NCBI GenBank assembly: GCA_963797125.1
Contig: CAWCOI010000005.1
Coordinates: forward strand, 177,598-241,597
Direction: 5' to 3'
DNA: 64,000 bases
Source of the DNA: an uncultured Thermoleophilia bacterium
GTDB taxonomy: Bacteria; Actinomycetota; Thermoleophilia; Gaiellales; Gaiellaceae
The position numbers and the translations under genes are program-made. The notes under the pieces were generated by a model. The model was not told the origin of the DNA. It did no database searches and saw nothing but the letters and a program-made list of their open reading frames with translations. Each line of letters starts with the position of its first letter. The stretch's first letter is position 1. Below, piece by piece: positions 1 through 64,000 of this stretch.

Positions 1-103
1 CTCTCCGCTCCTGACCCTCGTCGGCGAGCGCCGCTCGCTCGGCGCGCTGATCGAGTCGACGCCCGTCCTCCGCGACCTCGATCGCCTCGGCAGGACGGCG
101 TGA

Positions 104-2862
<2,759 letters not shown>

Positions 2863-2863
2863 G

Positions 2864-3850
2864 ATGGCGCTGACGCTGCGCTGGGGGACGGTGACGGCAG
2901 TCACGCAGCGCCTCGACGACATCATCCGTTGCGAGGTCGACGCAAGCCCCTGCATCGTGTATCCGAGACAAACCGGCCGGGTCGAGGTGGGTGACACCGT
3001 CCTCGTGAACACGCAGGGTCGCGATCTCGCGCTCGGGTCGGGTGGCTTCGACATCGTCTACGCGAATCTCACACGCGGCCTCGGCCTCGCCGCCGCCGAG
3101 TCGGCCCACGTGATGGCGCTTCCGTACACGATCGGACAGATGGCCGTTGTCTGTGTCGAGGAGCACGATGCTCTGGCGGAGGACCTCGACGGCCTTCCCG
3201 TCGTCTGCTGCGGCCTGCACAGCCAGCTCGCTCCGGTCGTCGCCGGAATCGGGCCTGGAGTGCGGATCGCGTATGCGCAGCTCGGGGGAGGCGCGCTGCC
3301 GGTCGCGCTGTCGGACACGGTGCGACTGCTGAAGACCCGCCGTCTGCTCGAGACGGCGATCGCGGTGGCCCCGTGCTTCGACGGCGACGTGCAGGCGGTG
3401 ACGCCGGCCTCGGCGCTCGCGTGGGCGAAGGCACGTGGCTTCGACGTCGTCGTCTGCGGTATCGGCCCGGGCATCGTCGGCAGCGGCTCGGCGCTCGGCC
3501 ACGGTGGGCTCGCCGTCTCCGACGCCGCGAACGCCGCCGCCGCTCTCGGCGGCCGCGCGATCGTGGTCGTCAGGTACTCCGGCCGCGACCCACGCGAGCG
3601 CCACGGCGGCGTCTCCCACCACACCCGCTCGGCGCTGAGGCTCATCCTCGGCGAGCGCGAGGTCGTGTGGCCCGAGGGGCTCGGCCACGACGAAGAGCTC
3701 GGTGAGGTCGTCGAAGTCGCGGTCGAGGGGTGGCAGGACGTCTGCGCGAACCTCTCCCTCACGCACATGGGCCGCCATGCAGACGACGATCCCTGGTTCT
3801 TCGCCGCTGCCTTCGCAGCGGGACGCCATGCGAGGGCGCTGCTCGGATGA
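2864..3850 (+). CDS. conserved hypothetical protein (possibly DUF3866-like), co-operonic with the M20 peptidase
   Basis: 328 aa intact ORF with coding-like composition; ATG sits 1 nt after the upstream stop and its own stop overlaps the next start (ATGA). Family assignment is from memory only. Confidence 0.65.
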   Translation: MALTLRWGTVTAVTQRLDDIIRCEVDASPCIVYPRQTGRVEVGDTVLVNTQGRDLALGSGGFDIVYANLTRGLGLAAAESAHVMALPYTIGQMAVVCVEEHDALAEDLDGLPVVCCGLHSQLAPVVAGIGPGVRIAYAQLGGGALPVALSDTVRLLKTRRLLETAIAVAPCFDGDVQAVTPASALAWAKARGFDVVVCGIGPGIVGSGSALGHGGLAVSDAANAAAALGGRAIVVVRYSGRDPRERHGGVSHHTRSALRLILGEREVVWPEGLGHDEELGEVVEVAVEGWQDVCANLSLTHMGRHADDDPWFFAAAFAAGRHARALLG

Positions 3851-4632
3851 TGGAGCAGCGGCGGCTCGGCCCGGTCGTCGGTCTCGGGACGTACAAGACC
3901 TTTCTCGACGACGAGGCTCTTGCCGCGGAGGTGGTCGGAGCCGCGCTCGGCGCGGGCACGACGGTGTTCGACTCGTCGCCGATGTACGGGGCCGCGGAGG
4001 CCTCGCTCGGGAGCGCGTTGCAGGGGCGTCGCGCGGACGCGGTGGTGGCGACGAAGATCTGGGCGAGCTCGATCGAGGAGGGAAAGGCGCAGTACGCGGC
4101 GCAGCGGCGCGCATTCGATCGCGTCGACATCGAGCAGATCCACAACCTCGCCGCGTGGCGGGAGCAGCTGCCGTGGCTCGAGGCCGAGCGCGGCGAGGGA
4201 AGGATCGAGCGGCTCGGTGTGACGCACTGGGATCCGGGGCATTTCGATGAGCTCGAGCGGGCGTTGCGGACCGGGAAGTTCGACACGGTGCAGATCCCTC
4301 TCAATCCGCGTGAGCGTGAGTGCGAGGCGCGGATCCTGCCGCTGGCGGAGGAGCTCGGTATCGCGGTGATCGTGATGCGCCCGCTCGGTGGGGCGGGAGC
4401 GGCGATGCACCGGCGCGAGCCCGGGGCGGGCGCGCTCGAGCCGCTGCGCGCCTTCGGCGTCGAGACGTGGGCGCAGGCGCTGCTCAAGTGGTGTCTCGCC
4501 GATCCACGCGTCGATCTCGTGATCCCGGCGACGTCGCGGCCGTCGCGGGTGGTCGAGAATGCAGCCGCCGGCTCCGGGCCGGCGTTCGGCCCCGACGAGC
4601 GACGACTCGTGGAGCGCCTCGCAGGCGCGTAG
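3847..4632 (+). CDS. aldo/keto reductase
   Basis: 261 aa; AKR-like sequence (GLGTYKTF ... ERGEGRIERLGVTHWD ... DLVIPATSRPSRVVEN); ATG overlaps the upstream stop. Confidence 0.88.
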   Translation: MMEQRRLGPVVGLGTYKTFLDDEALAAEVVGAALGAGTTVFDSSPMYGAAEASLGSALQGRRADAVVATKIWASSIEEGKAQYAAQRRAFDRVDIEQIHNLAAWREQLPWLEAERGEGRIERLGVTHWDPGHFDELERALRTGKFDTVQIPLNPRERECEARILPLAEELGIAVIVMRPLGGAGAAMHRREPGAGALEPLRAFGVETWAQALLKWCLADPRVDLVIPATSRPSRVVENAAAGSGPAFGPDERRLVERLAGA

Positions 4633-4705
4633 AGCACGGACATGGTCCAGAGCCGACGACCACAGCCAGGGCTGCTGTCGGAAAGAGTGTTTCACTCTCG
4701 GCACG

Positions 4706-4734
4706 AAGGGTGTCGCCCTCCGGGAGACACCCTT
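4706..4734 (+). promoter_or_regulatory. strong hairpin (9 bp perfect stem AAGGGTGTC/GACACCCTT) within the 275 bp untranslated leader of ald
   Basis: Inverted repeat seen directly; lies in a 4640-4914 region with no plausible ORF, upstream of the ald ATG at 4915. Confidence 0.35.
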
Positions 4735-4914
4735 GCAGTGGAATCTCGCTCGTTGCGAACGATTCGCGGCCGCGAGACGGGAGGCGTGCATCCTGGCCTC
4801 TGGATCGACTGTCACGTGCGGCACGGTTGCCGGGAACAGCTACGGGAAGCGGACGGCTCTCGCTGGCCCGGGCGACTCCGGTGTGAGCTGCCGTTCCTGT
4901 ATCGTCCGGCCGCG

Positions 4915-6037
4915 ATGCGGATCGGAGTCGCCAGAGAGATCAAGCAGCGCGAATATCGCGTCGCTCTCACGCCCGCAGGCGCGCTCGAGCTCGTTCAGCG
5001 CGGCCACGAGGTCACCGTTGAGCAGGACGCCGGCGTCGGGTCGGGATTCACCGACGACGCCTACATCGCGGTCGGCGCGCGCATCGCGTCCGGTCGACGA
5101 GGTGTGGAGCTCGGCAGAGCTCCTGCTCAAGGTGAAGGAGCCGATCGCGGAGGAGTACGGCCGGCTCCGCGAGGACCTGACGCTGTTCACGTACCTGCAC
5201 ATTGCCGCGGACGAGCCCCTGACGAGCGCGCTCGTCGACTCGGGCATCACCGGCATCGCCTACGAGACGGTCGAGACCGCGACACGCCACCTGCCGCTGC
5301 TCGCGCCGATGAGCGAGGTCGCGGGCCGTCTGGCGCCGCAGATGGGCGCCTGGTCGCTCGAGAAGGCGCACGGCGGCCGGGGCATCCTGCTCGGCGGCGT
5401 CCCGGGCGTGCCGCCGGCCAAGGTGGTCATCCTCGGTGGAGGCGTCGTCGGCCTCAACTCGGCGATCATCGCGCTCGGCATGCAGGCGGACGTGTGGGTG
5501 CTCGACAAGTCGGTCGAGCGGATGCGCGATCTCGAGATCGCGCTCGACGGGCGGGTCACGCTCGCGATGTCGAACCGCCTCCAGATCGAGGAGATCCTCG
5601 TCGACGCCGACATGGTGATCGGAGCGGTGCTCGTACCCGGGGCGCTCGCGCCACGGCTCGTGACACGCGAGATGCTCGGCCTGATGAAGCCCGGCGCGGT
5701 GCTCGTCGATGTCGCGATCGATCAGGGCGGATGCTTCGAGACATCGCACGCGACGACGCACGACGACCCGGTGTTCGAGGTCGACGGCATCGTCCACTAC
5801 TGCGTCGCGAACATGCCCGGCGCCGTTCCCGTCACGTCGACGAAGGCGCTGACGAACGTGACGCTGCCGTACGTCGAGGCGATCGCCGACAAGGGCGTCG
5901 TCCGCGCGATCGCCGACGATCCTGCGCTCGCGAAGGGCGTCAACACCGTCGGCGGCAAGATCACCTACGAGGCGGTTGCGCAGGCCCACGGGCTCGAGTA
6001 CACGCCGCTCCTCGGTGCGATCTCGGCGGCCGCGTAA
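4915..6037 (+). CDS. ald: alanine dehydrogenase (single +1 frameshift near 5092; pseudogene or assembly indel)
   Basis: N-terminus MRIGVAREIKQREYRVALTPAG in frame 1, remainder (VDEVWSSAELLLKVKEP ... full Rossmann and C-terminal domain) in frame 2. Removing one base in ..gcgtccggtcgac.. gives a continuous Ald. Confidence 0.9.
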
Positions 6038-6060
6038 CGTCCGGCCGCCCTCTCGCACCG

Positions 6061-6600
6061 GTGCTCGCGGTCAACGTCGCCGTGCTCGAGGCGGGCCGCA
6101 TCCTTCTGATCCTGCGCGAGGACTTCGATGTGTGGTGCATGCCGGGCGGCCACGTCGACCCGGGCGAGTCGATTGCTGCGGCCGCGGTGCGCGAGGTGTG
6201 GGAGGAGACAGGGATCGAGGTGAGGCTCGATAGCCTCGTCGGCACCTACTCCCGCCCGCTCTGGATCGGCGGAGGGTTCCACGTCCTCGTCTTCACCGCG
6301 ACGACGGTTGGCGGCACGCTGCGCGGCCAGCCGGGAGAGGTGACGGACGCGCGCTGGTTCGACATCGATGCCCTGCCGGCGCCGCTCTTCATGGGCCAAC
6401 GCCGGCGTATCGATGATGCGGTCGCGGGCCGTACGGGCCTTGCGCGCACGAGCCCGGTGATCTTTCCGTTTCCGAGCCTCGCCGCCGCGCTCGCAGAGCG
6501 CGACGCGTCGCCGTTGACCCGGCGGGAGTTCTACGTTGAGCACATCCTCGAGCCGAATCGCATCGGCGAGGAGGCCGACGCCGCCGAGGCCGGAGAGTAG
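6061..6600 (+). CDS. NUDIX hydrolase
   Basis: GTG start; Nudix-box-like GESIAAAAVREVWEETGIEV; 179 aa. Confidence 0.85.
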   Translation: MLAVNVAVLEAGRILLILREDFDVWCMPGGHVDPGESIAAAAVREVWEETGIEVRLDSLVGTYSRPLWIGGGFHVLVFTATTVGGTLRGQPGEVTDARWFDIDALPAPLFMGQRRRIDDAVAGRTGLARTSPVIFPFPSLAAALAERDASPLTRREFYVEHILEPNRIGEEADAAEAGE

Positions 6601-6603
6601 CCT

Positions 6604-6738
6604 CTAGCTCTTGTCGGCCTGGGGCTTCGAGGTCTTGGTGGGCGAGATCTTGACCACCGCATACGTGACCCCAGCCGAGAGCAAGAGGATCGCGGCGACG
6701 TAGAACGTCAGCTCCACCAGTCCGAGAACGGTTTGCAT
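6604..6738 (-). CDS. small hydrophobic protein (44 aa, MQTVLGLVELTFYVAAILLLSAGVTYAVVKISPTKTSKPQADKS)
   Basis: ATG-to-TAG ORF in the 150 bp gap between the NUDIX gene and deoB; high GC3; one predicted TM helix. It is under 60 aa, so it is not in the supplied ORF track. Confidence 0.35.
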   Translation of the reverse strand: MQTVLGLVELTFYVAAILLLSAGVTYAVVKISPTKTSKPQADKS

Positions 6739-6757
6739 CCGTGCGTAGACTACCGGC

Positions 6758-7928
6758 ATGCCGCGGGCCTGCGTGATCGTGCTCGATGCCGTCGGCGCGG
6801 GTGAGTTGCCAGATGCTGCCGAGTGGGGTGATCAGGGCTCGGACACGCTCGGAAACGTCGCTCGTGCCGTCGGGGGTCTCGACCTACCCAATCTCGAGGC
6901 TCTCGGGCTCGGGAACGTCGAGCCGCTCGAAGGCTGCCCGCCGCAGCCGGGCGCACCGGCGGTCGCGGGCCGGCTGCTCGAGCGCTCGAAGGGCAAGGAC
7001 ACAACAGCGGGTCACTGGGAGCTGATGGGGGTCGTCACGGCCGTGGCGTTCCCGACCTACCCGTACGGCTTCCCCGACGAGGTGATCGACCCGTTCATGA
7101 ACCGGACCGGCCGCGGCGTGCTCTGCAACAAGCCGGCCTCGGGCACCGAGGTGATCCAGGAGTACGGTGAGCAGCACCAGAAGACCGGCAAGTGGATCGT
7201 CTACACCTCCGCCGACTCCGTCTTTCAGATCGCCGCTCACGAGGAGACGATCCCGCTCGAGGAGCTCTACGACGCGTGTCGAGCCGCGCGCGAGATCCTG
7301 ACGGGCAAGCACGCGGTCGGGCGGGTGATCGCGCGACCGTTCCTGGGGACGCCGGGCCACTACGAGCGCACACCGAACCGGCACGATTTCTCGCTCGAGC
7401 CGCGGCGGCCCGAACTACCTGACCGCGATCCGAGACGCCGGCAACACCACGTACGGAGTCGGGAAGATCAGCGACATCTTCGCCGGGTGCGATATCGACG
7501 AGTCGTTCCCGACCAAGTCGAACGTGGACGGCATCAACCGGACGATCGAGCTGCTCGAGAACATCGACGGCGGCCTCGTGTTCACGAACCTCGTCGAGAC
7601 CGACCAGCTCTGGGGGCACCGCAACGATCCGGTCAACTTCCACCGCTGCCTGCAGGACTTCGACCGTCGCCTGCCTGACATCCTCGAGGCGCTCCGCGAC
7701 GGCGATCTGTTGATCATCACCTCCGATCACGGCTGCGACCCGACGACGCCGTCGAGCGATCACTCGCGCGAGCACGCGATGCTGCTCGCGTACGCCGCCG
7801 GCCGCAACGCGGCCGGACGCATCCACGAGGGCGGTGAGTTCGGCGATGTCGGGGCCACGATCTGTGCATGGCTCGGCGCGAAGCATCCGGGCCGGGGTGC
7901 TCCAGGCTCCCCGATCATCGAGCCGTGA
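6758..7928 (+). CDS. deoB: phosphopentomutase (one frameshift near 7410; pseudogene or assembly indel)
   Basis: Strong DeoB similarity along its length ([35 protein letters not shown]). The frame changes between NRHDFSLEP and [13 protein letters not shown]. Confidence 0.9.
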
Positions 7929-7950
7929 ACCGGAGATCTTGATGTGTAGT

Positions 7951-8078
7951 AGGAGTGTGGCTGGGGTGGTTCTGCACCAAGGAGCGTGTTCGGCGAGGAG
8001 GTCGTTGAGGCTGGGTGCCTTGATGATCTTCTCGGCGGACGCGATCCGCCGTGTGCAGGGCCGCATCCAGACGTGCTC
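7951..8078. repeat. copy A of a roughly 125 bp dispersed repeat (second copy at 61653-61771)
   Basis: Direct comparison: the first about 60 nt are about 90% identical (..GGGGTGGTTCYGCACCAAGGAGCGTGTTCGRCGAGGAGGTCGTYGAGGCTGG..), the rest about 70%. Both copies are flanked by a potential long-range stem. Confidence 0.5.
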
Positions 8079-8081
8079 CTG

Positions 8082-8804
8082 ATGCGCATCAAGCCTCTGG
8101 ACGACCCGGAGGTCGTCCGGGAGCAGTACGAGACGGAGCAAGGGCTCGAGGATCGCCGTTCGATCTATCAGGACGTCGAAGGCGAGGACGCAAAGGAGGT
8201 CGCCTTCCGGGCGATCGCGGCCGGCCGGCCGCGGCGCGTGCTCGAGGTCGGCCCGGGGCCGGGCGAGCTGAGCGCGCGCATGATGAAGGAGCTCGGAGCC
8301 GAGGTCGTCGCGCTCGACGTGTCCGAGCGCATGGTCGAGCTTGCCCGTGGGCGCGGAGTCGATGCGCGTGTCGGCGACGTGCAGTCGCTCCCATTCGAGG
8401 ACGGGTCATTCGACGCCGTCGTCGCGGCGTGGATGCTGTACCACGTCCCCGACCTCGACCGCGGGCTCGCAGAGATCGCCCGCGTGCTAACCCCTGGCGG
8501 GCGGCTCGTTGCCGTCACCAACTCCGAGCAGCACCTCGACGAGGCTCGCGCCCTGGCCGGCGTCAGCATGGTCGGTCGGCTTCCCTTCCACCGCGACAAC
8601 GGCCGGGAGATCCTGGAGCGGCACTTTGCGACCGTCGAGCAGATCGACGTCGACGGCTGGGTCACGTTCCCGGACTCGGAGTCGATCCGACGCTACGTCC
8701 GCTCGATGATCACCTGGTCCGCGAATGCTCCGCGCGTTCCCGACGGCGTCGGCCCGGTGCGCGCCGGGGTCCGGGTCACCGTCTTCGTCGCGCAGCGGGC
8801 GTGA
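8082..8804 (+). CDS. class I SAM-dependent methyltransferase
   Basis: Motif I VLEVGPGPGELS and motif II FDAVVAAWMLYHV; start taken as ATG 8082 (MRIKPLDDPE) immediately after repeat A. Confidence 0.82.
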   Translation: MRIKPLDDPEVVREQYETEQGLEDRRSIYQDVEGEDAKEVAFRAIAAGRPRRVLEVGPGPGELSARMMKELGAEVVALDVSERMVELARGRGVDARVGDVQSLPFEDGSFDAVVAAWMLYHVPDLDRGLAEIARVLTPGGRLVAVTNSEQHLDEARALAGVSMVGRLPFHRDNGREILERHFATVEQIDVDGWVTFPDSESIRRYVRSMITWSANAPRVPDGVGPVRAGVRVTVFVAQRA

Positions 8805-8850
8805 CTGCTGCCCCGCGCGGCCACCGCGGGCCTCTGTTAGAACGAGATCC

Positions 8851-10150
8851 ATGATCCGCGCGGCAGAGCTGATAGAGCGCAAGCGCAACGGCGAGGAGCA
8901 CGACCCGGACGACCTTGCGGAGCTCGTGCTCGCCTACGCGCGCGACGAGGTGCCGGACTACCAGATGGCGGCGTGGTGCATGGCCGTCTACTTCAAGGGG
9001 CTGAGCGCCGCCGAGACGTTCGCGCTGACCGACGCGATGATTCGCTCCGGCGACACGCTCGACATCGGCGCCGCGATCGGACGCAAGATCGTCGACAAGC
9101 ATTCGACGGGCGGCGTGGGGGACAAGACGTCGATCGCGGTCGGCCCGATCGTCGCCGCCTGCGGCGTCCCCCTCGGCAAGATGAGCGGGCGCGGGCTCGG
9201 GCACACGGGCGGCACGCTCGACAAGCTCGAGGCGATTCCCGGCTTCCGGGTCGAGCTCTCGACCGACGAGATGATCGCCCAGCTGCGAGACATCGGCGTG
9301 GCGATCGTCGGGCAAAGCGACCACCTCGTTCCTGCCGACAAGAAGCTGTACGCGCTCCGTGACGTGACGGCGACGGTCGACATCGTGCCGCTGATCGCCT
9401 CCTCGATCATGTCCAAGAAGCTCGCGGCCGGAGCCGACGCGATCGTTCTCGACGTGAAGGTCGGAGACGGCGCCTTCATGAAGACCCTCGACGATGCGCG
9501 GGTGCTTGCTGCGGAGATGATCGAGCTCGGGCGGAGAGCCGGCAAGGAGGTCACCTGTCTCCTGACGGACATGGACCAGCCGCTCGGACGGGCGGTCGGC
9601 AACGCCCTCGAGATCCGGGAGGCGCTCGATACCGTGCGGGGCGAAGGCCCGGCGGATTTCACCGAGCTCGTCCTCGACGCGTGCTCGCGCCTTCTCGCCT
9701 ACTCCGATCTCGGGATCGGCCTCGCCGAGGGACGCCGGCGCGCCGAGGGCGCCGTTGGCGACGGGACGGCATTCGCCACCTACGAGCGGTGGATCCGGGC
9801 GCAGGGAGGAGACCCCGACCCGCGTGTCCTGCCGGAGGCGCCCGTGCGCCGGGCCGTCACGGCGCCGAGGGACGGCGTCGTCTCACGCCTGGGCGCGCTC
9901 GCCGTGGGGGTCGCGGCGCTCGAGCTCGGTGCCGGCCGGCGCACGAAGGCCGACCCGATCGACCATGCCGTGGGCGTGCTCTGCTTCGCGAAGCGTGGCG
10001 ACACGGTGCTGGCCGGCGACGACCTGGCGGAGATCCACGCGCGCGACGAGGAGTCGGCCGACGACCGCGGCCGAGGCCGTGCTCGCTGCGTACGAGATCG
10101 CCGATGAGGCGCCACCCGCCCAGGGCATCCTGCTCGACGTCGTCAGCTGA
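8851..10150 (+). CDS. deoA: thymidine/pyrimidine-nucleoside phosphorylase (one frameshift near 10060)
   Basis: KHSTGGVGDKTS and GHTGGTLDKLE motifs. The C-terminal about 30 aa (AAEAVLAAYEIADEAPPAQGILLDVVS) are in the +1 frame. Confidence 0.9.
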
Positions 10151-10337
10151 GCCGCCGCTCTAGACGCGCTGCACGCTGCGGCCGACGCATCCTGGGCGAA
10201 CACGCATCCCGGCCAACAGCGGTCGCTGACCGCACGCCTCGCCAGTAGACCGTGCCCAGACGACAGCGTCGGGAGCAAACCCGTTCAAGAGCAGACCCTG
10301 GCCGGGCCACACATGGCTCCGTGCCTAGACTGGCCGT

Positions 10338-11168
10338 GTGCCGGAGCTCCCCGAGGTCGAGACCGTGCGGCGTGCGATCGCGCCCGTGCTCGAGGGGGCG
10401 AGACTCGAGCACGTCGAGATTCGTGATCCGCGACTGGTGCGGCCGTTCGACCCCGAGATCGTCGCCGGTGAGCTCGTCGGTGAGCGCGTGGCCGAGGTCG
10501 GGCGCCGTGGCAAGTATTTGATTGTCGGATTCGAATCTGGTCGGTCTCTGCTGGTGCACCTCCGGATGACGGGGTCGTTGCGAACTGCAGCGCGCGGGGC
10601 GTTGGCCGACGACCCATACACGCGTGCTGTTCTCAGATTAGACAATGGATCGGACGTCGCCTACCGGGACGTCCGGCGCTTCGGCACCTGGGAGCTGTTC
10701 GGCCAGGACGAGCTGCAGCCGTACCTGAAGGCGCGCCTCGGGCCCGAGCCGCTCGGCCCGCTCTCCGCCGCCCAGCTCGGAGCACGACTCGAGGGGCGGC
10801 GGGCGCCGCTGAAGTCGGCGCTCCTCGATCAGCGCACGATTGCCGGCCTGGGCAATATCTACGTCGACGAGGCGCTGTGGCTGAGCATGCTGCATCCACT
10901 CAGGGTCGCAGGCAGCCTCGACCACGACGAGCTCGCCCGGCTACACCGGGCGGTCCGCGGCGTCCTACGCAAGGCGGTCGCGCGCCAGGGCTCGACCCTG
11001 CGCGACTACGCGCTCCCCGACGGCGCCTACGGCACGATGCAGGACGCCTTTCATGCCTACGGGCGCGGGGGAGAGCCGTGCGATCGCTGCGGGACGCCGC
11101 TCGTCCGCATCCTCGTCGGGGGGCGCTCGACGACGTTCTGCCCGACGTGCCAACTACTGCCGGGATGA
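10338..11168 (+). CDS. mutM: formamidopyrimidine-DNA glycosylase
   Basis: MPELPEVETVRR N-terminus (catalytic Pro2) and C-terminal zinc finger CDRCGTPL..FCPTCQ; intact. Confidence 0.95.
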   Translation: MPELPEVETVRRAIAPVLEGARLEHVEIRDPRLVRPFDPEIVAGELVGERVAEVGRRGKYLIVGFESGRSLLVHLRMTGSLRTAARGALADDPYTRAVLRLDNGSDVAYRDVRRFGTWELFGQDELQPYLKARLGPEPLGPLSAAQLGARLEGRRAPLKSALLDQRTIAGLGNIYVDEALWLSMLHPLRVAGSLDHDELARLHRAVRGVLRKAVARQGSTLRDYALPDGAYGTMQDAFHAYGRGGEPCDRCGTPLVRILVGGRSTTFCPTCQLLPG

Positions 11169-11277
11169 CGGGCAGGCCGATGTCATCCTCGATCGGCTGG
11201 ACGGCCTTCTGCGCGAGCCGTCCCCGCGGCGCAGCAGCAGCTTTTTCGGAACGTCGAAGGCTCGCTCGCAGCGAGGG

Positions 11278-11598
11278 TCAGGGACCGGTGTTCGACAGCT
11301 GCGGGCCGTCGCTCACGCTGCTGCGCGGGGAGTAGAGGCTCGGTCTACGCAGCGAGCCGTGCGGCCAGGAGCCCGAGCGGTCGAGGGCCACGAGCTCGTC
11401 GTAGCCGCCGACAGGCTCACCGTCGATCGTCACGAGCGGCACGGTCCACCGCCCGCCGAGGTCGTAGACGCGCTGCCGGAAGGCGGGGTCATCGTCGAGC
11501 GAGACCTCCTCGAAGGAGAGGCCGCGCGCTTCGAGCAGCATCCTGGCGCGGACGCAGTAGCCGCACCACTGCGTCGTATAGAGACGGATTTCGGGCAC
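11278..11598 (-). CDS. glutaredoxin-like protein (NrdH/mycoredoxin type)
   Basis: CGYC active site (TTQWCGYCVRAR) and VPLVTIDGEPVGGYDEL. The C-terminal about 25 aa look like read-through after a frameshift; the true stop is possibly near 11338. Confidence 0.8.
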   Translation of the reverse strand: MPEIRLYTTQWCGYCVRARMLLEARGLSFEEVSLDDDPAFRQRVYDLGGRWTVPLVTIDGEPVGGYDELVALDRSGSWPHGSLRRPSLYSPRSSVSDGPQLSNTGP

Positions 11599-11693
11599 CG
11601 GGGAGCATAAACGCCTGCAAGGCCGCGGCTATTCCGTCAGCCACGCCCACAAGCCATGTCCGCTCCGGCCATGGCCACTCGTACACTGGAGCC

Positions 11694-12577
11694 ATGGCCC
11701 GTTCGACCACGACCGAGGCGGTCGTCCTCCGCTCCTTCCGGCTCGGTGAGGCAGACCGGATCCTGCACGTCTACACGCACGATCGTGGGCGCGTCGGGGC
11801 GGTGGCGAAGGGCGTGCGCAAGACCAAGTCACGCTTCGGTGCTCGGCTCGAGCCCTTCTCCCACGTCGAGCTCGTGCTCCACCAGGGACGCGGTGAGCTC
11901 GAGACCGTCACCGGCGCCTCGCTCGTCCGCTCGCACGACCGGATCCGCACTGATCCATACCGGCTCCAGGTCGGCATGATCGGGCTCGAGGCGATGCTCC
12001 GCCTCTTCACCGAGCAGGAGGCGAACGAGAAGGCATTCACGGCGCTGACCCGCTTCCTCGACGCCCTCGACGACGTGCCGCCGCGGCCCGGGCTCGCGTG
12101 CCGCGCTCGATCCCGGTCGTGCTCTCGTTCCAGCTCAAGCTCCTCTGGGTGTCCGGCTACACGCCGCATCTCGACGCGTGCGTCGAATGCGGGTCGGAGG
12201 ATCCGCTCGTGGGCTTCCTCGCCGCGGCCGGGGGAGGGGCCTGCGCGGCTTGCGACCCGGGTGGGATCCCGCTCTCGCCCGAAGGCGTCCACGGGATGCG
12301 CGTGCTCCTCCACTCGCCGATTGCGGCGGCAGCGGCAGCCGGGCTCGACGACCGTGCCCAGCGGGACGCGTTCGCGGTCGTCAACGCCTCGTACGAGCAT
12401 CACGGCGGCTTCCGCCTCAAGACGCTTGCTCGCCTGAGCGTACGCGGCACCCAGGCGAACCGAACCGGATCAGCGGAGCTCGAACGGCTGCGGCGAGCCG
12501 CCGCCAACCACTTCGAGCAAGCCTTGCAAGGCGCGCGCCGGCATAGCCGCCGACCTCTCCCGCGGCGAAGCCGGTGA
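11694..12577 (+). CDS. recO: DNA repair protein RecO (one frameshift near 12100)
   Basis: N-terminal OB-fold region EAVVLRSFRLGEADRILHVYT in frame 3. C-terminal Zn-finger region (CVECGSED..ACAAC) in frame 2. Confidence 0.85.
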
Positions 12578-12586
12578 CCGTGATGC

Positions 12587-13208
12587 CTACCGCCTTCGGC
12601 GCACCTTCGCCCCGGCCGAGCTCGGTCCCGGCGACAGCGTCGCCGCTGCCCCTCGAACAGCGCCAGAGCGTCCTCGAGCGGCACGGAAACGACGGCGGCA
12701 ACCTCGTCGGGATGCAGCACGTAGGAGTCGAGCGGCAGATCGGAGCGCACGCGCGAAGACCTCCTGGACCTCGTTGTCCAGGCCGCGCGTCCCGCGGGCG
12801 AAGCGGCGCCCGAGCCGCACGAGGTCGTCCGAGCGGACGTCGAGCCCGATCTCCTCATCCGCCTCGCGTACTGCCTCTGCCAGCGTCTCACCGGCTCGAA
12901 GGTGCCCGCCTACCGCGACGTCGAGGGCGCCCGGCCAGGTGTCCTTCGACGGTGAGCGCCGCTGGAAGAGCGCGAACGCGCCCGTTCTCGTCGATCCCAC
13001 CGACCCAGATGTGGAGCGCTCCGTGCCAGTCGCCGTCGCGATGGACCTCACCGCGCGCCTTCCGCTCGCCGGTGGGCCGGCCGGAGGCGTCGAGGACGTC
13101 AAAGGGCTCGTCCTGCGGATCGGTGATCGGACGCGCGTCGCTCAGGGCATCTCGCAGCGTGCTCGCCTCAAAGGCCTCAAAATCGCTCGAGCACGTTCTC
13201 GAGCGCAC
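12587..13208 (-). CDS. NUDIX hydrolase, isopentenyl-diphosphate isomerase-like (at least 2 frameshifts)
   Basis: Nudix box GGHLRAGETLAEAVREADEEIGLDV. Pieces lie in three reverse-strand frames (13208-12950, 12950-12800, 12800-12600). Confidence 0.7.
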
Positions 13209-13755
13209 CGTCGGCGATCAGCTGCTCCGTGAGCTCGTTGCGCCCGGGGCGGACCTCACGCTGGACGGTGCCGTCCTCCCCGAGCCGGTACTGGCCGACC
13301 CAGTCGAGTCGTGGCGAGTAGACGTGCACCGTCACGGCCGGCGTAGGCCGTCCTCGTGCGTGACCCGGTGGATGTATCCAGGCCCTCCCTGGCGGGTGTT
13401 GCCGGCCCGCAGCTCCCGCGACTGGTGCTCACGCCCGTAGACCATCAGATCCTCGCGCACGCACCCATCGGCAACCGAGAGCCCGACGCCCGAGATGTAG
13501 TGGTCGTGGAATCCCGTCCCCTGCCCGGGCATCCAGGAGAGGATCCAGGCGTCCATGCGCTCGTCCTCGTAGAGGAGCTCGTAGCGCCTGCGCTCCTCGT
13601 CGCGCGTGGATGAGCGGCTCCCAGAGATCCGTCCGGTCGGCGATCGCGCCGGCAATGACCTCGAGCTCGTCCGGCGTGAGCAGGCCGTCGTGTGGCACGA
13701 GCCCATCGAGCGATGCGAGCGCGGGCACGAAGAGAGGCTCGGTGCTCAGCGACAT
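13177..13755 (-). CDS. cupin-fold cysteine-dioxygenase-like protein (at least 2 frameshifts)
   Basis: MSLSTEPLFVPALASLD.. N-terminus, cupin core WMPGQGTGFHDHYISGVGLSVADG, and C-terminal VHVYSPRLDWVGQYRLGEDG..ENVLERF in different frames. Confidence 0.7.
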
Positions 13756-13808
13756 AACGTCATCGTACCCCACCTCTCGCCGGCTCAATGGCGAGATTTG
13801 GCCAGCCT

Positions 13809-14252
13809 CTAAGGCTTCTCGCCCTGGAAGAGACGCCGGAAGGCGGCTCCGCGCGAGGCGCGGACCTCCTGCGTCTGGGGCAGGAGATCGCGATTCTGGA
13901 TCAGCCAGACACCGATCGCGCAGACGAGTGCGAGGATGCCGGTCAGGGCCCAGACGTCGGCGAGGTTGAACGCGATGAACGCGTGCTCGCCTCCGATCAC
14001 GAGCGGATTCGGGACCTGCATGTCGTTCCACGCGGCGGAGAGGCTGTTGCCGAGGATGCCCGCCGCGAGGATCCCCGCAGCGGGCGCGACGAACCGCGAC
14101 GGGATCTGCGAGATCGCGAACATGACGGCGAGCAGCGCCAGCGAGAGCGCCAGCCATCCGTACGAGCGCTGGTGATACGCCCACGAGGCGGTCGGCTCCT
14201 TCGCCTTTACGACCAGGTCGACGACGGCGAGCGGAATCGCCACGGCGAGCAT
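13809..14252 (-). CDS. lspA: lipoprotein signal peptidase II
   Basis: LspA motifs GNSLSAAWNDM and FIAFNLADVWA; four hydrophobic segments. Start taken at the internal Met (MLAVAIPLAVV); the ORF could extend to 14369. Confidence 0.75.
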   Translation of the reverse strand: MLAVAIPLAVVDLVVKAKEPTASWAYHQRSYGWLALSLALLAVMFAISQIPSRFVAPAAGILAAGILGNSLSAAWNDMQVPNPLVIGGEHAFIAFNLADVWALTGILALVCAIGVWLIQNRDLLPQTQEVRASRGAAFRRLFQGEKP

Positions 14253-14320
14253 GATCCCGATCTTTCGCACACTTCGACGGTACCGGAGCGCCACGCTACG
14301 GCGGTGGGCAGGATTGGGGA

Positions 14321-14740
14321 ATGCAACAGCATCTCGACGCCGGCTTTCTGCTCGACGACGACCCCGCACGGGTCGACCGCGTGGCCGTGCACGCGTTCAT
14401 CACGGAGAGCTACTGGGCGTCGGGACGGACACGTGAGGTCATGGACGAGCTGATCGAAGGCGCGGCGCGGGTAGGTGGGCTCTACGGCCCGGACGGCCGC
14501 CAGCTCGGCTTCGCGCGGGTCGTCTCCGACGGCCTCACGGTCTCGTATCTCGCAGACGTCTACGTGTTGGAGGAGGCCCGCGGACGGGGCCTTGGCCTGG
14601 CGCTCGTACGCTTCGCGGTCGACGACGGCCCGCTTGCGGGCACGAAGTGGATCCTTCACACGCGCGACATGCACCGGCTCTACGCGCGGCTCGGCTTCGT
14701 CGCTCCGGGCGAGCGGACGATGGAGCGGATGCCGCAATAG
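14321..14740 (+). CDS. GNAT family N-acetyltransferase
   Basis: Acetyl-CoA motif ARGRGLGLALVRFAV; 139 aa. Confidence 0.85.
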   Translation: MQQHLDAGFLLDDDPARVDRVAVHAFITESYWASGRTREVMDELIEGAARVGGLYGPDGRQLGFARVVSDGLTVSYLADVYVLEEARGRGLGLALVRFAVDDGPLAGTKWILHTRDMHRLYARLGFVAPGERTMERMPQ

Positions 14741-14800
14741 GCGCAGGGTTGCCGGGCAGGTGGCAGCCTGAAGCGGGCCACCGGCCCGTCGCCCCGAGTG

Positions 14801-16177
14801 CTAATCCGTCTTCGGCGAGCTCCACGGCGCGGTCAGCCGGTCGAGGAGGTGCTCGCGGGCGCGCGCGATCGAGATCCGCTCCTGGGCCAGCGAGTCGCGT
14901 TCGCGGATCGTGATCGTGTCGTCCTCGATCGTCTGCTCGTCGATCGTGAGCGCGAACGGCGTGCCGATCTCGTCCTGGCGGCGGTAGCGCCGGCCGATCT
15001 GCCCGCCATCGTCGTACTCGACGGAGATCACGCCACGGAGCTCCTCGTAGAGCTTGCGCGCTCGCCCGGTCATGTCCTCGTTCTTGCCGATCAGCGGCAG
15101 GATCGCGGCCTTGACGGGGGCAAGCTGAGGATGGAGGCGCAGGACGGTGCGCTCGCGGTCGGCGACGATCTCCTCGTCGTAGGCGTCGACGAGGAAGGCG
15201 AGCATCGAGCGGTTGACGCCGAGCGCCGGCTCGATCACGTGCGGTGTGTAGCGGCTGGTGCCGTCCTGCTCGACCCACTCGAGCTTCGTCCCCGAGGCGT
15301 TCGTGTGCGCGGTGAGGTCGAAGTCGCCGCGGTTCGCGACGCCCTCGAGCTCGGACCAGCCGATCGGGAACAGGTACTCGATGTCGCTCGTTCCGCTCGA
15401 GTAGTGCGACAGCTCGTCGGCGTCGTGCGGCCTGATCCGGAGGTGGCTCTCGCGGATGCCGTAGCGGCGATGCCAGTCGTAACGCGCCTGGACCCAGTAG
15501 CGGTACCACTCCTCGGCCTCGGTCGGTGGCACGAAGAACTCCATCTCCATCTGCTCGAACTCGAGGGTGCGGAAGATGAAGTTGCCGGGGGTGATCTCGT
15601 TGCGGAACGACTTGCCGATCTGCGCGATGCCGAACGGCGGCTTGCGCCGCGCGATCTGGGCGACGTTCTTGAAGTTGATGAAGATGCCCTGGGCCGTCTC
15701 GGGTCGCAGGTAGACGGGAATGCCCGTCTCCTCGAGCGCGCCGACGCGCGTCTCGAACATGAGGTTGAAGTGGCGCGCCTCGGTCAGGTCGCAGTCCGAC
15801 GTCTCGCCGGGCTTCTTGCTCGGTCGCTGGCCGCACTGCGCGTCCTCGAGGTGGTCGGCCCGAAACCGCTTCTTGCAGAACTTGCAGTCGACGAGCGGGT
15901 CGGTGAACCCGCCGACGTGGCCGGACGCCTCCCACACCTGCGGGTGGAGGATGATCGACGAGTCGAGCGCGACGATGTCGTCTCGCTCCTGCACCATCGC
16001 AGAGAGCCAGCGCTGCTTGATGTTGTCCTTGAGCAGGACGCCGTAGTGGCCGTAGTCGTACGACGAGCCGAGGCCGCCATAGATCTCGGACGACGGGAAG
16101 ACGAACCCGCGCCGCTTGGCGAGGGAGACGATCTTGTCCATCGTGACGGCGTCGTGCGAAGGGGTGGGATCAGACAT
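14801..16177 (-). CDS. glyQS: glycine--tRNA ligase (dimeric class II)
   Basis: 458 aa intact; SLAKRRGFVFPSSEIYGGLGSSYDYG and class II motifs. Start could be the second Met (MDKIVSL). Confidence 0.97.
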   Translation of the reverse strand: MSDPTPSHDAVTMDKIVSLAKRRGFVFPSSEIYGGLGSSYDYGHYGVLLKDNIKQRWLSAMVQERDDIVALDSSIILHPQVWEASGHVGGFTDPLVDCKFCKKRFRADHLEDAQCGQRPSKKPGETSDCDLTEARHFNLMFETRVGALEETGIPVYLRPETAQGIFINFKNVAQIARRKPPFGIAQIGKSFRNEITPGNFIFRTLEFEQMEMEFFVPPTEAEEWYRYWVQARYDWHRRYGIRESHLRIRPHDADELSHYSSGTSDIEYLFPIGWSELEGVANRGDFDLTAHTNASGTKLEWVEQDGTSRYTPHVIEPALGVNRSMLAFLVDAYDEEIVADRERTVLRLHPQLAPVKAAILPLIGKNEDMTGRARKLYEELRGVISVEYDDGGQIGRRYRRQDEIGTPFALTIDEQTIEDDTITIRERDSLAQERISIARAREHLLDRLTAPWSSPKTD

Positions 16178-16406
16178 GCTCGCCTCTCCTCGACCGCACG
16201 GATCAGCGTCGCAATCGCTCCAGCGAGAGCTCCACTGACGCTCGCCAGGATTGAGACTCTCGACGGCCGCCGCGCGACACCAGCTCAGAGGCGACCAGCG
16301 CCACCACGAAGAGGCACACCGCCCAGAAGGTGAGGGACTGCGAGATCGTCATTCCCCAGAAACTACCCATGCGGGACGGCCGACGTTCCCGGTAGCTTCC
16401 CTGCCG

Positions 16407-17588
16407 ATGGCCACCACGATGCCGGGCTCACGTCTCGTCTCGGACGACCTCGAAGCGCGCGCGATCGCGTGGCGCCGGCACCTGCACGCGAATCCGGAGC
16501 TGTCGTTCGAGGAGCACGAGACCTCGGCCTTCGTCGAGGAGACGCTGCGATCGTTCGGCGGGCTCGAGATCGAGCGTCCGGCGGGCACGTCGGTGGTGGC
16601 GCGACTGCACGGTGCGAGGCCGGGCAAGGTCGTCGTGCTCCGCGCGGACATGGACGCATTGCCGATCTCCGAGGAGAACGTTCTCCCTCACGTCTCGACG
16701 CGACCCGGGGTGATGCACGCCTGTGGGCACGACGGGCACACGGCGATGTTGCTCGGCGCGGCTCAGCTCCTGGTGGAGCGCCGGCAGGAGATCGCCGGAG
16801 AGGTGCGATTCGTCTTCCAGCATGCGGAGGAGCTGCCTCCGGGAGGTGCGCGTGAGGTCGTTGCCGCGGGCGTGCTCGACGGCGCCGACCTCGTCGCCGG
16901 CGTCCACCTGCTGTCGGCCCTCGAGACGGGACACGTCTCGGCCGCGCCTGGAGCAGTGATGGCCGCAGCAGACCTGTTCACGCTCGAGATCCTCGGCGCG
17001 GGAGGGCACGGCGCGAACCCGCACGAGACCATCGATCCGGTCGCGGTCGCGGCGCAGGTGATCACGAGCCTGCAGCAGATCGTCTCGCGCGAGACCGACC
17101 CCTTCGACTCCGTCGTCGTTTCGGTCACGACCCTGTCCGCCGGCACCGCCCGCAACGTGATTCCCGGGGCCGCCACGATCGGTGGCACCGTCCGTACGCT
17201 GTCCCTCGCCCGGCGCGGCGAGGTGCGCGAGGCGATGGAGCGCGTGATCGCGGGCGTCACGGCCGCCCATCGTGCGACGTACCGCTTCGACTACGAAGTC
17301 GGCTACGACCCGGTCGTCAACGATCGCGAGACCGCGGCCGCGGTCCGGCAGGCGATCGTGGCGGAGCTCGGCGAGGAGGCTCTTGTCGAGGTGGCGCCGG
17401 TGATGGGGGGCGAGGACTTCTCGGCCTACTGCGCGGTTGCGCCCGCGGCGTTCTTCTGGGTGGGCAGCGGCAACGACGCCCTCGGTACGTCGTTCCCGCA
17501 TCATCACCCGCGCTTCGATATCGACGAGGCCGCACTGCGCGACGGCATCGCCGTTTTCGCCCGCACGGCGCTCGACGCGCTTCGCTAG
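16407..17588 (+). CDS. M20 amidohydrolase (N-acyl-L-amino-acid amidohydrolase/hippuricase type)
   Basis: MHACGHDGH metal-binding motif and M20D architecture; intact. Confidence 0.9.
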   Translation: MATTMPGSRLVSDDLEARAIAWRRHLHANPELSFEEHETSAFVEETLRSFGGLEIERPAGTSVVARLHGARPGKVVVLRADMDALPISEENVLPHVSTRPGVMHACGHDGHTAMLLGAAQLLVERRQEIAGEVRFVFQHAEELPPGGAREVVAAGVLDGADLVAGVHLLSALETGHVSAAPGAVMAAADLFTLEILGAGGHGANPHETIDPVAVAAQVITSLQQIVSRETDPFDSVVVSVTTLSAGTARNVIPGAATIGGTVRTLSLARRGEVREAMERVIAGVTAAHRATYRFDYEVGYDPVVNDRETAAAVRQAIVAELGEEALVEVAPVMGGEDFSAYCAVAPAAFFWVGSGNDALGTSFPHHHPRFDIDEAALRDGIAVFARTALDALR

Positions 17589-17602
17589 CGAGCAGGCGGC
17601 GC

Positions 17603-18071
17603 GTGGCGGGCAAGGGCACGCCGGCGATCGTGGCGGCCGAGCGCGCCGGGATCGCATTCACCGTGCACGAGTACGCTCACGACCCGAAGGCCGCGAGCTA
17701 TGGGCTCGAGGCAGCCGAGAAGCTCGGAATCGACCCCGCGCGCGTCTTCAAGACGCTCGTCGCCGACGTCGACGGCGTCCTCACCGTTGCCGATCGTGCC
17801 GGTTGCCGCCCAGCTCGACCTGAAGGCGCTCGGGAAGAGGACCGCGATGGCCGACCCGAAGCTCGCCGAGCGGACGACGGGCTACGTCGCCGGTGGGATC
17901 AGCCCGATCGGGCAGCGCAAGCGGCTGCCGACCGTGCTGGACGAATCCGCTCTCGCGTTCGCGACGATCCACGTCAGCGCCGGCCGGCGCGGCCTCGAGA
18001 TCGAGCTCGCGCCCGCGGACCTTCTGACCCTGACGGGCGGCGAGGCGCGGCCGATTGCGGCCAGTCGCTGA
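17603..18071 (+). CDS. ybaK: Cys-tRNA(Pro)/Cys-tRNA(Cys) deacylase YbaK (one frameshift near 17800)
   Basis: YbaK-like N-terminus in frame 2; the remainder ([12 protein letters not shown] ... [13 protein letters not shown]) in frame 3. Confidence 0.8.
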
Positions 18072-18422
18072 GGGGTCGCGCGCCTGGCCCAGCCGGGACG
18101 AGCACCGCAGCTCCGAAGCGGCCGGGCGCTCGAGCTGGATGCGCGACTGATGAGGGTAGCGTCACAGACCCGTCACGCTTCCGGCGCAGACGCGTCACGC
18201 AATCGTGGGTAGCGTTCCAAGAGGGGCCCTCAAAGCCCCCTGGGGGAGGTTGGGGACGCTCGGGGGACATTGGGCGGACCGGCATTCGTCGCGATGCGCC
18301 TCTCGCTCGTTGAGGGAGAGTGAGGACCTTCGGCGAGATCGGCGAGGCAGGGATGAGCCGGTGCCGGCCCGAAGGAGGCCGTCCTCCGTCCCGTGGGCCA
18401 ACCGCGAACGCCCTCGCTCGGA

Positions 18423-19459
18423 TCAAATCGAGAGAAGCCGCGCCGCCGTCGCCTTGAACGACGCCACCGCGACGTCGCCCTCGCGCAGGCCGAGCCTCTC
18501 GGCCGACGCGGCCGTGACCTCGGCGACAATCGGGCCAACGCGGATCCGCGTCCGGTTTCCGAGCGGGACGATCGAGGCGACCGTGGCCCTGATGTGGTTC
18601 ACGGCCGAGTCCTCCGGCATCTCGTGGGAGAGCGACACCTCCCAGGGATAGACCGCGAGGCCGACTCGCCCGATCCCGGCGTCGCTACTCCACGCCGTGC
18701 CGCCGGCGTCCAACACGACCTCCGTGAGGCCGTTCGCCGCCGCCGAGGCCGTGCCCTCGAGGAGCGTTGCCCCCGTGAAGCTCGCCACGAACGAGTCGGC
18801 GGGGTTGGCCACCAGCTCGGCCGCGGTGCCCGTCTGCAGGATCTTCCCGTCCACGATCACCCCGACGGTGTCCGCGAGCGCTGCCGCGTCCTCGAAATCG
18901 TGCGTGACGAGGATCGTCGGGAGCGCGAGGTCGCGGAGCAGCTCGTGCAGCTCGGTGCGCACCGTGGCCTTCGTGTGGGCATCCAACGCGGAAAGCGGCT
19001 CGTCGAGAAGGAGCACGCCGGGGTCGAAGGCGAGCGCGCGGGCGAGCGCGACACGCTGGCGTTCGCCGCCCGAGAGCTCCTGCACCCGCGCGCGCGTCAG
19101 GTGGGAGATCCTGAACCGCTCGAGCAGCGCGTCGACCGGGACGTTGCGCCGCGTGCCGAAGCGGACGTTCGCCAGCACGTCGAGGTGGGGGAAGAGGGCG
19201 TACTCCTGGAAGAGGTAGCCGACCCGCCGCCGCTCCGGGCGGGACGTTGATACCCGACCGCGTATCGAGCCAGACGTCGTCGTCCGAGCGAGAGGATTCC
19301 TCGCTGCGGCCGCAGCAGCCCCGAGACGACCCGCAACACCGTCGTCTTGCCGGCACCCGACGGCCCCACGAGGGCCGTCGTGGTGCCCGGCGCGACGGTC
19401 AGCTCGAGAGAGGCGTCGAAGCTGCGAAGGGGATGGGTGAAGTCGAGGCTGAGCGCCAT
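18423..19459 (-). CDS. modC: molybdate ABC transporter ATP-binding protein with C-terminal TOBE domain (2 frameshifts)
   Basis: Walker A GPSGAGKTT and signature LSGGERQRVALARAL. The C-terminal TOBE/Mop domain is present. The N-terminal third is spread over three frames. Confidence 0.85.
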
Positions 19460-20215
19460 CGGGTCAGGAGCTTGACGGAGAGGAGGGTCAGGGCGCTGAT
19501 GAGCACGAGCACGGCGCTGATCGCGAGAGCGACGTTGAAGTCGATGTCGAACTGCTCGTAGATGGCGAGCGACAGCGTCTGGGTGACGCCCTGGAGCGAG
19601 CCGGCGAACATGATCGTGGCGCCGAACTCCCCGATCCCACGCGCGAACGCGAGGGCGGCACCGGCACCGAGCCCGCCAGCCGCGAGCGGCAGATGCGATG
19701 CGGAAGAAGACGCGCCCGGGCCGGCGCCGAGCGTCCGGCGCGGCGGCGGGCAGCGCCGGGTCGATCGCCTCGAACGCCGAGACCGCGGTACGCACGTAGA
19801 AGGGGCTGGCGACGAAGGTGACCGCGAGGACGACCGCGAGCTTCGTGAATGCGACGTCGATCCCGAGCGTGTCGAACGTCCCGCCGAGGAGCCCCATGCG
19901 CCCGAACGCGACGAGCAGACCGATCCCTGCGACGGCGGGCGGCAGCACGAGGGGGAGCTCGATCAGCGTCACGACGAGGTCGCGGAAGCGCGAGGCACGC
20001 GTCGCGACCCAGTACGCCGTCGGGGTGCCGAAGGCGATGATCAGCAGCATCGCGACCGTGATCGTCTCGGCGGTGACGACGAGCGCATCCTTTGCAGCGC
20101 TCGTTCCAAGGGCGGCGAGAGATCGCCCGGCGGAACCTGGAGGAAGATCGCGACGATCGGAAGCAGCAGGAAGAGCAGGGCGACGCCCGTCGCGAGGACG
20201 AGCGTCGCCCGGAAG
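19399..20215 (-). CDS. modB: molybdate ABC transporter permease (frameshifted; start not resolved)
   Basis: ModB-like TM segments. Pieces include FRATLVLATGVALLFLLLPIV, MLLIIAFGTPTAYW..SPFYVRTAVSAFEAIDP and MFAGSLQGVTQTLSLAIYEQF in different frames. Confidence 0.8.
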
Positions 20216-20221
20216 ACCTTG

Positions 20222-20977
20222 TCTACGAGGAAGCCTTGGGCAGCGGCAGGAAGCCGGCGTTCTTCAGCGCGGTCTGGCCCTTGGTGGAGAGGAGCGTCTT
20301 GATCCATGCCTGTGCGGCGGCCTTGTTGCTGGACTTGGAGACGACCGCGATCTCGTAGCGTACGCGCGGCTGTGCCCAGGCGGGGATCCGGATCGACGGT
20401 CACCTGATCGCTGACGGCGCGGGCGTCCGTGACGTAGACGAAGCCGGCGTCCGCCTGGCCGAGTGCGACCTTGCCGGTCACGGCCTTGACGTCGGACTCC
20501 TGGCTGACGACGGAGTTGAGCACCGACGAAAGGTTCATCTTCTTGAGCACCGTGCGGGTGTAGCTGCCGACGGGAACGGCCGAGTTCGCGATCACGAGCT
20601 TGACGTTCTTCGTCTTCAGGTCGTAGACCGACTTGATGCCGGCCGGATTCGACTTCGGCACGATCAACGCGAGCCGGTTGGCCGTGAAGGTGACCGGCTT
20701 CTCGACGATCCCTGCCGCGAAGAGCCGCTGTGTGTTCAACGGGGCCGCCGAGGCGAAGATGTCGGCCGGGGCGCCATTCTTGATCTGGGTCTCGAGCACG
20801 TTCGAGCCGGCGAAGCTGTAGTGCTGAGCGTTGTCGTACGAGCTTGAAGACCTCGGTCAGCGAGGCGGCCGCGTAGATCGTGAGCGGGTCGGCCTTCGTC
20901 GGCGCGCCTGCTGTGGCGGAAAGAACGAGTGCGATGACGACGATCGCCGCCGCGAGAACCGTGGTGATGCGCTTCAT
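20222..20977 (-). CDS. modA: molybdate ABC transporter substrate-binding protein (one frameshift)
   Basis: Signal peptide MKRITTVLAAAIVVIALVLSATAG followed by a ModA-like body. The C-terminus ...KNAGFLPLPKASS is recovered in the +1 frame. Confidence 0.85.
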
Positions 20978-20987
20978 GGGGTGTCTC

Positions 20988-21567
20988 CTAGCCAAGGTAG
21001 GCCTCGATTGCGTCGCTTGCGGACTCCACGGTGACCGAGGCAGGGAACGAGACTCCGACGATCCGGCCGCCCTGGAGAGCTGGAGAGCGCGCCGACCTGC
21101 TGGGCGACGTTCGCGGCCATGCTCGCGTAGAGCGTGCGATAGGAGGCGATCGAGATGGCCCCTGCCGCGCTGATGTAGGTGCCGAGGAGTGCCTGCGTGA
21201 TCGTCAGGCCGGTCGCCGCCGTTGAGTCGGCCGTCGCGAACGTCTTCGCGGGCCAGACGAACTCGAAGTCGTCCTCGACCGCAGCGGTCTGGCCGGCGTC
21301 GGTGAGGAGCTTGCCGAGAGCGGTCGCGTGCTCGTTCGCATTGAACGCCCCGCGCGCGAGTGCTGCGGGCGCCGGAGCCGGTGGCGACCTTCGCGGCCGT
21401 TGCCTTCGCGTAGAAGTCCTCGAGCAGGAACTCGGTCGCCTGGCCGAAGTTGGCGTAGGCGAGCTCGTCGTCGGTCGCGGTCAGAGCAGCGAGGGCGTTC
21501 GTCGTCGAAAGCCCGGTCACGGCGAGTCCCGCGCCGGCGGCGGAGAGGATGAGACGTCGTCGGTTCA
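20988..21567 (-). CDS. Tat-signal ferritin-like domain protein (frameshifted)
   Basis: Twin-arginine signal MNRRRLILSAAGAGLAVTG, then TDDELAYANFGQATEFLLEDFYAKA (ferritin-like/DUF4439-like). Immediately upstream of modA on the same strand. Confidence 0.6.
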
Positions 21568-21700
21568 TGCCTGGCGCGCGCTCCTTGTGAATGCCGGCGC
21601 CGCAGGAGCGACCGGTAGATGAATATTGACTACAAGCGGGCAGTAACCTACCACGCAAACGTGTTAGCCAACCGTAAGAATCGACGAACAAGGAGCCCAC

Positions 21701-21904
21701 GTGCCGATCAGCGCGCGCAACCAACTTGCAGGAAAGGTCACCGCGATTCACACCGGTGAGGTGATGGCAGAGGTCGAGGTCGCCGTCGGAGCCAATCAGA
21801 TCGTCTCCGTCATTACCCGCCGGAGCGTCGAGGATCTCGGGCTCGCCGTCGGGGACGAGGTCACCGTCGTCATCAAGTCGACCGAGGTGATGCTCTCGAA
21901 GTAG
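21701..21904 (+). CDS. mop: molybdopterin-binding TOBE-domain protein (Mop)
   Basis: 67 aa, GTG start with AAGGAG Shine-Dalgarno; TOBE-like MPISARNQLAGKVTAI.. Divergent from the mod operon. Confidence 0.85.
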   Translation: MPISARNQLAGKVTAIHTGEVMAEVEVAVGANQIVSVITRRSVEDLGLAVGDEVTVVIKSTEVMLSK

Positions 21905-21919
21905 GGCGGCGGTTTCGGG

Positions 21920-23098
21920 TTACCCGGTCTCGTCGAGAGGCTCGACCACCGCGATGCCGGCATTCTCGCCGGCGGGCGCGTCGCGCGTGTCGACGACGAG
22001 CCAGCGCGCTTGCCTATCGGGTGGAAGCGTCAGGAGGTCGCCCAGGTGAATCCGCTTGCCCCTCGCCGCGAGCAGCAGGTCGTGTTGCGAGCGACCCCCG
22101 TTCGCCCTACGGATGATCGTCCAGCGAGTCCGTTCGGACCCGCGATCCGGCTCGCCGCAGCGGGCCTTGTCGCTGCAGAAGCCGGTGCGGGAGTGGTTGT
22201 GGCAGAGGAGGCCCTGAACGCGGTTTCTGCGGTCGACGACGACGAGGCGCCCATCGGCGGCCTCTCGCAACCGCCGATGCGCCTCGGGCAACGTCGCGTC
22301 GGCCGGAATCGTGAGCGGCTCGTGCGCGAACCACCCGGCCATATCGCTGTCCAGCGCCTCGGCAGGGATGTCGGTGCGCCGGAGCAGCCCCCGACAGCTT
22401 CCGCGATGGACGAGCAGCGCCACCCGCACGCGACTGCTCGAGAACTGTGCCCGGACGTCACCGACGGTCGCCTTGTGCGGCAGCACCTTCGGGTTCTCGA
22501 ACATGACATCGCGAACGCGTGGCGTGCGTCGCCGCGTGCGCGTGCGGGCAGGGTCGCTCGAGATCCCAGCGCGCGGGTCGTTGAGGAAGTAGAGGAGCTC
22601 GCCTTCGGTGGCCGGGATCGAGCCACTCCCCAGAGACCGATCGGGCGTCACGTCAACCTCGACCGTCGCGGACAGCTCGATGGCGTCTCGGTCGATCGCG
22701 TCGAACAGCGGCACATACGGCTTGATGTCGAGCACCGGTGTGCCGTCGAGCAGATCGAGCCCGGCGACCTCGAGGGACGTCCCCGTGATCCCGATCAACT
22801 CGAGCACCGAGATCCCGATCGGGTTCGGACGGCTTGGCGACCGGGTGGCGAACGCTCCACGCTCGGGCGAGGGCCTCTGGTCGCGGGTCGGACCGGGAAG
22901 CTCGTGCAGGTCGGCGACGACCCAGATGTACGAGAAGCCGTCGAGCCCGACGAGCGCGTCGAGATGTTGCGGATCGATCTCGATCGAGCCACGAGCCTCC
23001 TGGCTCGCGACCGACTGGGTCGGAGTGCCTTCGAGAGTGCGAAACGGCGAGCGCACCACACCGATGACGTCGTAGATAACGGTCGCAGGCTCGGGCAT
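21920..23098 (-). CDS. TsaA/YaeB (TrmO-like) methyltransferase domain fused to a CBS-domain pair and a C-terminal extension
   Basis: N-terminus VIGVVRSPFRTLEGTPTQ..FSYIWVVADLHE..GAFATRSPSRPNPIG..GTPVLDIKPYVP matches the TsaA fold. Residues about 190-300 form two CBS motifs. About 90 further residues include a CHNHSRTGFCSDKARC Cys/His cluster. 392 aa continuous ORF. Confidence 0.8.
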   Translation of the reverse strand: MPEPATVIYDVIGVVRSPFRTLEGTPTQSVASQEARGSIEIDPQHLDALVGLDGFSYIWVVADLHELPGPTRDQRPSPERGAFATRSPSRPNPIGISVLELIGITGTSLEVAGLDLLDGTPVLDIKPYVPLFDAIDRDAIELSATVEVDVTPDRSLGSGSIPATEGELLYFLNDPRAGISSDPARTRTRRRTPRVRDVMFENPKVLPHKATVGDVRAQFSSSRVRVALLVHRGSCRGLLRRTDIPAEALDSDMAGWFAHEPLTIPADATLPEAHRRLREAADGRLVVVDRRNRVQGLLCHNHSRTGFCSDKARCGEPDRGSERTRWTIIRRANGGRSQHDLLLAARGKRIHLGDLLTLPPDRQARWLVVDTRDAPAGENAGIAVVEPLDETG

Positions 23099-23245
23099 CG
23101 GCGCGGTGATGGAAAGAAGCTGCCCTGCCCCACCGTCAGTCGACTGCGGGACAGGGCGCGAGCTCTACGAGGGCGATGCTAGTCGAAAGATAACTACCGA
23201 TCAACCGATCCCGCGCGAGGCCGGAAGGCGACCTAAGATCCTCCA

Positions 23246-24281
23246 GTGGCACGCGTCGCCCGCACCGAGCCGTCGCTGACCGAGTGGGCCGTGCTCGGGC
23301 TTCTTCGCGAGGGACCGGCGCACGGCTGGGACATCGCGCGCGCATTTGCGGAGGACGCTGAGGTCGGTCGCGTCTGGACTGTCAGTCGGCCGCTCGTCTA
23401 TCGCGCGATCACTGTCCTGCGCGAGCTCGGATACGTAGCCGATCGCGGCAGCACGCCGAGTGCGACAGGCCCGCAGCGGGTGCTGCTCGCTCCGACACCG
23501 CGTCGGCCGGCAGGCCCTTCGACGCTGGCTCGCGCGACCGACGGCCCACGTTCGCGATCTCCGCTCGGAGCTGCTGATCAAGCTGCTGCTCCTCGAACGA
23601 GCCGGGAGCGACAACGCACCGCTGCTGCGGGCTCAGCTCGAGCTCCTCGAGCACGGCGAGCTCGCCCTCGCGGCGCGCGTTGGCGAAGCCGAGGGATTCG
23701 ACCGCACGGTCGCCGTCTGGCGCCTGTCCACCGTCCGCGCGGCGCGGTCGTTCGTCGAGGCCGTGCTCGACGAGCGTGGAGGCGAGCCGGTGAACTACGA
23801 GGCGATCGGGCATGTCAGCTCGGCCCACGCCTCACTCGACGGGATGCCACTGCAGCCGGCGGCGGACGACTCCGGCCAGTCGCGGATCGTGCTCACGGAG
23901 CCGCATCGCGGCTCGCTCGTCGACCTCGACGGCTTCTCGCACGTCTGGGTGATCGCACACCTCCACGAGTCCGTGGGCTGGGCCGACACGGTCAACCCGT
24001 TTCTGGACGACCAGCCGCGCGGTACGTTCGCGACGCGCTCGCCCCACCGGCCGAACCCGATCTCGCTCTCGCTGTGCGCGCTCGTCGAGGTCACAGCCGA
24101 CGGCATCTCCGTCGAAGGGCTCGACCTGCTCGACGGCACGCCCGTGCTCGACATCAAGCCCTACGTGCCACTCTTCGACACTCCCGCCGGCCCGGTCTCG
24201 GCCGGCTGGTTCACCGGACGAGCGGAGCTGATCTTCGAGCGCACGTCCGATACGCGGTTCCGGCAGCGCAGCATGCGCTGA
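23246..24281 (+). CDS. PadR-family regulator apparently fused (or merged by an indel) to a second TsaA/YaeB-like domain
   Basis: wHTH LTEWAVLGLLREGPAHGWDIA plus PadR C-terminal GRQALRRWLARPTAHVRDLRSELLIKLLLLE (one frameshift near 23490). It then continues without a stop into VNYEAIGHVSS..GFSHVWVIAHLHE..GTFATRSPHRPNPISL..GTPVLDIKPYVP. A GTG with GGAGG Shine-Dalgarno at 23792 could alternatively start a separate TsaA gene. Confidence 0.7.
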
Positions 24282-24299
24282 CGCGGATAGCGTCGAGTC

Positions 24300-24972
24300 G
24301 TGCTCGAGCTCTTCCAGATCACCGGCTCGTGCAGCTTCGCGGCCCGCGCGGCGCTCGAAGAGGCAGGCGCCGACTACACCACCGTCGACGTGCATCCCGC
24401 GCAAGCGCGACGAGGCACCGGGCTTCGAGGCTGTGAACCCACTGCGCCGCGTTCCGGCGCTCCGCGACGGTGACGAGCTCGTCTACGAGACCGGTGCGGT
24501 CTTGCTCTACCTGGTCGAGCGCCTGCCGGGCCGCGGCCTCGGGCCGCTCCCCGGCGAGCCGGGCAGGGGCGAGCTCCTGCGCTGGGTGACGTGGCTCGCG
24601 GACACGCTCCACACCGCGTATCACCCGGTCGACGCGCCGCGGTTCCTGAGCGACGATCCGGCCGGCCACGATGGAATCCGGCTCAAGGGCCGCGAGAGGC
24701 TCGCTGCACACGGCGCGTACCTGGAGCGTCAGCTCGCCGGCCGCGCGTGGTGCCTCGGTGACCGGTTCTCGGTCGCGGACATCTACCTCTACATGCTCAA
24801 GGGCTGGGAGAGCTACTCGGACGGCGTCACGCTCGGCGGCGAGGTGCTCGCCGCCCACTACGAGCGCGTCGGGGCGCGGCCGGCGATCGCGCGAACGCGC
24901 GAGCTCGACGATCTCGACGAGCGGCTGCAGCGCTTTCACCCCGAGTTGCGGGCGGGGAAGCCGATCGGCTAG
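24300..24972 (+). CDS. glutathione S-transferase (one frameshift near 24400)
   Basis: GST N-terminal thioredoxin-like region (LELFQITGSCSFAARAALEEAG ... VPALRDGDELVYETGAVLLYL) and a C-terminal helical domain. Confidence 0.8.
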
Positions 24973-24978
24973 GCGCGG

Positions 24979-25953
24979 TCAGGGCAGGTCGCCGGCGAGC
25001 ACCGTCGCCGCGAGCGCAGGGTCTACGTTCCCCCCGGACACGACGAGCACCGTCGGCCCGTCGAGCGCGAACGCGCCGGTCTGGAGCGCCGCCAGCGTGA
25101 GCGCGCCCGTCGGCTCGACGACGAGCTTCGCCTCGAGCGCGAGCCAGCGCATCGCCTCCAGGACGGACTCGTTCGGGCACGGTCACGATCTCGTCGACGA
25201 GCGCCGAGATGGTCGCGAACGTCAGCTCGCCGAGGGCCTGGGTGCGGACGCCGTCGCAGATCGTCCGCGTCACATCGGCCGCCGGCCAGCTCACGATCCG
25301 TCCCTCGCGTAGCGACTCCTGCGCATCGGCCGCGAGCTCCGGCTCGACCCCGACCACGCGGGCTCCGGGGCAGAGCGCCTTGACCGCCGTCGCGACACCG
25401 GAGATGAGCCCGCCGCCCCCGATGGGAACGATGACGGTGGCGACGCCGGGAAGATCGCGTGCGATCTCGAGGCCGACCGTGCCCTGTCCGGCAATGATGC
25501 GCGCGTCGTCGAAGGGCGGGATGTACTCGAGCGAGCGAGCGTCGCGGATCTCGGCGGCCACGCGCTGGCGCTCCTCGCTCGAGTTGGCGCAGCGGACGAT
25601 CTCGGCGCCGTAGCGCGGCGGTGCGCGCGACCTTGACGGGAGCGGCGTTCTCGGGCATCACGATCGTGGCCGGGACGCCGAGCAGCGCCGCCGCGGCGGC
25701 AACACCCTGGGCGTGGTTCCCGCTCGAATCGGCGACGACGCCGCGCTCGATCGTCGCGAAGGGGGTGGAGGCAAGGGCGTTGAAGGCGCCGCGGAACTTG
25801 AACGAGCCGGTGCGCTGCAGGCTCTCGGGCTTGACGTAGACCTCGCCGTCGAGCGGCAGCCGGATGAGGGGTGTGCGCACGGCGACGTCGCTGGAGGCGC
25901 TCGGCGGCGGCTTCGACGTCCGCAAGCGAGACCGGGAGCGAGGGGACGGACAC
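24979..25953 (-). CDS. ilvA: threonine ammonia-lyase/threonine dehydratase (at least 3 frameshifts)
   Basis: PLP-lysine motif SLQRTGSFKFRGAFN and glycine-rich loop IVPIGGGGLISGVA. The N-terminus MSVPSLPVSLADVEAAAERL is in another frame. Confidence 0.8.
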
Positions 25954-26103
25954 CGTCCGATCTTAGAGTCGGCGGCCGCAACCGGCGTCCAGCTGTCGGC
26001 CAGAGCACCAGGCTGGAAATCTCAACGGACCGGGGCGGGAGAGGTGACCGGCTTCCGCCGGTCGCCGGTGGTGCGCAGCCTCCCATCGCGTACCCTCCTG
26101 CGC

Positions 26104-26946
26104 GTGAGCACCGACGAAGCCCCGGTCGAAGTCCCGGTCGAGCTGCACATCGTCTCCGACTCGACAGGCGAGACAGCGGCGCGCCTCGTTCTCGCACTCG
26201 AGGCCCAGTTCCCGGAGCAGGTCTTCGCGGAGGTCAGGCATCCGCGCGTCGAATCGGTCGACGACCTGCAGCTGGCCGTGGCAACCGCCCGCGGCCGGCC
26301 GGCCGTGATGGTGTACACGCTCGTCGAGCCCGGCCTGCGGGAGGCGATGCGCCTGCTCTGCCGCCGCGCCCGCGTGCACTACTGCGACCTGCTCGGCCAC
26401 CCGATCGACTCGATCGCGCGCGTCTCGGGCGTGGCGGCGCGGATGACGCCAGGTGCCCGCCCGCCGCTCGACCAGACCTACTTCAAGCGGATCGAGGCGA
26501 TCGAGTTCGCCGTCAAGTACGACGACGGTGTCGGAAGCGGCCTGGACGAGGCCGACGTGGTGCTCGTCGGCGTCTCGCGCACGTCGAAGACGCCGCTCTC
26601 GATCTACCTCGGCTACCTCGGTCACAAGGCCGCCAACGTGCCGATCGTGAAGGGCATCGACCCGCCTCCGGCCCTGTTCGAGATCGACCCGGTCAAGATC
26701 GTCGGGCTGACGATCGACGCCGAGCGGCTCTCGGAGATCCGCTCGAACCGGGTGGCCACGATGGGCGGGCCGAAGAAGCGCTATGCCGGGTTGCTCGACG
26801 TCTACGAGGAGCTCGACCAGGCGACGGCAATCCATCGCCGCCTCGGCTGTCCCGTGCTCGACGTCTCCGACTTCTCGGTCGAGGAGACGGCGATGCGCGT
26901 GATCAAGCTGGTCGCCGACCGCCAGCGAGAGCGGCGGCTCACGTGA
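26104..26946 (+). CDS. ppsR: pyruvate,phosphate dikinase / PEP synthetase regulatory protein (kinase/pyrophosphorylase, DUF299)
   Basis: LHIVSDSTGETAARLV and P-loop VLVGVSRTSKTPLSIYL; start taken as GTG 26104. Confidence 0.85.
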   Translation: MSTDEAPVEVPVELHIVSDSTGETAARLVLALEAQFPEQVFAEVRHPRVESVDDLQLAVATARGRPAVMVYTLVEPGLREAMRLLCRRARVHYCDLLGHPIDSIARVSGVAARMTPGARPPLDQTYFKRIEAIEFAVKYDDGVGSGLDEADVVLVGVSRTSKTPLSIYLGYLGHKAANVPIVKGIDPPPALFEIDPVKIVGLTIDAERLSEIRSNRVATMGGPKKRYAGLLDVYEELDQATAIHRRLGCPVLDVSDFSVEETAMRVIKLVADRQRERRLT

Positions 26947-27143
26947 GCGGCGGCAAGAGCCTCTGGCGGTCCGAGGGCCGGTCGATCGACGACAAGGGCT
27001 GGGTGCCGCTCCGTTACTGGTCGATGTGGTTCTTCGGCCTCGCCGTCGCCGTGATGGCGTTCTACGTGATCCTGACGCCGATCTGGATCGGACTTCGCGT
27101 CGCCGCCTGGGTGGCGGAGTTCAAGGCCCGCCGGCGGAGCTGA
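26943..27143 (+). CDS. small membrane protein (66 aa, two TM helices)
   Basis: GTG overlaps the ppsR stop (GTGA). The hydrophobic core is WSMWFFGLAVAVMAFYVILTPIWIGLRVAAWV. Convergently overlaps the ATPase gene end. Confidence 0.45.
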   Translation: MSGGKSLWRSEGRSIDDKGWVPLRYWSMWFFGLAVAVMAFYVILTPIWIGLRVAAWVAEFKARRRS

Positions 27144-27643
27144 CGAACGCATCGACCTCCGCCGGGCGTCCGGAGCCGCACGGTCGGGAACGCGGCCAGC
27201 CGGTCGGGATAGGTCCGGCGCCTCTGCCGAGTGCATCCGAAAGGCGAAAGGGATCAGCGCGTCCTTGCCTCCGATCGCGTCCTTGAGGGTCTCGCGGTTG
27301 CCGTTCCAGAGCTCCTCGCGGCGGACGATGCGGCGTGCCGTGCGCCGGATCAGCCGCGGCAGCCAGACGCGGATTGGCAGATCGAGCCACACGACCGTGT
27401 CGGCCTGCTCGAGGACGAGGTTGCCGAACTTCGAGCTGTAGTTGCCGTCGATCACCCAGCCGTCACCGGCGAGGATCGGCTCCAGGATTCGAACGAGCTC
27501 GTCGTCCGGCGTCTCCGTCCAGTTCGGCCCGTGCACGAGCGCATCGAGCTCGACGAACGGCACCTCCAGGATCGAGGCGAGCTGCTTGCCGAGTGTCGTC
27601 TTGCCGTTGCCCGAGCAGGTCGAGACGATCGAGACCCTCTTCA
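27121..27643 (-). CDS. P-loop NTPase (AAA/adenylate-kinase-like ATPase; 2 frameshifts near the 3' end)
   Basis: Walker A STCSGNGKTTLGKQLA. GTG start overlaps the stop of the upstream S51 peptidase gene (GTGA). The tail ...RPAEVDAFVSSAGGP is in another frame. Confidence 0.7.
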
Positions 27644-28331
27644 CGTGAGCAGGCGGGCTGCGATCGGTTCCTCGCCGGCGGCCGTGACGCGGTAGCCCCG
27701 CGCCCCGGGGCGGTCGGCCACGACCTCGACGAGCTCCGGCCCGCGGTAGACCGCGGCCGCGCCGTCGTCGCACGCGATCCCGGCCGGGAACCCGTTGGCG
27801 ACGAGGCGCGTGTAGACCGGTCGGCGCCGTTCCTCGCCGTCGTAGTGCGGGCAGTAGCTCCCGGCGAGCAGCCCGAGCCCGTCGTCGAGCCCGTCGAGCT
27901 CCTCCGAGAACGAATCGGTCACGCACGCCTCGAACCAGCAGTTGGCGCCGGCCGAGACACCGCCCAGGGCCGCGCCGCGCTCCCAGCGCATCGCGCAATG
28001 CGACATCGACTCCGTGGACGCGCCAGACGGCGAGCATGTTGGCGGTGTTCCCGCCCGCCACGACGACGACGTCGGCGGCCGCGACGTGCTCCGCGGGACG
28101 GTCCGGGATCCCGAAGGTGGTCGCGACGTGGATCGTGCAGTCTCGTGCACCCCAGGCGAGCTCGAAGGCCTCGATCGCGCGCTCGGAATCCCCGACTGCG
28201 GTCGGGAGAAAGACCACGTGGGGCCGCTCGCGCCCGGCGAGCCCGAGCAGGAGATCATCGAGCGGGGAGCTCGAATCACCGGAGAGGAACCCGCCACCAC
28301 CCATCGCTACGACGTGCCCCGGCATCGGCAT
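27640..28331 (-). CDS. peptidase E-like (family S51 / type-1 glutamine-amidotransferase-like) protein (one frameshift)
   Basis: MPMPGHVVAMGGGGFLSG..HVVFLPTA.. then ALGGVSAGANCWFE (catalytic Ser region) in the second frame. Confidence 0.75.
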
Positions 28332-28420
28332 ATCCTCGCACGCAGGCGCGAGGGCAAGCGGCAGCTGACGGCTCGTCGGCACCTGTTCAGAGACGGTGCT
28401 TTGTGTGCGAGGATCACGCC

Positions 28421-31021
<2,601 letters not shown>

Positions 31022-31035
31022 CCGGTCGAGACCGC

Positions 31036-31068
31036 GGTGAGGCTTCAGCCTCACCCGCGCGTCCCGTC
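31036..31068 (+). repeat. hairpin element GGTGAGGCTTCAGCCTCACC plus conserved tail (family with copies at 37948 and 38891)
   Basis: 8 bp stem / TTCA loop. 33 nt are near-identical to 37948-37983. It lies 25 nt upstream of the SPFH gene ATG. Confidence 0.45.
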
Positions 31069-31093
31069 CGCCGCCACCGACTAGATTCGCCCC

Positions 31094-32058
31094 ATGAGCG
31101 TCACCTCGATCGCAACACTCGTCATCGGCGTCGGCATCGGGCTGATCGTCCTGATCGCGATCGCCCGCACGGTGCGGATCGTGCCGCAGGCAAGCACCGG
31201 CATCGTCGAGCGGCTCGGGCGCTACCAGCGCACGCTCGATCCCGGCCTCCACTTCCTCGTGCCCGTTCCTCGATCAGCTCCGGCCGCTCGTCGACATGCG
31301 CGAGCAGGTGGTTGCGTTCCCGCCGCAGCCCGTGATCACGCAGGACAACGTGACGATCTCGATCGATACGGTCTTCTACTTCACCGTGACGGACGCGTTT
31401 CGCGCCACCTACGAGGTTGCCTCGCTCCTCTTCGCGATCGAGCAGCTCACGGTCACGACCCTCCGCAACGTGATCGGCTCGCTCTCGCTCGAGGACGCGC
31501 TCACCTCGCGTGACAAGATCAACGCCGACCTCCGGATCGTGCTCGACGAGGCGACCGAGCGCTGGGGCCTGCGCGTGAACCGGATCGAGCTGAAGTCGAT
31601 CGACCCGCCGAGCTCGATCCAGGAGGCGATGGAGAAGCAGATGCGGGCCGAGCGCGAGCGCCGTGCCGTGATCATCAACGCCGAGGGCGTCAAGCAGGCG
31701 CAGATCACGACCGCCGAAGGCGAGAAGCAGGCCGCGATCCTCACGGCCGAAGGCGCGAAGACGGCGACGATCCTCACCGCCGAGGCCGCCAAGCAGTCGG
31801 CGATCCTCCACGCCGAGGGCGAGGCCGAGGCGACACGCCAGGTCTTCCAGGCGATCCATGACGGCAACCCGTCGCCCGACCTCCTCAGCTACCAGTACAT
31901 CCAGAACCTGCCGCGGGTCGCCGACGGGCAGTCGATGAAGCTGATGATCATCCCGTCGGACGCGATGGCGACGATGGGTGCGGTTGCGGCGCTCGGCGGC
32001 GGCTTCCAGTCCGGCGAGGACACGGCCGCGGACGGCCCCGCCTCCGAGAGCGCGCTAG
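31094..32058 (+). CDS. SPFH/band-7 (stomatin/QmcA-like) membrane protein (frameshift near 31260)
   Basis: N-terminal TM then an SPFH core ([34 protein letters not shown]). The C-terminal coiled coil is rich in EAEG/AKQ repeats. Confidence 0.85.
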
Positions 32059-32060
32059 CC

Positions 32061-32536
32061 GTGGCGGCGGTCGTCTGGATCGTCATCGCGCTCGTCCTCT
32101 TCGGGGCCGAGCTCCTGACGCTGTCGTTCGTGGCGTTCTATCCGGCGCTCGGCGCGCTCGCCGCCGCTGTCGCGGCGCTGCTTGGCGGCAACGTCGGGGT
32201 CCAGGTGATCATGTTCGCGGTCGTCACGGTCGCGATCGCTGCTGCTGACGCGCAAGCCGCTGCTGCGGCTGATGAAGCGGACGCCGTCCGTGCCGTCGAA
32301 CGCCTCGAACGTGATCGGCCGCCGGGCGGTCGTCGTGATCGACGATCGAGCCGGGGCCGGGCGAGCGCGGGCAGGTGCGGGTCGGCACCGAGCACTGGAG
32401 CGCGAAGTCCGAGAACGAGCAGCCGATTGCCGAGGGAACGACGGTCGAGGTCGTGCGGATCGACGGGGTCGCGCTCGTCGTGCGGCCCGTCGACGGCGAG
32501 TGCCGGCGCTCGCTCAGACGGCGTAGCCGCGGACGC
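32061..32536 (+). CDS. NfeD-like short membrane protein (YbbJ-like partner of the SPFH protein; frameshifted)
   Basis: TM region VVWIVIALVLFGAELLTLSFVAFYPALGAL. The C-terminal OB-fold motif GQVRVGTEHWSAKSENEQPIAEGTTVEVVRIDGVALVVRPV is in another frame. Confidence 0.6.
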
Positions 32537-33370
32537 GAGCGTACGCGAGCGCGACGGCCGACGACGCCGACGCCGACCGCGATCAGCGATTCCGAGCGCC
32601 CGCTCGGCGGAATCCGGAAGCGCAGCAGCGCATAGGTCGCGACGATGCCGCCGGCGAGGCCGCCGAGATGGCCGCCGATCGAGATCCCGGGAACGGCGAA
32701 CGTGAAGGCGAGGTTGACGAGGATCAGCACCATCGCCTGGCCCATCAGGGATCCGGTCGCGAGGTACTCGAGGATGAGCAGCGCGCCGATAAGGCCGAAG
32801 ATCGCACCCGGACGCTCCGACGGTGACCGCGCCGCGGCGAGCTGAACCAGAGTGCTCCTGCCGATCCCGCGAGCCCCGAGACGAAGTAGACGAGCAAGAA
32901 GTCGTGGCGTCCCGAGCGCCTGCTCGACGATCGTCCCGAGCCAGTAGAGCGCGAGCATGTTGAACGCGATATGGAGGATGCTGCCGTGCAGGAACATGGC
33001 GGTCGACGAGCCGCCACCAATCGCCGTTCGAGACTGCGGATCCCTGCAGAGCCCAGTCGCTGAAGAGCTTGCCGCCGGGCAGGTTGATGCCGCCGCCCTG
33101 GGAGGCGGTGAGACGTAGACGATCACGTTGAGCGGCGATCAGCACGATCGTGGCCGGCGCCTGGAACGACCGCGTCGCGCGCTCGATGTTCTGCAGCGTC
33201 CGCTGCGGCGACTGCTTGACCGCTCCGATGTTCGCGTGCTCGGGGCAGCGGATCCCCACCGGTGCGAACGTCATGCACTCTTCGCAGATCGGGCGTCCGC
33301 ACTCGGAGCACGACACGCGCGTCTCGCGGTCCGGGTGGCGGTAGCAGTGGGGCGTTGGCGTCTCCGACAT
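32524..33370 (-). CDS. rhomboid-family intramembrane serine protease with N-terminal zinc ribbon (at least 3 frameshifts)
   Basis: N-terminus CYRHPDRETRVSCSECGRPICEEC. Rhomboid motifs FLHGSILHIAFNMLALYWLG, catalytic GASGAIFGLIGAL and GGHLGGLAGG are spread across three frames. Confidence 0.8.
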
Positions 33371-33389
33371 GGACGGCTAGCGTAGCGGC

Positions 33390-34094
33390 GTGCACGTTCA
33401 TGTCGCCTTCACTCCGGACGAGTCCGCAGCGGCCCCGACCGGCGTTGTGATCGACGTGATCCGGGCGACGTCGACGATCTGCCAGGCGCTCGCAAGCGGG
33501 TACGAACGCGTCTGGTGTGCGGCTGAAGTCGAGGACGCACGCGCCCTCGCCGATGAGGGCGGCGTCACGCTCGGTGGCGAGCGCCTCGGCGTGCTGATCG
33601 ACGGGTTCGACCTCGGCAATTCGCCCCGTGAGTACCTCACCGTGAGGACGCCGATTCTCGCCATGTCGACGACGAACGGCACGCGGGCGATCGTCACGGG
33701 TGCCGAGCGCTGCGAGCGGGTTCTGATCGCGTCGCTCCTCAACCTCGCCGCGGTGACCGAGGCGGCGCGTGCGCACGGGGACGACGTCGCGATCTTCTGC
33801 GCCGGGGTCAAGGGCGCGTTCGCGCTCGACGACAGCTACGTGGCCGGCCGGATCGCCGGTCTCCTCGGCGACGACCGCAGCGACGCGGCCGAGGCGGCAG
33901 TGCGCCTGGCGGCGTCGTACGCGACGGCCGAGGAGGCATTTCGCGCCTCGCGCAGCGGCCGCAACCTGATCAACCACGGCCCGGAGCTCGAGGCCGACAT
34001 CCCGTATTGCGCCCGCGAGAGCGTGCTCACCGTCGTGCCCCGCCTCGTCGGGATGCACGGCATCGCCGCCGAGATCACTGCGTCCGAGGCGTAG
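33390..34094 (+). CDS. comB: 2-phosphosulfolactate phosphatase family protein
   Basis: 234 aa intact; ComB-family similarity (VIDVIRATSTI ... GFDLGNSPRE). Confidence 0.82.
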   Translation: MHVHVAFTPDESAAAPTGVVIDVIRATSTICQALASGYERVWCAAEVEDARALADEGGVTLGGERLGVLIDGFDLGNSPREYLTVRTPILAMSTTNGTRAIVTGAERCERVLIASLLNLAAVTEAARAHGDDVAIFCAGVKGAFALDDSYVAGRIAGLLGDDRSDAAEAAVRLAASYATAEEAFRASRSGRNLINHGPELEADIPYCARESVLTVVPRLVGMHGIAAEITASEA

Positions 34095-34102
34095 CGCTCC
34101 GC

Positions 34103-35435
34103 GTGCGCGTAGCGATCGTCCTCTTCACCCGCGACCTCCGCATCCACGACAATCCGGCGCTCGCAGCCGCGATCGAGGCGGCCGAGCGCGTGCTTCCCCT
34201 GTTCGTACACGACGACGGGATCCTTGGCACCCGCTACGGCGCTGCGGCGGGTCGGCTCACGTTCCTGCGCGACTCGCTTTGCGATCTCGATCTCTCGCTG
34301 AGAGGGCTCGGCGGGGCGCTCGACGTGCGACGCGGGGACGTGGTGGCCGAGACCGTTCGCGCTGCTCGCGACGTCGGAGCGGCCACCGTCTTCGCGAGCG
34401 CTGATGTCAGCCCGTACGCGATCGAGCGGCAACGGAGACTCGCGGCCGAGGTCGACCTTCGTCTGGTCGACGGCAACTACGTCGTTCCCGGCGGCGAGGT
34501 TGCGCCGACGGGCAACGACCACTACCAGGTCTTCTCGCCCTATCACCGCGCCTGGTCGGAGGCACCGTGGGGGACTCCGGCCGCGACGCCACGCGCGATC
34601 CGCCTGCCCGACGGCGTGACGCCGGTAGCCGAAGGACTTTGTGTGGATTCAACCCAAGCGTGCGCCAGTCGGCGGCGAAACGGTGGGCGTCGAGCGGGCG
34701 AGGGTCTGGCTGCAGGAGCAGCTCGGCGGCTACGGCACGGGCGGCCACGACGAACTCGCCGCCGACGCGACCTCGCGGCTCTCGCCCTACCTGCACTTCG
34801 GCTGCGTCTCGGCGCGCGCCCTCGCCGTGCGCGCCCGGGAGCTCGGCGGCGACGCCTTCACGCGCCAGCTCTGCTGGCGCGACTTCTATGCGCAGATCCT
34901 CCTGGCACGTCCCGAGACCCAGGTCGACGACATGCGCACCCGCGGCGACCGGTGGCTCGACGACCCGGAGGGACTTGCAGCCTGGAAGGAAGGCATGACC
35001 GGCTTCCCGCTCGTCGACGCCGGCATGCGGCAGCTCCGCGCCGAGGGGTGGATGCACAACCGCGCGCGCATGGTCACCGCGTCGTTCCTCGTCAAGGACC
35101 TGGGGATCGACTGGCGCGAGGGTGCGCGCCACTTCTTCGACCTTCTGCTCGACGGCGATGTGGCACAGAACGTCGGGAACTGGCAGTGGGTGGCCGGCAC
35201 GGGCGTCGACACACGCCCGAACCGCATCTACAACCCGACCGCCCAGCTGAAGAAGCTCGACCCGGATGGTGTCTACGCGAGACGGTATGTGCCCGAGCTC
35301 GAGGACGTGCCTGTTCGGTACATCGCCGAGCCTGGCCTGCTGGCGCCTTCGTATCCGCGCCCGATCGTCGACCATGCGCGGGCGGCGGCGGCGTTCCGCG
35401 AGCGGCGGGGTCTCGGAGATAGCCTGGAGCAATGA
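34103..35435 (+). CDS. phr: deoxyribodipyrimidine photolyase (one frameshift near 34640)
   Basis: Photolyase N-terminal alpha/beta domain (VLFTRDLRIHDNPAL) and the FAD-binding domain (WRDFYAQIL..GWMHNRARMVTASFLVKDL..NVGNWQWVAGTG). Confidence 0.9.
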
Positions 35436-36173
35436 GCGCTGACCACGACGAGCGGCGCGAGCGGGCGGCATCGTTCGCGGTTGTCGCGGACTCCTACGAG
35501 CGGTCGCGGCCCGGATATCCCGACGACGCCGTCCGCTGGCTCGCGGGCGAGGTGCCGTGCGACGTCGTCGACCTCGGCGCCGGCACCGGAAAGCTGACGC
35601 GATCCCTTGTCGCGCTCGGCCACCGGGTGACCGCGGTCGAGCCGCTTCCCGAGATGCTCGAGCAGCTGCGGGTAGCCGTGCCGGAGGCAACGGCCGTCGA
35701 GGGTGGAGCCGAGGCGATCCCGCTTGCAGCCGAGAGCGTCGACGTCGTCACCGCTGCCCAGGCCTTCCATTGGTTCGACCACGGCCCTGCCCTGCGCGAG
35801 ATAGCGCGGGTGCTGCGACCCGGTGGCCACATCGCGCTCGTCTGGAACCGTCCGCGACGAGAGCGAGACCTGGGTGAGCCAGCTGAGCGACGCAATGGTC
35901 GGGAGGACGGGCATCGACTACGGCGCCGCCGAGCCGATCGATGCGAGTGGGCTCTTCGGGCCGGTCGAGCACGCCGTCTTCAGCCATGTCCACGAGGTCG
36001 ATCGGGAGATGCTGATCGAGCTCGTGCGGTCACGCAGCTACTGCGCCGTCCTCACCGAGGAAGAGCGGGCGCCCGTGCTCCAGAAGGTTGACGATCTCTT
36101 CACGGAGCACGCCCATGACGGCGTCGTGCAGCTGCCGTACCTGACCGAGTGCTTCCGCGCCCCACGGCTCTGA
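35432..36173 (+). CDS. class I SAM-dependent methyltransferase (one frameshift near 35860)
   Basis: Motif I VVDLGAGTGKLT and TAAQAFHWFD. The C-terminal third is in the +1 frame. Confidence 0.8.
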
Positions 36174-36185
36174 GGCTCTGACGGC

Positions 36186-36539
36186 TCAGGCCGGGCGCTC
36201 CTCGACGAGCTCGTAGAGCTTTCCGTCCGGCGGGCGGAAGTGGGTGTAGCGCCAGCGGGCGTTCTCGCTGATCCCGTCGGTCTCGACGCCTGCGGCGTGG
36301 AGCTCGCGGATGGCCTCGTCGAGATCGCCGACGATGAGGCCGACGGTGCGCTCGCCGACGGCGTCCCCCTCGTCGGGTGGAGCGACCGCGAGGACATCGC
36401 CGTTCGCGGCGGCGAAGAGCGTTGCACCGACGCCGTCGACGGTGACCGGTGTCAGCCCGAGCACGTCCCGGAGGAACGATCCCATTTCGCGATGAGCCGG
36501 CGTGTGGCTGCCGACAAAGCCGATGCCGCGGATCTCCAT
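36186..36539 (-). CDS. VOC/glyoxalase-family protein
   Basis: MEIRGIGFVGSH.. start taken at the internal Met; single VOC domain. Confidence 0.75.
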   Translation of the reverse strand: MEIRGIGFVGSHTPAHREMGSFLRDVLGLTPVTVDGVGATLFAAANGDVLAVAPPDEGDAVGERTVGLIVGDLDEAIRELHAAGVETDGISENARWRYTHFRPPDGKLYELVEERPA

Positions 36540-36592
36540 CTGTTCTCTCTCCTGTGGTTTTCGGCCTGTCTGTTCCGGCCATCTTGACACAC

Positions 36593-36606
36593 GAACATAT
36601 GTTCGT
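36593..36606. promoter_or_regulatory. LexA operator (SOS box) CGAACATATGTTCG overlapping a TTGACA -35-like hexamer upstream of imuB
   Basis: Perfect palindrome matching the Gram-positive/actinobacterial LexA consensus (CGAAC-N4-GTTCG). It lies 18 nt before the imuB GTG. A degenerate second site GAACTACAGGTTC follows at 36611-36623. Confidence 0.75.
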
Positions 36607-36623
36607 GTAGAACTACAGGTTCA

Positions 36624-37823
36624 GTGATCGCCTGCCTCCTCATCCCGGGATTCACGCTTCGCGCAGCGTTGCGCACCCGGCCGAGGCTGGCACTCGTCCC
36701 GGCAGCGCTTGCCCCGGAGCCGGGCAAGGAGGCGCTCGTCGGGCCGGTCACGGCGGCCGCTGAGGCCGCCGGGGTGCAGGTCGGCATGCGCATGGGGGAG
36801 GCGCTCGCCACCTGTCCCGGCCTCGTGCTGATCGAGCAGGATCCCGCGGCGGTGGAGCAGGAGTGGGAGGGGGTCCTGCGCCGCCTGGAGGATGCGGGGT
36901 TCGCCGTCGAGTCGGCCGAGCCCGGTCTCGTCACGTTCGAGACCGGTGGGGTCGAGCGGCTCTACGGAGGAGTGGAGGCGGCGCTGGCCAAGGCGCTCGC
37001 TTCCGTCGGATCTGCCTGGGACCCGCGCGCCGGCGCGGGCGGGCGCCGCTTCGTCGCGCTGGCGGCGGCGAGCGTGGCCCGGCCCGGACAGGCAGTGATC
37101 GTCGAGGGGAAGGAGGAGCAGGGCTTCCTGGAGCCGCTCCCCCTCTCGCTGTTGCCGCTCCCGTCGAACCGGTATGCCGAGCTCGAAGGGCTCGGCGTGC
37201 GTCGGCTCGGCGAGCTGGCGTCGCTTCCCGGCGGCGCCGTGGAGGAGCGGCTGGGGCCGGAGGGGAAGCGGGCGTGGAGCCTCGCGGGCGGGGAGCGGGG
37301 CTCTGCTCGAGCTCCCCGTGTGCGTGGGCGATCGCCTGCGGCAGAGCTGGTGGAGGCCCTCTCCTTCCCCGAGGCGATCGCAAACGAGTTGACGCTGCGG
37401 CGGGCGTTCGGAGCGTTGCTCGACCGGTTGCTGGCGCGGCCGGAGCGGGCGGGGCGGCCGCTGCGCAAGGTGGCGGTCTCGGCCAAGCTCGTCGGCGGCG
37501 GCTCGTGGCGGCGGGCGACGACGTTGCGCGAGGCGACTGCCGAGCGCGGCAGGCTGCGGGCGGCGCTCGGTCCCAAGCTGCTCGAAATCCCGGCTCCGGT
37601 GACCGAGTTGCGGTTGGAGGCGGTGGAGCTCGCCGACCACGTCGGCAACCAGCTCACGCTCGTGTCCCCGGAAGGAGACGAGATGGACGGACGGCTGCGC
37701 GAGGGGCTGAGACAGGTGCGGGCCAGCACGGGCTCGGGCTCCGTGTGCGCAGTGGTGGAGGTGGCACCGTGGTCGCGTATTCCGGAAACGCGCGCGCTCG
37801 TCGTGCCCCGCGACGGGGCCTGA
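36624..37823 (+). CDS. imuB: ImuB (Y-family polymerase-like mutasome subunit), N-terminal module only
   Basis: MIACLLIPGFTLRAAL.. UmuC/DinB-like fold lacking catalytic acidic residues. Followed by dnaE2 and preceded by an SOS box. The ORF stops at 37823 before the usual linker and C-terminal domain. Confidence 0.85.
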   Translation: MIACLLIPGFTLRAALRTRPRLALVPAALAPEPGKEALVGPVTAAAEAAGVQVGMRMGEALATCPGLVLIEQDPAAVEQEWEGVLRRLEDAGFAVESAEPGLVTFETGGVERLYGGVEAALAKALASVGSAWDPRAGAGGRRFVALAAASVARPGQAVIVEGKEEQGFLEPLPLSLLPLPSNRYAELEGLGVRRLGELASLPGGAVEERLGPEGKRAWSLAGGERGSARAPRVRGRSPAAELVEALSFPEAIANELTLRRAFGALLDRLLARPERAGRPLRKVAVSAKLVGGGSWRRATTLREATAERGRLRAALGPKLLEIPAPVTELRLEAVELADHVGNQLTLVSPEGDEMDGRLREGLRQVRASTGSGSVCAVVEVAPWSRIPETRALVVPRDGA

Positions 37824-37899
37824 CGTCGATCTGTGCCGTGGGGCGCGGAGGCGGCGACAGGCTTCAGCTCGTCGTCCGGGCTCCGGCGGCTGTGCAGCT

Positions 37900-37940
37900 G
37901 GTGGCCGGCTTCAGCCGGTCGCCGGTTTGGGCTCTGTCGT
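37900..37940. repeat. about 41 bp repeat R1 (GGTGGCCGGCTTCAGCCGGTCGCCGGTTTGGGCTCTGTCGT); second copy at 38470-38510 (38/41 identical)
   Basis: Direct sequence comparison. It contains the GGCTTCAGCC core hairpin. Confidence 0.5.
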
Positions 37941-37947
37941 GCAGCCG

Positions 37948-37983
37948 GGATGAGGCTTCAGCCTCACCCACCCGTCCCATCCC
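37948..37983 (+). repeat. second copy of the GAGGCTTCAGCCTCACCC(R)C(S)CGTCCC(R)TCC element (first at 31036)
   Basis: Near-identical to 31038-31068. Sits 25 nt upstream of the ATG of the ImuB C-terminal-domain ORF. Confidence 0.45.
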
Positions 37984-38004
37984 GGGCGAGGTCGGAGGTC
38001 ATCC

Positions 38005-38301
38005 ATGAGCACTGCCAGCGGCTCCTGGGCAAGCCGACCCCACGCGCTCTCCCATGCGACCGCTGGCCGCCTCAACGCGCCGCGCCCGGCGCTGGTCGAG
38101 GCCGGGGTCGACGGAGCTCCCTGCGTCGTCAACCGCCAGCAGGTCGCCTTCGTGCGCGAGGAGTGGCGCGTCGTCGACCGCTGGTGGACGGAGGAGCCGC
38201 TCGACCGTCGCTACTACGAGGTCGTGCTCGAATCGGGCCAGAACGTGTGCGTCTACCGCGACCAGGAGAAGGGTTGCTGGTTTACGCAGCGAGGGGCGTG
38301 A
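38005..38301 (+). CDS. ImuB C-terminal domain encoded as a separate 98 aa ORF
   Basis: ...QQVAFVREEWRVVDRWWTEEPLDRRYYEVVLESGQNVCVYRDQEKGCWFTQRG matches the conserved ImuB C-terminal domain (WW...RDY..V...G....YRD....WFL.G). Own GGAGG Shine-Dalgarno 6 nt before the ATG. Different frame from imuB. Confidence 0.7.
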   Translation: MSTASGSWASRPHALSHATAGRLNAPRPALVEAGVDGAPCVVNRQQVAFVREEWRVVDRWWTEEPLDRRYYEVVLESGQNVCVYRDQEKGCWFTQRGA

Positions 38302-38336
38302 AGAAGGTGCGATGAAAAACCGTATCGCACCTTCTT
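38301..38336 (+). terminator. intrinsic-terminator-like hairpin (13 bp perfect stem AAGAAGGTGCGAT/ATCGCACCTTCTT, 10 nt loop)
   Basis: Begins at the stop codon of the ImuB C-terminal-domain ORF; no U-tract, as is common in high-GC genomes. Confidence 0.5.
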
Positions 38337-38469
38337 CGTGCCCCTCGCTGCCGATGTCTTTAGCCGCGCTGCGCGCGGATCCTGAAGCTGGGAACCCTTC
38401 GGGTTCCAACCGGCGATCAGGCGGTGATGACAAGGTTTTTGCTTGCTTCTTGAGCTGCCGTCCAGCGTG

Positions 38470-38510
38470 GTGGCCGGCTTTAGCAGGTCGCCGGTTTGGG
38501 CTCCGTCGTT
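38470..38510. repeat. repeat R2 (copy of R1)
   Basis: GGTGGCCGGCTTTAGCAGGTCGCCGGTTTGGGCTCCGTCGT, in the intergenic gap between the hairpin terminator and the 3' end of the TfoX_N gene. Confidence 0.5.
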
Positions 38511-38523
38511 CCGGTGTCAACGC

Positions 38524-38870
38524 TCAGTCAGGAGAGATGTCGTGATCCTGGCCAAGCGCCTCGTAGGCGAGCGCCTCCCATTCCCCTGCCTGCCCAGAAG
38601 GCACCACTACCCATTGCCGGAAGGGCTGCCCGCGGCCGGAAGGATCGAAGAGATGCGCGTCCGGCAGGGCGAGAGCGCGCCGTTGCACCTCGGGTCGGTC
38701 AGCTTGAACACCATCCCCGTACGCGAGAGCCCGAAGACGAACTTCCCGGCCCGCTTCACGCACGGCATCGAGAACAGCTTCGACGCCCGCGCCTCCTCGT
38801 GCCAGGCGCAGATCGCGTCGACGATGTCGTCGTAACGCTCGCGCACCCGTCCATCGTCGCGCACGTCCAT
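38524..38870 (-). CDS. TfoX/Sxy N-terminal-domain protein (one frameshift)
   Basis: KLFSMPCVKRAGKFVFGLSRTGMVFKLTDP.. then ..DAHLFDPSGRGQPFRQWVVVPSGQAGEWEALAYEAL match the TfoX_N core (MFGG..GKMF..L.LK..DP....F.PMGRGRPM.EWV.VP). Antisense between the imuB fragments and dnaE2. Confidence 0.65.
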
Positions 38871-38956
38871 TCCTCAAAGATACGCAGCCCGACGCCTGGC
38901 TTCAGCCTGGCGTCACACGCCGGAAGGGGATGCGCGCTCCGACCAGTGCGCCAGCC

Positions 38957-41900
38957 ATGACCTACGTCGAGCTCCATTGCCATTCGTCGTACTCGTTCCT
39001 CGACGGAGCCTCACTGCCGGAAGAGCTCGCCGCCCGCGCCGCCGAGCTCGACTACCCGGCGCTCGCCCTCACCGATCACGACGGCGTCTACGGCTCGCTC
39101 GAGTTCGCCCACGCCGCGAAGGGCCTCGGCGTGCGTCCGATCACCGGCGCCGAGGTGACGCTCGACAGCAGCGCGCACCTGACGCTACTCGTCGAGTCCG
39201 GCCAGGGCTACGCGAACCTGTGCCGGATCCTGACCGAGGCGCACGCGGGCACCCGCCGGGCGGGCCGCGAGGATCGCGAGCCGCTGCCTCCGTCCGTCTC
39301 CCAGCGCTTCCTCGAGGAGCATGCCGAGGGGCTCGTCTGCCTCTCGGGCTGCGCCCGCAACGGCCTCGCGGTGCGGGACCCGAACGCCGCCGCCCGGCTC
39401 GCCCGCGCCTTCGGCCGCGAGCGCTTCTTCGTCGAGCTGCAGCGCCCGTTCGAGCGCGGCGACGTGCGCCGCAACACCGCGCTTCAGGATCTCGCCGCAC
39501 ACCTCGGGGTCGACACCGTCGCCACCGGAAACGTCCATGCCCATGCGGCGCGGCGCACGCTGCTCCAGGACACGCTCGTCGCGATCCGCTGCCGCACCTC
39601 CCTCGACGGCTGCGAGCAGGAGCGGCGCGGCAACCGCGAGAGCATCCTCCGCGCTCCGGCGGAGGTGGCGGAGCGCTTCGCCGGCATCGATCCCGCCGCC
39701 GTCTCCCGCACCGTCGAGATCGCCGAGCGCCTGCAGTTCGACCTCACCGAGGAGCTGGGCTACCGCTACCCCGATTTCTCCGACGGCATCGACCCGGCGA
39801 TCCGGCAGCTCGCCACGATCTGCAACGACGCCTTCGCCGACCGCTATTCGCCGAGCAACCGCGGTCTGCAAGCACGCGCACGCGCGCGTCTCGAGTCCGA
39901 GCTCGCGCTCATCGACGAGCTGAAGCTGGCCGGCTTCTTCCTGCTCCACTGGGAGGTGCTCGAGCTCGCGCGTGAATGCGCCCTGCAGGTGCGCGGCCAC
40001 GATTCGCCCCGCCGCTTCCTGCCACCAGGGCGGGGGCGCGGCAGCTCGGTCGGCTCGGTCGTCTGCTATCTGACCGGGCTCTCGCACGTCGACCCGGTCG
40101 CGAACGACCTCTCGCTCGGGCGCTTCCTCAACCACGAGCTAGCCTCGGTGCCGGACATCGACCTCGACTTCCCCCGCGACATCCGCGAGAAGCTGATCGT
40201 CGCCGTCACGGAGCACTACGGCAACGAGCACGCCTCGCTCGTCGCGAGCTTCGCGACGTACCGCTCGCGTGGCGCGATTCGCGATGTCGGCAAGGCGCTC
40301 GGGCTGCCGCAGGCGGAGCTCGAGCGGCTCGCCCGGCTCACCGACGGCTGGGACGCCTCGCGCATCGCCGAGGAGATGGCCGGCCTCCCGGACGCCGACC
40401 GCAAGCTCGTCTCGAAGCGCTGGCGCGCCTTTCAGTTCCTCACGACCGAGATCGCCGGCCTGCCGCGCCACATCTCCCAGCATCCGGGCGGCATGGTGAT
40501 CTCGTCGCGGCCGCTGATCGACCTCGTTCCCGTGCAACCGGCCGCGATGGCGGGGCGCCAGCTCTGCCAGTGGGACAAGGACTCGTGCTCGGACGCCGGC
40601 TTCCTCAAGATCGACCTGCTCGGGCTGGGAATGCTCTCCGCCGTCGAGGACTGCGTAGAGAAGATCGCCGAGATCTACGGGGCGCCGATCGACCTCTCCC
40701 GGATCCCGCTCGACGACGCGGACGTGTTCGACGAGATCCAGCGAGCGGACACGGTCGGCACCTTCCAGATCGAGAGCCGGGCCCAGATGCAGAGCCTGCT
40801 GCGAACGAAGCCCGAGACGATCGACGATCTCACCGTGCAGGTCGCGCTCGTGCGGCCGGGGCCGATCCAGGGCAAGGCGGTGCATCCCTACATCGAGCAC
40901 CGCAAGCGGCTGCGCGAGGATCCCTCGTTCGTCTATCCGGTCGACCACGAGTCGTTGCGCGAGCCGCTGCGCTCGACGCTTGGCGTCGTCGTCTTCCAGG
41001 ATCAGGTGCTCGACGTGGCGATCGCTCTCGCGGGCTTCTCGGTCGGCGAGGCGGAGGGGCTTCGGCGCGCGATGAGCCGCAAGCGCAGCCGGGCCGCGCT
41101 CGAGTCCCATCGGCTGCGGTTCATCGAGGGTGCCGTCGCGAAACGATGTGGCGGAGAAGGTCGCGGACACTGGTCTACGACAAGCTCGTCGGCTTCTCCG
41201 GCTTCGGCTTCCCGAAGTCGCACGCCGCCGCGTTCGGGCTTCTCGCCTACCAGTCGCAGTGGCTGCGCCACCACTATCCCGCCGAGTTTCTCTGCTCGCT
41301 GCTGAACGCCCAGCCGATGGGCTTCTACCCGCCCGCCAGCCTCGTTCGCGATGCGCAGCGGCGCGGGGTGGAGGTGCTCTCGCCCGACGTCAACCTGAGC
41401 GAAGCCTGGTGCTCGCTCGTCGCTTCTGACGCCGAAGATTGTGTCGATTCAACAGAGAGCCCTCAGGCCGTGCGGATCGGCCTCGCGTACCTGCAGTCGG
41501 TCGGAGAGGATGACGCTACGGCTCTCGTCGCCGAGCGCAAGGCGAACGGGACCTTCCGGGACGTCGGCGATCTTGCCCGGCGGGCACAGCTCTCGCAGGA
41601 TGGCCTCGTCGCGCTCGTCGAGGGTGGGGCGTGCGACTGCCTCGGCGTGAAGCGGAGAGACCTGCTCTGGGAGCTCGGCCTCGCCCTGCGGCCTACATCG
41701 GTCCCGGGAACCCAGGGCGCGGTGAAGCAACTCACCCTCTCATCGATCCGACCGCCGCGACCCCCGTGCTCCGTGACCTCACGCGCTGGGAGCAGATGGC
41801 GGCCGACTATCGCCGCACCGGCCTCTCGGTGGGCACCCACCCACTGACGCTGCTCCGGCCGCACCTGCCCGACGGGACGTTACGCAGCGACGGCCTGCAC

Positions 41901-42227
41901 CGCTCCGCGCACGGGTCCACGGTCGCCTACGCGGGCCTCGCAATCGCGCGGCAGAGGCCCGCGACGGCCAACGGGATCGTGTTCATGCTGCTCGAGGACG
42001 AGCTCGGGCAGGTGAACCTGATCGTGCCGAAGCGCGTCTACGAGCAGCACCGGGCGATCGTCCGCAATGAGCCTCTGCTCCTCGCCCACGGACGTTACGA
42101 GCGGGTGGGGGAGAACCGGAACATCCTCGTCACCTCGATCGAGACCCTTGGCTTGCTCGCGCGTCGGGTCTCGGAGCTCGATGTCGGGTCGGCGCTGCCA
42201 CGAGCGCACCACTTCGGACATCGCTGA
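38957..42227 (+). CDS. dnaE2: error-prone DNA polymerase DnaE2/ImuC (at least 2 frameshifts near 41150 and 41700)
   Basis: PHP domain MTYVELHCHSSYSFLDGAS, the polymerase core (GFPKSHAAAFGLLAYQSQWLRHHYP in the second frame) and the OB-fold C-terminus in a third frame. Confidence 0.95.
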
Positions 42228-42257
42228 GGTGGAGAACGGCTGCAGAGTCCGCGCCAC

Positions 42258-43052
42258 CTAGCCCGGGCTCGGGTCACGCAGAGCCGCCTCCCAGTACGGA
42301 GTGACCGTCTCGAAGCCGAGCCGCTCGTAGGCTGCGATCGCTGCGTCGTTGTCGGCGCGCACGTTCAGGGCGATCGTCTCGATCCCGTCGCCGAGCAGGA
42401 GCAGGCAGAGCGCGGCGCACGCACCCTGTGCGAGGCCCTGGCCCCGGAGCTCCGGCAGCGTCGCGACGTTTCCCAGCGCGGCGGCGCCCCACGTCGGCGA
42501 GTAGACATGAACTCCAGCCACACAGGCGAGGCGACCCTCGCGCCGGACGCCGACGTACCGCCCGGTCGCGAGCATTCGGGCCGTGAACCATGTCTCCGGG
42601 TAGGCCTGCCGGTAGAACGCGTCCAGCTCCGGCAAGTCGCTTTCCTCGAGCAACTCGACCGGGAGCGCGGCGGTCGGGAGCCCGTCCATCCGCGTCAGCG
42701 CCAACTTGAGATGGGGCTCGGAATGCTCGATCGCATACCGCTCGCAAAAGACCTCGAGCAGTGGGGGCGAGACGTGAACGTAGAGCTCGGACGGCAGCGT
42801 CGGGAGCAGCGCGCGCATCAGCTCCGCCATCCCCGCGTTCGGCTCCTCGGCGATCGCGATCAGGACCGGCACATCCGGCTGCGTGTAGAGCAACGCGACT
42901 TGCCCGAGACGTCCGTCCGCCTCCGACCCGAACCAACGGGTGAAGGGCCAGTCGAAGTCATCCAGGTCTCCGAGCTCGTAGACGTGGGCCGACGCATTGC
43001 GCCGCAGGAACGCGGCGAGAACGTGTCGGTCCCGGAGCTCGACGAAGGACAT
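42258..43052 (-). CDS. GNAT family N-acetyltransferase (two-domain, FR47/Eis-like)
   Basis: 264 aa intact; acetyl-CoA motif LPELRGQGLAQGACAAL. Confidence 0.85.
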   Translation of the reverse strand: MSFVELRDRHVLAAFLRRNASAHVYELGDLDDFDWPFTRWFGSEADGRLGQVALLYTQPDVPVLIAIAEEPNAGMAELMRALLPTLPSELYVHVSPPLLEVFCERYAIEHSEPHLKLALTRMDGLPTAALPVELLEESDLPELDAFYRQAYPETWFTARMLATGRYVGVRREGRLACVAGVHVYSPTWGAAALGNVATLPELRGQGLAQGACAALCLLLLGDGIETIALNVRADNDAAIAAYERLGFETVTPYWEAALRDPSPG

Positions 43053-43106
43053 CCGTCGGAGCGTAGTCAGCCTCGGAGGTGAGGCCGACCGTCTCCAGCA
43101 GGTGGT

Positions 43107-44801
43107 TCAGCCGATGGCGTCCCCTGCGACGCGGCGAACCTCTTCGAGCGTCGTGATGCCGGCCAACGCGAGCCGCACACCGTCCTCGCGGAGTGTGAAC
43201 ATGCCCTGGGCGGCCGCCATCGCTTCGATCTCCCGCGTCGGTGCCCCGACGAGAAGCGCGATCTCGTCGGTCATCGTCAGAACCTCGAACAGCGGAACGC
43301 GTCCCCGGTACCCCGTGCCGCTGCACTCAGGGCAGCCCACCGACTTGTAGATGTCCAGCTCGCCGTGCATCTCCGGCACGCGCAAGGCGTGTAGGAGGGC
43401 CGGATCCGGCGTCGTCGGCTCACAGCACGTCTGGCAGACGCGCCGTGCGAGCCGCTGGCCGATGATGCAGTTGATCGATGTGGCGAGGATGCTGCGCTCG
43501 ATGTTCATGTCGGTCAGCCGCTGGATCGCGGATGCCGCAGTCTGAGCGTGGAGCGTCGTGAGGACGAGATGGCCCGTCATGGCGGCGCGAAAGGCGATCT
43601 GTGCGGTTTCCTCGTCTCGGATCTCTCCGACGAGCAGCACGTCCGGGTCCGACCGGAGCACCGTCCGGAGGCCACTTGCGAACGTAAGGCCGGCCCTCGG
43701 GTTGACCTCGACCTGATCGAGACCTGGGGCCCGATATTCGACGGGATCCTCGATCGTCGTCAACTGGCGGTCGGGTGTATTGAGAATTTGGAGGCACGTG
43801 AAGAGCGTCGTTGTCTTGCCGGATCCCGTCGGCCCGACGACGACGACCGCACCGAACGGCTGCGAGATCGCGTGCTCGAGCGCTGCTCGACTTCGCGGCC
43901 ACATGCCAAGGGCGTCGAGCGAATCCGGTGCTTCGCCCTGCGACAGGATGCGCATTGTGACCTTCTCGCCATACGTCGTCGGCAGGATTGCAATGCGGAC
44001 GTCGAGCGATTCGTCGCCGCGCTTGATGGACACTCGGCCGTCCTGTGGGGCACGTCGCTCGGCGATGTCGAGCCCGCCCATGATCTTGAGGCGGCTCACG
44101 ACGGCGGTTGCCTGACTGCCCGGAATCGAGGTCAGCTCGCGCATGACGCCGTCAACGCGCACGCGGACGTACACGCGTCGCTGCTGCGGCGTGAAATGGA
44201 TGTCGGAGGCGCCGAGATCGAGCGCTTTCGAAATGGCTCTATTGATGAAGACGACGGAGGGCGTGTCGTGGTGCAGGTCGAGAGTGCTCGCCGTGTCCTC
44301 GCTCTCGAGAGCGTCGCCGACGAACTCCTCGACCGGGACCGACGCCGGGTCGTTGAGGGTCGTGATCGCGAGCTCGATCGATTCCGGCGAGGCGACGCAG
44401 ATGCGAACGGGCGTCCCGACCGCGAGCCGCAGCTCGTCGGAGGACATGACGTTGGTCGGATCGGCGACCGCGACGAGCACGGAGCCGTCCTCGAGGAAGC
44501 GAATCGGCACGGCCCGGTAGCGGCGAGAGAGGCTCTCGGTCAGGAGCAGGGCGGCGGAGGGGTCGATCGACGGCATGTCGAGATCGACGAACTCGAGCTC
44601 GTGCTGCTCGGCGAGGACGCGCGAAATCGCGACGGGCGTCACAAACCCTTCCTCGAGCAGGATTTCACCGAGGCGCTGGTCCGGTCGGTCGCGTTGCTTG
44701 ATGAGAGCCTGCTCGAGCTGCTCCGGGGTGACTGCGCCGTCGCGCACGAGGAGCGTCCCGAGGGCAGGCCATTGATTACGAGGGTTCCTGACCGCCTCCA
44801 T
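43107..44801 (-). CDS. gspE: GspE/PilB-family secretion ATPase (type II secretion / type IV pilus assembly ATPase)
   Basis: 564 aa intact; T2SSE_N domain, Walker A GPTGSGKTTT, Walker B DPDVLLVGEIRD, tetracysteine CQTCCEP..CPECSGTGY. Confidence 0.95.
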   Translation of the reverse strand: MEAVRNPRNQWPALGTLLVRDGAVTPEQLEQALIKQRDRPDQRLGEILLEEGFVTPVAISRVLAEQHELEFVDLDMPSIDPSAALLLTESLSRRYRAVPIRFLEDGSVLVAVADPTNVMSSDELRLAVGTPVRICVASPESIELAITTLNDPASVPVEEFVGDALESEDTASTLDLHHDTPSVVFINRAISKALDLGASDIHFTPQQRRVYVRVRVDGVMRELTSIPGSQATAVVSRLKIMGGLDIAERRAPQDGRVSIKRGDESLDVRIAILPTTYGEKVTMRILSQGEAPDSLDALGMWPRSRAALEHAISQPFGAVVVVGPTGSGKTTTLFTCLQILNTPDRQLTTIEDPVEYRAPGLDQVEVNPRAGLTFASGLRTVLRSDPDVLLVGEIRDEETAQIAFRAAMTGHLVLTTLHAQTAASAIQRLTDMNIERSILATSINCIIGQRLARRVCQTCCEPTTPDPALLHALRVPEMHGELDIYKSVGCPECSGTGYRGRVPLFEVLTMTDEIALLVGAPTREIEAMAAAQGMFTLREDGVRLALAGITTLEEVRRVAGDAIG

Positions 44802-44880
44802 TCAACGTTCCTATCGGCAGTGCGGCTGCCGTGGTTGAGGGACATTCGCCCCGTTCCCGGCGCGGTGAAAGACTGTCGTC

Positions 44881-45333
44881 GTGCGCGCCGTCGTCCAGCG
44901 GGTCAGGAGTGCCGGTGTCACGGTGGACGGAAGGTCAGTTGGCGCGACCGGAGAGGGGCTGCTCGTGCTCCTCGGCGTCGCGGGAGGCGACTCCGACGCG
45001 GATGCGGAACGCCTCGCCGGCAAGATCGCCCGGCTCCGGATCTTCGCGGCCGACGACGGGCGGTTCGACAGGTCTCTGCTCGATACGTCCGGTGAGGCAC
45101 TCGTCGTGAGCCAGTTCACGCTGCTCGGCGATGTCTCGAAGGGCAATCGCCCCGGCTTCTCGAGCGCCGCCCGTCCCGAGGAGGCAGAGCCCGTCTACGA
45201 GCGGTTCTGTGATGCGCTCCGGGCGCTCGGCGTCCCGGTGCAGACGGGCGTGTTCGGCGCTCAGATGCAGGTGGAGCTCGTGAACGACGGTCCGGTGACG
45301 ATCGTTATCGACACCGAGCCGGTGCAGACCTAG
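44881..45333 (+). CDS. dtd: D-aminoacyl-tRNA deacylase
   Basis: MRAVVQRV..SQFTL.. motifs; 150 aa, GTG start. Confidence 0.9.
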
Positions 45334-45382
45334 CGCGGCGCACCGGTGCTATCCTTACATCACCGCATTTCACTGCTTGACG

Positions 45383-45412
45383 AAATGGGCGCGTGGCGCC
45401 CATTTTTGTTGA
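45383..45412 (+). terminator. rho-independent terminator after dtd (AAATGGGCGC-GTG-GCGCCCATTT then TTGTTG)
   Basis: Perfect 10 bp stem with a 3 nt loop followed by a T-rich tract, 50 nt after the dtd stop. Confidence 0.65.
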
Positions 45413-45469
45413 GGAGAGGTGGTTCGTACCACGAGAACGACGTCGCCGAAGCGACGAAGGAGACCGAAG

Positions 45470-45910
45470 ATGGCCGACATGCTGACAACCGAGCGAACGC
45501 TCTCACGGGACATCGTCCCGGCGGTCGAGCGTGCCGTCCCGGGGGTCGAGGTGCTGGCGGTCGAGTTGCTCTCGCCGAGCCGGTTCTGCGTCTATGTCGA
45601 CCACCCGGCCGGCGTCGATCACGCGCTCTGCGCGCGGGTGACCGAGATCCTCTCCGACTACCGCAGGTCGTACACGATCGACGTCTCGTCGCCCGGCCTC
45701 GACCGGCCGCTGCGGCGGCCCGAGCACTTCCGGGCGGCCGTCGGTCACGACGTCCAGCTCCGCACCGCCGACGAGATCGCCGGCAAGAACCGTTTTCGCG
45801 GCACCGTCGTTGCCGCCACCGAACAGAGCGCCCGGATCGCCGTCGGCGAGAAGGAGCTCGACATCCCGTACGAGGCGATCGTGCGGGGCAACCTGATCGA
45901 CGAGGGATAG
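45470..45910 (+). CDS. rimP: ribosome maturation factor RimP
   Basis: RimP-like VELLSPSRFCVYVDHPAGVD; start at the internal ATG (MADMLTTER). Confidence 0.9.
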   Translation: MADMLTTERTLSRDIVPAVERAVPGVEVLAVELLSPSRFCVYVDHPAGVDHALCARVTEILSDYRRSYTIDVSSPGLDRPLRRPEHFRAAVGHDVQLRTADEIAGKNRFRGTVVAATEQSARIAVGEKELDIPYEAIVRGNLIDEG

Positions 45911-45918
45911 GTGAGCTC

Positions 45919-47439
45919 ATGAGCCAGGAGATCATGGAAGGGATCCGCACGATCGAGCGCGAGAAGGGCATCGAGACGGGAACGCTCGTTGCCGCGCTCG
46001 AGGACGCGCTCCTTGCCGCGTACAAGAAGACACCGGGCGCCTCCCGGCACGCCGAGGTGATCCTCGACGACGAGGGTGAGTTCCGCGTGTTCTCGATCGA
46101 GATTCCTGGCGACCTCGAGGAGCGGCTCGTCGAAGAGGCTCGCGAGGCCGCGATCGACGAGCTCGAGCGCATCGAGGAAGAGACCGGCGAGCGCCAGCAC
46201 ACGCTGGTCAACGACGTCGACCTCGAGCTCGACTGGTCGCAGGTGCCGGACGACCTGATGGCGCGCGCCGACGTGACGCCTGACGGCTTCGGCCGCATCG
46301 CCGCGATGACCGCCAAGCAGGTCATCCAGCAGCGCATTCGCGAGGCCGAGCGCGCCATGATGTACGACGAGTACATCGACCGGCAGGGCGAGGTCGTGAC
46401 CGGGATCGTGCAGCAGGCCGGCGACCGCAACAACGTGCTCGTCGACCTCGGCCGGGTCGAGGCGCTCCTGCCGCGCTCCGAGCAGGTCGACGGCGAGCGC
46501 TACGAGCAGGGCTCGCGGATCAAGGCCGTGATCACCGAGGTCCGGTCGGGCACCAAAGGCCCGCAGGTGATCCTCTCCCGCCGCGATCCGGAGCTGATCA
46601 AGACGCTGTTCGAGCTCGAGGTTCCCGAGATCGCCGACGGCCTGGTCGAGATCCGCGGGGTTGCCCGAGAGCCGGGCTACCGCTCCAAGATCGCGGTCGA
46701 GTCGCACACCCAGGGTGTCGATCCGGTCGGCGCCTGCGTCGGCCCTCGCGGCTCGCGCGTGCGCATGGTCGTCTCGGAGCTCCGCGGCGAGAAGATCGAC
46801 ATCATCCCGTGGAACACGGAGCCGGCCCGGTTCGTGGCCAAGGCTCTCTCGCCGGCCCGCGTGCGCGAGGTCTACATCGACGACGACACCCGTGAGGCGA
46901 CCGTCGTCGTCCCCGACGACCAGCTGGCGCTCGCGATCGGCAAGGACGGTCTCAACGCCCGCCTCGCTGCGCGGCTGACGGGCTGGAAGGTCGACATCCA
47001 GTCGGACACCGAGTTCGCCCAGGCGGAGGCCGAGGCGGCGTACGCCGGCGAGGACGATACGCAGGAGTTCTCGGGGCGCTGCTCGGCGATGCTCTCGAAC
47101 GGCAAGCGCTGCCCCAACGCCGCCCTGCCTGGCTCGCACTACTGCGGCGTCCCGGCCCACCAGGCGCTGCACGGCACGGAGCCGCCCGCGATGTCCGCGG
47201 ACGGCCCCGACGACGAGTCGGACGAGATCGCACCCGAGATCGCCGAGGCGCAGGGACTGCTCGACGGGATCGTCGAGGAGGCCGTTGCCGCGGGAGAGAT
47301 CCTGGTCGAGGAGGCGGCCGAGCTCGAGAATGCGATCGAGGAGGCGGCAGTCGAGCTGACGCAGGAAGAGGCCGCCGAGGCCGAGGTCGTTGCCGCCGTC
47401 GATGCTGCAGTCGAGGAGGACGAGTCTCCTGGAGCGTGA
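45919..47439 (+). CDS. nusA: transcription termination/antitermination factor NusA
   Basis: S1 and KH domains with an acidic C-terminal tail; intact. Confidence 0.97.
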   Translation: MSQEIMEGIRTIEREKGIETGTLVAALEDALLAAYKKTPGASRHAEVILDDEGEFRVFSIEIPGDLEERLVEEAREAAIDELERIEEETGERQHTLVNDVDLELDWSQVPDDLMARADVTPDGFGRIAAMTAKQVIQQRIREAERAMMYDEYIDRQGEVVTGIVQQAGDRNNVLVDLGRVEALLPRSEQVDGERYEQGSRIKAVITEVRSGTKGPQVILSRRDPELIKTLFELEVPEIADGLVEIRGVAREPGYRSKIAVESHTQGVDPVGACVGPRGSRVRMVVSELRGEKIDIIPWNTEPARFVAKALSPARVREVYIDDDTREATVVVPDDQLALAIGKDGLNARLAARLTGWKVDIQSDTEFAQAEAEAAYAGEDDTQEFSGRCSAMLSNGKRCPNAALPGSHYCGVPAHQALHGTEPPAMSADGPDDESDEIAPEIAEAQGLLDGIVEEAVAAGEILVEEAAELENAIEEAAVELTQEEAAEAEVVAAVDAAVEEDESPGA

Positions 47440-47681
47440 GCGCGTCGCCGCAGAGAACCTGTGCCGGGTGCGGCCGCAAGTCGCCGCAGGCCGAGCTCGT
47501 GCGCTTCGGCTCGGTCGACGGACGGCTGACGATCGGCCGCACGATCCCCGGCCGGGGCGTCTACACGTGCCGCCGGCTCGCGTGCTTCGAGCGGGCGGTG
47601 GCCTCGCGCGGCTTCAATCGGGTGCTGCGCCGCACCGTCGTCGTCGATCCGGAACTGGCGCGCCACTACACTGGTTGCTGA
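47436..47681 (+). CDS. ylxR: YlxR-family RNA-binding protein (DUF448)
   Basis: RTCAGCGRK..GRGVYTC motif; GTG overlapping the nusA stop (GTGA). Confidence 0.85.
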   Translation: MSASPQRTCAGCGRKSPQAELVRFGSVDGRLTIGRTIPGRGVYTCRRLACFERAVASRGFNRVLRRTVVVDPELARHYTGC

Positions 47682-47700
47682 TGAAAGGCGCATCTCACTG

Positions 47701-49719
47701 ATGGCAGACGAGCCCAACAAGCCAAACCGTCCGATCCGCCCGCGCGGAGGCCCGTCCGGGCGCAAGCGGCGCGTCGTCATCGACGGCGGGAATCAGCGTG
47801 GCCGAGACGGCCGTCAGGCGCGCGATCGCAGCGCCGCGACCAACGTCCAGCCGCGGCAGCAGCCGATCGCAGCGCCGACAGGTCCCGTCACGGTGCCGTC
47901 GGGCGTCAGCGTCAAGGATCTCTCTGCCGCGCTCGGAATCCCGGTCGCGACGATCATCAAGATCATGATGGGATTCGGCGAGATGGTCACGATTACCCAA
48001 TCTTTGAGTGATGAGTCCGTCGTGCTCATTGCCGCCGAGGTGGACCCGCCCCGCGAGGTCATCATCAAGCACGCCGCCGACGACGACTCCGAGCCGGAGG
48101 TGTTCGAGGACGCGGACGCCGACCTCGCCGCCCGGCCGCCGGTCGTCACGATCATGGGCCACGTCGACCACGGCAAGACGACGCTGCTCGACGCGATTCG
48201 CGAGACCGCCGTCGTCGACACCGAGGCAGGCGGGATCACCCAGCACATCGGCGCCTACCAGGCCGTGATCAACGGCCGCAGGATCACCTTCCTCGACACG
48301 CCCGGTCACGAGGCGTTCACCGCCATGCGGGCCCGCGGCGCGAAGATCACCGACATCGCGATCCTCGTCGTCGCGGCCGACGACGGCGTGATGCCGCAGA
48401 CGCGCGAGTCGATCTCGCACGCGCGCGCGGCGGACGTCCCGATCGTGGTGGCCGTCAACAAGATCGACGTCCCGAACGCGAATCTCGATCGCGTCCGCTC
48501 CGAGCTCGCCACCGAGGGGCTGCAGCCGGAGGAGTGGGGCGGGACGACCCAGTTCGCAGAGGTCTCCGCCAAGCAGAAGCTCAATCTCGACGAGCTGCTC
48601 GAGAAGCTGCTGCTCGTCGCGGACGCCGAGCTCGACCTCCGCGCCAACCCTTCGGTCGATGCCTCGGGCCCGATCATCGAGTCGCGACTCGATGTCGGCC
48701 GCGGCCCCGTGGCGACGATGCTCGTCCACCGCGGCACGCTGCGCGTCGGCGATGCGATCGTCGCCGGCGATGCGTCGGGCAAGGTGCGCGCGCTCTACGA
48801 CTACAAGGGCGAGAAGGTCAAGGAGGCGCGCCCCGGCGAGCCCGTCGAGATTCTCGGTTTCGACCGCCCGCCGCCCGCAGGTGAGCTGGCGCGGGTCGTC
48901 GAGCACGAACGCCAGGCGAAAGACCTCGCTCAGAAGCGCGCCGAGCGGCTGCGCCGTGAGCAGCTCGCGCAGCGCTCCAAGCGTGGCGTCTCGCTCGAGA
49001 GCCTGTTCTCGCAGTTGCAGGAGGGCGTCGTCCAGGACCTCAACATCGTCCTCAAGGGCGACGTGCAGGGATCGGTCGAGGCGCTCCTCGGCGAGCTCGG
49101 CAAGATCCAGCACTCCGAGGTGCGCGTCAACGTCATCCACACGGGTGTCGGCGGCATCACCGAGAACGACGTCAACCTGGCGTCGGCCTCGAACGCGCTC
49201 GTGATCGGCTTCAACGTGCGGCCGAGCGCCGAGGCGCGTGCGCTCGCCGAGCGCGAGGGCGTCGACATCCGCACCTACCGCGTGATCTACCAGCTCACCG
49301 ACGAGATCCAGCAGGCGCTCGTCGGGATGCTCTCCCCGGTGCAGACCGAGGAGACGCTCGGCGAGGCCGAGGTGCGTGCTCTCTTCAAGGTGTCGCGGCT
49401 CGGCACGATCGCCGGCTGCATGGTCACGAGCGGCGTCATCCGCCGCAACGCGCAGGTGCGGGTGGTGCGCGACGGCACAGAGATCTACGACACGTCGATC
49501 GCGCAGCTCAAGCGCTTCAAGGACGACGCGCGCGAGGTCGCAGAGGGCTTCGAGTGCGGCATCCTGCTCGACGGGTACAACGACCTCAAGGAAGGCGACA
49601 TCCTCGAGGCGTACGAGACCCGCCAGATCGAGCGGACGGATCTCGACGAGGTCGCCGCTGCACCGGCAGCGGCACCGGCGGCGGTTGTCGCCGACGCCGA
49701 AGACGACGCAGACGCATAG
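47701..49719 (+). CDS. infB: translation initiation factor IF-2
   Basis: 672 aa intact; G domain ([24 protein letters not shown]) and C-terminal beta-barrels. Confidence 0.97.
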
Positions 49720-49869
49720 TGCTCAGGCGAGGGCCTCTCACAGCACGTACATAGAGGCTGGTTACGATCGCAGGGTAAAGCGCGCCTCCGTGGTGGCGCC
49801 GACGTACGGCGTGCCCTTGCCTTCGCTCGCATCAGCGTGTGTCGGGTCGAGGCTTGGTGCCGCGCCGAC

Positions 49870-52800
49870 TCAGCTCCCTGGGTGCTTGCGAATGCAGAGT
49901 GCGGCGATGTCCATCCCGTAGAGAGGGTTGAAGACCTGGCAGCCGACACGAGCGGAGAAGAAGTCCCGGATTGAGGCGTTGCCGATTGCAGCGAGCGGAG
50001 CGGCGTTTCGGGCGAGGTCGGCGTCGAGCCTACCGAAGGCCAGGTAGCGGGCTGGCCCGGAGAGCCTCGCTGCGGCATTGAGCTTGCGTGCATATGCGGT
50101 GTTGTCGAACGTTGGGATGCTGCCGCTCAGGAGTAGGGCATTGAGGAACTGAGAGGGGTCGGCGTAGTCCGCGACCCAGCCGGTTGTGGCCAGGTCGAAC
50201 GGCTCGTTTGCCCTGCCGAGGCGCGTGAAGAGCTCGTCGGGGGGAAACGTTCGACCTGGACGTCGACTCCGATCGTGGCGAGATTGGCGGTGATGATCTG
50301 GGCCTGCTGGTCGCACGGCGACAGGTTGCAGGTGTAAAGCACGGCGCTGCGATGCGTTTTCCCGGCCAGTCGCCTGGCGGTGGCCAGGTCGGGTCTGAGG
50401 GGGTAGATGTGGGCGTCCGTGAAGCCCGGGATCGCAGGCGGCAGGTATTGATCTGTCGGCTCGTCGGGGTACGGGCTGGCAAAGTCGCCCAGCTGCGCGA
50501 GCGAGCGGCGGTCGAGTGCGTAGTTGAGCGCCTTGCGCATGCGCACGTCATGGAAGAGCGGGCGGTGCGTGTTGAGGGCGATGTAGTCGAGCCACGATGT
50601 CGGGTGGATGAAGTACTGCTGCCGGTTTTTCTTCGCAGCAGTGCTTCCAGGCCCGTACCGGGCGGCGATCTTGCTGTCCATCGCCGGGGCTGTCCCATCA
50701 AGTGCGTAATCCGCCGTCCCGGCCTCGACCCGCCGCGTTCCCTTCTCCTTGGCAACGCCCACGGCGAGCTCGATGCGGTCGAGCCGTGGGGTCGGTTGCC
50801 GTGGTAGTTGGGATTTCGCTTCAGCACCGCTCCCTGCCCGGGGTCATACGAGAAGACGTAATACGGCCCGGCCGAGGGCACGAGCCTGACGCCCTTCGGG
50901 TCGAGGGGTGTGGCGACCGGAACGGCACAGAAGAACGGCAACGAGATGACAGTCACGAAGTCCGGCGCCGGCTCCACGAGTCGGATCGTGAGGCTGTTTC
51001 CTCTAGCCACAACGCCGGAGATATGCGCTGACCTACCGGCCAGGAAGGCCCGAGAGCCCACGATGTCGCTCAGATACCCATTGGCGACTTTCCGGGCGGG
51101 GCTGTTCATCCGCGGGTTCAGAGAACGTTCGATCGTGTGCTTGAACGTCTGTGCCGTTATCGGCTCGTTCGAGGGCGGTGAAAAGCGCAATCCCCTGCGG
51201 ATCGTGAAGGTGTAGGTCTTACCGTCTGCCGAGCGGGCGGGCAGGGCTTCGGCCAGCTCCGGCACGAGTTGCGTCGCGCCCGGCGCCGGGCTGTCGGGAT
51301 AGTTGAGCAGCTTCCCGCAGGTCGCATACAGCAGCCGCCAGGCCACATCGGAATAGGCCAGGGCAGGATCCATGGAGTCCACGTCACTCTGGGAGGTGAG
51401 CCGCAGCGTGCCGCCGGTGGCGCCTCGATGGAGCTCGGCGAGAGCGGCGTCGACCGTAACCCACACGTGCCCGTTTGCAAATGTCACGGCCTGAGGGCTC
51501 CCGCCCACGGCGATCGAGGTCGGCTTTCCGGTTCCGGGGTCGATTCGGGTGACGGTGCCGTCGCCGCTATTGGCAACCCAGACCGAGCCGCCCCCAAAGG
51601 CGATCCCGGTAGGAGCCTGTCCCACGGGGATCGTCGACGTCACGGCCCGGCCGATCGGGTCGATGCGGGTGACGGCGTCGCCCAGCGTGTCGGCTACCCA
51701 GACTGCTCCTTGGCCGATCGTGATCCCACTCGGGCCCCGGCCGACCGTGATCGGCGTCAACAGCCCCGTCGAATCGACGCGGGTGACCGCGTTCGCGCTG
51801 CTGTCGGTGACCCAACGGCATCCGCTCCGACGACGATTGCCGCCGGAGCCGCGTTCGGATCGATTTGGCGAACGACCCGTGCGCTGCGTGCACTCAGCTG
51901 CGAGATGAGCCCCGACGAAGGCGCCACCCAGACCGCCGCTCCCCGCGTTGCCACGGAGCCGGGCCCACCCGGCACCACACTGCCGACACGGGTCGTGCTG
52001 GCGATCGTGTTGAACTGTGCATCGATCCGTCTGACCCTCACCGACGAGCTCGTCGGGTCGGAGCCCACAGCCCACACGGCGCCGGGAGAGGTCGCGAGTC
52101 CCGTCGGTGGGTCTCGAACCGCGATGGTGCGCAAGACGCTGTGTGTGACAGGATCGATGCGAGCGACGGTCTGGTCGTCGAGATTGGCAACCCAGAGCGA
52201 GCCCGATCCGAACGTGATCGAAGCCGGCCGCACCCCCACGTTCGACACCTGGCCGACGACCTTGTTCGTACCGGGGTCGATCTCGGCCAGGGCATTGCCG
52301 TGGACGGTGATTCCGCCGCTTGAGCCCCCCTGCCCTAGCGCGAGCACCGGGATCGCAACGGCCGCAGCCAGCACTCCGGTCAGTGCCGCGCCCGCGTACA
52401 TGCGTCGCCGCCTGCGGGCGAGTTCGACATCGAGGGTCTTCAGCCGTCCGAAGTCGTTGTCGAGGCCCTCGATCACGAGCTGGTAGAGGTGCTGGGGTTG
52501 CTCGATGTCCTTAAGCCGCCGCTCGCCCAGGTCTCGGATCGTGACCCTGGGCGGCAGGTCCTCCTCCGCCAACTCTCTCGTCGTCGAAGACAGCAACACC
52601 TGGCCGCCGTGACCCGCAGCGCCAATCCGCGCTGCTCGGTGGACGCCGATACCCACGTAGCGGTCGGCACCCACCTTGGGCTCCCCCGTGTGAATGCCCA
52701 TCCGCACCTTGACCTCCGCTCCATCAGGCCAGGAATGGGCCGTCAGTTCGCGCTGGACCGCGACTGCTGCAGCCACCGCGTCGTTGGCAGTCGCGAAGCT

Positions 52801-52995
52801 GACGAAGAACGAGTCGCCCTGGGTGTCGACGACCATCCCCCCGTGAGCAGCAAACGCGGCACGCGAGAGGTCACCGTGGACGCTCAGCAGCTTGTCGTAG
52901 CGGTCCTGTCCAAGCTGCTTGAGCAGCCGCGTCGAGCCCTCGATGTCCGTAAAGAGAAAGGTGACCGTGCCCTTGTGCAATCCAGCGGAAGCCAT
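49870..52995 (-). CDS. membrane receptor: class III adenylate/guanylate cyclase, TM segment, YVTN-type beta-propeller and family-5 solute-binding domain (at least 4 frameshifts)
   Basis: N-terminal cyclase GTVTFLFTDIEGSTRLL..GDSFFVSF. Single TM MYAGAALTGVLAAAVAIPVLAL. Seven VWV-type propeller repeats. The SBP_bac_5 region (LRLTSQSDVDSMDPALAYSD ... FFSARVGCQVFNPLYGMD) continues through several frames to the stop at 49870. Confidence 0.78.
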
Positions 52996-53237
52996 CCCTA
53001 CGTGCCAGCGTGGAGTGCGCCACGGACCATGTCAACCAACGCGCACGAGCACCGGTGGCTCCAACTCCGTCGGCCGTCTCCGGCACCCGCAGGCCGGTGA
53101 GGCGCACTCAGGGTGCTCGTTGAGATGCCCGCGCATGTGACATCCCGGGCACTCGGGCAGGAAAGTCGCGGACTCGAGGCACACGCTCGTCGGCGTCCCG
53201 TTGTTGCTCGACACCACGCTGTAGCGTTTCGAAACGT

Positions 53238-53798
53238 GAGGCTCGTACCGCCCGATCCGCCATTTTCGAACGGCGCTCTCAACCTCCGTCCTATGGACGA
53301 GCGCGATCTCGCCGCAATCGAGCAAGCCGCGAGCGACGCCGAAATCTCAAGTGGTTTGACCTGGACACGCGCAGCCCTGCCGACTACCTGGCCGGGAAGC
53401 GCGAGGCATGGGCAGAGGGCACCGGGGCCTCCTTCGCCATCTGCCACGCGACCCGGCCCGATGCATGCCTTGGCCACGTCTTCGTCGAACGAGACGACGA
53501 CGGTCGCGGTTCAATCGGCTACTGGGTCCTGGAGGACGGCCGAGGCAAGGGATGCGCCGCGCAGGCCGTCCAGCTCATGGCGTCATGGGCGCTGCCGGCG
53601 ATGCGGCTTGGCCGCCTGCAGCTTCATACCGACCCGGAGAACATCGCGTCTCAACGCGTTGCAGAGAAGGCAGGGTTTACGCGGGAGGGCGTGCTCCGCG
53701 CCTACAACGGTCGCAATGACGGCACCCGCGCCGACGCCGTCGTCTACTCCCTGCTTCCGCAAGACCTCGAACCCACCCATTTCGCGAACCCCGCCTAG
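53238..53798 (+). CDS. GNAT N-acetyltransferase, RimJ/RimL-like (2 frameshifts)
   Basis: ALNLRPMDERDLAAIEQAASDAEIS..WFD then ..GYWVLEDGRGKGCAAQAV.. then LQLHTDPENIASQRVAEKAGFTREGVLR in three frames; GTG start inferred. Confidence 0.72.
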   Translation, partial: EARTARSAIFERRSQPPSYGRARSRRNRASRERRRNLKWFDLDTRSPADYLAGKREAWAEGTGASFAICHATRPDACLGHVFVERDDDGRGSIGYWVLEDGRGKGCAAQAVQLMASWALPAMRLGRLQLHTDPENIASQRVAEKAGFTREGVLRAYNGRNDGTRADAVVYSLLPQDLEPTHFANPA

Positions 53799-53871
53799 GG
53801 CCCTGGATCGCCGCACTCAACGGCGCTACGCATCGGGTCCCGCACGCCGTCTGCCGGCAGACCTTAGAGCG

Positions 53872-54408
53872 TCACCGCGTCGAGCTCGACGGGAGCGCCG
53901 GCACAGGCTCGACACGCACGACGAAGACGTACCGTGCTTTCAGCCCGACATGCGCGACGATCTGCCAACACCCCGGCGTTGAGAATGTCAGCGCGGAGGA
54001 CTGGAAGCCCTCCCGGAATGGATAGCTCACCCCAATGTGCGCTTTCAAGGGCGGCGCGTCGGCATCGAGGCGCGAACCCGAAACGCGAAGGCGCCCCCAT
54101 GGGCTTCCCTTACCCCTGAACCAGCCGATCTTCTGTCCCGTAGGGGATGCCAGGAACGAGTGATCGGCGCGCGTGTACGCCATCCAGAGAGTGCTCGTTC
54201 GCAGCCAGTGTGTCGCCAGCGATCCCATCCAGGCGTTCGGTGGCGCTGGAGAAGCCTGTGTCTCGGGGCAGACCGGCGACGCCTCTCGCGTCGCTGCACC
54301 GGAGGTCGCCGCCGGCGCCAACATGAGGATCACGAGCGTGATCCCGAGCACCCGTGCTCGACCGGTCATGACCCACCGAAGCATGAAGCCGTCACGACGC
54401 TTCGCCAA
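53872..54408 (-). CDS. secreted hypothetical protein (signal peptide)
   Basis: MTGRARVLGITLVILMLAPAATSGAA signal-like N-terminus; no recognisable domain. Confidence 0.5.
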   Translation of the reverse strand: MAKRRDGFMLRWVMTGRARVLGITLVILMLAPAATSGAATREASPVCPETQASPAPPNAWMGSLATHWLRTSTLWMAYTRADHSFLASPTGQKIGWFRGKGSPWGRLRVSGSRLDADAPPLKAHIGVSYPFREGFQSSALTFSTPGCWQIVAHVGLKARYVFVVRVEPVPALPSSSTR

Positions 54409-54463
54409 TCTCGCGACCGGCCATCAACTCGACCCGAACGACGCAGAGGCGGTTGCATCGCGC

Positions 54464-54793
54464 CTAATCAACGACGCAGAAGCGATTGCCGTCGGGGTCG
54501 ACGAGGACGACGAAATCGTCATCCGGGCTTGCCTCGCGCTCGTAGCGAGTCGCGCCAAGCCCAAGCAACCGCTCGACCTCTCCCTCTCCGTCGTCGGTGT
54601 AGAGGTCAAGATGGACGCGGCTGACCTCGCCGAGCGGTGGCGGTTGCTCGACCCGGTCGAGGGAGACATTCGGGCCTTTTCCGGTCGGATCGGTGAGGAT
54701 GACCCAACCGTCCTCCGGCGGCGCCTGCGGGACGTAGCCCAGCGCCGCCTGCCAGAACGCGATCATCTCGTCGAAACGTCGACAGCGGATCAC
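54464..54793 (-). CDS. VOC/glyoxalase-family protein
   Basis: 109 aa single VOC domain. Confidence 0.72.
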   Translation of the reverse strand: MIRCRRFDEMIAFWQAALGYVPQAPPEDGWVILTDPTGKGPNVSLDRVEQPPPLGEVSRVHLDLYTDDGEGEVERLLGLGATRYEREASPDDDFVVLVDPDGNRFCVVD

Positions 54794-54901
54794 GATCGAG
54801 CCGACCCGAACCTGCCTCCTCGGGCCGTCTGTCGAATCGGCTTCATAGACGGATCGTATTTGAATGGCGCGGTCGCTCCCGAGACGCGCACTCGAGGAGG
54901 T

Positions 54902-55341
54902 TCAGCCGAGCTGCTCGGCAAGCCCGATGATGATGCCCTCAGGGCCACGCAGGAAGCAGAGCCGGTAGATGTCCTCGTACTGCGCGATCTCGCCGACGAG
55001 CTCGGCCCCGTGGCCGCGCAGGCGCGCAACGACATCGTCGACGTCGTCGACGCTGAACATGATGCGCCGCATGCCCAGCGTGTTCGCCGCTGCGCTTTGG
55101 GGCTCGGCTCTGACTGCCGGCGGCGTATGGAACTTCGACAGCTCAACCCGGCCATGGCCGTCCGGGGTCCGCATCATCGCGATGTCAGCACGCACGCCAT
55201 TGAGCCCGACGACGCTGTCCACCCAGTCCCCTCGAGCGTCGTCTCGCCTTCCAACTCCATTCCGAGCTCCGCGAAGAACGCTTTGGCGGCCTCGAGGTCG
55301 TCGACAACGATGAGAACGTTGTCCATCCGCTGAATCGTCAT
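54902..55341 (-). CDS. VOC/glyoxalase-family protein (one frameshift)
   Basis: MTIQRMDNVLIVVDDLEAAKAFFAELGMELEG.. then ..HGRVELSKFHTP..MRRIMFSVDDVDDVVARL.. in a second frame. Confidence 0.7.
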
Positions 55342-55492
55342 GTCTCGCGGCTCCTCGGGTTGCGCTGCCGGCGTCGTGCTTTCCTCAGAAGGGCAGCAGG
55401 TGCTCAGAACTCGTCGAATCGGCGTACCCATCGGGAGACGTCCCCGAACCCGGGCCTGTGAGACTCGGGCGAACGCGCCAGGGAATTCCGGT

Positions 55493-56166
55493 TCAGCCGT
55501 CGAGCCCGCGCACGAGCACGAAGGGCTCGGCCGCCTCGCAGCCGCAGCTCGCGCCGTAGAACTCGGCCGCCGCTCTGATCGCGCGCTCGCTGCGCGGGTG
55601 TGGGTAGGGACGTGCCTCGGTCTCGTAGCGCGCGAACGATGCGAGCTTGCGGTCGAGCGTCTCCGTCACGTCGACGAACCAGTTCGGGACGAACCAGTTG
55701 AGGCCGGCGGGCGTCCACTCGGTGCTCGAGGTCGGCGCGTAGGTGAGCACACGGCGCACCGGCTGGCCGGGCACGGGGCGCGTGGCGACGGCGACCGAGT
55801 CGAAGAGCGCCCGGTGGTCGCGGTTCACGTCGGGGTGCACGGTGTAGACGATCTCGGGCTCGGAAGTCGGCGATCTGCTCCTCGACGACGCGGTTGACGT
55901 CGACGTGGGGGAGCGTGTCGAGCCTCATGTCGGGCAGGTCGAGGTGGACGTAGTCGGTGACGCCGAGCTCCGCCGCGGCGGCGCGGGCCTCCTCCTCCTT
56001 CTGCGCCCGGATCGCGGCATCGCCCGGGATACTGGGTCGAGCTGCCGTCGGTGACGCAGACGATCCTCACGGCGTCCTCGCGGACGACGGCGTGCAGCGC
56101 GATCGTGCCGCCCATCCCGAGAACCTCGTCGTCGGGGTGCGCCGCGATCACGAGAACGCGGCTCAT
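55493..56166 (-). CDS. PIG-L/LmbE-family N-acetylglucosaminyl deacetylase (2 frameshifts)
   Basis: AHPDDEVLGMGGTIA zinc-binding motif at the N-terminus. The remainder is recovered from two other frames. Confidence 0.8.
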
Positions 56167-56229
56167 CCGAGCACCAACCCGACCTCGAGCGCGCCCGGTG
56201 TCTCGACTTCCTCGAGCAGCAGCGCGCCG

Positions 56230-57052
56230 TCACCGCATGCGACGACGGGCCCCTCGGACCGCCGCTCGACGATCGTTCCGGCCGGGCGCCGATCGCTCGG
56301 CCTCGACGGGAGTGGCGCGCCAGATCACGACCTTGTCGTTGTCGAGCCACGTGAACGCGCCCGGGTAGGGGCGCGTTTGCGCTCTGACCCAGTCGTAGAG
56401 GTACGGCGCGCGCGTCTCCCAGTCGATGATGCCGTCGAGCGGCGTCCGTTTCGGCCAAGCGCTCGCGCGGCGTGGGTCCTGCGCGATCAGTGGCGCGGAT
56501 CCGTCGATGATCAGCGGCACCGCCTCGCGGATCAGCCTGACGTGTGCCTCGGCGATGCGGTCGAACAGCGTCGTCGCGGTCTCGTCGGGTGCGATCGGGA
56601 GCTCGATCTGCCCGACGATCGGGCCGGAGTCGGCGGTCGGGTCGGTGATCTCGAACAGCGTCACGCCGGTCTTGGTGAGGCCGCTCAGGATCGCCCACGG
56701 AATCGGCGCCCGCCCGCGGTGGCGTGGCAGGAGCGTCGGGTGCATGCCGTAGATGGCGCTGCCGGCGCTCGCGATGAAGGACTCGCGGACGAGCTGCGAC
56801 CAGCCGACGACGAAGGTCACGTCCGGCTCGAGGGCTGCGACCGCCGCGACCGTCTCTGGAGCGTTGACGTCGGAGGTCTCGATCAGCTCGGCGCCAAGCC
56901 GCCCGGCGACCTCGTCGAACGAGCACTGGCCGGCGCGGTTCGGGTCGACCGGGCCAGGCAGCGTGACGACGCCGACGATCGTCGCACCGGACGCCGCAGC
57001 CGCCTCGAGGCAGTCGAGGCCGATGACGTCGAAGCTGACCCAGACCGTCCGC
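56230..57052 (-). CDS. formyltransferase-family protein (Fmt/PurN-like)
   Basis: Formyl-transferase N-terminal domain (HPTLLPRHRGRAPIPWAI) and a C-terminal Fmt-like domain. TTG start inferred (MRTVWVSFDVIG); an alternative ATG lies at 57126. Confidence 0.72.
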
Positions 57053-57150
57053 AAGGCGGGGCGAATACTAGTCGAGCGCTCTGCGGCAGCGGCTCCGGTG
57101 CGGCTCGCGAGGACCTCGCAGCTCACGCGACGGCCGGGACCGCTTCAATG

Positions 57151-57456
57151 GACGCCGTGGCAACGGGGTTCGTCGGCATCTACTCGTTCGAGCTCCTCTT
57201 TCCCGAGAGCCATTCCCTGAAGGAGAAGCGCATGCACCTGCGATCCGTGAAGGCACAGCTGACCAACCGGGTCGCGTGCTCGATCGCGGAGGTCGACCAT
57301 CACGACGTCTGGCAGCGGTCCCGTCTGACGCTCGCCTGCGTGGCGCGCGAGGCGGGCGAGGCCGATCGCCTTCTCGACACCGCCGAGCGCTGGCTCGCGG
57401 GCCAGGAGTTCGAGTTGCTCGCCCACGAGCGCGAGCTGGTGTCGCTCGATGACTAG
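57151..57456 (+). CDS. DUF503 (YlxP-like) protein
   Basis: 101 aa; GFVGIYSFELLFPESHSLKEKR. This family normally sits between infB and rbfA. Confidence 0.85.
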   Translation, partial: DAVATGFVGIYSFELLFPESHSLKEKRMHLRSVKAQLTNRVACSIAEVDHHDVWQRSRLTLACVAREAGEADRLLDTAERWLAGQEFELLAHERELVSLDD

Positions 57457-57857
57457 GCGCACGACGCGCTCTCCGCGGATGCGGCGGGTCGACGAGGCGA
57501 TCAAGGCGGTCGTCTCGGAGACGATCCCGACGCTCAAGGATCCGCGAATCGGGTTCGTCACCGTGACAGGCGTCGTGACGACCTCCGATCTCGCGCAGGC
57601 GACGGTGTGGCTGAGCGTCTACGGCGGCGAGAAGCGACGGCTCGGGACGCTCGCCGCGCTCGAGGGGGCGGCCGGGCATCCTGCAGGCGCGCGTCAACAG
57701 CCAGCTCCATCTCCGCCGAACGCCGCAGCTGCTGTTCGAATACGATCAGTCCGTCGAGCACGGCGTCCGGATGACGAAGTTGATCGACGACCTCGACCCC
57801 GGCCCCGAGATCCCCGACGTACCCGAAGAGACGATCGATGAGCCAGACGACGACTGA
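57449..57857 (+). CDS. rbfA: ribosome-binding factor A (one frameshift near 57680)
   Basis: RVDEAIKAVVSETI..DPRIGFVTVTGV; the C-terminal about 60 aa are in the +1 frame. Confidence 0.9.
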
Positions 57858-57858
57858 C

Positions 57859-58848
57859 ATGGACGCGGTCGCCGACGCGCTTGCGCGTCGGTGATCGCTT
57901 CCTCGTCACCTCGCACGAGAACCCCGACGGCGACGCGCTCGGATCGCTCGCTCGCGATGCATCTCGCGCTCGTCGAGCTCGGCAAGGACAGCGTCATGGT
58001 GCATGGCAGGAGCGGCGCCGCTGCCCGCCGAGTACTCGTTTCTCGACGCTGGGCGGCCACGGGCTTCTGCGCGACGTCCCCTGCGACGCCGCCGAGCGGA
58101 TTCTCGTTGCGGTCGACTGCGCGCAGGAGACGCGGCTGACGGACGATCGCCTGCTCGATGCGCCGACCGTCGTCAACGTCGACCACCACCACGACAACAC
58201 GCGCTTCGGCACCGCCAACCTCGTGGTGGGGGAGGCATCGTCGACGGCGGAGGTTCTCGCCGACGTGTTCGCCGGGCTCGGCGTCGTGCTGACGCCGGCG
58301 ATCGCCGAGGCGCTCTACGCCGGGCTCGTGACAGACACCGGCCGGTTCCAGTACTCGAACACGACGCCGAAGGCGCTGCGCCTGGCGGCTGACCTGCGTC
58401 GAGGCGGGCGCCGACATCCAGCGGATCTTCCAGGGCGTGTACGAGTCGATGCAGTTCGCCGAAGATGAAGCTGCTAGGCCGCGCGCTCGATCGGGCGGCG
58501 CTGTACGAGGACGGCCGGGTCGTCGTCTCGTATCTTCTCCGCGGCGACTTCGGTGAGGTCGGCGCGGTCGAGCCGTACTCGGAGGGCATCATCGACGTGC
58601 TCCGCGCCGTCGAGGGCGCCGAGCTCGCAGCGTTGATCCGCGAGCCGCCGCGCGACGGCAGGCCGACGCGCAAGATCTCTCTGCGCTCGTCGACCGACCG
58701 CGTGGACGTCTCGGCGATCGCGCGCAAGTCCGGCGGCGGCGGTCACCGGCAGGCGGCCGGGTTCTCGAGCGATCTGTCCGATCGAGGAGATCACCGCCTT
58801 CATCGTCGTCCGAGTACGCGGCCCTTCCCGCAGCCGCGAGTCTGAGTA
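57859..58848 (+). CDS. nrnA: bifunctional oligoribonuclease/pAp phosphatase NrnA (DHH-DHHA1; at least 3 frameshifts)
   Basis: DHH motif SHENPDGDALGS, DHH core VNVDHHHDN and DHHA1 motif GGGHRQAAGF across three frames. Confidence 0.85.
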
Positions 58849-58860
58849 GCGCGCCGCGGC

Positions 58861-59743
58861 ATGGCGATTCCCAAGGCGCTCGAGCCGACCGGCGTGATCC
58901 TCGTCGACAAGCCGGCAGGGCCGTCGTCGTTCGCGGTGCTTGCCGGGAGTGCGCTCGCGAACGCGGGCGAAGACGGGGCATGCCGGCACGCTCGATCCGT
59001 TCGCCACGGGCCTCTTGATTCTGTTGTCCGGTAGGGCAACTACAATGGCCTCATGCTTTGTCGGACTGCCGAAGCGCTACCTCACGGACGTCGATCTCTC
59101 GCGCCGGACGACGACGGGCGATCCCGAGGGCGAGTCCCTCGACGCGCACGAGCCGCCGACCGCCGCGGAGCTCGAAGCCGCGCTCGAGGGCCTCCGGGGC
59201 GAGATCGAGCTTCCGATCCCGACGGCATCCGCCGTCAAGATCGGAGGCGAGCGCGCCTACAAGCTGCACCGGCAGGGCGTTGTGGTCGACATGCCTCTCC
59301 GGCGCTCGCAGGTCGACGCGCTCGACGTCATCGCCTATAGCGAGGGCATCGCGAGACTCGATCTGCGTGTCAGCTCCGGCACGTACGTGAGGTCGATCGC
59401 CGATGCGCTCGGTGGCCACTGTGTCTCGCTGCGGCGAACGGAAGTCGGGCCGTTCACCGTCGAGGAGGCAGACGCCGAGCGTGTGCTTCCGCTCGACGAG
59501 ACGCTCGGGCGGATCGGGCTCACGATCGCCGAGGCGGAGGCCGAGCGGCAGCGCAAGGCGCGCTCCGATCGCGCGGCGCAGGAGGCGCGGCAATCCGCGG
59601 AGGCCGATGCGGAGGCCGGCGCGACGGCGGGGCCGGGCGGCGCGGAGGCAACCCGCACGAGCGAGTCGGCCGGCGGCGAGCTCACCTCGGATGAGGGCGG
59701 GACAGCCGTCGAGAGCAGCGTGCCCGGAATGGGCGTCGAGTGA
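58861..59743 (+). CDS. truB: tRNA pseudouridine(55) synthase (one frameshift near 58930)
   Basis: VILVDKPAGPSSF then catalytic GHAGTLDPFATGLLILL in the second frame. Confidence 0.9.
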
Positions 59744-60617
59744 GAATCGCCCACGCACCGGGTCAGCTCGAGCGCCAGCCGCGAGCGGTCGCGATCGGCA
59801 CCTTCGACGGCGTCCACCGCGGCCACCTGAGCGTCATCCAGGCGGCGATCGACTCTGGCCTCGCGCCGACGGTGATCACCTTCGATCCCCACCCGCGGGT
59901 GGCGTTCGGCAACGAGGTCGAGCTGATCACGACTCTCGAGCGACGGCTGGAGCTGTTCGCGGCACGCGGGCATCGAGACGACGCTTGTGGCGCCGTTCAC
60001 CTCGGAGCTGATGGTGCTCGAGCCCGAGACGTTCGCCGAGCGCTACCTCAGCGCGATCGGCGCGACGGCGATCGCGGCCGGTCCGAACTTCCGCTTCGGC
60101 GCGAAACGTCGCGGCGATCGCGACCTGCTCGGGCGACTCGGCTTCGAGATCCTGGACGTCACGCACGTGCCCGGCGTCTCGTCGTCCGCGATTCGCCAGG
60201 CGCTCCGCGAGGGCGATGTCGGCGCGGCGGCGGCGCATCTGGGGCGCCCGTTCGAGCTCGACGGGATCGTCGTCGCCGGCGACCAGCGTGGGGGCACGCT
60301 CGGCTATCCGACGGCGAACCTCGCGCTCGAGCCGCGGCTCGCCTGCCCGGCTTACGGCATCTACGCCGGCTCGGCGCTCGATCATCGCGCCGCGATCTCG
60401 ATCGGGACGAATCCGCACTACGGTGGTCTGGAGCGCCGGATCGAGCCGTTCCTGCTCGACTTCGACGGCGATCTCTACGGCAAGCGGCTCATCGTCGAGG
60501 TGTGGGAGCGACTCCGCGACGAGGCGGTGTTCGAGTCCGAGCAGGACCTGATCGCGCAGATCGGCCGCGATGTCGATGCGACACGCGCCGCACGTGCGAC
60601 CCGTGGCACCCGCCTGA
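59740..60617 (+). CDS. ribF: bifunctional riboflavin kinase/FAD synthetase (frameshift near 59970; 3' end uncertain, 60617 or 60754)
   Basis: FMN-adenylyltransferase motif IGTFDGVHRGH and kinase motif GDQRGGTLGYPTANL. GTG overlaps the truB stop. Confidence 0.85.
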
Positions 60618-60657
60618 TCCTCACGCGCGCCGCTCAGCACGGCAGAGGACTCGCGAG

Positions 60658-61622
60658 TCAGGACGCAAGCGCCGCAGGATTCGCGACGCCGACGGGGGCC
60701 CCGGCAGCAAAGGCGTTCACCTGCGCGAACGCCTCTCCGAAGTACAGCTCGTAGGTCTCCCACGTCACGTACCCGAGGTGAGGCGTTGCGAGCACCGCGT
60801 CGCTCTGAGACGAGCGGGTCGCCCGTGGCCGGCTCCTCGTCGAACACGTCGACAGCCGCGCTTCCCGGCCGGCCCGCCTCGAGCGCCCGCAGCGAGGGCA
60901 CCCTCCTCGACCAGGCCGGCCCGCGCCGTGTTGACGAACAGAGCATCGGGCTTCATCAGCCCGAGATGCCGGGCCGTGACGAGGCCGCGCGTCTCCGGAG
61001 ACAGCTTCAGATGCACGCTGACGACGTCCGACCGCCCGCACAGCGCGTCGAGATCAGGCTCGGCCTCGTAGCCGTCCGCTTGCGCCCGCTCGAGCGAGCC
61101 CTGACGCCCCCAGGCGACCACGTCCATGCCGAGCGAGCGTCCGTAGCCGGCGACGAGCGCACCGATGTTCCCGTAGCCGATGATCCCGAGCGTGCGGCCA
61201 TGCAGCTCCCGGCCGACCGTCGTCTGCCACGTCCCGGAGCGCAATGCGACGGCGTCGGCCACGACGCGGCGCGTCGAGGCCAGGATCAGCGCCAGGGTGA
61301 GCTCGGCCGGCGCGAACGCGGAGCCCCCGCCGGTGCAGACGACGATGCCGCGGCGCGTGCACTCCTCGACGTCGATGTGGGGCATTCCGCGCCCGGTCTG
61401 GCAGATCAGCTTCAGGTCGGGGAGGAGCGCCAGCAACGGCGCGTCGACAGGCGTCCGCTCGCGGATCAGGACGAGCGCCTCGGCGTCACCGATCTGCGCC
61501 GCGCGCTCGGCGACCGTCGTCGGTCGCTCGGAATGCACGACCAGCTCGTGGCCGCGGAGGAGCGCAACCGCTTCGAGGCGTTCGACCGCCCGCTGGTAGT
61601 CCTCCATCACGACGACGCGCAT
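60658..61622 (-). CDS. D-isomer-specific 2-hydroxyacid dehydrogenase (2 frameshifts)
   Basis: NAD-binding GIIGYGNIG, catalytic region and the C-terminal DAVLATPHLGYVTWETYE in separate frames. Confidence 0.8.
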
Positions 61623-61652
61623 CCCGCGAGCCTAGAGGCTTGGTGCGTATCG

Positions 61653-61771
61653 GGAGTGCGTTTGGGGTGGTTCCGCACCAAGGAGCGTGTTCGACGAGGA
61701 GGTCGTCGAGGCTGGTCGGTCTTCATGATCTTTTCCGCAGACCCGATCTGCAGCATCCCGGGCAGCATCCG
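61653..61771. repeat. copy B of the roughly 125 bp dispersed repeat (copy A at 7951-8078)
   Basis: See copy A. Lies between the divergent 2-hydroxyacid dehydrogenase start (61622) and rpsO (61942). Confidence 0.5.
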
Positions 61772-61941
61772 GACGTGCCTCAAATTCCCATCGGGTCTCC
61801 CGGCGTGGAGCGGTCCAATGGGACCCGAAACGAGCCTCGATCCCGCATGGATGCTACGATCCCGGCTGACCCTCTCTCGGCCGGACGTGTCTTCCTTCAC
61901 GCCGTGCTGAGAGTGCGGAGACATCGACGTAAGGAGGCACC

Positions 61942-62211
61942 ATGGCCCTCACCAAGGAAGTCAAGCAGGAGCTGATCGACAAGCACGGTCGCGCGTCGAC
62001 CGACACGGGCTCGCCCGAGGTGCAGGTCGCGATGCTGACGAAGCGCATCAACGACCTCACCGAGCACCTGCGGACGCACTCCAAGGACCACAACTCGAGG
62101 CGCGGCCTGCTGAAGCTCGTCGGGCGCCGGCGCCGCTTCCTCACCTACATGCAGAAGCACGACCTCGAGGGCTATCGCGCCCTCATCAAGGAACTGGGCC
62201 TGCGCCGCTAG
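61942..62211 (+). CDS. rpsO: 30S ribosomal protein S15
   Basis: 89 aa, canonical S15 sequence ([12 protein letters not shown] ... [11 protein letters not shown]). Confidence 0.97.
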
Positions 62212-62219
62212 GCGCACGT

Positions 62220-62245
62220 CCCACCGGCGGAAGGTGGGTGTTTGA
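62220..62245 (+). terminator. rpsO terminator/attenuator hairpin (CCCACC-GGCGGAA-GGTGGG then TGTTTG)
   Basis: Stem-loop 9 nt after the rpsO stop. A downstream CCTCCACCTTCC segment can pair with the same arm, an alternative structure typical of pnp leaders. Confidence 0.55.
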
Positions 62246-62336
62246 TCGAGTCGCGCAGCGTTGCCGGGCACGAGGGCGCGATTGGCTCAAACCTCCACCT
62301 TCCGAATCAAGAAGAAGAGTGAAGGGAACACACATA

Positions 62337-64000
62337 TGAGCATCGCAACCGGGCGTCAAGCCACGGTGTCGGTCGAGATCGGTGGTCGCGAGATCACGTT
62401 CGAGACCGGCAAGCTCGCCAAGCAGGCCGACGGCGCAGTCGTCGTCCGCTCTGGCGACACGATGATCCTCGCGACGGCCGTCGGCCGGCAGGAGGCCCGC
62501 CCCGATGCGGACTTCTTCCCGCTGACGATCGACGTCGAGGAGCGCATGTACGCCGCCGGGAAGATCCCGGGCGGCTTTTTCAAGCGCGAGGGGAAGGCGT
62601 CAGAGCGCGCCACCCTCACCGCACGCATGATCGATCGCCCGATCCGGCCGCTGTGGCCGAAGGGCTTCCGCAACGAGGTGCAGGTGATCTGCACCGTCCT
62701 CTCCGCGGACATGGTTCATGGCCACGACGTCCTCTGCATCAACGGCGCCTCTGCCGCGCTCGCGATCTCGGCGTTGCCGTTCCTCGGCCCGGTAGGCGCT
62801 GTTCGCGTCGCCCGGATCGACGGCGAGTTCGTCGTCAATCCGACGCTGCAGGAGGCGGACGAGGACTCCGACCTCGACCTGATCGTGGTCGGCACGCGTG
62901 ACGCGCTGACGATGATCGAAGCCGGCGCCGACGAGATTCCCGAGGATGTAATGTTGCTCGCGTTCGAGATCGCGCATACCGAGATCAAGCGCATCTGCGA
63001 CGTGATCGACGACCTCCGCAATCAGGTCGGCAAGCCGAAGTGGGTCGACCCGGCCCTGACGGCCGAGCTCGAGGGCGCGCACGGCGACGCGATCTGGCAG
63101 CGGATCCAGGAGCAAGGCCTCAAGGCGGCCGGCTCGATCGTCGAGGAGATCACCGCCGAGGTGTGCCCCGACATCACGCTCGACTCGACCGAGGACGACA
63201 TCGTCAAGGAGATGCAGGTCAAGGCGGGGCTCGCCCTGATCCTCGACAAGCAGCGCCTCGTCGCCGTCGAAGGCCCGGTGCGCGAGCAGTTCGAGAGCGG
63301 CCTGCGGGAGCTGACCGACGCCGAGCAGGACTCGAAGGAGCTCAAGTCCCGCAAGCGCGGCATCCTCTACGACAGCATCATCGAAGGCGTCCAGCTTCCG
63401 TTCCCCTCCGGCGACGGCGAGTCGGAAGGCAAGGACGCATTCACCAAGACGTGGGTCAAGAAGGCGGCCGACGCGGTCTACAAGGACCTCGTGCGGAAGA
63501 AGATCGCCGTCGACAAGCGCCGTCCGGACGGCCGCGGCACGGAAGAGATCCGGCCGATCAGCGTCGAGGTCGGGTTCGCCCCGCGGACGCACGGCTCGGG
63601 GCTCTTCACCCGTGGCGAGACGCAGATTCTGACGCTCTGCACGCTCGGCACCGCCAAGGAAGGCCAGCGGATCGACGACCTCTCGCTCGAGAACGATCGC
63701 CGCTACATCCACCACTACAACTTCCCGCCCTACTCGGTCGGTGAGACCGGGTTCATGCGGGGGCCGAAGCGTCGCGACATCGGCCACGGCGCGCTTGCAC
63801 AGAGGGCGCTCCAGGCGGTGCTCCCGGCGATGGAGGACTTCCCGTATACGATCCGCCTCGTCTCGGAGACGCTCGAGTCGAACGGCTCGTCGTCGATGGG
63901 TTCGGTCTGCGGCTCGACGATGTCGATGATGGACGCCGGCGTGCCGATCAAGGCGCCGGTCTCGGGCATCGCCATGGGCCTCGTCAAGGAGGGCGACGAC
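62337..64000 (+). CDS. pnp: polyribonucleotide nucleotidyltransferase (PNPase), 5' partial (runs off the window)
   Basis: [37 protein letters not shown].. two RNase PH domains, still open at 64000. Absent from the ORF track because there is no stop. Confidence 0.97.

Follow-up and report, generated by a model that had tools for sequence, protein, structure and literature searches.

The imuB locus of the window (the whole 64-kb stretch of DNA analysed here) is very probably the Gaiellales version of a known mutasome, the ImuA-less 'iPolY - standalone ImuB-C - DnaE2' type (split ImuB/DnaE2X), working in the way proposed below. An apparently inactive homologue of Y-family polymerases (iPolY) is adjacent to a standalone homologue of the ImuB C-terminal domain (ImuB-C), and a DnaE2-type C-family polymerase is encoded close to both (Table 1). 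The locus is not a canonical ImuB1 or ImuB2, in which one polypeptide carries both domains, as a stop codon and a frame change stand between them. An imuB that at first seemed disrupted or novel is a normal split ImuB of a published kind; the main value of the analysis is this negative result, and the two genes are properly annotated as iPolY and ImuB-C, not as a pseudogene or as a fault of the assembly.

Comparisons were made with orthologous loci (labelled L001 and so on) in genomes of Thermoleophilia/Gaiellales, 81 of them being used for scoring the split. iPolY and ImuB-C are separate ORFs in 80 of these 81 loci. Measured from the iPolY stop codon to where the ImuB-C match begins, their spacing varies between -49 and +279 nt; in the window, 181 nt separate the stop codon of iPolY from the imuB-C start codon. 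Judged from these sequences, the ImuB split is genuine, as one of the two explanations offered by an earlier sequence-only reading had it, and old. The common gene order in 80 species-level loci is iPolY, small ORF, (antisense gene) and dnaE2, and the module, with at least 577 species-level matches in Gaiellales, is apparently universal there. The comparative set also adds that the SOS box is strictly conserved and that dnaE2 lacks a box of its own. With a normal split and a conserved module, Gaiellales offer a natural system for studying the adaptor part of ImuB and its DnaE2-binding domain as two individual proteins.

Table 1. Features of the split imuB locus and its surroundings (window coordinates)
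Feature	Position	Strand	Remarks
SOS box, LexA/Cheo-type, CGAACATATGTTCG (predicted)	36592-36605	.	18 nt 5' of iPolY start codon
iPolY, inactive Y-family polymerase homologue ('ImuB N-terminal part'), 399 aa	36624-37823	+	Pfam IMS, E 1.5e-9
Spacer, three tandem ~47-nt units, each with a REP-like GGCTTCAGCC-core hairpin	37845-37990	+	
Three spacer REP-like hairpins	37852-37876, 37899-37923, 37946-37970	+	
GGAGG ribosome-binding site	37991-37995	+	Read from sequence; 6 nt ahead of imuB-C ATG
Standalone ImuB-C, 98 aa	38005-38301	+	Disordered N-terminus, then all-beta domain
Hairpin, 28-29-bp arms	38286-38351	+	Overlaps imuB-C stop codon
Conserved non-coding module, two short hairpins, GCCGCGCTGCGCGCGG and GGGAACCCTTCGGGTTCC	38365-38425	+	Fold; relatives
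Second 42-nt repeat copy, degenerate REP-like hairpin, core GGCTTTAGCA	38468-38509	+	
Convergent gene, putative remote TfoX_N/YdhG/YjbR-fold protein, 115 aa	38524-38870	-	Frameshifted, 1-nt deletion near 38691
REP-like hairpin GACGCCTGGCTTCAGCCTGGCGTC	38890-38914	+	Divergent region, TfoX_N-like gene / dnaE2
dnaE2, error-prone C-family polymerase	38957-42227	+	Two frameshifts, ~41145-41170 and ~41640-41745

The inactive polymerase homologue and its SOS box

The Y-family ORF ends at the TGA codon at 37821-37823, where the sequence-only reading had placed its stop. It runs in one frame throughout at 90-96% identity to its nearest relatives, and along its entire length shares 44% identity with iPolY ADB52665.1 of Conexibacter woesei (E 5e-74), with the same end point. 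Scores against the NCBIfam models of Pol IV are far under their cut-offs. In an alignment with E. coli Pol IV, iPolY has G/L at the positions of D103/E104, and its L5 falls opposite D8 by extending the register only; with its catalytic carboxylates replaced, iPolY is predicted to be catalytically dead. Toward its C-terminus, iPolY has a candidate beta-clamp motif, QLTLV (residues 343-347), and then what appears from alignment to be a RecA-NT-like motif (approximately residues 353-378) followed by the short conserved tail EVAPWSRIPETRALVVP. Together, GRLREGLRQVRASTGSGSVCAVV and EVAPWSRIPETRALVVP of the window align with the C. woesei motif ETARRARLREGVRQARAAAGPDAALRVL and AVDPDSRVPERRAVLTPFE as annotated in the published Table S4. 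The tail, in its conserved form EV.PWSRIPE.R, is common to these proteins and those of Chloroflexi and Conexibacter, and it is a good candidate for the ImuB-C docking peptide. The hexamer QLVAGF, encoded by frame 2 of the gap and suggested earlier to be clamp-like, was rejected as a clamp motif, because a REP-like repeat with copies all over the genome encodes it; the QLTLV inside the iPolY ORF is the better candidate.

The promoter region of iPolY carries a predicted LexA site of the actinobacterial/Gram-positive operator type (CGAAC-N4-GTTCG), and this box is the single perfect occurrence of the pattern in the 64-kb window. Each of 71 related loci examined has a GAAC-N4-GTTC box ~30 nt 5' of iPolY, and often two such boxes in tandem, which agrees with the LexA control that had been proposed for the cassette. 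The box sits in a divergent intergenic region. No co-oriented gene was found upstream of iPolY at the locus, the neighbour at 36186-36590 being on the opposite strand and having no Pfam match.

The standalone ImuB-C protein and DnaE2

The small ORF was described earlier as having its own GGAGG, six bases and ATG in a frame other than that of iPolY, and as encoding a homologue of the ImuB C-terminal domain; both statements hold. Neither Pfam nor NCBIfam has a match to the 98-aa protein, so that its homology could only be recognised by profile-profile comparison with ImuB tails. Against the C-terminal tails of canonical ImuB1, taken from the supplement of a published paper, hhalign aligned 75 columns with a probability of 95.4% (E 1.9e-8). 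There are 3487 homologues, the best 120 of which are 83-171 aa long. An AF2 model predicts an all-beta domain of seven strands at residues 27-95, and a profile search of PDB sequences with the ImuB-C alignment returned a chance match only. Searches of the PLSDB plasmids by tblastn yielded no match to ImuB-C or to iPolY, as plasmid imuB genes are too distant.

The best match of dnaE2 is the NCBIfam model NF004225 ('error-prone DNA polymerase'), which the intact orthologue in L015 matches with 959 bits (cut-off 939); the two frame changes in the window copy were mapped against intact relatives. In loci long enough to include it, dnaE2 is located 0.3-2.6 kb 3' of imuB-C. It is parted from imuB-C in the window by a strong hairpin and the convergent gene, and no SOS box precedes dnaE2 in any related locus examined. 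We infer from the association pattern only that the window DnaE2 is a member of DnaE2X.

The following scheme is proposed for the module, with all protein-protein contacts and the role of RecA taken from the literature. LexA bound to the box upstream of iPolY would repress the iPolY-imuB-C transcription unit, and upon DNA damage LexA would be cleaved and both proteins would be made. The presumably dead iPolY may serve as an adaptor that binds the beta-clamp through QLTLV, and its RecA-NT-like motif may bind RecA, replacing the presumably missing ImuA. The separately translated ImuB-C beta-barrel would then dock on both the conserved iPolY tail and the DnaE2 PHP domain, and this docking would bring the error-prone polymerase to stalled forks.

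The convergent gene

The antisense gene between imuB-C and dnaE2 had been reported as one ORF of 115 aa; the gene is there, but as two frames (38607-38870 and 38524-38877), and 115 aa is its length after repair. The repaired protein is 66-85% identical to intact homologues. None of its 678 homologues carries a Pfam domain, and Pfam TfoX_N (PF04993) had no match at E <= 1 to the repaired protein or to the L001 orthologue; in two of 32 family members TfoX_N came up, at a non-significant best E of 0.059. Of ten distant relatives linked by profile, six gave TfoX_N matches with E values between 2e-5 and 2e-3; none of these reached the 30.1-bit cut-off, and their coverage extended up to nearly the whole profile. 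An AF2 model of the protein (pLDDT 93) was compared with the PDB by Foldseek, and its matches were YdhG (2oc6, probability 0.97), VP1028 of V. parahaemolyticus (2od0, 0.95), which we take to be a TfoX_N protein, and YjbR. The top matches all belong to the TfoX_N/YdhG (DUF1801)/YjbR group, yet their E values are 0.04-0.3 and their TM scores ~0.5, and it is at the level of this modelled alpha-beta fold that the protein appears to resemble TfoX/Sxy, YdhG/DUF1801 and YjbR/MmcQ proteins. It is a single-domain protein of 105-120 aa in which TfoX_C is absent, and nothing ties the gene to competence. With neither a significant PF04993 match nor TfoX_C, placing the protein among the TfoX/Sxy competence regulators is not supported, and the earlier view of a competence-type TfoX_N gene gives way to a similarity to the TfoX_N/YdhG/YjbR superfamily that is remote, transitive and at the level of the fold. 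That reading had itself named the lack of a TfoX_N profile match as an outcome speaking against it, and formally this is what was found.

The position of the gene between imuB-C and dnaE2 is conserved within Gaiellales only, down to 46% identity, and relatives at 44% identity occur in unrelated neighbourhoods; the gene is a lineage-specific neighbour. It is conceivable, though unlikely, that this putative TfoX_N/YjbR-fold protein is an unrecognised accessory factor of the ImuA-less split mutasome, for instance a DNA- or protein-binding partner; the REP-like hairpins and the strong terminator hairpin might in that case uncouple and tune the expression of iPolY/ImuB-C relative to dnaE2.

Intergenic hairpins and repeats

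For the spacer and the region downstream of imuB-C, the two repeat copies and four hairpins noticed earlier were located as a 42-nt repeat pair (37899-37940 and 38468-38509, with 3 mismatches and 0 expected by chance) and as four GGCTTCAGCC cores at 37860 (1 mismatch), 37907, 37954 and 38898. In the window, GGCTTCAGCC has 14 matches with at most one mismatch against 5.5 expected, and a further copy of the family was identified at 31031-31058, between unrelated genes. The spacer hairpin family is present in the spacers of some close relatives and absent from those of others, and one sub-type was found in at least 120 metagenome contigs, in unrelated contexts and often as inverted pairs, with three of them near the cassette. 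These are REP-like elements, i.e. short, imperfect, intergenic, multi-copy and dispersed palindromes whose presence varies in relatives. As in REPs and BIMEs, they are imperfect palindromes of ~25 nt whose core is conserved and whose complementary stems vary, strictly intergenic and often arranged in tandem or inverted clusters at many unrelated loci; they differ in that the GGCTTCAGCC family does not have the GTAG head that REPs usually carry. The spacers of relatives contain a second hairpin family, which begins with GTAGG. CRISPR- or attC-like hairpins were considered and rejected, as a spacer architecture is lacking and the copies are scattered. The REP-like hairpins of the spacer and of the intergenic region downstream colonised the locus in one sub-lineage and stand outside the mechanism.

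That the array is a regulatory RNA specific to the cassette, serving attenuation, RNA processing or stability, or the control of iPolY:ImuB-C stoichiometry, is improbable. It would suit such a role that 12 of the 17 exact GGCTTCAGCC cores in 80 loci flank imuB-C, nearly always in the sense orientation and either 28-93 nt 5' of the start codon or just past the stop, that the stems differ among species with their complementarity kept, and that shuffled sequence folds less well than the spacer (z = -2.65). However, the element is missing in many close and all distant relatives, where the ORFs abut or overlap, its copies in close relatives are partly orthologous and inflate the count, and the unrelated genes around the copy at 31031-31058 and the predominantly unrelated metagenome contexts point away from the cassette. 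The enrichment beside imuB-C could reflect a local role, or equally shared ancestry or a permissive insertion site.

The hairpin following the small ORF exists as reported, but its arms are 28-29 bp instead of 13 bp, and the hairpin takes in the stop codon. A 246-nt region with this hairpin has a fold z of -7.6, and L011 and L012 share its loop while their self-complementary stems are different. It is probably an I-shaped terminator (no U-tract) of the iPolY-imuB-C transcript. A scan for consensus promoters and terminators found none, including no T-tailed terminator, which is expected for a high-GC actinobacterium. The non-coding module next to it was also identified in L003 (two copies), L007, L008, L011 and L012. 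No Rfam family reached threshold in a scan of the whole window at the gathering threshold or in a permissive scan of 37700-39000; the only matches were of generic miRNA-precursor models to the long hairpin, far below threshold.

Sequence quality and origin of the split

The locus closest to that of the window is L003 from a Thermoleophilia MAG, with an ImuB-C identity of 93%, and the best-matching relatives are long-read soil MAGs. At least six frameshifts occur within ~12 kb of the window, in dnaE2 (two), a photolyase, a methyltransferase, a gene near 30460 and the TfoX-like gene, and the corresponding genes are intact in relatives. The six lesions lie near 30460, 34665, 35848, 38691, 41150 and 41700. 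The broken frames of the TfoX-like gene and dnaE2 are very probably assembly indels. Were the dnaE2 frameshifts real and not sequencing errors, the cassette would be decaying in the source organism and its mutasome would be non-functional, a reading to which the two lesions in dnaE2 and the one in the antisense gene lend themselves. This is very unlikely, since unrelated neighbours are frameshifted at similar density, the one frameshift looked at in detail is a missing nucleotide in a short G/C run, the best matches come from long-read MAGs, and iPolY and ImuB-C, both intact, share 93-96% identity with their relatives.

For the split itself, the sequence-only reading had suggested that it was created by insertion of miniature repeats and a tfoX_N gene into the SOS cassette; this would be a recent break of a formerly fused gene in the source lineage. 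The spacer consists almost wholly of repeat hairpins, and repeats also occur on the far side of the small ORF, but the split is found with or without repeats: L005 and L018, which have none and whose spacers are 13-17 nt, are equally split, and so are the many relatives with overlapping ORFs. The tfoX-like gene lies 3' of imuB-C and not between iPolY and ImuB-C. Moreover, the split is common to Conexibacter, which belongs to a different order, and to systems of Firmicutes, Chloroflexi and Deinococcus described in the literature, and the split form has been argued to be ancestral to the fused ImuB (PMC6511836, PMC12926913). A recent fission is accordingly highly improbable.

Least credible of all, with next to no chance of being correct, is the other earlier explanation, an assembly artefact in which imuB is one gene of ~560 aa and two indels account for the TGA at 37821 and the frame change near 37990: the window is rich in indels, frame 2 is indeed open over the gap (ORF 36863-38008) and the relative L072 has a 514-aa in-frame iPolY+ImuB-C ORF, but for 80 of 81 loci independent assemblies, short-read and long-read, agree on the stop that follows ...VVPRD and on a separate start, C. 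woesei iPolY (finished genome) stops at the equivalent residue, the spacer varies from overlap to ~280 nt with no conserved sequence, frame or peptide, its coding-like content is REP-like repeat DNA, and chance gives long open frames in such GC-rich DNA. The genuine, old split is the reading retained here.

Comparison with known systems

The sequence-only reading took ImuB to be normally a single polypeptide and the arrangement to be undescribed; however, a standalone ImuB-C with an inactive PolY and DnaE2 appears in papers of 2013, 2019 and 2026. The standalone ImuB-C module was first mentioned by Aravind et al. 2013 (PMC3765255), the iPolY - standalone ImuB-C - DnaE2 module was described by Timinskas & Venclovas, NAR 2019 (PMC6511836), and the name 'split ImuB' / DnaE2X was given to it in NAR 2026 (PMC12926913). 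Examples of the module are known from Kyrpidia tusciae, Conexibacter woesei, Dehalogenimonas and Deinococcus deserti (PMC6511836, PMC12926913), and the operon of C. woesei was listed in 2019 as 'iPolY->ImuB-C->{1 gene}->DnaE2' (PMC6511836). One member of the class Thermoleophilia is among the published cases.

The window shares with these systems an inactive Y-family protein with a RecA-NT-like motif and a short conserved tail, a gene for an ImuB-C of ~95 aa immediately 3' of iPolY, a dnaE2 close by with a single gene in between, which is also the case in C. woesei, an upstream SOS box and the lack of an adjacent imuA. It differs from them in its unusually long spacer full of REP-like hairpins, in an operon without lexA, and in the hairpin and convergent gene that precede dnaE2; in addition, Gaiellales are absent from the published genome sets ('gaiella' occurs nowhere in the supplementary files examined). 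The mycobacterial ImuA'-ImuB-DnaE2 mutasome (Warner et al. 2010; PMC10421592) is similar in that its LexA-controlled Y-family adaptor is dead and carries a clamp motif, an ImuB-C domain makes contact with DnaE2, and dnaE2 lies outside the adaptor operon. In mycobacteria, however, ImuB is a single polypeptide of ~525 aa with imuA' directly upstream (PMC10421592), whereas the window encodes a separate ImuB-C protein and has no co-oriented gene upstream of iPolY.

A genuine split of ImuB

The sequence-only reading had offered two interpretations of the imuB-dnaE2 region: a genuine split ImuB produced by the insertion of repeats and a tfoX_N gene, or a continuous imuB broken by assembly indels. 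Relative to intact orthologues, at least six frameshifts occur within ~12 kb of the window (see the table), and one of them, on closer inspection, proved to be the loss of 1 nt from a short run of G/C. The window looks like an unpolished long-read assembly, and its ORF-based annotation is therefore unreliable. Judged from sequence comparison, the boundary between iPolY (the inactive Y-family polymerase homologue) and the small ORF encoding ImuB-C is not among these indel errors. The 98-aa product of the small ORF has 3487 homologues, the best 120 of which are all 83-171 aa long, and when each GTDB species was represented by a single genome, a scan yielded at least 577 matches, the best 80 all from Thermoleophilia/Gaiellales-type MAGs. 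The gene order in all sufficiently long loci is iPolY, the small ORF, usually the antisense gene, none to two others, and dnaE2, with iPolY and the small ORF kept as separate ORFs in 80 of 81 loci. The iPolY ending ...VVPRD-stop recurs in short-read and long-read assemblies alike, and the distance to the small ORF ranges from overlap to ~280 nt, the spacer sequence being unconserved. The sole exception (L072:4690-6234; CAVVAZ010000002.1, a long-read MAG) is without the iPolY stop and carries a 514-aa in-frame iPolY, linker and ImuB-C, which may reflect either natural re-fusion or a mistake in the assembly. As the boundary is conserved across independent loci, the indel interpretation is refuted and the split is genuine; the peptide of open frame 2, with its clamp-motif-like QLVAGF hexamer, is simply what the repeats encode in a genome of very high GC content. 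Repeat-free relatives with 13-17-nt spacers or overlapping ORFs show the same split, so a repeat or tfoX insertion was not its origin.

Layout of the cassette

The coordinates of the cassette features read from the sequence alone were confirmed on re-reading the window.

Features of the cassette and frameshift sites in the window
Feature	Position	Strand	Remarks
134-aa ORF	36186-36590	-	divergent from SOS-box region
SOS box CGAACATATGTTCG	36592-36605		perfect Gram-positive/actinobacterial type; sole perfect copy in the 64-kb window
iPolY, 399 aa	36624-37823	+	starts 18 bases 3' of the SOS box; TGA at 37821-37823
Spacer iPolY/imuB-C, 181 nt	after TGA 37821-37823		three hairpins forming a ~47-nt tandem array
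42-nt repeat	37899-37940, 38468-38509		two copies
imuB-C, 98 aa	38005-38301	+	frame differs from iPolY; preceded by GGAGG-N6-ATG
Hairpin	38286-38351		28-29-bp arms; includes the imuB-C stop codon
Antisense gene	38524-38870	-	
dnaE2	start 38957		
Frameshift sites	near 30460		gene
	~34665		photolyase
	~35848		methyltransferase
	~38691		antisense gene
	~41150, ~41700		dnaE2

The divergent 134-aa ORF, for which no Pfam match was found, may share a LexA-controlled intergenic region with iPolY; its conservation beside iPolY is limited to some of the relatives (57-81% identity).

iPolY, ImuB-C and DnaE2

Profile-profile comparison (hhalign) of the small protein with aligned C-terminal tails of canonical ImuB, taken from Supplementary Table S4 of Timinskas and Venclovas (NAR 2019, PMC6511836), gave a 95.4% probability and an E value of 1.9e-8 over 75 columns, with the motifs WW...RDYY...W[VF]xRD...WF aligned. 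Its AlphaFold2 model has a disordered N-terminus followed by a seven-strand all-beta domain, in agreement with the description of ImuB-C as a beta-barrel (PMC12926913). The profile comparison bears out the earlier assignment of the small ORF, and on sequence grounds the 98-aa protein is the ImuB-C domain.

The 399-aa protein is, by its sequence, an inactive Y-family homologue. It matches the family weakly (Pfam IMS, 1.5e-9; IMS_C at E 0.0011 and 19.8 bits, under the 20.7-bit cut-off), falls far under every cut-off of the NCBIfam Pol IV models, and in alignment to E. coli Pol IV has G/L in place of D103/E104 and L5 opposite D8. Conexibacter woesei ADB52665.1 shares 44% identity with it along the full length (E 5e-74) and terminates at the same point. 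A putative clamp motif, QLTLV, is located near its C-terminal end, and the segment downstream can be aligned to the RecA-NT-like motif described in the literature. The protein ends in a conserved tail, EVAPWSRIPETRALVVP (37773-37823; compare Dehalogenimonas EVEPWSRIPERRYTLIPLGR and Conexibacter AVDPDSRVPERRAVLTPFE), on which the separate ImuB-C protein may dock. The best NCBIfam match of dnaE2 is 'error-prone DNA polymerase', the intact orthologue in related locus L015 scoring above the curated cut-off.

The convergent antisense gene

The antisense gene is present, and its 115-aa product forms a single ORF only after repair of a 1-nt deletion; the repaired protein is 66-85% identical to intact homologues. 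Its family has 678 members in a 90%-clustered database, all unnamed and none with a Pfam domain. Its earlier designation as a TfoX_N gene is formally refuted by the test that the sequence-only reading had itself proposed, as Pfam TfoX_N matched neither the window protein nor its orthologue in related locus L001, and over the family the best E value was 0.059, in 2 of 32 members. The high-confidence AlphaFold2 model (pLDDT 93) most resembles the PDB structures of YdhG/DUF1801 (2oc6, 9t2w), VP1028 (2od0) and YjbR (2fki), with TM ~0.5. Among distant relatives found by profile search (629 cluster representatives), six of ten give sub-threshold TfoX_N matches (E 2e-5 to 2e-3), some covering nearly the whole profile. 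The protein, a single domain, probably belongs to the TfoX_N-like fold group as a divergent member. It lacks a TfoX_C domain and so is not, as had been proposed, a competence regulator of the TfoX/Sxy kind.

The convergent gene remains beside imuB-C down to 46-47% identity (L203, L204), and a relative at 44% identity (L205) has unrelated neighbouring genes. Its position is most simply read as synteny passed on within Gaiellales. A functional link to the mutasome is possible but unsupported, and a literature search found no paper naming TfoX together with ImuB.

Repeats and hairpins

The 42-nt repeat and four GGCTTCAGCC-type hairpins are real and above chance; the supposed 13 bp 'terminator' stem in fact has arms of 28-29 bp. 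The core of the GGCTTCAGCC hairpins is constant and their stems vary while staying complementary; among close relatives, only some species carry them in the iPolY/imuB-C spacer and just 3' of imuB-C. A second family starting with GTAGG (GTAGGGGCGAKGCG...CGTCGCCC) accompanies them in the spacers around imuB-C in five related loci (L006, L011, L013, L017, L019); GTAGG is the typical head sequence of REPs recognised by RAYT transposases. At least 120 metagenome contigs contain the sub-type GGTGAGGCTTCAGCCTCACC, with unrelated flanks and often as inverted pairs, and the cassette is present in 3 of the 120 contigs listed. A further copy in the window lies between unrelated genes (31031-31058); this hairpin, GGGTGAGGCTTCAGCCTCACCC, is widely dispersed in contigs from soil and sediment metagenomes (at least 120 contigs; L083-L202), often as inverted pairs with 30-120 nt between the copies, and appears to represent an undescribed REP-like family of Thermoleophilia-type genomes.

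In their behaviour the GGCTTCAGCC hairpins resemble REP/BIME-type extragenic palindromes. A regulatory role specific to the cassette is conceivable, since imuB-C is flanked by 12 of 17 exact cores in the related loci, but most of the clade does without the element. None of these hairpins matches an Rfam family.

The 29-bp hairpin at the imuB-C stop shares its loop GCGATGAAAAACCGTATCGC with L011 and L012, where the inner stems are wholly different, yet self-complementary. Further hairpins lie between it and the antisense gene, and a two-hairpin module, GCCGCGCTKCGCGCGGATCCTGAAGCTGGGAACCYTTCGGGTTCCAACCGGC, following the stop-codon hairpin is conserved in L011, L012, L003, L007 and L008 (twice in L003). 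This region (38286-38425), also without an Rfam match, is a possible terminator, MITE or small RNA.

Regulation and a proposed mechanism

An SOS box is located ~30 nt 5' of iPolY in 71 of 71 loci and is often duplicated, 17 nt apart. In more distant Gaiellales (L022-L082) two tandem boxes precede iPolY, at distances of ~15 and 32 nt; in the clade of the window there is a single box. A GAAC-N4-GTTC box before dnaE2 was found in none of 80 loci, and in the window a very stable hairpin (region fold z = -7.6) and the convergent gene separate imuB-C from dnaE2; dnaE2 is therefore probably transcribed separately from iPolY-imuB-C.

In the proposed mechanism, the operator, the dead polymerase fold, the ImuB-C homology and the conserved gene order were observed here, and the steps involving LexA, clamp, RecA and PHP contacts are drawn from the cited work. 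DNA damage would lead to LexA cleavage and derepression of iPolY-imuB-C. iPolY may then be tethered to the beta-clamp and to RecA, the latter in place of ImuA, and ImuB-C would bridge iPolY and the PHP domain of DnaE2, by which mutagenic bypass would be performed.

Comparison with published split ImuB systems

The split itself has already been published. Aravind et al. (2013, PMC3765255) defined ImuB-C and reported solo versions in operons with DnaE2 and inactive DinB, and C. woesei, of the class Thermoleophilia, is entered as 'iPolY->ImuB-C->{1}->DnaE2' in Table S4 of PMC6511836. A 2026 survey (NAR 2026, PMC12926913) termed iPolY and ImuB-C 'a split ImuB', tied it to the DnaE2X group and RecA, and viewed it as a possible ancestor of the fused ImuB. 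The window cassette is an orthologue of this iPolY/ImuB-C/DnaE2 system in the order Gaiellales, an order absent from the published split-ImuB genome sets. The residual novelty lies in the conserved neighbour with a probable TfoX_N-like fold and in dnaE2, which appears to be uncoupled from the operon that carries the SOS box.
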